NCBI RefSeq assembly: GCF_009914755.1
Contig: NC_060930.1
DNA: 64,000 bases
Strand: one strand, 5' to 3'
Origin: the human T2T-CHM13v2.0 reference genome, Homo sapiens
A program made the position numbers and the translations under genes. The notes beneath the pieces were generated by a model. It saw nothing but the letters and a program-made list of their open reading frames with translations, ran no database searches and was not told the DNA's origin. The stretch's first letter is position 1. The number at the start of each line of letters is the position of its first letter. Below are positions 1 to 64,000 of this stretch, in pieces.

Positions 1-822
1 GGGCTGAAGTCAGGGAGCCAAGTAGTCTAGCTCAGCAGATCCCACCCCCATGGAGCTCAGCAAGCTAAGATCCACTGGCTTGAAATTCTTGCTGCCAGCC
101 CAGTAGTCTGAAGTTGGCCTGGGATGCTCAAGCTTGGGGGTGAGAGGGGCATCCGCCATTACTGAGGCTTGAGTAGGCGGTTTTCCCCTCACAGTGTAAA
201 CAAAGCTACCAGGAAGTTTGAACTGGGCAAAGCCCACCACAGCTTGGCAAAGTCGCTGTAGCCAGACTGCCTCTCTAGATTTCTCCTCTCTGGGCAGAGC
301 CTTTCTGAAAGAAAGGCAACAGACCCAGTCAGAAACTTATACATCAACCTCTCACCTCCCTGGGACAGAGCAACTGGGAGAAGGAGTGGCTGTGGGCACA
401 GCTTTGGAAGACTTAAATGTTCCTGCCTACCAGCTCTGAAGAGTGCAGTGGATCTCCCAGCACAGTGCTCTAACTCTGCTAAGGGACAGACTGCTTCCTC
501 AAGTGGGTCTCTGACCCTGCATACCTACTGATGGGGAGACACCTCCCAGCAGGGGTTTAAAAGACAAGTCATATAGGAGAGCTCCGGCGGGTATCTGGTG
601 GGTGCCCTTCTGCGATGAAGCTTCCAGAGGAAGGAACAGGCAGTAATCTTTGATGTTCTGCAGACTCTGCTGGTGATACTCAGGCAAACAGGGCCAGCCT
701 GACTGTTAGAAGTAAAACTAACAAAAAGGAATAGCATCAACATCAACAAAAAGGATGTCCACACAAAAACTCCATCCGAAGATCACCAACATCAAAGACC
801 AAAGGTAGATAAATCCATGAAG

Positions 823-1827
823 ATGAGGAAAAACTGGTGCAAAAAGGCTGAAAATTCCAAAAACCAGAAGGCCTCTTTTTCCCCAAAGGATCACAACTCC
901 TCACCAGCAAGGGAACAAAACTGGTCGGAAAATGAGTTTGATGAATTGACAGAAGTAGGCTTCAGAAGGTGGATAATAACAAACTCCTCTGAGCTAAAAG
1001 AGCATGTTCTAACCAAATTCAAAGAAGCTAAGAATCTTGAAAAAAGGTTCGAAGAATTGCTAACTAGAATAACCAGTTTAGAGAGAACATAAATGACCTT
1101 CTTGAGCTGAAAAACACAGCACGAGAATTTTGCGAAGCATACACAGGTATCAATAGCCGAATCGATCAAGCAGAAGAAAGGATATCAGAGATTGAAGATC
1201 AACTTAATAAAATAAAGCATGAAGACAAGATTAGAGAAAAAAGAATAAAAAGGAACGAATGAAGCCTCCAAGAAATATGGGACTATGTGAAAGACCAAAC
1301 CTATGTTTGATTGGTGTACTTGAAGGTGATGGGGAAAATAGAACCAAGTTGGAAAACACTTCAGGATATTATCCAGGAGAACATCCCCAACCTAGAAGAC
1401 AGGCCAACATTCAAATTCAGGAAATACAGAGAACACCACAAAGATGCTCCTCGATAAAAGCAACCCCAAGACACGTAATTGTCAGATTCACCAAGGATGA
1501 AATGAAGGAAACAATGTTAAGGGCAGCCAGAGAGAAAGGTCAGGTAACCCACAAAGGGAAGCCCATCAGACTAACAGCAGATCTCCCTGCAGAAACCCGA
1601 CAAGACAGAAGAGACTGGGGGCCAATATTCAACATTCTTAAAGAAAAGGATTTTCAACCCAGAATTTCATATCCAGCCAAACTGAGCTTCATAAGCAAAG
1701 GAGAAATAAAATCCTTTACGGACAAGCAAATGCTGAGAGATGTTATTACCACCAGTCCTTCCTGAAGAAAGGAAATGTGGAAAGGAAAAACTGGTACCAG
1801 CCACTGCAAAAACATACCAAATTGTAA
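823..1827 (+). pseudogene. L1 ORF1p remnant (frameshifted)
   Basis: Track fragments 817-1092 (…DHNSSPAREQNW…ENEFDEL…) and 1259-1765 (…QIQEIQRTPQR…KGKPIRLTADL…RISYPAKLSF…) are ORF1p pieces in different frames. Confidence 0.93.
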
Positions 1828-1890
1828 AGACCATCAACACTATGAAGAAACTGCATCAACTAATGGGCAAAGTAACCAGCTAGCATCATA

Positions 1891-4800
1891 ATCACAGGAT
1901 CAAATTCACATATAACAATATTAAACTTAAGTGTAAATGGGCTAAATGTCCCAATTAAAAAACATAAAGTAGAAAATTGTATAAAGAGTCATGACCCATC
2001 AGTGTGCTGTATTCAGGACACCCATCTCACGTGCAAAGACACACATAGGCTCAAAATAAAGAGATGGAGAAATATTTACCAAGCAAATGGAAAGGAAAAA
2101 AAAAAGAAGGGGTTGCAGTCCTAGTCTCTGATAAAACACACTTAAACCAACAAGTTCAAAAGAGACAAAGAAGGGCATTACAAAATGGTAAAGAGATCAA
2201 TGCAACAAGAAGAGCTAACTATCCTAAATATATATGCACCCAATAAGGAACACCCATATTCATAAAGCAAGTTCTTGGAGACCTACACAGAGACTTAGAC
2301 TCCCACACAATAATAGTGGGAGACTTTAATAGCCTGCTGTCAATATTAGACAGATCAATGAGACAGAAAATTAACAAGCATATTCAGGAGTTGAACTCAG
2401 CTCTAGACCAAGCAGACCTAATAGACATCTACAGAACTCTCCACCGAAAATCAACAGAATATACATTCTTCTCAGCACATCACACTTATTCTAACACTAA
2501 CCACATAATTGGAAGTAAAACACTCCTCAGCAAATGCAAAAGAACAGAAATCAACAAACAGTCTGTCAGAACACAGTGCAATCAAAGTAGAACTCAGGAT
2601 AAGAAACTCACTCAAAACTGCCCAATTACATGAAAATTGAACAACCTGCTCCTGAATGACTACTGGGAAAATAATGAAATTAAGGCAGAAATAAATAAAT
2701 TCTTTGAAACCAATGAGAACAAAGACACAACACAGCAGAATCTCTGGAACACAGATAAAGCAGTGTTTAGATGGAAAATTTATAGCACTAAATGCCCACA
2801 GGAGAAAGTCAGAAAGACCTAAAATCGACACCCGAACATTACAGTTAAAAGAACTAGAGAAGCAACAGCAAACAAATTCAAAATCTAGCAGGAGACAAGA
2901 AATAACTAAGCTCAGAGCAGAACTCAAGGAGATGGAGACATGAAAAACCCTTCAAAAATCAATAAATCCAGGGGCTGGTTTTTTGAAAAGATTAACAAAA
3001 TTGATAGACTGCTAGCCAGACTAATAAAGGAGAAAAGAATGAAGAATCAAATAGAAACAATAAAAAATGATAAAGGGGATATCACCACTGATCCCACAGA
3101 AATACAAACTACCATGAGAGAATACTATAAACACCTTTGTGCAAATAAACTAGAAAATCTAGAAGAAATGGATAAATTCCTGGACACATACACACTCCAA
3201 ATACTAAACCTGGAAGAAGTCAAATCCCTGAATGACCAATAACAAGTTCTGAAATTGAGGCAGTAATTAATAGCCTACCAACCAAAAAAAGCCCAGGACC
3301 AGATGGATTCACAGCCAAATTCTTCCAGAGGTACAAAGAGGAGCTGGTACCGCTCTTTCTGAAACTATTCCAAACAATAGAAAAAGAGGGAATCCCCCCT
3401 AACTCATTTTATGAGGCCAGCATCATCCTGACACCAAAACCTGGCAGAAACACAACAAAAAAAGAAAATTTCAGGCCATTATCCCTGATGAACATTGATG
3501 CAAAAATCCTCAATAAAATACTGGCAAACCGAATCCAGTAGCACATCAAAAAGCTTATCCACAATGATCAAGTCGGCTTTATCCCTGGGATGCAAGGCTG
3601 GTTCAACCTACACCAATCAATAAACATAATCCACCACAGAAACAGAACCAATGACAAAAAACACATGATTATCTCAATAGACGTAGAAAAGACCTTTGAC
3701 AAAATTCAACACCCCTTCATGCCAAAAACTCTCAATAAACTAGGTATCAATGGAAAGTACCTCAAAATAATAAGAGCTATTTATGACAAACCCTCAGCCA
3801 ATATCATATTGAATGGGCAAAAGCTGGAAGCATTTCCTTTGAAAGCCAGCAAAAGACAAGGATGCCCTCTCTCACCACTCCTATTCAACATAGTATTGGA
3901 AGTTCTGGCCAGGGCAATCAGGCAAGCAAAAGAAATAAAAGGGATTTAAATAGGAAGAGAAGAGGCCAATTTGTCTCTGTTTTCAGATAACATGACTGTA
4001 TATTTAGAAAACCCCATCATCTCAGCTCAAAATCTCCTTAAGCTGACAAGCAACTTCAGCAAAGTCTGAGGATACAAAATCAATGTGCAAAAATCACAAG
4101 CAGTCGTATACACTAATAATAGATAGCCAAATCCTGAGTGAGCTCCCATTCACAATTACTGCAAAGAGAATAAAATACCTAGGAATACAATTTACAAGGG
4201 ATGTGAAGGACCTCTTCAAGGAGAACTAAAAACCACTGCTCAAGTAAATAAGAGAGGACACAAACAAATGGAAAAATATTCCATGCTCACGGATAGGAAG
4301 AATCAATATTGTGAAAATGTCCATACTTCCCAAAGTAATTTATAGATTCAATGCTATCCCCATCAATCTACCACTGACTTTCTTCACAGAATTAGAAAAA
4401 ACTATTTTAAATTTCATTTGGCACCAAAAAAGAGCCTGCATGGCCAAGAAAATTCTAAGCAAAAGGAACAAAGCTAGAAGCATCATGCTACCTGACTTCA
4501 AACTATACTACAAGCCTACAGTAACCAAAACAACATGGTACTGGTATCAAAACAGATATATAGACCAATGGAAAAGAACAGAGGCCTCAGAAATAACACT
4601 ACACATCTACAACCATCTGATCTTTGACGAACCTGACACAAACAAGCAACAGGGAAAGGATTCCCTGTTTAATAAATAATAGGAAAACTGGCTAGCAATA
4701 TGCAGAAAACTGAAACTGGACCCCTTCGTTACACCTTATACAAAAATTATCTCAGGATGGATTAAAGACTTAAACGTAAGACCTAAAACCATAAAAACCC

Positions 4801-5699
4801 TGGAAGAAAACCTAGGCAATACCATTCAGGACATAGGCATGGGCAAAGACTTCATATCTAAAACACCAAAAGCCATGGCAACACAACCTAAAATTAACAA
4901 ATAGGATCTGGTTAAACTAAAGAGCTTCTGCACAGCAAAAGAAACTATCATCAGAGTGAACAGGCAAAATACAGAATGGGAGAACAATTTTGCAATCTAT
5001 CCGTCGGACAAAGGGCTAATATCCAGAATCTACAAGGAACTTAAACAAATTTACAATAAAAACAAACAACCCCATCAAAAAGTGGGCAAAGGATATGAAC
5101 AGACACTTCTCAAAAGAAGATATTTATGTAGCCAATAAACATATGAAAGAAAGCTCATCATCACTGGTCATTAGAGAAATGCACATCAAAACCACAATGA
5201 GATACCATCTCATGCCACTTAGAATGGCAATTATTAAAAAGTCAGGAAACAACAGCAGATGCTGGAGAATGTGGAGAAATAGAAACATTTTTACACTGTT
5301 GGTGGGAATGTAAATTAGTTCAACTATTGTGGAAGACAATGTGGCGATTCCTCAAGGATCTAGAACCAGAAATACCATTTGACCCAGCAATCCCATTACT
5401 GGATATGTGCCCAAAGGATTATAAATCATTCTACTATAAAGACACATGAACACACATATTTATTGCAGCACTAATCGCAATAGCAAAGGCTTGGAACCAA
5501 CCCAAATGCCAATCAATAATAGACTGGATAAAGAAAGTGTGGCACATAAATACCATGGAAGACGGTGCAGCCATAAAAAAGGGTGAGTTCATGTCCTTTG
5601 CCGGGATATGGATGAAGCTGGAAACCATCATTTTTCAGCAAACTAAGACAGGAATAGAAAACAAAACACCACATGTTCTCACTCATAAGTGGAAGCTGA
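1891..5699 (+). pseudogene. L1 ORF2p (endonuclease/reverse transcriptase) remnant
   Basis: Start codon reads ATC at 1891. EN motif GDFN at ~2320 and RT motif [19 protein letters not shown] are present. Catalytic FADD reads FSDN at 3980-3991. Many stops and frameshifts. Confidence 0.93.
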
Positions 5700-6494
5700 A
5701 CAACGATAACACATGGACAGAGCAAGGGGAACATCACACACGGGGACTTCTTTTGGGGGGTTGGTGGCTAGGGGAGGGATAGCATTAGGGGAAATACCTA
5801 ATGTAGATGACGGTTTGATGGGTGCAGCAAACCATCATGGCACATGTATACCTATGTAACAAACCTGCACATTCTGTACATGTATCCCAGAACCTGATGT
5901 GTAATTTTAAAAAAAGACGACTTCCTGCAAAAAAAAAAAAGAGAGAGAAAGGATATGTAAAATGTTTTAAAAGGAAAGCCAGTGTTTCTAAAAAAAATCA
6001 AATACTTGAAAGCCTCATCTATGCCCATAAAGTATCTCTTCTCTGCACTGTCCCCTCATAATTTACTCACTTGTGCAAGTTAAAGAATGGAAAGTAGTAG
6101 AATGAGTAGCTCAGAGAGGAGGAGCTGCATGAGAAGATGAACCAGGGAAATCGTGGAATGGGCCTGCCCTCTCTGAGGCTTTTCCCTTGCTGTTTATAAT
6201 GATAGCGGGCATTGCGACTTCTCAAACACTATCTCTGGTGGTAGTACCATAAAAACTTTTTATCAACAGTAAACGTCTGTGGACTCTTGAGTATAGCTGG
6301 CCTTGATAGCTAAACACTGTTTACTTATCATCTTTGCTTGGCCATGGTCATCTCTTTACACTCCAGTTGTCTCTACAAACATATGTTTGATCCTTGTGAA
6401 ATTCATAATGAAAAGTTTGCTTGATCATTAAAAAAATTTTCACAAGTAGTGATTTACCTCTGTTTGGGAAGGCAGTTGTGGCTCAATGTGCTGA

Positions 6495-6800
6495 TATTAT
6501 GCAATCTCCATAATATATTATTAAATGAAAAAAGCAATAGACATAGGAACCTATTGTGTATGCTCTCATATGCATACAATGGGGTATATGTGTATGTATG
6601 TATATATATTTGGATATCTATCTACCTATCTTCTTGGCCACACATAGATTATCTTTTTGAAGGATTCAGGAGAAACTCTTGTTGATCACCTTTGAGTAGG
6701 GCTTAAAGTTCTGGGAATGAGGTTCTTTTTTCCAGCATGCCATTTATTCTAGTTGAGTTTTTGACAGCGTAAGTGAATTATTTTCCCATTAATAAAAAGT
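6495..6800 (+). mobile_element. Ancient L1ME-type 3' end fragment
   Basis: ATCTCCATAATATATTATTAAATGAAAAAAGCA… resembles L1ME 3'UTR; highly diverged, boundaries approximate. Confidence 0.5.
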
Positions 6801-7049
6801 TGGTTAATAATAAAACATGTATTTCATCACTTTAGTTGAGATATTGAATATTTTCTACTTCATCAGAAATTTACATTAGTCTAATTATTTTTAATTATTT
6901 TTAGGTAGCACCACTAATACAATGGGATTTCATAACAAATATTACCCTTTGTTTTGTCACTTTGTAAACCTATAGATATTTTACTTAAAAATATTTACAG
7001 TTATATAATAGAATACTATAGACTATATTTTTTAACATTTATTATGCCT

Positions 7050-7800
7050 TGCTGTATTTTTACCTCTTCTATTCCCCTTTATTTCCCACATCAGCCCCTT
7101 CCAACCTTTCAAAATATCCTCCATGCTCAAAGATTCATGTAAAACACCCATACACATAAAGGTGAAATATTTGGAGTCATTTTAAAAGAGAAGGAACCAT
7201 GCCATGGGCTTTTCTCTGCAACTTGCTTTTCTTGTAGTGTATTATGAAAACCCCTTCAAGTCAATTAATGTATTGTTGACTCTTTTTTTTATAATCTGTG
7301 ATAATATTCCATAGCATGAATATAACACAACTTTATCAACCATTCTTTAGTGGCCATTAAAATCATTATTATATTTAGCCACCACAAACCATGTTGTAAT
7401 AAATATTCTCATCCTAATCTGATAAACTGGTGCTGATATTCCTTAGAATAGGTGTGAAATTGCTGGGCCAAAGGGTAGGCATGCTTTGAATTTAACAGAT
7501 ACCATCAAAGTATATTCTAAAATATGAATAGTAATGCATATTCATACATAGCAGTGACTTTTTCTTGACACATTTACCAGGTATAGCTGTTTTCATTACT
7601 TTAATTTTTTAATTAACACAATATTTAAAAAGTAGGATATTATTATTTTAATTCTTAGTTCCTTGTACTATCGATGAATGAATGTTGATTCATCATTCTA
7701 TTTGCCACATAACTTTTCTCTTCTGTGACTTGTCCATTCATTTCCTTCATCCATTTTCCAATTTGGTTGTTTTACTTTTGTTATTATTTATAGGAGGATG
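7050..7800 (-). mobile_element. Ancient L1M(E) fragment, antisense
   Basis: Antisense L1-like text: ATATTCCATAGCATGAATATAACACAACTTTATCAACCATTC…GTGAAATTGCTGGGCCAAAGGGTAGGCATG…; boundaries approximate. Confidence 0.55.
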
Positions 7801-8606
7801 ATTTTGCCCAATTTTATTGCAAATCACAACACAAAGTAATGAAGTTGAAAATTTGTCAAATAAAGATGAACTCTCAAAAATATCTCAGCAAGTCTATAGA
7901 GTCTATGACTCCAATATTTTCTTTGTTAAAACAGCAGGAATGAAAATGTTAGTGAATTATTATTCTCAAACAGAGGTTAGCTTATTGACATAAAATTTCT
8001 AGATATCTGTAAAATTATTCTAAATTTCTCTTAAACTCCTTATATTTTGTTTAATGCAGTAGTGTCCTACTCCATGACACACTTAATTACAAACTTTACC
8101 CCTATAGAGGCTATTTATTGGGTACAGTGAGCCTATAAGACCAATGTTGCAAAATGGCTCCTCCATAGGCCAAGCCACTCCTCTCCTTTAATGACCTATG
8201 AATCATCAGTTTTTCTAGTGATTTGGAGGATGATACTGGCTTCATGCTTCTTTTGCTTATGAGAGAATATGCTTCTGCCTCTGATCTGTTTATTTTCTTC
8301 TTTAGCACACTTCCAGTTCTGTAGTGAACATATGTAGGCAGATCTAAAGCCAATGGATACCAGAAATGGGCATGAGGAGGCTGTGCATGAATTTTCATGA
8401 GGAACATTGAGAGACTCCTCAGCTATAGACCAGTCTCCAGAGTCTAATTTCAATCACCCTTCAGAGTCTGGGCTCCAAAAATATTCAGCAATTTTTTTTT
8501 CGTATACTTTCCTCCTTCCAACCTTTGCTTAGTTAATTTCTTCCACCTAGAATATTCTTTCTTCACATTTCCATGTGCCTCAATTTTACAAATTTTATAA
8601 GGCCAA

Positions 8607-9095
8607 TGTGGTAGATTATTTCCAAAGATAGCCACCAATAATTCTTCCCACAACCGTATACACATGCTATTTTCCCTCCTTTTGAATATAAACCACTCTT
8701 GTGATTTGCTTTAGCCAATAGAATGTGGCAGGCGTGACACTTTGCCAGGTATAGGTCTAGATTTTACTGAGCCCGCTGCTTCTACTTTCACCTTCTTTGA
8801 AACCAGCAACCATGTAAAGAAGTCTGATCTTCCTCCTAGAGAGAGAGACTCTGGAGGATGAGAGACCATGAAGGGCAACAGAGAAAGACCCAGCCAACCC
8901 AGGTAAGATGCCAGACATGTGAGTAAAGAAATCTTGGATCCTCCAGTTTTAGTCAAACAATCCTAGTAAGCACGACTTGAAGCAGAGACAAGCTACCCCT
9001 ATTTAGCCTTACTGAAATTGCAGAATTTTGAGCAAATTAATGGTGATTGTTGTTAGGCTCTTAAGTTTTAGGCATGATATTCTCATATGGACGTG
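8607..9095 (+). mobile_element. MaLR solo LTR, MLT1G/H-like
   Basis: Starts TGTGGTAGATTATTTCCAAAGATAGCCACC; contains TTTGCTTTAGCCAATAGAATGTGGCAG and AAGATGCCAGACATGTGAGT; ends near TTAAGTTTTAGG. Confidence 0.8.
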
Positions 9096-11169
9096 ATCTG
9101 AACTCTACCCCTCTGTGAAATCCTATGGCATTTTATTTCTCACTTTTTTGTGGTATATCACTTCCTACACTGTGTAGAATAAAATATCTCTCAGACTAAA
9201 TTATGTGTAAAATTCTTGAGAGAAATGTATTATGTCATATTTATCTTGTATTTCCAAGCTAGGGCAATATTTTCTTGTATGGGACTCAACATTTATACAT
9301 GAGTGATTGTGTGTGTGTGTTCATATATGCTATTCACACATACGAACTCTACACAATAAAATTAAGTAGGGATGATTTCCTCCTCACCCAAAGCAATCAA
9401 TGTTTTCTTTAGAAACTAAGGATAATACTGTATCAGCTAGATCAGCCCAAGGTTGATACTGAGGTATTCTTAACAGTATTGGTGTTTTCTTCAAAACAGC
9501 TTGAAATATTGAGATAAAGTTAACCATTAGAATGCATTTGTTTTGGGTTTACCTTCTTGCAGATATATTTTAAAGTCGAGTCACCATCCTAAGTTCCATT
9601 TTCCAGTTTTTTGCATATGCCTTATCATTTTTCTGTGGATTTTTGAAGTGTTTTACGGTGACATAGATACTTTCCACCCCAAAATATGCATTGACAACAC
9701 TGATTACATTGGCTCATATTGGCTCTCAGGAAAGGTTTAGTATACCCAACAGCATGTCATTGGCCTTATGACATAGATAGAGACTTTACGGTAGTGAGGA
9801 AACAAGCAAAATATGGAGCGAACATCAGCAACACGGACACATCCAGCACAAAGTCCCAACTGTAGTGTCTGGGCACCTGCCAGTAATAATGAGTCAAAGA
9901 AAAAAGAGCAGGGGCATAACTTGTGCAATGTGATCAGAGGAGAAATACCCAGAGCCACATAGAATATGGCATTAATTGGGTATGTCAGGTACAAGTGAGG
10001 GGAGAGAAGTGGAAAGCAGATGCAAAGAGTTCACAGGATCCTTTAAGTGAGGGCAGGTCAACTCTGCCTACGTGGGTCCCAGACCCGTATTTTTCATAAA
10101 TGCCAAGGTTTCTAGGTGATGGGATAATTGACAGGCTGCTGTCCTCTTTGGAAAAGGAGTAGGAAGTCAAAAATTCAGCAAGCTAGATTTTTAGAAGTAC
10201 CTCCAAAATAGCAAGTTTTGGCTTCAAACTCCAGGATCCCTCAGCCTTTCTGGCATAGAAGAGGGGAGCAATATTCTTGAGTATCACATATGTAATGATA
10301 GCTACCACTTATTGCTGGCTACTATATCAATCCAATAAGCTAGATCACATATGTGACGTTAATAGACAGTCACCGCTTATTGCTGACTACTATGTCAACC
10401 CAATAAGGTAGATAATATTTTCTAGATAAGGAAACTGAGTTTATGAAAGGGGGAGTCACTAGCCTAGGATTTGAACATAAGTCTACTGGCACAAAGCCCA
10501 GGCTCACCCACAAAAACTCTATCCCTGCCTACCCCACTTTGGAGAGCTACAGTTGCTCCCCAAGATCAGGTTCCAAGGTGTTGAAACAGGAAAGCCTACA
10601 GATAGAGGGGCCTGTCACTAACAGAGTTTTGTTAAGCCTAGGGTAGGAATTGACACCTTCATCAATATGGCACATTTATTCCAGAACAGCTTGAGAGGTA
10701 TCATGCCCAAAACAATGAACTCTGGATTTAAGGGAGGAGGGGCAAAACTGTAACACTGTGGATTCTGAAAACACCTTCCAAAGAAATAGAGTTATTGAAA
10801 AACACACACATGCATACATACATACAAACAAACTGCTTTTTACTTTTGATTAAGATGAGTTCTGCGTAGATAACTAGAAATTATTCTTCATGTTCCAGAG
10901 CAGGAAGAAATTGAAAGAACTTATTCAATTAACACAAAGTTTCCTTGTGTTCATCACACTGTTGATTTTCAAATTCCTTTTTTGGATTTGATTTGAAATC
11001 ATCTGGATGAATGTCTTTAAAATATATATGTTCTTTCTCCAATTGGCATGACATGGCACCCTGAGCCTTCAAAAAGTACTTCAAAAATGAAGTACTCATC
11101 TTGATTTCTTTAGACATATTCCTGCTGCTTTAGGAACCATCTTTATAGTAACTTCTTTTAGTATTTAAA

Positions 11170-11348
11170 AGCTTGAGCTTTGAAATGAGATAACCCTGAG
11201 TTCTAATCATGACTCTGTCACCCACTAGCATTGAGGAAACTCCTTAACTGAGGAGTTTCCAAACCATATCAGTATTATTGGCCCTTTTTAAAATATAGGG
11301 ACATCTGAGAGTTGACGTCCCTATAATTTAAAAGGGGCCAATAATACT
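11170..11348 (+). mobile_element. MIR fragment disrupted by an inverted duplication and interrupted by MSTA
   Basis: GAGCTTTGAAATGAGATAACCCTGAGTTCTAATCATGACTCTGTCACCCACTAGC…AAAAGGGGCCAATAATAC follows the MIR core layout. Confidence 0.6.
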
Positions 11349-11359
11349 GATATGGTTTG
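11260..11359. repeat. Long inverted repeat (43-bp arms, 41/43 identical, 14-nt spacer)
   Basis: 11260-11302 CAAACCATATCAGTATTATTGGCCCTTTTTAAAATATAGGGAC versus the reverse complement of 11317-11359. Confidence 0.97.
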
Positions 11360-11785
11360 AATCTGTGTCCTCACCCAAATCTCACGTAGAAATGTAATCC
11401 CCAATGCTGGAGGTGGGGCCTGGTGGGAGGTGATTGGATCATGGGAGCGGATTTCCCCATTGGTGCTGCTTTCATGATAGTGAGTGAGTTCTCCCGAGAT
11501 CCAGTGGTTTAAAAGTATGTAGCACCTCCCCTCTCTCTATCCTTCTCCTGCTTTGGCTATGTGAAGTACTGGCTCCCCCTTTACCTTCCACCATGATTTT
11601 TTTTTTTTTTTGAGATGGAGCACCATGATTATAAGTTTCCTGAGGCCTCCCCAGAAGCCAAGCAGATGGCCAGCATCATGCTTCCTGTACAGTCTGTGGA
11701 ACCATGAGCCAATTAAACCACTTTTCTTTATAAATTACCCAGTCTCTGGTATTTCTTTATAGCAGTACAAGAATGGACTAATGCA
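11349..11785 (+). mobile_element. MSTA solo LTR (ERVL-MaLR)
   Basis: TGATATGGTTTGAATCTGTGTCC…CCCAGAAGCCAAGCAGATG…GAATGGACTAATGCA; decayed 5-bp TSD AATAC/GACAC. Confidence 0.88.
11599..11620 (-). mobile_element. Extremely 5'-truncated Alu stub (9 nt plus polyA)
   Basis: T-run + GAGATGGAG flanked by TSD CACCATGATT (11589-11598 and 11621-11630). Confidence 0.8.
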
Positions 11786-11879
11786 GACACCGATCTCATA
11801 TACTTGTACTCCCGCCACTCCTACTGCAGTTACCCCTATTACTGCTGCTATTGCTCCAACAAGAACAACCATAGAATGC

Positions 11880-12110
11880 ACTATATAGTCAGTGTTTAGT
11901 ATGTTCTAGGCACTAGATTAATTACTTTATATATACTCTGACTAATGCCCATGCCAACTTTTCAGAGAAGCAGGATATTTATCCCTTCTTTGTGGCTGAA
12001 AAGACTTAAAGACTAAGTATCTTAAGTAATACAATTAGTTACTTCTGAGAAACTGGGAGGAAAATCCAGGTTTATAGGGTTTCAGAATGGGTACAGTTAA
12101 CTAGCAGGCC
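11880..12110 (-). mobile_element. MIR fragment
   Basis: TATGTTCTAGGCACT…GCAGGATATTTTATCCCTTCTTTG…; diverged. Confidence 0.5.
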
Positions 12111-14282
12111 ATTCTCCCTGTGATAATGAAGTGAGCTAGTATAAGTGAAGTGTTTGGCACTACCCTAGGAGTGAGTGGGTCCTCCATAGAGGGTTGTTGA
12201 AATTATCTTTCCTCCCAAGGTGAAGCCGTTTTCACCTTCTGGAGACAATCATTCATTCTTCTGTGCTCTCGAAGTACATATTTGTACATATGTACATATC
12301 TTTGTCTTTCTGTACATATCTTTACCGAAGCATCTTTCTTGTTAAAATTAAGTATATATCTGCATCCCCACAAGCCCATGGGCTACTACAGAAGAAGAAC
12401 CCTTACACAACCCTATTTTGCACTACCCCCGTCCTCACTGCCTCCCTTCCATGCCCAGGCAGCATTCTAATCTTTTCCTTTTAAGACCCTACACTGCTAT
12501 AAACTATGTTATAACACCAATCATATCACAATTACTTACTTTTATGCCAGTCCTTGCATAAAGGCAATAATTTAAATTCCCCTATACTTTAAGTAGCATG
12601 CACATTGCAGAAACATAATAAATGTTCAATGAGTGAATGAGGTGATAAATGAATATATTTAGATTTCCTTACAGTTTCCCTTTCTCTTACATTTATTTAA
12701 TAGCAATGAGTTATAAAAGCCTTAATCTGAAATTCATACCCCATGGATTAAATCCTAAGCTGGAATGAGATCAATCAGTATGAAACATTATTTATATGGT
12801 TGTAGCAAATTTTATTTTAAATAATCTATGTGAGCTAGCAAACCCCAAAGGATACAACAAAAATGATTTTTATTTGTATTGTGCTTTTAACTTTTACAAT
12901 GATGTGGTGGAAAACAATCTCTCGTTTTCCCTTGGTCCATAAGTAAACTAAGGCTTAGAGACAGATGAAGTGATTTGCCATACGTTCCAGGGCTGATAAT
13001 TGACATAGTTTGTCCTCAAGTCCAGTCCTCTGATATGAAGTCTGGCCTTCTATGTGAACTAGAACTACCTCTCTTGATATATCTAAGAGAAGTTCTGAAC
13101 ATGGCCACCAAAATAAACCTGAATTAAGCTGAAAAGCTACATAACTGAAGGGAAAAAAGGAAAAAGGGAATTTTTTTCAATTAAGTTATCCAGGCAAAAT
13201 TTTCAAATTTATAATTGTGTGAATAGCAGTTTTGCAAATAAAGCAGCCTTTTTCCCTTCCATCTATAAGTTTGAGAGATGTACGCCTCATCCCTTTATTG
13301 GCTAACTCTGGAAAAGACAGACACTTCCTCAGGTACACAGGCATAACTGGGCATAACTTATTGTGTCCAGGGCTAAGTCAATAGCCACACACAGCTAGTT
13401 ATTCTTAAACCTGCAAGGTGGTTACTTAACAGTCAAAAAAATTACTGAAAACTAGCCTCCAGTTGAAAAAAAACAAACAAAAAGAAAACCTTTGGATCTA
13501 CCCAAAACACTGACCTAATTTTGCATTCATATTACTTCTACTACAGCAATATAGTTAAACTTATATATTTTGGGAAGAATTGGCATATTGGGGAATAACA
13601 GGCAATTCCCCAAAGGCATTAATTTTTTATTGAGTGGTAAACCTCATCACCTAAACCATTATAGAGAGAAACCATTCTGGAATAAGGTACCTGAAAATAA
13701 ATTATTTCATAATTCCTAAAGACTAGCTAATGCAGCTGTTCTGACAATGTCATTTGAATATTTGAAAATTCATTATGGAGAACAATAACTCATCTCCCCA
13801 TAAATTGTTTCCAAACAAATTAACCCAAAAGCTATTAATGCAACAGCTGCTGCAATTAACCAATTCTTCCAACTTGCTGAGTTGTCCCATTTGGAATAGA
13901 GAAGGGATATAGGGAAGCTGAGAATACGTACTATTTTCATGTAAAGACAAATCTCAATTTCAAAATCACTAATTGTATAAAGAAGAAACACTTACACCAT
14001 TATGTAAACAGACACAGAGCACATATACTTCCAGAATGCCTGGCCATGTTTACATTTAGAATTCAGAATTACTGAAACCTGAAGACATGCATGGAGTCAG
14101 TGCTCATCACATCACATCCACATCAGGTTTACCATGTTAATTCCTGAAGGTGACTGCAATGTTCTATAATGTTTTATTCCATAATATTTCAGACCACAAA
14201 TTTGCTGCACAGAAACATGTTTCCACCTCTGCTACAGTTTTTATATTGGATCTCTAACAGGCTGCTCCCAGCCTGTATCTCT

Positions 14283-14330
14283 TATGTAAAACAATCTGTT
14301 TAGCACTTTGGGGCTTCTAAGCCCCGCTAA
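14283..14330 (+). repeat. 48-bp dispersed direct repeat, copy 1
   Basis: 43/48 identical to 15203-15250. Confidence 0.93.
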
Positions 14331-15202
14331 GCATGTTTTCGGTTTGTTGTTGGTGGTGGTGGTGATTGCATTTCTCCCCTTTGAACTAATGCTCTGCTAA
14401 GAATTGCAGCTAAACCTACACATGTAAAGATTAAAGGCAGGTCTAGTGTGGCTCTTGAACATCAAACAGCCAGAGTTGTACATGACTCAAGTAAATTGCA
14501 GGGAGCTGGCTCTATTATTTTCCTTCATGCTAGAAAACTCTTCATTATCATTTTTGTTGTAACTGCTCTTATCCACTCGCCTGGTGATGTTAGATACCCA
14601 TAAGAAGCGATAAACGCCTTCTACCAAGAGAAAATATGTTCTAATGCACAGCACAGGAGTAAGCAGGAAGCAAAGAGGGGAGGGGAAAGATAAGAGGGAG
14701 GACTGGCAGGAGAGGGAGAGAGGGGAAATTTGAACTGACCAACTAAAGTTTTTAGAAAAAGTCACATGTATTCCTGAGAGAAAAGATATTGTTTGCGGAA
14801 CAAGTGCTGCTCTGAATCCCAATATCTGATTATAAGCATGATCTGAATTTGATATAATTTATTCATATTAAAGAAAACCTCCTGTGGAGAATAAGCCTTT
14901 GTTGGAGAGAAGAAACCAATGCTAAGATGCGCCTGCTTCAGTCGGATATAATTTATCGCTTATCTTCAAGAAAAAGAAACTCAAGTAACAAAAAAGGTAA
15001 AGAAGTCTCATTCTCGCACAATCTTTAGAACCTTGAAGCTGAACCACAGGATCAGTGAGGTTGCTTCTTAATGCAGGCCCTGATGTTACTAAACTTGAAC
15101 CTACGTCTCTTCTCAGAATCTTTCATATTCAGTTTTTCAGACAAAATGTAGTGAAGGATATGATGTTTCCTGTATAATTAATGCTCAGTAAATGCTGTTG
15201 AC

Positions 15203-15250
15203 TATGTAAAACAACCTGTTTAGCACTTCTGGGCTGCTAAGCCCCTCTAA
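15203..15250 (+). repeat. 48-bp dispersed direct repeat, copy 2
   Basis: 43/48 identical to 14283-14330. Confidence 0.93.
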
Positions 15251-18200
15251 CCTCCGTACAACAAAAACTTGTTTCCTGTGAGTCCTACAGGGAGTCGAGA
15301 AATGTGAAGGAAAAACATATTTTCCTTTTGTAGAAATTCCCACAATTTAAACTCTTCCAATTAGCACCTAATTGGCAGGATGCAATTTGAAATCATTGAA
15401 TTAAACTGCTTTAAAAAAATCCATTGTTTTGTTAATATTTCAGAGGCCTGATTTCCTTTATGTGTTCTGGATTTTCCCTAATCCTGATTTAGTCTTTCTT
15501 GTTCATATCATTCAGGGAGCTCAGAGAATCCTAACTTTATGTGCTTATCCACCCACTCCTCTTAGTCACTTACTTTGTGTCCATTTCTACCCCAGAAGGT
15601 GAGAGAGTAGGTGCTGTTCATCTGGTCTAGCCTCCTCCTGTGCACCCACACTCTGTCTCCTCTTTTACTGCTTCTGCATTTGCTGTACACATGTCATAAA
15701 TGCACAGGAGCCTCAGGACTGGTTTGCTCCTTTATGCAAACACATAGTTCTGATATGCTCAGAACAAAATTCCATAGGCCTTCTTGGAATCTTGAGGCTG
15801 CAAGTGTACACTAACATGATTTCAAAATACAGCTGTTGCCTCACTTTCCCTTAGAAGATTAGTTTCTTAGAGACAAAAAAATACTTGAAGAGATAGATGA
15901 AGTTTAAGGCAAACAAAAGTATATAGTCTTTTATTAGCTTCTCCTACGCATATTCACCTAACTAAAACTGATTCCAACCCCCACGTCAATCAAAGAACAA
16001 TGACCTACATGAACAGGTCTTCCAGTGTGTCCTTGAGAAGTCTGAGAAATGGTCCTGCCTTATTCTCAGAGGTTCATATTTACATATTCTTTATGGTCTC
16101 ATCTCAGGTCTCCCCAAAGCAATTAAGATTATAGCAATAGACAAGAACCATGGTACTCTGTCAAATGGTGGTTTCCTAGCTTGACTAAAGAAAGCCAGTC
16201 ATCCATCCTAGGACCCTTGCCCTCCTCAGCCAATCATAACAAGCATTTGTCCCAGGCCCTGTCTTTGCAGCAGTCAGTACCTACAGCTGTACTCAATGTA
16301 CTGAAAAAAATTACAAGAGCAGTAATGCCCAGAAACACACCAGTGTAAGAAATGCTAACAAAATGATTTTCTTACTGAAATCCTATTTTTTATAATAATT
16401 AAACAAAAATTCTAGTTAATTATGGCTTAGAATCAAGAAGTTTCCTTAAACTGTAGTACCACTACTGCACAAACTATTATGTGGGCCTGCTGGTGAATCA
16501 CAAATTTCAGCTATTATGGGAGGAGCACTCTTAAAGTCAGGGTATTTTCTCCATTCATCTTTTTAAAAAATTGTACAATATATTAGTCTGTACAAGAATT
16601 CACTTTTAAGCCTAAGAGAAGCTGTTAAGATATCACTTACAGTACCATTTAAGTGCTCACTGCTGAATCTGTAGCCTTTGAACATATACTGAATTATGGC
16701 TCTGTCAAACTGCACACATCCCAGCCAAAGGGTAGTCAGGGGAGGGAGCCAGGGGAAAAGCAGTGAAGTACCCCCATCTATATTCATTTGTCTCTGCTTA
16801 AGTTGATTTTAATGTCAGAGTTTGCTTACACTTTTTAAACTGTGTAACATATTTCAAAGAGACAAGTTCAATTTTCAAGTCAAACAGCAGATAATGGCAT
16901 CAGGGATGCCTGCAACCACAAAGGAAATATACATAAAGAGGGCAAAATGCAAGTTAAATGTTTGCATAAGCAGCCAGATGGAAATGAGATTTCAAATGGT
17001 CCCCTCACTACCTGGAGCTCTCTCGGTACTGTATGTTTTTAGGACGCTTTCTAGTCACTAAAATCATACTGCATTACTATTATCTCTATTATACATGCGC
17101 ATCAGTTAATAAGAAACCAAAATATTAAGTAATTTTTCAGTGGCTATACTTAGCAAGAAAGTGACAAAGATATGAATGGCCCTATTCAGATGAGAACTAA
17201 AATATTTTGCTCACTTTAGGGACACAGAATTCATTAAATACCCAAGATTTAAAGATTTATGTTCAGAAAGCCTAAAGGAAGTTTGGCTTTGAATTAAACC
17301 TGTATGAGACAAAAGTATAGTCTGCCTTATTTACTGTTATGTCATTAGCACATAGTCCAATGTCAGGCCATCGAATGAAAAAACAAACAAACAAACAAAC
17401 AAATGAATGAATTAAACATCAATTGCAAATTAAGCTTTCTGACCTACAGGAACTGGATGAGCATACCCAGTTATTGTCTCAAGTAAGAATTTAAGAAACC
17501 AGAAGAGCATGTCCTCTAATTTGGATTTTCCCTACCCAGTACATTTTTGCTTTTGTATCTGCCTTGAAAGAGGAGCAGAGGGGGAATGTTCCTGAAAGAA
17601 CAGCATATGTGGGAGAAATTACACATTCCTATAGATAGAAAGTCATGAGACTGTAACCAGGTTTTGCTATGTAATCTCTGACAAGGGGTGACATTTCTGA
17701 GTTTCAGGCTCTGGAAGACAGGGCAACCATAATATACTAAGGTGACTCAAAAGAGTGAACAGCAATTGGGGGAAGGTGAACTTGAAACCACCAAACTCCT
17801 TCAGACCACTCTGTGGTTGAAGTTTGGACCCTTTTGTAAGCCAAAAGAATGGTGAGTTCATTTCAAAGATGACCAAATTGGCTTTACTATCAGCTCTTAT
17901 GGCTGTGGGCAAAGGAGAGAATGGTAGAGAACCTGGTCCTACATGGTGATAGGCTAGGGGTAAAAAAGGGGAAGAAGTGAAGATGAAAATAGATGAGTTC
18001 AAGGAGACAACTGTGGCATTGAGAAGGAAGGAGAGAAGAATTATCTAAAGATATATAGATTGGATTTTTAATATTTGTGGGTCACAATACTCTTTGAGAA
18101 CTTTTAAAACAATAAGTATTCAATTCAGAAAAATATACCTACAAAACACATTATTTCTGGAGTTTCAAGCACCTTTTTAAAATACATGCTTGCAGGGAAT

Positions 18201-18273
18201 CAGGACTACATGCCAGATGTCTACAAAGACACCTATATATCTGATAACAATGATCTGATAAAATATATTTTTT

Positions 18274-18436
18274 GGCTGAGGCAGGAGAATCACTTCAACC
18301 CGGGAGGTGGAAGTTGCAGTGAGCCGAGACTGCGCCACGGCACTCCAGCCTGGGTGACAGAGAGAGACTCAGTCTCCAAAAAAATCATCTATAGATATAT
18401 AGATATAGATATAGATATAGATATAGATACAGATAT
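18274..18436 (+). mobile_element. 5'-truncated Alu (AluS-like right arm) followed by (ATAGAT)n microsatellite
   Basis: GGCTGAGGCAGGAGAATCACTT…CTCCAGCCTGGGTGACAGAG…CTCC-A7, then a run of ATAGAT units. Confidence 0.92.
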
Positions 18437-18654
18437 TTTAACCTGATGACATTCCCGAGATGTATTGAAGTACTGCATATCACAAAGTTTTATTCCTCTT
18501 AAAATGACAGCCCAAAATTATTTTTCTATGTTAAATTTGCTTACTAAAGCAAAGTTTGAGGTTTCCCAAATATACTTTAAGTTATAAGGGACCAAATATG
18601 TCAAAATTCCTAAATTATCATAAAATTGTGATTGAGAGTGAAGAAACTATTATC

Positions 18655-18860
18655 ACACTGCATGAGTTTGAATCCCAGTAGACCCGTTTTGTGACCGCAG
18701 ATAACTTACTACTTTGTGCCTCATTCTCCTTACCCATAAAGTAGAAATAATAACAGAACCTACTTCAAAGACTAAATGAGTTTGGATTGCTAAATGTGTT
18801 TATACATGGAAAACATTAAGAATAATGTCTAATATATCTTGAATTCTCAGTACATGTCAG
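18655..18860 (+). mobile_element. MIR
   Basis: GAGTTTGAATCCCAG…TTTGTGCCTCATTCTCCTTACCCATAAAGTAGAAATAATAACAGAACCTACTTCA. Confidence 0.7.
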
Positions 18861-19434
18861 ACTGGGCACCATCACCATTATTCTCTTGGGAACTCACCGT
18901 ATTTGGAATTGCCTTAGCCCCATCTTCAGAGGAAGATGCTGTTTTAGGAGTAATGGTTCACCTCTCAGACAACATCTTCTGACGATTAAACATGTTGGTA
19001 CCCACAAAGCTACTTCAAAGTTCTCTAGCCAGATTGAATTCTGGCCATAAATTCCTGAAATCTCTGTCTAAAATTGGGGTCTGACTACCACACCCACTGC
19101 CCCCAGTCTTTATGGTATTATAAAGCCTGACTTGGAATAAGCCGTGATTGCAATAATTGTGTCCTTGTCTATGCCATCCTGTGGCATCACCCATGAGTCT
19201 AATTAGTGTCAGTATAGCCAACCTATGTATCACTTTAAAAACACAGGGTAAATGGGCTTGGTACATTTTTAAGTGTGTGTAGTAATTACTGCTCTGGTAC
19301 CTACTTCTTTACATTAGAGCAGTTTTAGTTACTTACTGGGATTTGAGGACAGCCCAGAATTCATTTCACAGTTGGAAGGATAACATAATGTCAAACACTC
19401 AGAAGGTGTAAGACACTGAATATTGTCTTCACTC

Positions 19435-19511
19435 TTTTTTTTTAAATTTTATTATTATTATACTTTAAGTTTTAGGGTACACGCGCACAAAGTGCAGGTT
19501 CGTTACATATG
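19435..19511 (-). mobile_element. L1PA extreme 3' end (~75 bp)
   Basis: TTATTATACTTTAAGTTTTAGGGTACA…GTGCAGGTT.GTTACATATG is the antisense L1PA terminus; no TSD found. Confidence 0.9.
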
Positions 19512-20257
19512 AACTGAAGCACATGACCAAAGCATTAAGTCATTTTCTGAAATCCTGCTGCTACTAGCTGACTCCACAAGCATGCACTTAGCCATATTCT
19601 CCTTGGGCTTGCCACTCTGTAGTAGTAAATAGACACCAATTGAAGCTACATTAACTCTTTCAACTGCACTTCCACTCCTGCCACTGAACAGAAGGTATAA
19701 AAGCAGTAATTTATCATATGATTTTGAATTATTCTCAACACAATTCTTGGAAAATGATGGTAAGTCTTAAGGTATTTCAAAGGTTTTAAAATCAAAGAGA
19801 AGTATTAAGAAAAAAATTATAACACTTAGAATTTCTCTTAGCTGTAAGAACAGATACTAATTCTATGCAAACTGTGTAGCAAAACATGCATGTTTTCTAC
19901 TATAAAAATAACTCCCTAAAAAAGTTCATGGTGGAAGTGTAAAACAGCTCTATTTGGATCACTAATTTGCTCAATGACATTGTTCTCAAAACCAAAATTG
20001 TCATGTCCTTTTTGTCACTTTTAAATATAAGGAATTAACCATGACAGTAGATTCCGAATGACATAGATGGCTCATTGACAATTGTGAAAATTATCAGAAT
20101 ATAGCCAAACACTCAATAAGCATGTATAAGCTACATAGTGAATTAGGAAGGCAAGATCAGACAAATATTCTTATGGGAATCAAAAATTGTCCTCACGACT
20201 GTCATTACCTCTTCCTGAATGTTACCACTTGAATCCTTAGAAATAATTACATCCCAG

Positions 20258-20523
20258 TAATGGGATGGCGCATATTCTCACTCATAGGTGGGAATTGAAC
20301 AATGAGAACACGTGGACACAGGAAGGGGAACATCACACTTTGGGGAATGTTGTGGGGTTTGCGGGCGGGGGAGGGATAGCATTGGGAGATATACCTAATG
20401 CTAGATGACCAGTTAGTGGGTGCAGCGCAACAGCATGGCACATGTATACAAATGTAACTAACCTGCACATTGTGCACATGTACCCTAAAACTTAAAGTAT
20501 AATAATAAATAAAAATAAAAAAA
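20258..20523 (+). mobile_element. 5'-truncated, 5'-inverted L1PA2/L1PA3 3' end
   Basis: Young diagnostics GCATATTCTC, GCATTGGGAG, CTAGATGAC..GTTAGTGGG; 19-bp TSD AGAAATAATTACATCCCAG at 20239-20257 and 20524-20542. Confidence 0.95.
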
Positions 20524-21347
20524 AGAAATAATTACATCCCAGGTTCCTAATTCCCAGCTACATAATTTGACCAATGTTGTGGTGTTTGAAAAACCTTCAT
20601 TTAGCATCTTTGAAATTTCATTTGAATGCTTTTTACAATCTCTCCCAGATTATTGATTAAGGCATTCTAAGAGGCCAGTCATCTGGTCTCACAATCACCA
20701 CTTCCTTCAGACTCAGTAGAGGGTTATTTATCAGCAATCTTGGCGATCATTCAACCCTTTTTCGAGAAGTTTTTAATCCCTAGCAACTTCTAAACACAAT
20801 GAAACCTTTAAAAACTTCAAATAGAGAAGCATTTTATCTCCCTTCAAAGCAGACTGTTTTAAATTGCCAAATTTTGTGGTTTAATTGATCTTTTTCATCT
20901 TTCCTCAAGATATCTCTATAAAACAAGAATGAGTATTCTGTTACTATCACACTATGCATCTAATGACAACAGAAGAGAATTTTAGGCTATAGCCCTTTAG
21001 ACTGAACAGGTTTAAAATTTAACTGGTATCCCAAGGTCAAGTTATTCAAATTGCTCACAAATAGTTTTTCTTTTCAGACTTTATTTATCCTAAGATAGTA
21101 TCATATTTTAATGATCTCTATGGTAAGCATATGTTTTTAAGATGACATAATACATGAGTTAAAAATAATATTACTTGCAGGAAAAGAAATTGTTAAAATA
21201 CTTCCCTTTCTCAGTGCTTGACAAATAGTAGTTACTCAATGAGGTTTCTTAAACAAAGTGGATCTTTTTCATGTGGTTGTATCTAGGTATACATGAAGCA
21301 CACCTTTTACTTACATATTGCATTAGTTAACATAAGGACTTTATTCT

Positions 21348-22053
21348 GAGTTGGAGAAACTATGCAGGTTTGAAGACACAGTCTCCAGAAGCCCACTCTC
21401 ACTTCAGACACCAGCCACAAGCTTGAGGGCTCCCAGGCCACCCTCACTTCAGACAAGCTGGCTATAAGTTTCAGAGTTTCCATGACCACTGTCAGGTTGG
21501 ATAATTTACTAGAAAATCTCAAAGAACTCACGAAAGCACTCTACTCATGATTAAAGTTTTATTATAGTGAAAAGATACAAATTAGAATCAGCCAAATTGG
21601 AAGAGATGCCTGGATGCCAGAATCTCAGAGAGGGCCAAATGTGGAGTTTCAGGTCATCTTCTGTGGCATCTTGAATGATGGATATAGTGTGTGACAAGAG
21701 TGATCATTGCCAACCAAGGAAGTGCACCCTTGAAGCCTAGAGTTTTTATTGAGGATTGATCACACACTGCCCAAGTGGCTGACCTTTAGTCACCAGCCTC
21801 TCCTAACAGTTCAATTTAATACCTTTAGTCACCAGTTTTTCAGGAGGTGGGAACTCATCGCATATTACAGCAACCCCATTACAAATCCCATTGTTACACT
21901 TTCCAATGGCAAAAGTCCCTAGAGAAAAAAAAGAAAAAGAAAAAGAAAAAGCCTTCTGTCAAGGAATACATTCCAGGGAGATAGAGGTCACCTCCCAGTA
22001 GCCAAGAGTGGAAGCCAGATCTCTATTTGGTTAAAGTTAATTGTTTACTATAT
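21348..22053 (-). mobile_element. MER21(C)-like ERVL solo LTR
   Basis: CCCTCACTTCAGACA repeats, CAGGTTGGATAATTTACTAGAA…GATACAAATTAGAATCAGCCAA, ending GTTAAAGTTAATTGTTTACTATA. Confidence 0.8.
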
Positions 22054-23394
22054 AAACATCATCATTTCTTAATGGAATATTGGATATTAGATAGGAAAAG
22101 GACACTAGACTTACAAACAAATCTTCCCCAATATTCAGGAAGAATTATATGCATAAGTATATCATATCCAACTTTAGCCAACAAGTTCAAGCCAATAAGC
22201 TTTAAGGATGACAAGTAGCAAAAATTATTTAAATGTTTTTTTAAAAAAATCAGGTATATGATTAAAATGAAAAGAGTTAAAGAAAATTGGTCCTGAAAAG
22301 ATAAAACTATAAGTGAAGTAAAAAATCTTAAAGCAAAATTAATTTTACTTAGCAGTTGTTAATGGACCTATGCAGATCACATACTTTGTAAGGTATTTCT
22401 AATACTCACAAGAATTAGAAATAAAGTTTCAGGGCCCCGAGTAGGGAAAAACAATTTGGCTCATGTGAGAATTAAGACGATGACTTTTGCTGGACATTGC
22501 AACCAATTGATCTTTTTTGAAAATGAAAAATAATGTATAGACAGAAAAGAAAATTCATCTAGAAATTAATATAGTCCTGGAGTGAAAGGATGATTCAACA
22601 TTTGGACAGCACTAAAAGATATAACACAATCTCAGCACATAGAAAGCTTTTAAAATGGGATCGATAAGGCAAAGATTTTTTTATAAGAACAAAATGACAT
22701 TCAGGCATAAATTTGAACCATATAACACTCTGGGGACCTTGACAGTATACAATTCTACAAGTTTCTAAATAAAACAAAAGCAAAAGCAAAATTCTTAGAT
22801 TAGACATAAAGTAGCTTAATATTAAATAATCTGTCTAAAATAAAGTAAAATCTTTGTGACAAATTTTATTAGGAAGAATATTAAGAAACATCTAATTTTT
22901 AACATTACCTTTTAAATAAAATTTTATAAAAAGAACATTGGGTTACTCCTGGATAAGCCAAATAGTAATATTAAACAAAATAAATGTTGAAGTGATGTTT
23001 TAAAACTAGAACATTAGTTAAGGAGCCTAACCAACAAATACCTTTTGTTAAAAGTATAAGCAATCAAATAATTTAACCATGCATTTTTCAACATTTTCTT
23101 AAGCATATCCAAGGAAGCTTTCAGAGTTAGATTTCATAGCCTAGGTAAAATCAACCTAAAAATGTCAACAACTAAATTTAACAAATGTTTTTCATGGCTT
23201 AAAGATGTTTTTAAATGGTAAGTGCTCCCTCTGCTCTTATAGTATTGAGAAACTTCCTATCGTTTTATGAGCTTATCTCTGTATGGAATGAACTACAAAG
23301 AAAGATTCAAAGCCTGAAAGAGAATCTGTTCTGCTTGAGCTGAATCATCTACTGCTCCCTATCCCATCCTCCCAAAGAGGCTCAAATAAGTTTT

Positions 23395-23760
23395 AAAAGC
23401 TCAATAATGATGAATAAATGAAAAGATACATCATGTTCCCAGAAAGAAAGACTCAGTATTATGAAGCTGTCAATTCTATATAATCTACAAATTAAGTGTA
23501 ATTAATTTAATCTAAAATTTCATTTGAACTTTTTATAAACTTAATGAATTTAATTCTGAAGTTCTTCTAGAGGAACCAGGAAATTCTAGAAAAACAAGAA
23601 TTATGAGGAAAGGGGATGAGCCATATTGATAGCAAATCAATGGCATCATAGTTACAATAATGTAGACACTAGTTTCTACTTTATAGAATTCTATATTGCA
23701 TGACAACTTTTTGTAATAAACATGAATTAACATTAGAATAAAAACCTCAAAAAAATCCTT
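23395..23760 (+). mobile_element. Ancient L1M ORF2 fragment
   Basis: AATAAATGAAAAGATACATCATGTTCCCAGAAAGAAAGACTCAGTATTATGAAGCTGTCAATTC. Confidence 0.65.
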
Positions 23761-24264
23761 TTGGGAAAAAAAATCCCATGTTCTTATAATTGAAATTTTG
23801 CCCTAAAAATTAATGATTAAGAAAGAATGAGTTCTATAGATCTAGTTATAGGATGGCAATTTATTTTTCCTAAAAATAAAAATTCTTACTTGCCATATTC
23901 TATACTGTATAAAAGCAGCTACTTATTATGTACAAAATGTTACATCATTTTATATGTTGAGAAATATAAATATATAAAATTATCATTTCAGACTCACCTT
24001 AAGCCTTCCTTCTCTATAAAATTCTGATATTCTCCTCACATTGTGCAGAATTGGCCACTCTCTTCTAATTTATCCCAGTGAATTTCTTATATAATTATAT
24101 TACCTATTACTGTTACTGATGGTGCAGGAAAATATACATTTAATTTATGGTAAGAATGTACATTACATCTGTCCTTTTGGAAACATCTATTATAATTTTA
24201 AATTTTTATGCAATGACACCACTTTAGTCTAGACATCTGACACACCTAGTATATACTTTATATA

Positions 24265-26241
24265 TTCCTTCAGGAGCTCTTGTAGGGCAGGCCTGGTGGC
24301 GACAAAATCTCTCAGCATTTGCTTGTCTGTAAAGGATTTTATTTCTCCTTCACTTATGAAGCTTAGTTTGGCTGGATATGAAATTCTGGGTTGAAAATTC
24401 TTTTCTTTAAGAATGTTGAATATTGGCCCCCACTCTCTTCTGGCTTGTAGAGTTTCTGCTGAGAGATCCGCTGTTAGTCTGATGGGCTTCCCTTTGTGGG
24501 TAATCCGACATTTCTGGCTGCCCTTAACATTTTTTCCTTCATTTCAACTTTGGTGAATCTGACAATTATGTGTCTTGGAGTTGCTCTTCTCGAGGAGTAT
24601 CTTTCTGGTGTTCTCTGTATTTCCTGAATTTGAATGTTGGCCTGCCTTGTTAGATTGGGGAAGTTCTCCTGGATAATATCCTGCACAATATTTTCCAACT
24701 TGGTTCCATTCTCCCCATCACTTTCAGGTACACCAATCAGATGTAGATTTGGTATTTTCACATAGTCCCATATTTCCTGGAGTCTTTGTTTGCTTCTTTT
24801 TACTCTTTTTTCTCTAAACTTCTCTTCTCACTTCATTTCATTCATTTGATCTTCAATCACTGATACCCTTTCTTCCAGTTGATTGAATTGGCTACTGAAG
24901 CTTGTGTATTCATCGCGTAGTTCTTGTGCCATGTTTTTCAGCTCCATCAGGTCATTTAAGGACTTCTCTACACTGGTTATTCTAATTAGCCATTCGTCTA
25001 ATCTTTTTTCAAGGTTTTTAGCTTCTTTGCAATGGGTTTGAACTTCCTCCTTTAGCTCGGAGAAGTTTGATCGTCTGAAGCCTTCTTCTCTCAACTCGTC
25101 AAAGTCATTCTCCATCTAGCTTTGTTCCATTGCTGCTGAGGAGCCACGTTCCATTGGAGGGGGAGAGGTGCTCTGATTTTTAGAATTTTCTGCTTTTCTG
25201 CTCTGTTTTTCCCCATTTTTGTGGTTTTATCTACCTTTGGTCTTTGATGATGGTGATGTACAGATGGGGTTTTGGTGTGGATGCCCTTTCTGTTTGTTAG
25301 TTTTCCTTCTAACTGTCAGGACCCTCAGCTGCAGGTCTGTTGGAGTTTGCTGGAGGTCCACTCCACACCCTGTTTGCCTGGGTATCAGCAGCAGAGGCTG
25401 CAGAACAGTGGATATTGGTGAACAGCAAATGTTGCTGCCTGATCATTCCTCTGGAAGCTTTGTCTCAGAGGGGTGCCCAGCCATGTGTAGTGTCAGTCTG
25501 CCCCTACCAGAGGGTGCCTCCCACTTAGGCTACTCGGGGGTCAGGGATCCACTTGAGGGGGCAGTCTGTCCATTCTCAGATCTCAAACTCGGCGCTGGGA
25601 GAACAACTACTCACTTCAAAGCTGTCAGACAGGGACATTTAAGTCTGCAGAGGTTTCTGCTGCCTTCTGTTCAGCTATGCCCTGCCCCCAGAGGTGGAGT
25701 CTACAGAGGCAGGCAGGCCTCCTTGAGCTGTGGTGGGCTCCACCCAGTTAGAGCTTCCTGGCCAATTTGTTTACCTACTGTTTACCTACTCAAGCCTCAG
25801 CAATGGCCAGCGCCCCTCCCCCAGCCTCGCTGCCGCCTTGCAGTTTGATCTCAGACTGCTGCTCTAGCAATGAGTGAGGCTCCATGGGTGTGGGACCCTC
25901 TGAGCCAGGCGCAGGATATAATCTCCTGGTGTGCCGTTTGCCAAGACCATTGGAAAAGTGCAGTATTAGGGTGGGAGTGACCCAATTTTCCAGGTGCCAT
26001 CTGTCACTGCTTCCCTTGGCTAGGAAAGGGAATTCCCTGACCGCTTGTGCTTCCCAGGTGAGGCGATACCTCACCTTGCTTCAGCTCACACTCAGTGCGC
26101 TGCACCCACTGTCCTGCCCCCACTGTCTGACAAGCCCCAGTGAGATGAACCCCGTACCTCAGTTTGAAATGCAGAAATCACCGATCTTCTGCATCGCTCA
26201 CACTGGGAGCTGTAGACTGGAGCTGTTACTATTCCCATTTG
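24265..26241 (-). mobile_element. L1PA5/6-like element: full 5'UTR plus most of ORF1, 3'-truncated
   Basis: Minus-strand ORFs 24828-25115 and 24474-24761 are ORF1p. The 5'UTR runs to …GAATAGTAACAGCTCCAGTCTACAGCTCCC. No ORF2, tail or TSD. Confidence 0.93.
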
Positions 26242-26300
26242 AATATTGTCCTAGTGGCAAAAAAAAAATAAAATTAAATTCTCAACTGAGTAAAAGTTAA
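25803..26300 (+). pseudogene. L1 antisense ORF0 homolog, interrupted by TGA, with in-frame restart ATG
   Basis: ATG 25803 gives MASAPPPASLPPCSLISDCCSSNE* (TGA 25875). In-frame ATG 25884 gives MGVGPSEPGAGYNLLV…IRVGVTQFSRC…, open to 26300. Confidence 0.75.
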
Positions 26301-26859
26301 ATAAACTTTTATGTAAATTTTCTTTTTCCACATGCAATATAATACAAATACTAGAATAATAGTTGCCAAAATTGCCTAGAGAGGTTTCCATGAGGATTTG
26401 ATAAGTAAAAAAAAAAATGTGAGAAGAGGAGAAACAAATATAATATAATCTCATTTTTACAAAGTAAAGAAATGACAAAAATATATTCATGTTCACTCTC
26501 TCTATATGTGTATAAAATGGATGTATAAGTTATGGAGAAAATTACTGGACACTACACATCTCATTAACCTATGTTACTACCTGGGAAAGAAGAAAAGTTA
26601 TGTGATAAGGATAAAACAAGACAAACAAACATAAAGATTACATAAACTTTATTAATGTAATAAATTTTTTTAATTGAACTATCATTGAGTACCTATAATA
26701 AACAATAATAATGTATTATTGGACAGTGCTAGATCCAATTTACTAATATTTTATTTGTTATACATCTTTTTTTTGAGTTAAATGAAACTATTTTGGGGTT
26801 ACATCTCTAATCTTTTTGGGGACACTCAATAATGTATGTTATGGCTTACGTTATTAAGA

Positions 26860-27520
26860 CTTTTAATTGAAGTATAATGCACATGGAGAAAGGTACATAT
26901 TATCCTAAGTATATCACTTGATACGTTTTCACAGAACAAACACACTCATCAAAAAACGGAATAGAATCAGAACCACAGAAGCCTTTCTTGTGCCCCCTTG
27001 TGTTTTTTTCTGCTTTTCCTCCTATGCAGGTAACCTCTATCATGCCCTTTAACAGCACAATTTAGTCAGTTTTGTATTTTTATATAAACAAAATCATACA
27101 GCATATTCTTTTTTGTATATAGCTTTTTAATTTCAATATTGTTTTTGAGATATATCAAATTGCTGTATAGAATTCTACTGTGTGAATATACCACACTACG
27201 CCTTTTACAGTTGATGGCCATGAAGGCAGTTTTAGTTTTGGGATATTACAATCAATGCTGTTCTGAACATTCTAGTACATATTTTTGGGTGAACATAGAT
27301 AGGTATTTGTGTTAGGTGTCTATCTGACAGTGGAGTTTCTGGATACGCAGTGTTTCACTTTGGTAGATTCCACGAGCTAAAGGGGTTATATCAATTTACA
27401 TATCAGTGTATGAGAAATCAAGTTTTCCCACATCCTCTCCAGAAGTTATTATTTTCTGACTTATAAAAAACTTTAGCCATTCTGCATGTCTAGTGATACC
27501 ACATTTAGATTTTGATTTGA
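26860..27520 (-). mobile_element. L1MD/ME-type 3' region, antisense
   Basis: TTTTAATTGAAGTATAATGCACATGGAGAAAGGTACA…GGAGTTTCTGGAT…TTTAGCCATTCTG. Confidence 0.75.
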
Positions 27521-27752
27521 TTTTTGATATGGCTTACATTTAACCGAGGTTCGAGGAGACTCATGTTGAATCTCTGTTATAAGTGGTTGTACTGCTGCAA
27601 TCACTGGTCAATTCGGATAAAACTAGGCATGATTTGTGGAATCTAAAATGTTTATTTGCTTAAAAAAAATCTACTCTGTGAAGTTTTACTTGAAATTTTT
27701 ATTATTGACACTTACCCTTCAAGCTCTTTTTTTTTTTATAAGGTTGGTTCCT

Positions 27753-27997
27753 AATACTGAAGTCCAATGGAAATATAATGCAAGCCAAGCCACATATATA
27801 ATTGAAAGTGTTCCAGTATTCACTTTAAGAAAAATAAAAAATAAGTGAATAAATTTTAATAGTATATTCAACCTAATATAGCAAATGTAATATAAATATA
27901 ACATATCAAAATAAAAATTACTGAGATATTTCATATTTTGTTCTAAGTCTTCCAAATTTGTATGTATTTTACACTGAGTATATCTCAGCTTAGATGT
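27753..27997. mobile_element. MER33-like hAT-Charlie MITE (partial)
   Basis: GTCCAATGGAAATATAATGCAAGCCA…ACTGAGATATTTCATATT…GTATTTTACACTGAGTATATCTCAGCTTAGA. Confidence 0.75.
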
Positions 27998-28004
27998 TAA
28001 TATT

Positions 28005-29606
28005 TTGATGGTTTGATAATTTGGGGGAGAAGTTGGCTTAAAAAATGTTAACATGAGAAGCAGCTTCTGCTGACCAAAAGGCAGCAGACAAGTTCTCAGA
28101 AAACTGGTAAGAAAATCATTGAGGAGAAAGGATACCTGCCTGAATAGATTTTTTAATGCAGATAAAAGTGCCCTATAGGGCATTTATTAGTAAGAAAGAG
28201 AAGCAAGTACCAGTATTTAAGGCATGATTTAAGGCTAACTCTACTGTTTTGCAAATGCAGTCAGGCTTATGATCAGTCCTGCCCTTATCTGTAAAGCTGC
28301 TAGCCCTCACATATTGAAGGGAAAAGATAAACACTAGCTGCCAGTCTTTTAATTGTACAACAAGAAGACCTGGACAACACGCGGCATTCTTCTGGATTGG
28401 CTCCACTGATGCTTTGTCCCTTAAGTCAAAAAGTCCATTGCCAGTAATTACCTTTTAAAGGTCTTTTGATATTAGACAATGCCTCCTGGCTACCCAGAGT
28501 GCCATGAGTTCAACACCGAAGGCATCAAAGTGGTCTACTTGCCTGCAAACACAGTGTCTCTAATTCAGCCTCTAGATCAGGGAGTCATAGAACCTTTAAG
28601 GCTCATTACCTATGGCTCCCTATGAAAAGGATTATCACCACTATAAAAAGAGAACCTCAATAGAGGGAACATCATGAAAATCTGGAAGAATTATGCCATT
28701 GAAAGTGCACCATCATTGTTAGTGAAACAATGATGTGAAAGTGATTTCACGATTGTGAAAGTTATCAATCCTGAAACAACAAATTTTTACTGGAGAATAC
28801 TGTGTCCAGATGTTGTGCATGACTTCATAGGATTTTTGAAACAGCCAATCGAGGAGATCATGACAGAGATTGTGGATATAGAAGAAAACAAAAAGTGGTT
28901 AGGTGAACGATTTCTAGATAAGCATTTTGGAGAAATTCAAGAGCTAATAGGCACCACATCAGATGAATTAACAGAAGATGACTTGGGCAATCTGGCAGAA
29001 GGATTCTTATTATTTAAGACTACTTTTGATTTATTTTATAACATGGACTCTTCCATGATATGGGCATCAAAACTGAAGCAAATGGTGGAAGGAGGAACTA
29101 TATTGTATAGAAACATTTTTAGATAAATGAAAAAGCTTAAGTCAGACAGAAATTACCATGTATTTCCATAAACTTACACCGAGTGTTCCTGACTTTCATG
29201 CTTTCTATTCCACCTCCTCCACCTCTCCTGCCTCTGCCACTCCTGAGACAGCAAGGCCAACCCCTCCTCTTTCTCCTCCTCAGTGTACTCCACATGAAGG
29301 TAACAAAGATGAAGACCTTTATGATGATCCACTTCCACTTAATGACTAGTAGATACATTTTTTCTTTCTTATGATTTTCTCTGTAACATTTTCTTTTCTC
29401 CAGCTTACTTTATTATAGAAAAACAGTATTTATTACATACAACTGACAAAATATGTGTTAATTGACAGTTTATATTATGGGTAAGGCTTCCAATCTACAG
29501 TAGGCTATTAGTAGTTAAGTTTTCGGGGAGTCAAAAGTTTTATGTGAATTTTTGACTGCCCGGGAGGTCAGTCCCCCTAACCCCTGTGTTATTCAAGAGG
29601 CAACTG
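28005..29606 (+). mobile_element. Tigger2 (TcMar-pogo) 3' part with decayed DDE transposase
   Basis: Transposase-like text (…TTAGACAATGCC…, CTAATTCAGCCTCTAGATCAGGGAGTCAT, ORF 28755-29126); right TIR …CCTGTGTTATTCAAGAGGCAACTG followed by TA. Confidence 0.9.
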
Positions 29607-29609
29607 TAT

Positions 29610-30655
29610 TACCAAAAGTCATTTCTTTTTCCTCCTGGACAAACAGCTAGATTATATTTCCAGCTTCTCCTGCAGTTAGATTAGATTTGTGACTAAACTC
29701 TGGCCAAAGGAAAGTACTCTTAAAACCTCCTATGCAATCCTCTGTATTCTGTGTCTTCCATTGCCTGCCTGATAGAGGTGGAAGAATCAGATGAGGACTC
29801 CCAAGCTTTAAAAAATAGATAAAATGGCTACTGGATGGAAGTAGTCTAGCTCCATGAATGAGTGAAACAGATCCCCTTCGCCCTGACTTATTTGTATTAG
29901 ACTGTGAAACAAGACGACATCTATTGATATGGTTTGAATATGTGTCCCTGCCCAAATCTCATGTTGAATTGTAATCCCCAGTGTTGGAGGAGGGGCCTGG
30001 TGGGAGGTGATTGGATCATGGGGGCAGATTTTCCCCTTGCTGCGCTCATGATAGTGAGTGAGTTCTCACAAGATCTGGTTGTTTAAAAATGTGTTGCACC
30101 TCCTCCTTTTCTTTCTTCCTCCTGCTCAGGCCATGTAAGATGTACCTGCTTCCTCTTTGCCTTCTGCCATGATTGTAAGTTTTCTGAGCCTTCCCCAGTC
30201 ACCCTTCCTGTACAACCTGCAAAATCGAGTCAATTAAACCTCCCTTCTTAGTAAAATAATCAGTTTTTGGTAGTTCTTTATAGCAATCAGAGAACAGATT
30301 AATACAGGAAATTGGTACCAAGAGTAGGATATTGCTACAAAAATATCTAAAAATGTGGAAACAACTTTGAAACTAGGTAATGGGCAGAGGTTGGAAGAGT
30401 CTGGAGGGCTCAGAAGAAGACAGGAAGATGAGGGAAAGTTTGAAACTTCCTAGAGGCTGTTTAATTGTTGTGAACAAAATGCTGATAGTGATATGGACAG
30501 TGAAGTCCAGGATGAGGAGGTCTCAGATGGAAATAAGAAACTTATTGGGAACTGGAGCAAAGAATTAACTAATACATATACCTTTTATCCATTGTTAAGT
30601 AACTGGGATTTGGAGGGGTTTTTTTAGTAGCCCTTAGCCTACCTTAACCATCCAC
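29610..30655 (+). mobile_element. Old MLT1(J-like) LTR split by a THE1D insertion
   Basis: GACAAACAGCTAGATTATATTTCCAGCTTCTCCTGCAGTTAG…GTGACTAAACTCTGGCCAAAGGAA before the insertion; TTGTTAAGTAACTGGGATTTGGAGGGG…TAGCCTACCTTAAC after it. Confidence 0.65.
29925..30576 (+). mobile_element. THE1D-like LTR + start of internal region + terminal stub of 3' LTR
   Basis: LTR 29925-30306 (TGATATGGTTTG…TAATACA), internal AAATTGGTACCAAGAG…ACTGGAGCAAAG to ~30562, then AGAATTAACTAATACA. Confidence 0.85.
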
Positions 30656-31129
30656 GCTTTGTTGTTCAACTAATCACAGAAAACTGCGTCAACAAACAAT
30701 GTTCAAAGCTAAACACTGACTAAATATATCAAGTATATTGTATAAATATATTGTATATCAAGTATATTGTATAAATAATCATACTTTTAGAAAGTGTACA
30801 GCATAGATAGCAATGTTTTCAGAGATAATTGTGAACATGAACCATTCAGACTTATTGAAGATCATTAACAAAAACATAAGAAACATACTCGATTCTTTCT
30901 ACTAATTACCTCCAAACGGGAAAAAAGTCATTTCTTATATTTTCTTTAAGTGAAGGGTTAAAAGGAGAAGAAATAAAGAAGAAAGTAAGAAATGATTCAG
31001 CATTTTATAAAAATAAGTTTGCAGCCAACATAAATTACAGTAATTCTATACTTAGATCAAATGAAGAGCTGTCTGGAAGCCTGCCACCCCTCCTCACCAC
31101 CTACCACTGCCAACTACTGTTAATTATGA

Positions 31130-32240
<1,111 letters not shown>

Positions 32241-35200
32241 GAGTCACAATTCCTCATTCTGAAATTATCCAGGGATTGACCATGATTCTAGATGTGGTCT
32301 GTGATGACAAGAGACTGCAAGTGACAGAAAGAAAGAAGGGTATTGGGGCTCATAATCAGGATTCCAAATCATCCCACCATTTCACCACCCAGCATTATCA
32401 AAGAGATTCAGTTCTCTTAGTATCTGATCTCATACCCAGTTATATTTCTTATTTAAAAGCCCTTGATGGGCAACCTTTGAAATGTATTCAATACTTCAGT
32501 TCTTCATCTACATAAAGAACAATCACCTGCACAACTTTGCCTTTTGCTACAAGTTTTGAGTAAAACATAGTGCAAAATATAGCAAAATGATCAACCTCAT
32601 GCCTATACTATTAGCTAGACCTAGAATAGTTTAAATTCCAGGTTTTGCTTTATATCCACTACTTTCTTCTCAAAGAACCACAAGATGTACATCATGATCA
32701 CTGTTTTAACGTAGAACCAAAGCCAAATGTTTTACGTAAACTGCACAAAAGCATTCAGATAATAAGAGATAAATTCTCTTTCCTCTGAAGACTTACAGAA
32801 CTGCTGTTACACAATCTCTGGAGTCCACAAAAAAACTATTGAAGAACCCTGTGCTTGCTTAGCAGATGCAATGGTAGAGGAGAAGCCATGCAACTGTTTT
32901 TGGTAGTCTGGTTAAGGTAAAGAAGATTAAATTATTCACTGGAGAAATAGATAATGGCAGAAGTAGAAAGCAAGGAGGATTTCTGAGACGAGAGCCTTCA
33001 TAGAATCTAATTCCCTCCATTTATTTCCCTGCAGTCACCTTCCTGCAGATCACAGAAGTTACCCATGGTAGCTTGGATCTCTTGGCAGGTGTAGAGTGGG
33101 GAAGGTGTGTGTGCTTCTGCTATCTGAGGGGAGAACTCCAAACACATTCTTCCTTTTGAAATATCATTTATCATTATTCAATGATTAAAGTCTTATACTA
33201 TTTAGATAGACCATTAGGAATTTGGAGTTTAAAAGATTTTGTTTGTTTGTCCTGAAAATGCAATCATAATATAAAATATTTTATTTATTGGAAAATACAC
33301 TTAGTATTTTAAACAACTTAATTAAAATTTTTTTCTAGAAACACAGCCCATTAGGAATGTGTAGAATCATGTGTAGAAGTCCTGAAAATATTTAAAATCA
33401 AGGGCAGAATTCTTAGTTAAGGGAACAGCCCTCCCATTTGCTTAGAACAAATTTTCTTTTTCTAATTAGAAAAATACCCAGAAATTGCTAGCTTATTTTG
33501 TGAATTCAAGAAATGGATCTGTATGCTGAACTTACAATTTACTTTCTTATTAATTTAATTTTTAAAAACTATTTGCAAGGTTGTAACTACATTCAGCATA
33601 ATAAAACAAATGTAATATTCATGTCAAAGACATGTTGCTGTTAAGAACTGATGTTCTAAAATCAATTATATGTGAATATATACATTAGCTTGAGATACTT
33701 TAAATGTCAATAGTTTATTATTATGTTCAGAATAGAACTAAATTAGACCAATTTTAAAATTAGATTGAATGTATTTCTCGGTGATTATTTTCTCTCCCTA
33801 TTACCAGTGATATAACCACAGCTAAGGATTGTATTCATTTAGTCTTGTGAATGAAGTATCTAAAACTTTTCCCAAGAGCTTCAAAATATTTATGTATTAC
33901 AGTCCATGTGCATTTTCTTTTTTAAAAAAGAAAGATGCTGTGGACAATTTAAGTTTTCCTTGAATCTTTATGTATATGCTATACATTTTTACTTCTTTTA
34001 TGCCACTTAATTTTTTTCCTAGATTATAATTTCTTGGTGATTGTACACATTGAGAAGAGATAGACAAAAGTCATGTCTACATAATTCTTTGTCTCTTTGG
34101 ATTTGGCAAAATGCTTTTCATAGTATCAACTCACGTTTTTATATTTAAAATCCTGAGTTATTCATCACTTCTGAAGAATTCTTACTGTCAGATCCCTATA
34201 ACCTATTGTCATTTTCCCTTTTATCCTGGTGTTTTGATCAACAATTTATATTATTAGATCCTAACAATTCCATTAGTAACAACGATAACTCTTTTTGGGG
34301 AACTTTTACTCGGAAAATTTTCATAGAAATTCAAATACCCTAACTTCTCCTAATCTTCAAAATCCTCTATTTTCTAAAATTTATTCATTCATCAAAATGC
34401 TAAAAGTAGAAAGTTTTGAATGTATCTTAAGGACGTAAAGATAAAATTAACCAAACATACACTTAATTTTGTGCCTTGATTTTTCCCACAATACAGTTAA
34501 ACCACAGAGGGTTTAAAACCTTTTTACATAGGCCCCCTCAGTGATTTTTAAAGTCTTTTTTGAAAAGTAAGAGCCAAGACAAACCAATTGCTCTATTTCT
34601 GGCCAGCTGAGCAGCGATAACCAGAGGATGGTCATTAATCATCAACAAATTACAAGGCAATCACTACACCAAGTCAAAGGTAAAATCAATTACAGTGACA
34701 ATTAAAGTACCCAAACGTCAAGCTCAAAGCCCCTGTAGTTAATAACCTAATATGACTTTATAGGGAATTCAAGCATAGAATTTTCTATAATGGTGAAATA
34801 CAAAACTAGATTTAATGAAAGGGTATACAGCAATAATTTATATTGTAAGTCGAGAAAAGAGCCTCCTATGGCAATAAAATTGACTGTGATTTGACCCACT
34901 GTTTTGTCAATCAGTTATTTATATTGTGGAAAGTAACGGTGATTACATATTGATTATAGTGCTTTTGGTGCAATCACATCTTTGTGAAGAAAATTCCATG
35001 CGCCCTGCCTTGATGTTGGCATCTAGCACCAAGATTCAACAAAATAAGTTGCAAAGAGTTTTGAGACTAAAAGGACAATCTTATCACTTTATGCTGCCAA
35101 CTGTATTTTTGAACTCTTTGGTGACCTTCAAATGAAATCACCCAAGTGAGTAAGTCCAGAGAAATGTAGAGATTTATAGATCTGCACTTTTCCCAGATGA

Positions 35201-36139
35201 GTTACATTGTTATTCACATTTCTGCTACAGTCAACCCACATGAATATTTCTTCTAAGATTCTGAAATAAGGAAAAGCTTCCCCCAGTGAGGTCAAGAGAG
35301 AAGATAGGCACTTGCTTCTGCTGTCTCTAGTTGATCAGGATCAGGATAGGAACATTCAGATTCAGTTTATTAAAGCTGAAAAATGCTGTCACACTTCTTC
35401 CACTTAATCTGGCTGTGTAAGCATTTTCCAAAAAGAAATAAAGTTAGTATTCAGAGATACGATCACTCTAGACACAGATCTGGTAAGAAGATCAAGATAG
35501 GTGTGTTTTAATTCCAGTCTTATTACTAATTAATTGAATGACAGCCTGGATTAACTATTTAACCTATCTTCTTGTAAATTTTTTAAATCTCTGAAATGAA
35601 AAAAAAAGAGATCATTTCTAAGTATTATGTAGGGAAATTGAATAAATACCTGATTATAGAAATGATCTTAAGATAGAAATTAGAAATTAATGGATTAATC
35701 AAATGTATAGTACCTGTAAACTTGCTTAAATATATGTGATATAACACTAAATTTCCAAATTATCAACAGCCATTTACATGGCTCCAAAAATCTTTTTCAG
35801 TTTACTTGAAAGAGTTATTTTTGTTACTTGTTTTAATGTATGTTGGTAACATGGAAAGTCATTTTATCAATAAAATTCCCTCTAAAGACAAACCTATTCT
35901 TAGATTTCGTTAACTGATATCTTGCCAAGAACCCTGATATTTTCAGTTTATCCCTGAATCACTGACTCAACAATCTATCTAGTACATACCCGCAAATCTT
36001 CACACTCCCTCAGCTCAAAAGACCTAGTACCTATATAAAACTTGTTTTATCAATCTGTAAATAGATTGGGTGTGAAATCACCTCTCGAGAGAGCCCTTCA
36101 AATAGACAGTTTTAAAAAAGGGGAGTACATAAGCAAACC

Positions 36140-37070
36140 TTTCAATCACTTAACAAGTATTGACTGGCTACTACAGGGCAGGCACTATTTTAGGCACAGG
36201 GGCTAAAGCAGCAAACAAGACACAGAAAGTTCCCTGCTCTCATGAGGCTTACATTCTAGCAGTGAAGGGCAGGCAATAAATAATAAACACAATAAATAAG
36301 TAAATTACACTGTGTATTAAAAAGTGGTAGGTGCTTTGGAATAAAGAAAAAATGGAGCAAGGTAAAGAGGATTGGGAATGGAAGGGAGGGGAGTAGGAAA
36401 AGGGCATGATCCAGTGTATTTGATCAGTCATAAGGGGCAGAGGTAGTAGGACATGGTCAAAGTAGAGACTCAGATAACACAAGGCCTCATAAACTTTGGC
36501 TTTTACTCTCTATGCAGTGGGAAGTCATTTCAGGGTTTTGAGCAGAAAAGTGGCATAATCTGACTTATATTTCTAGTGATTCCTCTTTCTGTTGTGTTGA
36601 GAATCAACAGAGGAAAAGCAAGGCAATGCAGGGAGAACAGTTATGAAAATAGGTAAGAGACCATTGCTACAGTCAAGGAGACAGGTGCTGGTGGCTTAAA
36701 CCAGGGGAGTTGCTGTAGAGGTGGCAAAAGATATTTGGATTTTGAGGTATATATTAATAGGAATTCCTAAAATATTAGATATAAGATCTGAGAAAAAAAA
36801 TAATAAGGATGTCTCCTGGATTTGGCCTGATCAACTGCAGCACCATTAACTCGGATAGATAAGGATGTATGGAGGCCAGTTCTGGAGCATAGATCAGGAA
36901 CTGAGCTCTAGGGCTTAAATTTAACATCCAAGGGAAGATATTAAGTTGGACTATGTATACAGGTCAGGAGTTCTGAAAAGAGATGGAAATGTGTGAGTTT
37001 CAGCATATAGAGGTATTTAAAACCATAGCCTGAGTGAAATCATAAAGGAAGTGAGGATAGATAGAAAAGA
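36140..37070 (-). mobile_element. L2(a) 3' region
   Basis: TTCAATCACTTAACAAGTATTGAC…AGGCACTATTTTAGGCAC…CCCTGCTCTCATGAGGCTTACATTCTAG…GGTTTTGAGCAGAAAAGTGGCATAATCTGACTT. Confidence 0.85.
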
Positions 37071-38197
37071 AAAATAAATTTATCTTCCATTATGATTTAT
37101 AAGTATCTTAACCCTTTCAACAGAGATTTATTTCTTTTCTTAGTCTATTTCATGTTGCTATTGATAGATATTTAAAGCAGGATAGTGTTTTCTTTCTTTT
37201 ATAAAATAAAATGAAAGTTCAGTGTTTGAGGCTCTACATGTGATTATTTCTCATTTTCCTTTGGGCTAAAAATCTTCAGTTACTCTCATTCTATAATACA
37301 TCACCTCCTGATTGAAAACCCTAGCTCTCATATACACTTTAAATCAACACCAATGAGCCAATGTATTATTACCACTCTGAGAGTAAGAACACAAAATGTC
37401 CATTTCTGAAATTTGGATCCCTATCTTATAGATGCTATTATTACCCAATGGAAGTATTTCTAGAAGTCTAGCTTCTCTGTCTTTAACGAAAAATTCTGTA
37501 ATAGGTATTTGAAACATAATAAAATTGAACTTTAAGGAATATCTTTTTTTATTTTCCAGTGATGAATAAAAATAATTGGGAGATTTAAACAACTTAATAT
37601 AAAAAAAACAGAACCTTTAAACATACAAATTGTAAGTGAAATGTAGAGTAAATGTTAACACCTCACTTTTTTCCTTGACAAGCACTTTCTCTCATATTCA
37701 TTTTTAATGTCAGAGAATTCACAGAACTAAGATCTTTATTCTAAACCTCCACAGCTTGCTTCAGAAAGTAATTATGTAGGTATTTGTCAGAAACTCAGCT
37801 AATAGGCTTAGGAATTTAAAGTAATATGTAGAATATAGTTAACAAAGATATCTACCACAACCCACTCTCCTCCCCTCTCTTCTCTCTCACAGTGAGGCAT
37901 CACTCCAAACCAATTCTGGACACATTCTCCTTTAAGAATCAGAGATGGGGGTGGGGCATTATAAAATCTAGTAAAAGTAAAGATTCAATGAAACAAGTAT
38001 GCAAGTATACAGATGGTAGGCATGTAAGCTGATTCAAGCTTTGTGGAGAAGACATTAGCAGCAAGGTCCTAGAGCTAGTTTCCTTTGGTGCCTTCATGTG
38101 AAACTAAGTGTTCCTTGTTTTCCCTCAGCCAGCTCCTACCCCACTGTCCTGAGCTGATTTCTACTGTGCCACAAAATCAGAAGATGCATGGGTAATT

Positions 38198-38825
38198 GTG
38201 TTTGTCAGTCAGGGTCCCTGCAGAAAACAGATGGCTCATTCAAACTGGATACTTTGAAGAGAATTTGATAAAGGAACTACGTAGAAAGACATGGACAAGA
38301 TTAAAGGAGTCCCACAATGCCAGTCAAGTAATGGGGTGGTAATAATGGGGAGACATCTTGAAGAAGAGGAAGGTAGAAAGCAGTTACCAAAACCCGGAAA
38401 AGGCAGCATTATGAGAAGGATTCAACATGGGCTGTGCCTTTTGTGGAGCAATTAATCCTCCACCCTTACTGTCTTCCCACCCTTTTATTTCTTGCCAGTG
38501 GCTCTCTTCGGCTAAATCAACCTAAAACCAGGGAGAAGGAGGCTCACTGATGGTAAGCAAATGGGTTAGCTACCTTGACAAGACTTGTTAAGCAATTTTT
38601 GTGGTTCGGTGAAGAATGAAAATGCAGGGCTCCTTTGTTTAAAAACAATTTTTAGGAATTTCAAGATGGTAATAGCAAAACAATAAATCAAGTGTAGGAT
38701 CCCACTGAGTGTGGAACCCTGTGCAACTGTGTAGGTCACATGCTCATGAAGCCAGCCTGCTCCCAGGACACATAGAAAAATGAATAGGGATACAGAAGGA
38801 TATGAAGGACATAAAGGTATACAGC
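38198..38825 (-). mobile_element. LTR33-like ERVL LTR interrupted by MER91
   Basis: TGTCAGTCAGGGTCCCTGCAGAAAACAGATGGCTCATTCAAACTGG…; subfamily tentative. Confidence 0.6.
38579..38759. mobile_element. MER91A-like hAT-Tip100 MITE
   Basis: AATGAAAATGCAGGGCTCCTTTGTTTAAAAA…GAATTTCAAGATGG…CCCTGTGCAACTGTGTAGGTCACATGCTCATGAAGCCAGCCTG. Confidence 0.75.
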
Positions 38826-38829
38826 ACCA

Positions 38830-39000
38830 ATGTGTTACCTTGGACAAGTTACTCAGGTATTCTATATCACAGTTTACAGGTCTGTTAAGTGGAGATGACA
38901 AGAGTATTTTATATTGTTATTCTGAGGATTAATTGAGGTGATACATGCAATTTTCTCAAGTCAGTGGCTGGCAAAGAAAAAGTAAATGTCAACTACTAGT
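38830..39000 (+). mobile_element. MIR
   Basis: TGTGTTACCTTGGACAAGTTACTC…TCTGTTAAGTGGAGATGACAAGAGTA…TGAGGATTAATTGAG. Confidence 0.7.
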
Positions 39001-42000
39001 ATTAACTTTAACACTTAATATCAATATGCAGAGAGATATATTCATATGTAATTGCATTTTTATAAGTTATGCAATTTTTATCATTTTGAAAACTTCTAAA
39101 TTTGTTTACTATTTTTCAGGGAAATTTTTATATTTACATAATTTTGAAGAATCCTGGAATGTATGGTGAATAGGTACTCTGTAAAAATGAAAATGTTTTC
39201 CTGATATTACTGCCACCTTCTTAAAACTGAGGATATTAACCTTTCATGTAAGAATCAGAATAGTTATTTTATGGTACCTGGTTACCCAAATGTGAATAAA
39301 TTGCCCCTCCCATTCCTCTTATCAAGACTTGTGTGTGTGTATGTGTGTGAGACCTATAAAAACTTCTCTTTTCTAATGACACTTTTTCTTATCCACCCCA
39401 TGCCACTGATCTCCTCCTTTGGCTGTTCTTGAGGTCTTATTTTTGTATCATGCATTTTCCACCATGCATGTTCCTGGGTGCCATGGAGGAGAGTGGAAAG
39501 AGCAGGATTTTAAAGCCATACAGGCCATAGTTAGGATTCCAATTTTGCTAATTACCAGTTGTTCAAACATAGACTGAGTTTCATGTTATTCATCTGTAAC
39601 ACGGGAATTCTTGAGAATCAAATTCTTTAATTATATTGAACACAAAGCCTGACATCCATGAGGTACTCAATAGTTCTTTTCTTCATTCCTCCTTATTTCA
39701 GTCTTAGTTTCTAACTATATTTTAAACTGCTAGAGGGAGCAGTAATTTGTCTTGCCTAATATCTTTATTCCATTCAACAGCTTCTCAAAACATGTTTTTT
39801 ACAAAAGTAACATTTTAAAAATGTAAATAGAATCACTTTCTTCTTTAATAAACATACTGAATAGACTCAGAAATGATAATATAATGTCAAACTGGTAATC
39901 AGGAACTAATGGCAGAGTTTTATTTCCACCATGAACTAATTGTGTGGCATATGAAAGTCTAGCAATATTCTTATGAACTACGTGATATTGACATACAAGT
40001 CAATTTATGAACTGACTTTTGCCTAGAAATTAGGAGGTCCTATTTAGCTATTTTCCCCAGTACAAATATAAAATGATCAATAAGGAATCATAATATTTTA
40101 ATTTTCTAATACAGTTGTCACACAAAGGAATACACCGGTCATTGCAAACATTGGCTTACCAGTTAACTCAAACCACTGAAAAATCATAGTTACTCCAAGT
40201 CATTAAGAAATAAGTCTGCATAGGTAAATTCTTCAAAGACAAAACTGTTTGGTCTTTTCTGACAAGAGTTAAAATATTTTTTATTATATTTTCTAAAAAT
40301 GCATTTATTACTGTACATTACTTAATCTTTTCTAGATGATTCAGGATGTAATGCTAAACATCAATAAAGGGCCTGTGCTGTAAGCACCTGTATATACAGG
40401 GAACACTAAGATTAGTAATGTTTTGCCATATATTAAAGGGCCAAACAATTTGCTTTTGTTCTTTGTGGGTGTGTGTGTTCGTTTTGGAGAAATATCTCTT
40501 GCCTTGCTGCCATATTAGCTCCTTACTTTACTGTGTGTCTGCTTGTAACAATGACGCTTCACTATTCAACTGTGATATTCTTGATCTCCTGGGATTTAAA
40601 AAATGAGATGATGAATCTTATTGGACTGCTATGCAATATAAAACTAAAATTAAAGGCAGTACTTATAAGGCTTTCCTAGCAGTAAAGTATCCAGGCTTTA
40701 GTATTATTTATCATCAATTTTAGCTGTTTTAAAATTGCTTCCTTCCTGTTTTCAGGCCAAATGCTGAATATCTGAGTTGTTAATATGTTATAACAAGATT
40801 AAATGACATTTAATTACTTTAGTCATATATACCAAAGTTCCCATTTTAGTTTAAAAATTCAAATAAAGCAAAGGAATGTCTCAAATTAAAATTTCTGAAA
40901 AGTTTAAATTCTGCTTGGTCATTAATTTAGTACAGACATACTGCTTCTCACTTCAACTTAGGTCTCTGAAAAATAAATAACATGGTTTTCAAAAGACAAC
41001 AGAGAAAAAAGTTGATGATTACAAAGCAAAAATATATACCCATGTATTTAATTTACATATCACTTTACTTTTACTATATTCTATGCAGTAACTAAGATTA
41101 CTCCAGTAATTCTAGTTGAAATGGGGACATTTTCTCATTATTGGAAGCTCCCTAAAAGAAAAAACAATATGCTCTCATAAAATATCTGATTTTTAAAATG
41201 GTGGATTATAAGAATTTTACATTATAAGGATTCCTTATTTTTTCTTTTTCATGGCAGTCTTACAGTACCCCTAATATGTTATACCTGATTCTTTTCACTG
41301 TTGTGATTCAAGGTCACTGTATAAAAAAATTTTGCATTGCTGGCGTGCAAAATGTTGAAGGTGGTTGCTGTCACCTTGAATCATTTTGCACATTTCTCTT
41401 TCTTTTTTTAAAAAAAGTGGAGTAGCAGTGACTTTATCTTGTACTAGTCTACTAAAGATTAATACTACGCTTTGAAATTATTGAGAAAACCTATTTTCTA
41501 AAATGATTCTGCCTTGTTACTGAAAAGAAAAAATAAAAATCTTCACATTACACGGTAGGTGCAGATGGATATACCTAGGAAAGGAGCACTCGACCTTGGC
41601 AGCAGAACCTGAGTGCTTTTAAGGAGAGGTCAAAAAGACAGATCGTTAGTTCAGCTTCATGTCTAAGAAACATGTGCTGCCTTGAGTTAAGCATGGGGCC
41701 TTTCATGAGAGGCCACTTTTGTTGCTGGGCACTTCAAATTCTTCTCAAACCTCTCTTAACAATTTAAACAGCCATTTTTACTTTATTTTCCATACCTCAC
41801 TTATGATTGCATTTTTCCTAACAGAAAATAAACTCAACTGTTTCATGCTCCACCCAAAATCTTTGTGTGCACTGGTCTTTCTTCAGAGCTCAGCTTACAT
41901 ACATCATCATTCAGTGTCAACTCTACTGCCACGCTTTACTAGGAATACATATTTTCACCACAGGTGAAAGGCAGCACATTCTGAGCCATTTTTACTTCCA

Positions 42001-42608
42001 GAGTCACTGTGCTGACTCAGGTGCTAATCACTTCCTTTCTGCATGAAACCTTTCCACTTGCCCTTCCTGTCTCCAATCTAAGTTAGCCCTGACTACCAGG
42101 CAAATGGCAACAAAAATTATCTTTTTAAACATTAGTTTAATTTATCTGTTCAAAACTGTGTACCCAATTCAGAGAAGTTAAACAAACAATTGTATGTTCT
42201 AGGCACTACGTTAAACATATAAACAGATTATAATACAGCTCTTAAGTGTATTAACTAAGAGCCCTTGTAGGAAGTAGTAATGGGAGTATTGTGGTAAGGA
42301 CCTAACACAACCTAGAGAAAAGGGTAAGTGTCAGTGAGGGATTCCTGGACTTGGCAAACACTTGAGTTTTAACAGGAGTAGAAGTTTGAGCTAAAACCAT
42401 CAAGACTGGATCATGTCTGCTTTTCTAGCTGCCTCCCCCTAACCTCTTTTAGGCACACTCTGTACTCAGATAACAAAAGCTGTTTGCAGTTCTCTGTACA
42501 TATCATGCTGTTTCATACCTCCAATTCGTTATGCAGGGGCTCCTCCCTTGACTTTTGACATTCTTCCCTGCCCACCCTCGTTTATTCTTTTTCAAGCCTA
42601 CTTTTCCT

Positions 42609-43006
42609 TTATTTTAGTCTGTTTTCTGTGCTATAACTGAATACTTGAGACTGGGAAATTTATAAAGAAAAGAGGTTTACTTAGCTCATGGTTCTGGAGG
42701 CTGGGAAGTTCAAGATTGGATGGCCACACCTGGTCAGCTTCTAGTGAGGGCCTTGTGCTGCACCAAAACACGGTGGAAGGCATCACAGGGCAAAGGGGCA
42801 CATAAGAGAGAGCCAAACTGGCTTTTATAACAAATTCACTCTCATGCTAACCCATCAATCCATTAATCCATGAATAGGTTAACCCATTCATGAGGGCAGA
42901 GTACTCATGACCCAATCACCTCTTAAAGGCTGTACCTCTTAATACTGTTATATTAGGTATCAAGTTTCAACATGAGTTTTAGAGGCACAAACATTCAAAC
43001 TAGAGA
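42609..43006 (-). mobile_element. MSTC/MSTD-like solo LTR (within an L2 remnant)
   Basis: TTAGTCTGTTTTCTGTGCTATAACTGAATAC…GGTTCTGGAGGCTGGGAAGTTCAAGAT…CATGACCCAATCACCTCTTAAAGG…ACAAACATTCAAAC. Confidence 0.85.
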
Positions 43007-43287
43007 ATCTTTCAAGGTTCCACTGAGATGTAACTTCCAAGATTATATACGTATCTCAAGTTAGGGTACAAATGATTGCTCTATGTTCTCCAATAACTTG
43101 CTCTGATAACTTCCTTTATGGTGTGTATTACAATGCATTGTCCCCTTCCTTAATATAAATTGAAGATGTGATCCATATGATGTTCTATTTCAAACCAGAG
43201 CACTGCTTGTGTTCAATAAGTGTTGCTTACAAGCAACAGTCAACCCTACTGAAGCATCAAAAGAATAAAATACTTAAGAATAAACTT

Positions 43288-44480
43288 GAATCAACTGAAT
43301 AATTTCTCCTAGCAGATCAAAGTTAATTGTGGCGAGTCAAATTTCTCAATTGTGATCAAACCCTGTGGGTCAAATTCAAATTTTGTTTTATTTACTAGTT
43401 TTATTTTTAAGAAAAATTTCATTTCACCTCTTCCAATGCAGAAGCATTTATTTTAAGATACACTACCACCTATTATTGTCAAGCTACTAAGTTATTAAAG
43501 CAATGTAATTTGTTATCTGTGTCTCCTGGACATTCCTCATGTCACCAACTCTTACGGTATGATGTCAATGCAAAGATGGCTATTCGTCAAAATGCATTTA
43601 CCACAACTGCCAATCTTTATGGGTCTTGCTTCAAAGGTATCTTTTTTGCAAATTCTAACATTTCCCTAAAAATCTGGCTTTATTTTTTATTCTTATAGTC
43701 TATGAAAGTCACAGAGAAAACAACCACTGCTATTATGAAATTTCAGCCAATACTATGGTTGATATCTACAATTTCTCTCACAAAGTATGCAAGCATTACT
43801 TTGAACTGCATCTGATATAGATTGGTAGCCCAGGTCATTATTTGCAAATAAACGAGTCCTGTTTTAGCCACAAAATCCAGTATAAGCATGGCTGTGCTCC
43901 AGAGAGAGAAACGTGAGTTGTTGGTTTTGTTGATACTATCCATCAATCAGCTATTCGTTACTTGGAAATTGTTGGTGACCATTATGCCCACAATTTCCAG
44001 CCTATTTTGCCAGGTGTTGGTCACCCTGGTTCTTCCATTCACTCTGATTCACAGGCTGCATATAACATTCAGCCTTTCCTCAGTTTCCAACATGCTCAGG
44101 TTAACCATAGTTATGCCAACTTCCATTTCGTGTCATCTCTTGGCATTCTTACCCAAAAGCATCTTATCCATGGGGTTCTATTTGAACAAATGTAAAGCAA
44201 AGTGCAAGACTGTGAGAGAAGTTTGTGGTGATATGTTAAACACATATTTGGTTAAATTTATATGGCATAATTTGGAAATAATGCTTTCAACTTCCTTCTA
44301 CTTCATAAATCAGAACAATTTCTTGTTAACTAATATGATGTTTCCTTTTATTACATATATCAGAAAAATTTCTTATTAACTAACATATTTTCACTTTTGT
44401 TTTTGTATGTTTTGGTACAAATATCCATGGACAAATTATTTAATTGAATACATCTGAAAATGAAATTGTTCAAATTATCC
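43288..44480 (+). mobile_element. Merlin-superfamily DNA transposon (Merlin1_HS-like), apparently full length, 1193 bp
   Basis: Imperfect TIRs (GAATCAACTGAATAATTTC vs revcomp GGATAATTTGAACAATTTC, 14/19), 8-bp TSD ATAAACTT/ATAAATTT, and internal IS1595/ISXO2-like transposase motifs. Confidence 0.9.
43510..44275 (+). pseudogene. Decayed Merlin/ISXO2-like DDE transposase
   Basis: Frame from 43824 reads GSPGHYLQINESCFSHKIQYKHGCAPERET*VVGFVDT…PGSSIHSDSQAAY…QHAQVNHS…FVSSLGILTQ; after a frameshift, YLNKCKAKCKTVR…MLNTYLVKFIWH. Start approximate. Confidence 0.88.
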
Positions 44481-44915
44481 ATAAATTTAGCCAATGATGC
44501 AAAATACTTGTACACTGAAAACTACAAAATATTGTTGAAAGAAATTAAAGATGAAAATAAATAAAAAGACACCTCATATTCATTAATTAGAAGACTTAAT
44601 ATTGCTAAGATGTCAATACTACCCAAAGTGATCTACAGATTCAATGCAAATTCTATCAAAATCTCAACTAACATTTTTGGGCAGAAATAGAAAAATCTAT
44701 ACTAAAATCTATATGGAATCTCAAAGCATCCAGAATAATCAATACAATCTTGAAAAAGAAGAACGAAGCTAGAGAACGCATACTTTCTGATTTCAAAACT
44801 CATTGTGAAGCTACATTAATTAAAATAGTATGATACTGGCATAGGAAATGGCATACAGACCAATGGAATAGAATCGAGAGCCCAGAAATAAACTCTCACA
44901 TAGATGGTCAAATGA

Positions 44916-45219
<304 letters not shown>

Positions 45220-46171
45220 TGATTTTTAATAAAGGTGTCAGGACCATTTAATGGAGAAGGAATAATCTTTTCAATAAATGGTACTGGAAACATTGGATAT
45301 CCACATATAAAAGAATGGAATCAGACCCTGACCACCTAATACATGCAAAAATGAACTCAACTTGGATGAAAGACATAGATGTAAGAGTTGAAACTATAAA
45401 ATTCTTAAAAGAAAACAGAAGAACACTTCGTGATACTGGATTTGGCAATGGTTTCTTGAATATGACACCAAAAGCACAGGCAACAAAAGAAAAAAATTGA
45501 TAAGCTGGACTACATCAAAATTAAAAATGTTTGTGCATCAAAGGACACAATTTTTAAAAAGTAGTTAACCCTACTGAACAAACATTTTTGGCTCTGTTCA
45601 GACCAACAGTTCTCAAACTTTTTGGTCTTAAGACCCCTTTACTCTCCTACAAATTAAGGACTGCAAAGAGCTTTTGTTTATATGGATTGTATCTATTGCA
45701 GCTTACTATATTAGAAATTAAAATATTTAATTTAAATATTTTTATTGCATAATTTGTTCATGCATATTTGTACTAAAGCATACTAAAAACAAAACTGAAA
45801 ATATAATATTAATTAATAGAAAATTGTTCTGATAAATGTTAATATTTAATTTAAATATTTTTAAAATAAATATTTAAAATAAAGATTAGTTAAAATTTAA
45901 AATATTTATTACTTCATTTAAAATTATAACAAATTCATTACATGTTTAAATAAGTAACAAATTTTATGAAATTTAACATCATTTTCCAATATACAAGTAA
46001 TTTTAGTGAAAAAAGTGGCCCTGTTTTACATTTTTGAAATTTCTTTAATATCTAGCTAAATAGAAGACAGTTGCTTTCTCATATCTGCTTCTACATTTGA
46101 TTTGTTAGAATACATTATTTTGGTTGAGGTAGGTAAAGAAAATCCAAGCTCACACAGTTACACAGTTGGAA

Positions 46172-46373
46172 AGACAATAATAAATTGAATGTACATTTTA
46201 AAATAACTTACAGTGTAATTGGAATGTTTGCAATTCAATGGATAAGTGCTTGAGGGTATGGATGCCCCAGTCTTCATGTTGTGCTTATTTCACATTACAT
46301 ACCTATATCAAAACATCTCACATACTCCATAAATATATACACCTACTGTGTACACCAAAAAATTGAAAAAAAA
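46172..46373 (+). mobile_element. L1MA1/2-like 3' end
   Basis: GTGTAATTGGAATGTTTG…GGATAAGTGCTTGAGG…CCATAAATATATACACCTACTGTGTAC + A-tail. Confidence 0.85.
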
Positions 46374-47288
46374 GGAAAGGAGAATTTAAAAATCTTTTGA
46401 GATAAATGTGGATGTTTTTCTTTGATACTACACTCAAATTCAACAAGTAGTACCATTTTAAATGTTATTGCAATTTGGAATCTGAAATCATATCAGTGAA
46501 CTTTTTATGCTGTTATATTAAGTTAATTGCTCTATTTTATATTTGGAGTATATCTTTTATGCATGAATTGTAATATCATGAATTTTTCATTTAGAAAATA
46601 TTGGTTCACCAAGTTATCTCTGAGATCTTTCATATGTTGACATATTTCATTATTCAATATTTAAAAACATTCATTAATATAACATTCTCTCATTAAAAAG
46701 TCTTTAAGTGTTTGGGAGGTTGAAACAAATTTTAAAAACTCAAATTTTCACTTGAAAGCTCATTTTATTTTTGGCAACAATACTGTCAGCAGTATTTTCT
46801 GAATTGGCAGGTTTGCCTTCTTCAAAGTTTGAAATATGTCTGCCAAATACCCATGTCTGAATAACCCTAGTTTATCTGATATCATTTTATGTAAAATAAA
46901 TTGTATTTTAAAAAACAGTGTTTGATTCCACTTGCAACTCAATCACATAGTTATTTTCCTTTAGACAACCACCATAATTTGATACTTCAGTATGCAGCAA
47001 AAGTGTTTTATACTAGCTTCCCATTTTTTCACACAGAATATTAAAAATATGTGTACTCGGAGGTCAAGATTTTAAAAATTTAATATTTTTTACTGCTTTA
47101 CTAAAAACATTCTTAAGTAAAACAGATTTTTTATATGAATACATTTTTTTTCAGTGTCCTGATGAATGCAATAATTATGTTTACAGTTTGGTGCCACTGC
47201 CTTGATTTGTGCTAAGGTCCCAGTAGTTTTTACCTTTGCATCATCAGTGTAAATGTCAACATAGTGAAAAGGAAAAATAAATCTTAAT

Positions 47289-47581
<293 letters not shown>

Positions 47582-48007
47582 AAATCTTAGTAGTTTTATA
47601 AAGCACTTTAAACCTCAAAAATCCTCTAAAAGGGTCTTGGGAACCTGCAGAGACATGCTGACCACACTTTTAAAAACTGCTGGTTTAAAGAATCCAGGAA
47701 TTTTGGAACTTCTTAATATCAAACTGACTTCTGAACTCAAAACCACTGACCTTTCCAGTAAAAGATAAAAAGAGATTAAATTGTCTATCTCCCTTGTTTT
47801 ATATGAGAAGAAATGGAAAGCTGAGGGAAAGATGCAATGACTTTCCCATCACTAACTGGTATTAGAACCTAGACTGCATGACTTTTCACTAACATTTTTA
47901 CTCCGTAGCTCAATGAGTATGACTCTAACATTACAGATAAAATTATTTAAGAAACGATTCCTTTCTCAAGCCACTAAGTGACAGGTTTCTAAAAATCTAC
48001 CAGATCA

Positions 48008-48680
48008 TTAAAAAGTCAGGAAACAACAGGTGCTGGAGAGGATGTGGAGAAATAGGAACGCTTTTATACTGTTGGTAGGACTGTAAACTAGTTCAACCAT
48101 TGTGGAAGTCGGTGTGACAATTCCTCAGGGATCTAGAACTGGAAATACCGTTTGACCCAGCCATCCCATTACTGGGTATGTACCCAAAGGAGTATAAATC
48201 ATGCTGCTATAAAGACACATGCACATGTATGTTTCTTGTGGCACTACTCACAATAGCAAAGACTTGGAACCAAGCCAAATGTCCAATAATGATAGGCTGG
48301 ATTAAGAAAATGTGGCACATATACACCATGGAATACTATGCAGCCACAAAAAAGGATGAGTTCATGTCCTTTGTAGGGACATGGATGAAGCTGGAAACCA
48401 CCATTCTCAGCAAACTATCGCAAGGCCAAAAAACCAAACACCGCATGTTCTCACTCATAGGTGGGAATTGAACAATGAGAACACTTGGACACAGGAAGTG
48501 GAACATCACACCCTGGGGCCTGTTATGGGGTGGGGGCAGGGGGGATAGCATTAGGGGATATACCTAATGTAAATGACTAGTTAATGGGTGCAGCACAGCA
48601 ACATGGCACATGCATACATGTGTAACAAACCTGCACGTTGTGCACATGTAGCCTAAAATTTAAAGTATAATAAAAAAAAA
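48008..48680 (+). mobile_element. 5'-truncated L1PA4/5
   Basis: ORF2 C-terminus (ORF 48178-48471 ending HRMFSLIGGN), 3'UTR, polyA; 17-bp TSD AAAAATCTACCAGATCA (47991-48007, 48676-48692); GATCA microhomology at the 5' junction. Confidence 0.95.
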
Positions 48681-49314
48681 TCTACCAGATCACTTTTATA
48701 TTTCCACTTACTAGTAAGGCCAGATATGACTCAGAAGTACAATCTTTAAATCATTCTCTATCATCTGTGTAGGAAGGGACATAAGGATAAATGCCACAAA
48801 AATACTTAAATGGATGATAATTGCCAAGGAGAGTGATGAGCAGACATCTCAAAAATGGTCAGGGAAGGCATTTTTGAGAAGATGGCATTTTATTTGAACC
48901 TAAATGACAAAACAGAGTCAGGCACAGATCATGACAAGAATGTCTGATGAAGAAGAAAGAAAAAGTCTAAAGGACTTGAGGCAGAGTCAAGTGTAATTGA
49001 AAAACCAGAGTGAGCAATTTTGTTGGACAGAGATAATAATGAGGGGGGTGGAGCAAAAGAGGGTGGGATTAAAGAGTAGTAATTAGAGCCCGTCTCTTGA
49101 ACCATGGGAATTTAAATTCTGAGTACAGAAAGCTATAACTGTATTTTAATTAATTTAAGCAAGAAAATGAAATATACAGGTTCTAACAGGCAAAGAGACA
49201 TATCTAATTATGATGTATATTATTCCAGAAGAGTAAAAACTTTAATCTAGAAAGCATGTGGGCTAAGGATTGGAATGCGTTAGGAAATATGATCACCCTC
49301 TTTAATGTCTATAG

Positions 49315-49895
49315 TGAGATGTATAATGGCCCCCTACTGATGTTGGTGCCTCAAGCTCTGAAACCTGTGAATATGTTATGTTAAATGGCAAAAGAGACTT
49401 TCACATAAGTAGTTAAGTTTAAGGACTTTTAAATAAATTATTCTGGGCTATCTGGGTGGCTCCAGTGTAATTGCATAAGTCATTGAAAACCGAGTTCTTA
49501 GCTGGTGGCAGAAGAGACACGACAGAAGAGGAGCCAGAGAGATTTAAAGTGTGAGATGACTCCACACATGATTGCTGATTTGGAGATGGAAGGGCTAAAG
49601 TAATGAGGGATGTAGAAGGCCTTAAAGAGCTGTGAGGGAATCTCTCAGCTGACAGCCAGCAAAAAAAAAAAAAAAAAAAGGCTTCAGCCCTACCACCAAG
49701 AGAAATTGACCTCTGCTAACAGCCTGAATAACCTTGAAAATTGATTCTCCCCATCAGTCTTGAAAGACTCAACCAGAAAACTCAATTAAAGTCATTAATG
49801 CTTCTCACTTACAGAATGGTAAGATAATGAATGTCTGTTGTTTTAAGCTACTATGTTTCTGGCAATTTATATGGGGTAACAGAAAACTAATGAAT
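49315..49895 (+). mobile_element. MLT1E-like solo LTR
   Basis: ATAATGGCCCC…AACCTGTGAATATGTTATGTTAAATGGCAAAAGAGACTTT…GTTGTTTTAAGCTACTA…ACAGAAAACTAAT; A-run at 49661-49679. Confidence 0.8.
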
Positions 49896-52800
49896 ATGGT
49901 TTGATAAGTAGAGGGGAGTGTAAAAATAATTGCCTTGGTGCTTTCATTATAAAAGTAAAGAGAGCAAAATATGCAATTTTATTTAATTCATCTACCTGAA
50001 TTGCAGATCATTAAAAAATGAAAAAGAGGTAAAACCTCTATTTCTATAAGACCAAGAAACATCTATAAGTTCAAATCACAAACTAAAAGAATATATAATA
50101 GTAAAATTTGCACCAAATCTAGAGATAATCGTGAAGGCTGCTAAAAATCTTAAATAAGGTATAGTTTTCTCTAAAAGTATGTTAGTCTGTAGTGAAAGGC
50201 CCTATTAGCAATTTTTTTCTAAAGAATCTCAGAATGTTAAGATAAAAATCGGCTAAGAGATCATCAGAGAACAAGTCTATGTGGATTCTGTTTTATTCCA
50301 CAGGGTGACAATCTAAGCCCATGCCAAGTTTAAAGGATTCATCATTGCACCTGTGCTCAAGTCCTACAATAGCAACATTAACACCATGATAATGAGAAAA
50401 ATAAAGCAAACAAAATAAAATTGAAAATTTCACATCAAAAGTAGAACTCAAAAGAAAGCTTGAGAAAAATCATTTACAATGCTTGAAATAGAACAAATGG
50501 ACACAAGAAATTTTAAAATAGATGAAGAAACAATCAAAAGAAATACAAAGCTACCTAGCAGAACTCATGAATGAAATAGGTGGTGACAGTAAATCCACAG
50601 AGAAATGAAAGGCATGTAGATTTAATATAGAATTATATTAAATAATCTATATTGGAATATAGATTCAAAGCTGCTAAAAATAGAGTAAGTCATAAGACTA
50701 CAGAAAATTACACAAAGTTAAATAGTAAAGAACAATGATACAACAGAAAGTAGAGAGAATATGATAAATATGGGCAACAGAAAAAGACACATAATTGGTA
50801 TTTCTAAAGAAGAAATCTCAGAAGAAGGGCTGGAGCAAGATAGCAGAATAGGACTCTCCAACAATCATCCCCTTTCAGAAATATCAACTTGAACAACTAT
50901 CTACGTACAAGAATACTTTTACAAGAGCAAAAGAAACCAGGGGAGAAATCACAGTACCCAGTCATAGCACAATAAGAAAAAAATATGTATTAAAGAGTGT
51001 AGGAAGGACCATTTTTCATACCCATGTCACTGCACCTCCAACCACAGATAGCACAGTGAGGAGGAAGATACCATCCATTTGAGGGAAAGAGTGAGCATAA
51101 GATTTGGACCCCAAAACTAGGCCTACCATTGTAAAACCCAGCACCAGGCAGGCCCCCAGAACTCCAGACTTCAGGCCAGTACCCATGGACTGAAACTCCT
51201 GACTTGCCCTGGTGCCAAGGGGAACCCAGCAGCTCCAGGACTTAGGCTTCAGACTCAGTCTTCAGTTTACACTCAGTAGCCTCAGACTTACAGCTTGCCT
51301 CAATGCTGTGTCAACCACCGACAACCCAGTCTTCTAGTATGCCCCAGTACCATACAAGCTCCAGTGGCCGTGGGCTTTGGAACCACATCACAAGGCTTGC
51401 CTGTTGACTGTTGAGGGGCTTTCTCAGACAAAGTCAGTCTTCAAATACTGTAATAAGTATCTACTTCTTCAAATATGCAAACTTTGATGCATAGCCACAA
51501 AAATGAAGAACAATCAGAGAAATATAGCATCACTAAAAAGACAAAATTGCCAATGACTGACTCTAAAGAAATGGAGCTATATAAACTGCCTGACAAATAA
51601 TTCAAAAAACCGGTTTAAGGAAACTCAATGAACTTCAAGAATATAGAAAAACAATTTAACGAAATGAGGAAACAATAAACCAGAATGAGAAATTTAAAAG
51701 CAGATTGAAATAATTAAAACAGACAATCAAATGGACATTTTGGAGATGGAACTATACAATAAAAGAAAGAACTGATAAATGAGATGGAAAGCACCAATAC
51801 CAGCTTTGATTAAGTAGAAGAATCTGTGAACTCAAAATGAGGTTATTTGAAAATATACACTCTGAGGGAAAAAAGAAAAAAGAATTAAAAGCTTATAGGA
51901 TTTACGGAACAGCATTCAAGGAGTAAATTTTTGAGCCACAGGAGTTAAAGGAGAAGAGAAAGATGAAATAATAGAAAGATTTTTAGAGAAATAATAGCAA
52001 AAAATTTCTAAAGTTTATTGAAAGATTTCAATATTCACGTATAGAAAGGTCAAAGGGCTTTAATCAGATTCAATCCAAACAAGACTACCTCCCCATGTTA
52101 TAATCAAAGGGTCAAAAATCAAAACAAAGAGAGGATCCTGAAAATAGCAAGAGAAAAGAAGCAAATAACTTACAAAGAAGTTCCAATGTGGCTAGCAGCA
52201 AATTTCTCAACAGAAACCTTATAGGCTAGGGGAGAGTATGATGATATATTTGAAGTGATAGAGAAAACTGCTAGCCAAGAATACTGTACCACCTAAAACT
52301 GTCCTTCAGAAAATAAGGAGAGATAAATGCTTCTCCAGACAAACAAAGGCTGAGAGAGTTCATCCCTATCAGATCTGACTTACAAGAAATGCTAAAGGGA
52401 GTTCTTTAAACTGAAAGAAAAGTATGCTAATCAGTAATGCAAAAATATCTGGAAGTATAAAACTCACTGTTAAAAGTATGTACACAGTTAAATTTAGAAT
52501 AATACTATACTAGTGGTAAGTAAATCATTTATATCTTTAGTATGAAGGTTAAAGGATAAAACTGTTAAAATAATAAGAGCAACAATAATTTGGTAAGGGG
52601 TATGCAGTATAAAAAGTTGTAAATTATGACATTAGAAATTCAAAAGGTAAGGGGAGTAGAGTAAAAGTGTTATTTTTAATTACCAAATTATTAAAAGCTT
52701 AAAATAATTTGCTATAAGATTATTTTATAAGCCTCATGATAACCACAAAGCAAAATCCTAGAGTAGACGCACAAAAAATAAAGAGGAAGGAATCAAAACA

Positions 52801-53317
52801 TATAACTGGAGAAAGTCACATAACCACAAAGGAAGACAAAAAGAGAGAAAGGAAGGAAAAAAGGATCTACAAAGCAATTAGAAAGCAATTCACAAAATAG
52901 CAGTAATAAGTCCTTACATATCAATCATTAACTCGAACTTAAATAGATCAAAATCTTCAAACAAAAAACAAAATGACTATATGGATTAAAAAAAAAAAGC
53001 AAAACCAATAATACGCTGCCTAGGAGAGACTCACTTCACCTTTAAAAATACATGTAAACTGACAGTAAAGTGATATAAAAAGATATACCATGCAAACAGA
53101 AATCAAAATTTAACAGTAGTAGCTATACTTATATCAGACAAAATAGACTTTAAGTTAAAAACTGTAAGAAGACACAAGGAAGACTTTATAAAATGATAAA
53201 GGGATCAAATCAGCAAGAGGATATAACAAGTGTAAATATATATGCACCCAGCATCAAAAGCAGTTAATCATATAGAGCAAATATTAATAGATTTGAAAAG
53301 AAAGATAGACTGCAACA

Positions 53318-53634
53318 GCCGGACTTGGTGGCTCATGCCTGTAATCCCAGCACTTTGGGAGACTGAGGCGGGTGTATCACAAGGTCAGGAGATGGAGATC
53401 ATCCTGGCTAACATGGTAAAACACTTTCTCTCCCAAAAATACCAAAAATTAGCCAGGCATGGTGGCAGACGCCTGTAATCCCAGCTACTCAGGAGGCTGA
53501 GGCAGAGAACTGCTTAAACCCGGGAGGCAGAGGCTGCAGTGAGCCGAGGTTGCGCCACTGCACTCCAGCCTGGGCGACAGAGTGAAACTCTATCTCAAAA
53601 AAAAAAAAAAGAAAAAGAAAGAAAAAAAAGAAAG
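53318..53634 (+). mobile_element. AluSc/Sg-like
   Basis: Full dimer; perfect 20-bp TSD AAGAAAGATAGACTGCAACA (53298-53317, 53635-53654). Confidence 0.93.
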
Positions 53635-54941
53635 AAGAAAGATAGACTGCAACACAACCATAATAGGGGACTTTAAAAATCCAATTTTCAGCAATGGACA
53701 GATGATCTCGATGGATAATCAGTAAGGAAACCTGAAACTTAGACTACACTCCCAACCATATGATCATATAGACCTAACAGACCTAAACAGAACACCACAT
53801 CCAATAGTAGCAGAATATACATTCTTCTCAACTGTGCATCTAACATTTTCAAGGAAAGATTATATGTTAGGCCACAAAACAAGTCTTAGCAAGTTTAAGA
53901 ACTGTATCAAGTATCTTTTCTGACCACAATGGTATAAAACGAGAAACAATAACAGAAAAAAAACTTCATAAAATTCGCGAGTGCAAGGAAATTAGGCAAC
54001 AGGCTGTTAAAGAAACAGGGGACATTTAAGAAATTAAAAGGAAAATTTTTAATTTTTTTTCAGAAAAACAAATGTAGAAACACAACATACCAAAACTTAT
54101 GGGATACAGCAAAAGCAATTCTAGTTTATGTCTGTAAAGAGAATAGTGACAGAGAAAGTGATAGAGAAAACTGATAAAGTTTATGTCTATAAACTAGAAC
54201 TATTGCTATAAACTATAAACTTGCTATACATAAACTATAAACTACTAGTTTATAGCAATAAACCCCTACAGAAGAAGGAAAGTTCTCAAATAAACAACCT
54301 AACTTTGCACCTCAAGGCAGGAGAAAAACAAGAGCAAACTAAGCTCAAAGTTAGTAAAAGGAAGAAAAATAATAAAACAATAAAGAAAATAATAAAGGAT
54401 GAAAAGAAAATAATAAAGATTAGAAAAATACAAAAAAATCAACAGAAGTAAGAGCTGGTTTTTTGAGAAGATAAAAAGAGTTGACAAATCTTTAGCTAGA
54501 ATAAGAAAAACAAGAGAAGAGTCGAATAAATACAATCAGAAAGGAAATGTTACAACTGACAGAATGGAAATACAAATGATCATAAGAAACTATTATGAAC
54601 ATTTAATATGCCAATACATTGGATAACTTAGGTAATGGATAATTCTTGGGCATATACAATCTACAAAGATTGAACAAAGAAGGTATAAAAACCTGAAAGA
54701 CCAATTACAAGTAATAAGAGTGAAACAGTAATAAAGTCTCCCAAAAGGGAAAGCCCAAGACTAAATAGCTTTATGGTTGAAATCTACCAAACTTTTAAAG
54801 AGGAAGCAATATCAATTCTTCTCAAACTCTTCCAAAAAAAAAAAAACCGGAAAAATACTTCCAATTTCATTTTACAATGGTAGCATTTCCCTCGTGCCAA
54901 AGACAGAAAGGACATTACAAGAAAAGAAAATTATAGGCCAA

Positions 54942-55223
54942 GGCTGGGTGCAGTGGTTCTCACCTGTAATCCCAGCACTTTGGGAGGCAAGCAGATCGCT
55001 TGAACCCAGGAGACCAGCTTGGGCAACATGGCAAAACCTCTTCTCTGCAAAACACACAAAAATTAGCTGGGTGTGGTGGTGGTATGCACCTGCAGTCCCA
55101 GCTACTTGGGAGGCTGGGGAGGGAGAGATCACTTGGGCCCAGAAGGTCAAGGCACTACTGAGCCACGATCACTCCACTGCACTCCAGCCTTTGTGACCAA
55201 GAAAGACTCTGTCTCTAAAGGAT
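54942..55223 (+). mobile_element. AluJ-like
   Basis: GATCGCTTGAACCCAGGAG, GGGCAACATGGCAAAACC, GATCACTTGGGCCCAG; TSD AAAAGAAAAT(T/G)ATAGGCCAA, 19/20. Confidence 0.9.
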
Positions 55224-55393
55224 AAAAGAAAATGATAGGCCAAATCCCTGAAGAACAAAGATGCAAAAATCCTCAATAAAACGCTAGCAAACCAAATTCA
55301 ACAGCATATTAAAAAGATCATTCTTCATGATCAAGTGGAATTTATCCCAGGGATACAAGACTGGTTTAATATATGCAAATCAATAAATGTGAT

Positions 55394-55755
55394 TGTATTA
55401 GTCCATTTTCACACTGCTGATAAAGACATACCTGTGACTGGGTAACTTATAAAGAAAAAGGGGTTTAGTGGACTCACAGTTCCACGTGGCAGTGGCGGCC
55501 TCATGATTAGGGCAAAAGGCAAAAGGCATGTCTTACATGGTGCCGGGTGAGAGAAAATGAGAGCCAAGTGAAAGGGGAAGCCCCTTATAAGATCCTCAGA
55601 TCTCATGAGACTTATTCACTACCATGAGAACAGTATGAGGAAAACCACTCCCATTATTCAATTATCTCCCACCAGATCCCTCCCACAACATGTGGGAATT
55701 ATGGGAGCTACAATTTTAGATGACATTTGGGTTGGGACACAGCCAAACAATATCA
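55394..55755 (-). mobile_element. THE1B-like solo LTR
   Basis: TGTATTAGTCCATTTTCACACTGCTGATAAAGACATACC…GGGACACAGCCAAACAATATCA; perfect 5-bp TSD GTGAT. Confidence 0.92.
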
Positions 55756-56660
55756 GTGATACATCACATGAACAGAATAAGAACAAAAATCATATAATCA
55801 TTTCAATAGATGCAAAAAAAAGCATCTGACAAAATTAAACATTTTAAATAATAAAAACTCTTAAGAAATTAGGTATAGAAGGAATTTACCAGGAACATTA
55901 AAGGCTATACATAACAAACCTACAGTTAACATCATACCAAACAAGGAAAAGTTGAAAGCTTTTGCTCAAAGATCGGGAATAATACAAGGCTGCCCACTCT
56001 GAATACTTCTATTCAACATAGTATTAGAAGTCCGAGACAGATCAATTAGGCAAGAGAAAAAAAGAAAGAAAAGGCATCCAAATTGGAAACAAAGAGGTTT
56101 AATTGTCCCTGTTTACATGACATGATCTTATAAGATTTTAAAAAAAACAAAAACCTGAACACTCCACCAAAGGGGGGAAAAAAAACTGTTAGAACTAATA
56201 AATGAATTCAGTGAAGCTGCAGGATATAAAATCAACATACAAAAATCAGTAGCATTTCTATACGCTAACATTGAACAATCTGAAAAAGAAATTTTGAAAA
56301 ATCCCATTGAAAATAACGACAAAACATAATATGCTTAGGAATAAATTTAACCAAGGAGGTACAAGATCACTACATGAAAAGTTTAAAACACTGAGGAATG
56401 AAACTAAAGAAAAAAACCAATAAATGGAAAGATATCCCATGTGTATGTATTAGAAGAATTAATATTCTTAAAATGTTCATACTACCCAAAGCAATCTACA
56501 AATACAATGCAATCCCTACTAAAATATCAATGTTATTCTTCATAGGAATATAAAAAAATACTAAAATTTGTATGAAACCACAATAGACCCCTAAATAGCC
56601 AAAACAATCTTGGGCAAAAAGAGCAAAATCAGAGGCATCACGCTACCTTATTTTGAAATA

Positions 56661-57092
56661 CATTTGACCCTTGAACAACACAGGGGTTAAGTGCACAACT
56701 GCCCATACGGTCAAAAATCCATGTATAAAATTTGACTCCCCCAAAACTTAACTACTAATAACCTACCATTGACTGGAAGCCACATCAACAATAAAAACTG
56801 TCAACTAATACTTATTATCTATATTATATGTATAATATATTGTATTCTTACAGTAAAGCAAACTAGAGAAAATGTTAAGAAAATCATAAGAGAAAATATA
56901 TTTGCTATTCATTAAGTGGAAGGGTTCATCATAAAGTTCTTCATCTTCATTGTCTTTATGTTGAGTAGGCTGAGGAGGAGGAGGAAGATGAAGAGGGTTG
57001 GTCTTTCTCTCTCATGGGTGGCAAAGGTGGAAGAAAATCTGAGTGTAAGTGGACCTGTGCAGTTTAAATTTGTGTTGTACAATGGTCATCTG
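56661..57092 (-). mobile_element. Tigger2a (MER28)-like non-autonomous element
   Basis: TA + CATTTGACCCTTGAACAACACAGG … TGTGTTGTACAATGGTCATCTG; antisense-homologous to the 3' end of the Tigger2 at 29.3-29.6 kb. Confidence 0.87.
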
Positions 57093-57587
57093 TGTAATAC
57101 AAAGCTAAAGTAACCAAAAGAGCATGGTACTGGAATATAAACAAAAACATAGACAAATGAAAAGGAATAGAGAGCCCAGAAGTTAATCCACACATTTACA
57201 GCCAGCTGATTTTTGACAAAGATGCCAAGAACATGTTATGGGGAAAGGACAGTCTTTTCATGAAAATGTGTTGAGAAAACCAGATAGCCACATGCAAAGG
57301 AATAAAAATAGACCTTTAAATCATACCACATACAAAATCAACTCAAAATCAATTAGAGACTTAAATATAAGAACTGAAACTATGAGACTGTTAGAAGAAA
57401 GCAAGGGAAAAATTTCCATGACCTAGGTCCAGACCAAGATTTTTAGGATATGATATCAAAAGCATAGCCACAAGAAGCAAAAATGTACAAGTAGAACATC
57501 AAACTAAAAAATTTCTGCACACAAAAGTAACAATCAACAGAGTGAAGAGACAACCTACATAATGGGAGAAAATATATCCAAACTATG

Positions 57588-59972
57588 TGTTTCAGCCTAT
57601 TTTCATTGCTATAAAGAAATAGCTGAACCTGGCTAACTTATATATTTTTAAGTTTATTTGGCTCATGTTTCTGCAGGTTGTGCAAGAAGCATGGTGTCAA
57701 AATTTGCTTCAAGTGAGGCACTCAGGCTACTTCCACTCATGGTGGAAGGTAAAGGGGGTGCCAGTGTGTGCTGACATCACATGTGAGAGAAAACAAGCAA
57801 GAGAGAGAGGAGGGAAGTGTCAGACTCTTTTAAACAATCAGCTCTCACAGGAACTAATCAAGTGAGAATTCACTCATTGCCATGAAGATAACACCAAGAC
57901 ATTCATGAGGTATCCACTCCCATGAACAAAACACTTCCCATTGGCCTCACCTCCAATATTGGGGATCAAATTTTAACATGAGATTAGAGAGGACAAATAT
58001 CTAAACCATTTCATTCTATACCTGGCCCCTGAAATCTCATGTCCTCACATACAAAATACTATCATTCCATTCATTCCATCCCAATAGTCCCCCAAAGTTT
58101 TAACCTATTCCAGCATCAACTCAAAAGTCTAACATAAAAAGTCTCATTTGAGACTCAAGGCAAGTTCCTTACAGTTACAAGCCTGTAAAGTCAAAGTCAA
58201 GTTATTTACTTCCAAAATACAATAATGGAACAGACATTAGGTAAACACTCCAATTTCAAAAGGGAGAAATGGGCTAAAAGATAGGGGTAACAGACCTCAT
58301 GCAAGTCTGAAAGCCAGCAGGGCAGACATTCAATGTTAAAGCTCCAAGATAGTCTTTGACTCCATGTTCCACACCCTGGGCACACTGGTGCAAGGGGTTG
58401 GCTCCCAAGGCTTCAGGCAGCCCTGCTCCCCAACATGGCTTTGCTAGGTGCAGCCCATTTGGCTGCTTGCATATATTGTAGTTGAATGCCTGTGACTTTT
58501 CCAGACTGAGCAGGTACACTGCTGGTGGCTCTATAATTCTTGGGTCTCAAAAGTAAGGGCCCTGTTGCTATGGCTCCAATATGCACTGCCCTAGTGAATA
58601 CCCTCTGCAGTGGCTCCACCCCTGTGGCAGGCCTGCACACCCAGGCTTTCCAATACATCCTCTGAAATCTTGGTAGAAGCTGCCAAGCCTCCGTTATTCT
58701 TGCATTCTGTGCATCTGCAGACTTAACACCACATGGATGCCACAAATGCTCATGGCTTGCACACTCCAGAGTGATGACCCATGCAGTACCTGTGTCTCTT
58801 TGAGCCATGGCTGGAGGTGGAAGTGAAGTGGCTAGAAGATAGGAAGCAGCATCCTGAGGTAGTGCAGGGCAGCAGTGCCCCAGGCCTTGAAGGTTTCTGA
58901 AATGCGTTCAGGACCCATTTCCCCTTGTCTTGACTATTAACATCTGGCTCCCTTTTATCTATGTCAATCTCTCTAGTAAATGTTTGCTCCCTAGCACACT
59001 CGACTTTCTCTCCTGTAAACACTCTTTCCTTTTCTACCACATGGCCAGGCTACAAAATTTCTAAACTTTTATACTCTGTTTCTCTTTCAATGATAAATTT
59101 CAACTTTAGGTCATTCCTTTGTTCCTATATCTGATAGTAAGCTGTTAAAAGTAGCCACATTACTTCTTCCATACTTTGCTTCTTAGAACTTTCTTCTTCC
59201 AGGTGCCCTAAGTCATCACTCCTAATCCTTCCACAAAACCCTAGGTCATGCATATAATGCAGCTAAGTTATTTGCTAAGGTGTAACAAGGGTCCCTTTTC
59301 TCCAGTTACCAATATGTTTCTCATTTCCACCAGAGACATCATCAGCATGGCCTTTACTGTCTATATTTCTGTCAGCATTTTGATCACAACCACTTAAGCA
59401 ATCTCTATAAAGTTTCACATTTCCTCATCTTATTGCCTTCTGAGATCTCCAAACTCTCCCAACCTCTGCCCACTATCCAGTTACAAAGCCATTTTTCCAC
59501 ATTTCAAGTATCTTTATGGCAACACCTCGCTCCTTGGTACCAATTTTTCTGTCTTAGTCTATTTGTGTTGCTATAAAGGAACCAATGAGTCTGCCAAATT
59601 TATAAAGAAACTAGGTTTATTTGGTTCATAGTTATACAAGTCGTGCAAGAAGCATGGTGCCAGCATCTGCTTCTGGTCAGGGATACAGGCTGCTTCCACT
59701 CATGTTGGAAGTTGAAGGGAAGCCAGCATGTGCAGAGATCACATGTGAGAGAGGATGCAAGAGAGAGAAGGGGAGGTGCTATGTTCTTTTAAGCAACCAG
59801 CTCTCACAAGAACCAAATGAGCAATAACTTGCTCATTACCACAAGGACAGAACCAAGACATTTATAAGAGATCTGTCCCACAATTGAAACGCTTCCCATT
59901 AGACCCCACTTCTAACACTGGGAATCAAATTTCAACATGAGATTTGGAGAAGACAAACATCCAACCATAGCA
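57588..59972 (-). mobile_element. Complete MSTB-like MaLR provirus (LTR-int-LTR)
   Basis: LTRs ~57588-58013 and ~59549-59972, internal region ending CTCCTTGGTACCAATTTT; TSD CTATG/CTATA. Confidence 0.9.
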
Positions 59973-61399
59973 CTATACATCTGACAAGAAGTTAATATCC
60001 AAAATATTTAAGGAACTGAAACAACTCAATAGCAAATAAACAAATGCTGCAATTTAAAAATTGGCAAAGAAGCTAAATGGATATTTCTCAAAAAAAGACA
60101 TATGAATGGCCAAATGGAATATGGAAAAATGATCAACATCCCTCATCATCAGAGAAATGCAAACTAAAACCTCTATTAGATATTGCCTTATACTTGTTAG
60201 AATGGTGATTATCAGAAAGAAAAAAGATAACAAGCAATAGTGAGGATGCGGAGTAAAGGGAACCCCTTCACATTGCTGGTGGAAATGTATATTTGTATAG
60301 CTATTATAGAAAACAATTAAAGATAGAACTACCAAACCTGAAAAAATAAAAAAATAGAACCGCCAGGTGATCCAGCAATTCTACTACCGCGTGTATTTCC
60401 AAAAGAAATAAAATCAGTATGTGAAAGAGATATCTGCAGTATATTCACAATAGTTAAGATATGGAATAAACCTGCATGCCAATCAATGGATGAATGTATA
60501 AAGAAAAGTGGCACGCATACACAATGGAGTACTATTCAGCCATAAATAGGAAGGAAACCCTGCCATTTGCAACAACATGAATAAACCTGGAGGACATTAC
60601 GTGAAGTGAAATAAGCCAATCACAAAAATATAACTACCAAATGATCTCACTCATATGTGGCATCTTAAAAAGTTGATCTCATAGAACTAGAGAGTAGAAT
60701 GGTAGTATTTACATAGTTCTGGATAAAGCAAGAGTGATCCCTATTTTCAACACCCAACTTGTCATTCATTTATAAAGGCAATAGAAACAATTACAAATAA
60801 ACAAAATTTCTGGAATTATAGTACTGAAGTCATTTTTTAAATTTACTCAATGAAAAAATCAAATTAATTCAAGATGATCAAATAAAGAATTCAGAAACTG
60901 GAGCACTATATTGTAAAAGGGTTGAAGATGAACTCTGAATATGTTTGAACACAAGAATACGAAGGATTAATATTGGATTTACAGTAGCTAAATATAATAA
61001 AAATGTTGTAATCCTAAATTGAAAACCCACTGGATAAATAACAACAAAAATTCAGAAGTAGAAGAATATAGGCAAAAGATAAAGAAGTACAAACTTATAA
61101 TTTTATTATATGTCATAGGAGGGAATCAGTTGGTAATGCTAAAGTTTAACCAAATTACTAAGAAACAAGAAGAGGCTATAAACATTCCAAATACAATAAA
61201 AGAAAATGCAAATACATGCATATCTACACAAACACACACAGACAAACATGCCTGCACACACAAGGCAAAGAAAATACTGATTTGACTATATAACTTTCAA
61301 TAATTTAGTAGCATAGACATTCTAAAAGAGTTAATAAAAAGTTTATAGATGCCAAAAGGAATTGTGACAGATTTCACTCTAAATTTTGTAACTAAGTTT

Positions 61400-63100
61400 A
61401 CATGAAAATAAGGTAACACCCCAGTGGCTCAAAAAAGCTGAAGCCAGAATGGTAAACTGGCTCTAGAGCCATAACTGCCCTGGATGTTTATGAATACAAG
61501 AAACCTACACCCTGGGCACTAATGTCCATGCCTCTTGGAAGGATGGACTCTGAGACTCCTTCACAAAGCCAGGACCCTCAAAAACTGCACTTTCAGTGAA
61601 AGATCAGCTACAATTAAAATTTCCCACCAGCAAAGGGGAAGTACAAGTCTGTTTCAGCTTCAGATATTAGGAAAAGAGTATCCAGAGAGAATTCAGAACG
61701 ACAGGTCTGCCCTCAAATTGGCTCTGGGTTCCCAAACCAGAACATTAACTTAAAGTTATGCAGGGACTTCAGCACCCTGGGAACCACAGTAGATCCCAAA
61801 GAGATGCAGGAATGCACCTTCAAGTCAGGCTTTCAGTATACTTGGAAATGAAAATTGGTCAGGAAGAAGTACAAAAATGAAGTTTCCAAAATATATGAGA
61901 AAGCAAGATGATGTCAATGAAAGTCAGCGGAAATGAAATCAATAGACTCATAAATATAAATATACCAGCTATTGAAATGATAAAATAAGTATGCAGAAAT
62001 AACTTTTTAAAAGATTTAAAGAAATAAATCAAGAAATAAAATATTGTTTTTAATAAATACTTTTATAATGTTTATTTGTATCAGGTACTGTTCTACATGC
62101 CTCACTTATATATTTACTCATCTAATCCTCAACAACTCTATAAAGTAGATGGTACTAATTTTATGAACAAGGAAATGAAAACTTAGAGAAATTAAGAAAG
62201 TTCCCTAAATTTACACAGGTGCAAGTTGTAGTGCTAGAATTCAAATCCTTCAGAGTCTATCGTCCTAAGAAGTATGTGGTAAGCAAGTGTCAAAAATCTG
62301 TCAACAATTAACTGACCTGTTTTAAAAATAAAAAAATAGAACTACTAGACTAGAAATATAATTAAAAGTAAAATCTCAGTGGTCAAACTGTAGATTAAAC
62401 AAAGTTGAAAAAAGAATTTGAACTAGAAGCCAAAGCTAAAATCATTAATCAGATTGTAATGGAGAAAGACAAGGTAATGAAACTGAAAGTTTATGACATG
62501 AAAAAATATAATAAGATTTAATCATCTAGTGGTTATCTCAGGAGAGACTAAAGAAGTGAATAATCTATTAAAAGAGATAACAACTGGGATTTGTCCAGGA
62601 CAGATAAGAGAAAAAAATGTCAAATTGTATGAAAACAAATAAAGATTCAATGGAAATGGGAAAAGGCTAGTAATTAAGCTAGGGCAAAGATTAGGGGTAA
62701 TGATGGATTCATTATAGTCTTCCCTTTTATTTTATGTATGCTTAAGTTTTCTGATACATTTTTTACAAATAAAAAATAAACATTTAGACACATTATATCA
62801 TCTTTGATCAAGTCAAAAGTAGCTTCTAACAGCACACAGAGGGAAAAAAATGATAAAATGAGCAATGATTAGATTGAGGGGAAATTTCTCCATAGCAAAA
62901 CTGAAAGCCAAGACATGTGGTATAATACTTTCAAATTGTTAAGACAAAATAATGGTTAGCAAAGAATTATGCAACTGACACATTTTTATTAAATAGCTAT
63001 ATTTTTAAATGACATTTTTAGATAAGACCAAATGTGAAATCTCGTACCAAGAGACTCTCATTGAAAGAATTTAAACAATGTGAAACAGTGCACTTCAATC
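61400..63100 (+). mobile_element. Very old L1M 5'UTR/ORF1 remnants with a MIR (~62060-62280) and an L1ME-like 3' end (~62650-62780)
   Basis: A-rich ORF1-like text (GAATTTGAACTAGAAG…, GAAAGCCAAGACATGTGGTATAATACTTTCAAA); MIR text TCAGGTACTGTTCTA…AAGGAAATGAAAACTTAGAGA. Boundaries approximate. Confidence 0.55.
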
Positions 63101-63919
63101 AATAAATAATTAAATAAATAAGTGGAGAGTAAAGAAAGCATGTGGATTAATTTATGCATTGACCGTTTAAAACAAAAGTAATAATGTTTACATTAGGAGA
63201 TAAAAATAGAGGTATAGAATGCTTCTGAAAATAAATGACTGGTTTATAACACATCTCTCATGGAAAACAAGATGAAAATCTGGAAGGAAAGTGAAACATA
63301 AGACAGCTGTCTGGGGAGTAACAAAGAATTGAGGGTCCCCCTTAAGGTAGACCTGACATCCCTCCATTTGACAATGTCTAAGTGACTTGGGCCTGAAAGA
63401 CCAAGCAAAAGCAATGACTTAGTTAAGGAGACAAAAACTGGAGGTCCGTGATACCAAGGCATCCAGAATATGAGAGGCCATTGTCCCAGAGAAAAACAAA
63501 CAGAGAGAAACAAGCCTAACTTTCCAAATCACTTTTCCTCAGAGGCATTTTTTTAACTCGTAGCACGTGCAGAACAAGCAGATGGGAGGCAAAGCAGAAA
63601 GTGGCAGCCAAGGAGCTAAGAATCAAGCAGAAGTTTTGTAGGTCTGATGATACTGGAGAGACAAAATTATAGTTTAGGGCTCACCAAAGAGAAGAATACG
63701 CAGTTTGTCAAGCTTTCTATTGTAACCCCTGATGGGCTACACTTTAGAAACCAAAGTTAGAAGCCTTACAAAGGTTAAAACTCAGTGTCAGGCCAAACCC
63801 TCTAATCTCTGTTTGCGGTCTATTGCTTTGCCCTAATGCTAACTGCCAAAATAAATCTTTCCTGGAGTAAAGCAAGATCATGAAGAGCCTCTCCAGTTCT
63901 TCATTAAAAAAAAAAATAC

Positions 63920-64000
63920 GGCCGGGCGCGGTGGCTTACGCCTGTAATCCCAGCACTTTGGGAGGCCGAGGCGGGTGGATCATGAGGTCAGGAGATCGAG
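63920..64000 (+). mobile_element. AluY/AluSc 5' start, cut by the window edge
   Basis: GGCCGGGCGCGGTGGCTTACGCCTGTAATCCCAGCACTTTGGGAGGCCGAGGCGGGTGGATCATGAGGTCAGGAGATCGAG. Confidence 0.93.

What the first reader, a model, noticed from the sequence alone, without database searches (positions are those of the whole stretch)
43288..44480. Complete Merlin (bacterial IS1595/ISXO2-like) transposon with a reconstructable DDE transposase
Seen: 1193 bp bounded by imperfect TIRs (14/19) and an 8-bp TSD (ATAAACTT/ATAAATTT) that splits an L1 ORF2 exactly. Manual translation gives IS1595-type motifs: G-P-G..QINES (for QIDES), *VVG (for WVFG, TGA at 43914), PGSSIHSD..AAY, H..VNHS..FV..G..TQ, and YL.KFIW (for YL.EF.WR). 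Known: Merlin is the eukaryotic superfamily related to IS1016/IS1595, makes 8-9 bp TSDs, and has a low-copy human family (Merlin1_HS). So the family is described but rare. Inference: this copy keeps both ends and the whole coding region, useful for ancestral reconstruction. It is dead: first catalytic D reads N, the E position appears as G, plus stops and a frameshift near 44155-44170.
Basis: partly seen in the sequence, partly recalled or inferred. Interest (0 to 1): 0.8.

Follow-up and report, generated by a model that had tools for sequence, protein, structure and literature searches.

The report
Dead Merlin DNA transposon copy in human L1
This is a real but long-dead copy of the known, rare human Merlin DNA transposon, inserted into an old L1 element; it is unusually complete, but the family is already described.

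Summary
Window 43288-44480 is a 1193-bp element. Its ends coincide with those of a dispersed human repeat family of about 24 places at 68-77% identity. It is flanked by a 7/8 direct repeat. Ten other L1 copies run straight across that site, and in the 5 that can be read to the base the two flanks overlap by exactly 8 bp.

Single-copy Pfam hits to DDE_Tnp_IS1595 are all below threshold. A profile of the family's own frames finds 2307 proteins at E<=1e-3, and 37 of the 40 I scanned carry that domain. A frameshift-aware alignment to an intact 303-aa relative covers its residues 54-283 at 41% identity, scoring 337 against at most 50 in controls.

The copy is dead. The first catalytic D reads N, the E position reads G beside a 10-bp insertion, and there are 4 stops and several frameshifts.

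It meets the defining Merlin features, and Repbase lists one human Merlin family, Merlin1_HS. So it is already known.

The parts
43247..43287 (+). Left part of the interrupted L1: only 41 bp of L1, so the L1 is 5'-truncated or broken here. It includes the left copy of the target-site duplication.
   Evidence: It matches 10 of 10 other L1 loci at 93-100%. Nothing upstream to 40000 aligns colinearly with those loci.
43280..43287 (.). Left copy of the target-site duplication, ATAAACTT
   Evidence: 8-bp overlap of the flanks on uninterrupted L1 copies.
43288..44480 (+). The Merlin-type DNA transposon copy, 1193 bp
   Evidence: The only place besides its twin that matches itself end to end. Both ends coincide with the family termini.
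43288..43308 (+). 5' terminal inverted repeat. It starts GA here; the family consensus starts (G/A)G.
43436..44333 (+). Remnant of the transposase reading frame. The ATG at 43436 aligns with residue 1 of the intact relative P0010. The TAA at 44331-44333 aligns with the relatives' C-terminus. The ancestral length was about 305 aa.
   Evidence: The start and stop are inferred from alignment with other copies and with P0010.
43454..43456 (+). In-frame TAA, where P0010 has Q
   Evidence: (frame starting at 43289) compared with P0010.
43696..43698 (+). In-frame TAG
43818..43820 (+). In-frame TAG. The twin copy has CAG here.
43851..43853 (+). First catalytic position: AAC (N), where relatives and the copies L004, L007 and L008 have D (QIDES)
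43914..43916 (+). In-frame TGA, where relatives have W of WVFG
44046..44048 (+). Second catalytic D (IHSD), intact
44159..44168 (+). Window-specific 10-bp insertion that shifts the frame inside the E block
   Evidence: A frameshift is placed at about 44157.
44173..44175 (+). Third catalytic position: GGG (G), where relatives and the copies L003 and L007 have E (N-I/V-E-S-Y-W)
44292..44386 (+). Tandem duplication with a 50-bp period (units 44292-44336 and 44342-44386, 84% alike). The other family copies have one unit.
44429..44447 (+). Inner, subterminal copy of the terminal-repeat motif near the 3' end
   Evidence: pair I5 (84% complementary to 43291-43309). It is conserved in the family alignment.
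44460..44480 (+). 3' terminal inverted repeat. Its reverse complement starts GG.
44481..44488 (.). Right copy of the target-site duplication, ATAAATTT
44481..44900 (+). Right part of the interrupted L1 (it continues further)
   Evidence: Aligns with other L1 copies at 66-80% identity.

Best explanation
Window 43288-44480 is a fossil copy of an ancient, low-copy human DNA transposon of the Merlin superfamily. These are eukaryotic relatives of bacterial IS1595/IS1016 insertion sequences. The family is most probably the one catalogued as Merlin1_HS.

Inferred mechanism. When active, the element encoded one DDE transposase of about 305 aa. The enzyme bound the roughly 21-bp terminal inverted repeats and a subterminal repeat of the same motif. 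It cut the element out and pasted it into a target opened by an 8-bp staggered cut. Here the target was ATAAATTT near the end of the reverse-transcriptase region of an older L1.

Shown here.
- The coding remnants are homologous to IS1595-type transposases.
- The element has terminal inverted repeats and an 8-bp target-site duplication.
- The interrupted L1 is colinear across the insertion.
- Other copies lie at independent sites with their own duplications.
- A short form of about 580 bp with an internal deletion occurs at three or more sites, so elements were mobilised in trans.

Inferred only: the biochemical steps, and the age. The copy is 16% diverged from the family consensus (18% after Kimura two-parameter correction), which would put activity in early placental mammals.

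The copy is now inert: two of the three catalytic residues are lost, there are 4 stops, and there are several frameshifts. It was later copied passively, with at least 8.9 kb of flanking DNA, to the other side of the chr6 centromere.
For: Family and ends.
- 48 matches in about 24 places at 68-77% identity, plus a 98% twin.
- The window's ends equal the family's ends.
- The consensus ends agree over about 21 nt and begin (G/A)GATC.
- Other copies have their own 8-bp duplications: L009 8/8, L006 7/8.

Target site. In 5 of the 5 L1 loci that can be read to the base, out of 10 examined, the flanks overlap by 8 bp.

Protein homology.
- PF12762 is the top match for the window (E=4.9e-4, 20.6 bits) and for two independent copies, L003 (1.3e-3) and L010 (5.9e-5).
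- NCBIfam NF033547 (IS1595 family transposase) gives 3.2e-5 for the window and 2.4e-8 for L003.
- The family profile A1 finds 2307 proteins at E<=1e-3, 504 at <=1e-10 and 29 at <=1e-30.
- I scanned 40 of the 150 listed hits. 37 carry PF12762, 36 of them above the curated cut-off.
- BLASTP of the window read-through against the intact P0010 gives 45% identity over 124 aa, E=2e-33.
- The frameshift-aware alignment has 224 codons at 41% identity and scores 337. Controls scored 50 (reverse strand), at most 47 (12 shuffles) and 42-44 (3 neighbouring stretches).
- The whole-genome search with P0010 matches this locus at E=1.5e-25.

Short form. L012, L014 and L020 are colinear over about 575-618 bp.

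Defining features of Merlin were taken from passages of PMC8101967.
Against: - No single frame reaches Pfam's 27-bit cut-off. Only 3 of 39 frames from 13 copies matched PF12762 at E<=1, and the 98% twin's frames did not match at all.
- The Pfam model run over the whole genome found nothing at E<=0.01.
- The best library hit, P0002, is itself made of two human copies and so is not independent.
- In this copy the inverted repeats are only 14/19, and the 5' end starts GA, not GG.
- The name Merlin1_HS was not checked against a Repbase or Dfam consensus, because none is on hand.
- The consensus used for the divergence rests on at most 15 copies, and some aligned pieces included flanks. The 16% figure is therefore rough.
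Confidence: 0.93

Rival explanations
1. It is a Merlin-superfamily element, but from a second human family not yet catalogued. Alternatively, the catalogued Merlin1_HS consensus is shorter than this copy.
For: I could not compare it with the Repbase or Dfam consensus. The original description (Feschotte 2004) and the survey of human DNA transposons were not held.
Against: Repbase's overview lists a single human Merlin family (PMC5753468, passages). The DNA search and the search with an intact Merlin-type protein (18 of 18 matches in the same loci) find only one family in this genome.
Confidence: 0.05
2. The similarity to IS1595 transposases is a chance effect of AT-rich open frames, and the element is an unclassified repeat.
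For: Single-copy Pfam scores are below the curated cut-off. The whole-genome Pfam search is empty.
Against: The profile search reaches E=4e-75 on proteins that carry PF12762. The frameshift-aware score is 337 against at most 50 in 16 controls. All three catalytic blocks align in the right order.
Confidence: 0.01
3. It is a bacterial IS1595-family insertion sequence present through contamination or recent transfer.
For: The nearest curated models are prokaryotic ones (NF033547, PF12762).
Against: There are about 24 decayed copies on 16 chromosomes at about 72% mutual identity. The element sits inside an L1 with a target-site duplication. It lies within a duplicated block of human DNA. It has stops and frameshifts.
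Confidence: 0.005

Closest known systems
Merlin1_HS (the human Merlin family in Repbase; relics reported by Feschotte 2004, as cited in PMC8101967 and PMC5753468)
   Same: - Human host, low copy number and ancient.
- IS1595-type DDE transposase remnants.
- 8-bp target-site duplications.
- It is the only Merlin-type family that my searches find in this genome.
   Different: No difference is known. The identity to the curated consensus could not be measured here. This copy has private changes: a 10-bp insertion, a 50-bp tandem duplication and nine small deletions.
Intact Merlin-type transposases of about 300 aa from the public protein library (for example P0010, P0012, P0017; organisms not given)
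   Same: - 37-41% identity over about 225 codons.
- The same order of blocks: QIDES, WVFG, IHSD, VNHS, NIESYW, YL.E.MWR.
- The same start and end of the protein.
- A four-cysteine motif near the N-terminus.
   Different: Those proteins are open reading frames with D, D and E in place. The window copy has N, D and G, plus 4 stops and several frameshifts.
Bacterial IS1595 / IS1016 (ISXO2-like) insertion sequences
   Same: The same catalytic domain (PF12762, NF033547) and 8-bp target-site duplications (PMC8101967, passages).
   Different: - Eukaryotic host.
- The window and L003 score far below the NCBIfam cut-off of 75 bits (23.9 and 34.1 bits).
- No match to the IS1595 zinc-ribbon model in 12 of 12 close intact relatives at E<=1.

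Membership tests
Merlin superfamily | Transposase with the DDE_Tnp_IS1595 (PF12762) domain | tested here: met
   The window scores E=4.9e-4, below the cut-off. The family profile retrieves PF12762 proteins down to E=4e-75, and 37 of 40 scanned hits carry the domain. All three catalytic blocks align.
Merlin superfamily | Target-site duplication of 8 or 9 bp | tested here: met
   It is 7/8 in the window. The flanks overlap by 8 bp on 5 of the 5 L1 copies readable to the base. L009 is 8/8 and L006 is 7/8.
Merlin superfamily | Terminal inverted repeats (24-462 bp according to PMC8101967) | tested here: inconclusive
   The repeats are present, but the consensus ends agree for about 21 nt, with one more match at position 24. 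That is at or just under the quoted lower bound. The window copy itself is 14/19.
Merlin superfamily | Termini begin 5'-GG | tested here: met
   The reverse complement of the window's 3' end starts GG, and its 5' end starts GA. Other copies start GG (L005, L015) or AG (L009, L012, L016). Six 3' ends finish ..TCC.
Merlin superfamily | No N-terminal Zn_ribbon_IS1595 domain | tested here: met
   None of 12 intact close relatives matches PF12760 at E<=1. 4 of 12 weakly match another zinc-ribbon model.
Merlin1_HS (Repbase/Dfam family) | Nucleotide similarity to the curated consensus along most of its length | not testable with these tools
   No Repbase or Dfam library is on hand. The assignment is by elimination (PMC5753468 passages).
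Bacterial IS1595 family (NCBIfam NF033547) | Score above the curated 75-bit cut-off, and a prokaryotic host | tested here: not met
   The window scores 23.9 bits and L003 scores 34.1 bits. The host is the human genome.

The most novel reading that the evidence does not exclude
This chr6 copy, the only one in the genome that matches itself end to end, might extend or correct the curated human Merlin consensus in its true termini, its subterminal repeat and its N-terminal four-cysteine region. Less likely, it represents a second family. Together with the chr1, chr3 and chr4 copies, it would allow a full transposase of about 305 aa from early placental mammals to be inferred.
Probability: 0.1. 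Interest if true: 0.3.

Novelty: already known. Interest (0 to 1): 0.15.

Why it matters
It matters little beyond good annotation. Merlin is the rarest DNA-transposon superfamily in the human genome, and this is its most complete copy at the DNA level. It is therefore a useful reference point for dating and for inferring the ancestral transposase. The family, its link to IS1595/IS1016 and its presence in humans have been in print since 2004, as cited in PMC8101967. Nothing here suggests present-day function.

A practical point follows from the tests. Single-copy domain searches miss these relics: Pfam found none genome-wide. A profile built from the copies themselves is decisive.

Tried and rejected
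- The Pfam model PF12762 run over the whole genome gave 0 matches at E<=0.01. It is too insensitive for decayed copies.
- The family profile searched against solved structures gave 0 matches at E<=1.
- Within the window, only one other L1 copy (about 56300-56660) aligned to the flanks, and the left-flank alignment was weak (score 36). It was replaced by 10 L1 loci from the genome.
- The idea that L1 continues upstream of 43247 was rejected. The one further match (42629-42703 to L034) also matches other non-L1 places in the window, so I read it as another repeat.
- The idea that the X and Y copies (L006, L017) are the same ancestral insertion was rejected. Only the element aligns, at 71%; their other shared matches lie at inconsistent positions or on the opposite strand and look like unrelated repeats.
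- A downstream search for the extent of the twin duplication was swamped by a high-copy repeat, so it gave no information.
- Feschotte 2004 and the 2007 survey of human DNA transposons were not held. Their content is cited only through other papers or marked as recalled.
- The genome search does not accept an alignment, so a single protein was used instead.

Full report
**What is at the coordinates**

The sequence shows a 1193-bp AT-rich stretch, 43288-44480, between ATAAACTT (43280-43287) and ATAAATTT (44481-44488). The two termini match as inverted repeats at 14 of 19 positions (pair I8 gives 75% over 20 nt). On its own that is modest for AT-rich DNA, so I looked for relatives.

**A dispersed family defines the ends**

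A DNA search of the window's own genome gave 48 matches from 26 candidates. They fall in about 24 places on 16 chromosomes at 68-77% identity, plus one 98% copy at chr6:62254017-62255209 on the opposite strand. The window is chr6:58156001-58220000.

- I aligned 17 pieces from 16 places. The window's first and last bases coincide with the ends of the family.
- The two consensus ends agree as inverted repeats over about 21 nt and begin (G/A)GATC.
- An inner copy of the same motif sits about 30 bp inside the 3' end (44429-44447; pair I5; conserved).
- Other copies carry their own flanking duplications: L009 8/8 and L006 7/8.
- Three copies (L012, L014, L020) are colinear with each other over about 575-618 bp and share one large internal deletion. 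A short non-autonomous form was therefore mobilised as well.

**The interrupted L1**

Only the last 41 bp before the element (43247-43287) match other repeats. Nothing further upstream is colinear with them.

- In 10 of 10 L1 loci fetched, the left and right flanks map on one strand in the right order.
- In the 5 where the right match starts exactly at 44481 (L034, L036, L039, L040, L041), the flanks overlap by exactly 8 bp on the uninterrupted L1.
- In the other 5 the right match begins 26-46 bp further in, so they are uninformative at base level.
- The site lies just after a reverse-transcriptase domain. RVT_1 scores E=2.4e-14 in L041, 6.9e-4 in L034, and gives no match in L039.

The element therefore inserted into an L1 near the end of its reverse-transcriptase region, with an 8-bp duplication. 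The L1 has only 41 bp left on that side.

**Coding capacity: curated models on single copies**

These hits are weak but consistent.

- PF12762 (DDE_Tnp_IS1595) scores E=0.035 for the 92-aa frame 43917-44195.
- It scores E=4.9e-4 (20.6 bits; cut-off 27) for the read-through of 43659-44195 with X at three stops.
- I scanned 39 frames from 13 copies. 3 matched PF12762 at E<=1: the window, L003 (1.3e-3, covering profile positions 12-150 of 153) and L010 (5.9e-5).
- The frames of the 98% twin did not match, which shows how marginal single copies are.
- NCBIfam's IS1595 transposase model gave 3.2e-5 for the window and 2.4e-8 for L003.
- The Pfam model run across the whole genome found nothing.

**Coding capacity: the family profile**

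I aligned 20 unaltered in-frame pieces from 12 copies (A1) and searched 1.84 billion representative proteins with the profile. It found 2307 proteins at E<=1e-3, 504 at <=1e-10 and 29 at <=1e-30.

- I scanned 40 of the 150 listed hits: ranks 1-30 and ten longer ones from ranks 32-49.
- 37 of the 40 carry PF12762, 36 of them above the cut-off.
- The three misses are fragments of 82-234 aa.
- The top hit, P0002, is not independent evidence. Its residues 1-102 equal the twin copy and residues 95-174 equal the chr5 copy, with TGA read as W.

**Comparison with intact relatives**

- Against the intact 303-aa P0010, the window read-through is 45% identical over 124 aa, E=2e-33.
- A frameshift-aware alignment covers P0010 residues 54-283 against window 43575-44271.
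- That alignment has 224 codons at 41% identity, three stops (43696, 43818, 43914) and three frameshifts (near 43617, 43739 and 44157).
- Its score is 337. Controls scored 50 for the reverse strand, at most 47 for 12 shuffles and 42-44 for three neighbouring stretches.
- The ATG at 43436 lines up with residue 1 of P0010 (M....F.D...P).
- The TAA at 44331-44333 lines up with the relatives' C-terminus.
- The whole frame of about 305 codons is therefore represented.

**State of the copy**

Against intact relatives and better-kept copies:

- The first catalytic D is N (43851-43853).
- The W of WVFG is TGA (43914-43916).
- The second D is intact (44046-44048).
- The E position reads G (44173-44175), just behind a 10-bp insertion private to this copy and its twin (44159-44168).

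Against the family, the copy also lacks 42 bp in nine small deletions. It also has a tandem duplication with a 50-bp period at 44292-44386, which the other copies lack. It differs from a leave-one-out consensus at 176 of 1102 sites: 16.0%, or 18.3% after Kimura two-parameter correction. This figure is rough, because the consensus rests on at most 15 copies.

**Comparison with what is known**

Passages of PMC8101967 give the defining features of Merlin:

- an IS1595-type DDE domain;
- terminal inverted repeats of 24-462 bp that start GG;
- target-site duplications of 8-9 bp;
- no IS1595 zinc-ribbon domain;
- relics present in humans, as first reported by Feschotte in 2004.

The family here meets these features. 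Its repeat length, about 21 nt, is at or just under the quoted lower bound. Passages of PMC5753468 list one human Merlin family, Merlin1_HS.

A whole-genome search with P0010 gave 18 matches at E<=0.01, all in loci of this one family. The window locus scored E=1.5e-25. The chr1, chr3 and chr4 copies scored higher. I could not compare the element with the curated consensus, and the original papers were not held. The family name therefore rests on elimination. From memory only, and not checked here, this family is regarded as old, shared by placental mammals.

**Verdict**

The element is a member of a described, rare family. It is the most complete copy at the DNA level, and it is dead. It is ordinary for annotation purposes and of low interest.

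Noticed in passing
window 37101-45980, and chr6:62252517-62261379 (L002, L032): The element lies in an inverted segmental duplication of at least 8.9 kb. The other copy is about 4.05 Mb away on chr6, at 97% identity: 97.1% over 4193 bp, and 26 differences in the 1193-bp element. The twin shares the 10-bp insertion and the 50-bp duplication. The full extent downstream could not be determined.
   Followed up: partly
window 45749-45844 (- strand): A second fragment of the same family, 96 bp long. It is 83% identical to positions 1062-1152 of the main copy and stops short of the terminus. It lies 1.27 kb downstream in the opposite orientation. An AT-rich stretch of about 24 bp is repeated on both sides of it (about 45722-45746 and 45841-45864). 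Its origin is open: an old truncated insertion, or DNA copied in during break repair.
   Followed up: partly
protein P0002 against L002 and L010: The best hit in the public representative library is a 174-aa 'protein'. It is exactly the chr6 twin copy (residues 1-102) joined to the chr5:77.41 Mb copy (residues 95-174), with TGA read as W. It looks like a chimeric artefact of human DNA in a protein catalogue.
   Followed up: yes
L012 (chr3:164.09 Mb), L014 (chr10:20.65 Mb), L020 (chr13:56.67 Mb); partly L018: A short form of the family, about 580 bp. It keeps both ends and lacks roughly positions 200-775. It occurs at three or more independent sites, so it is a non-autonomous derivative.
   Followed up: partly
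alignment A3 (12 intact relatives); window 43510-43615: The intact relatives share four conserved cysteines near the N-terminus (C37, C40, C60 and C65 of P0010). They do not match Pfam's IS1595 zinc-ribbon model (0 of 12). They match another zinc-ribbon model weakly (4 of 12). The window keeps three of the four cysteines.
   Followed up: partly
window 48003-48680 and 24265-26234: Two high-copy repeats. The first is about 680 bp, at 92-94% identity to the 38 loci that were scored. The second is about 1.97 kb, at 83-91% identity to 38 of the loci scored. Neither was classified.
   Followed up: no
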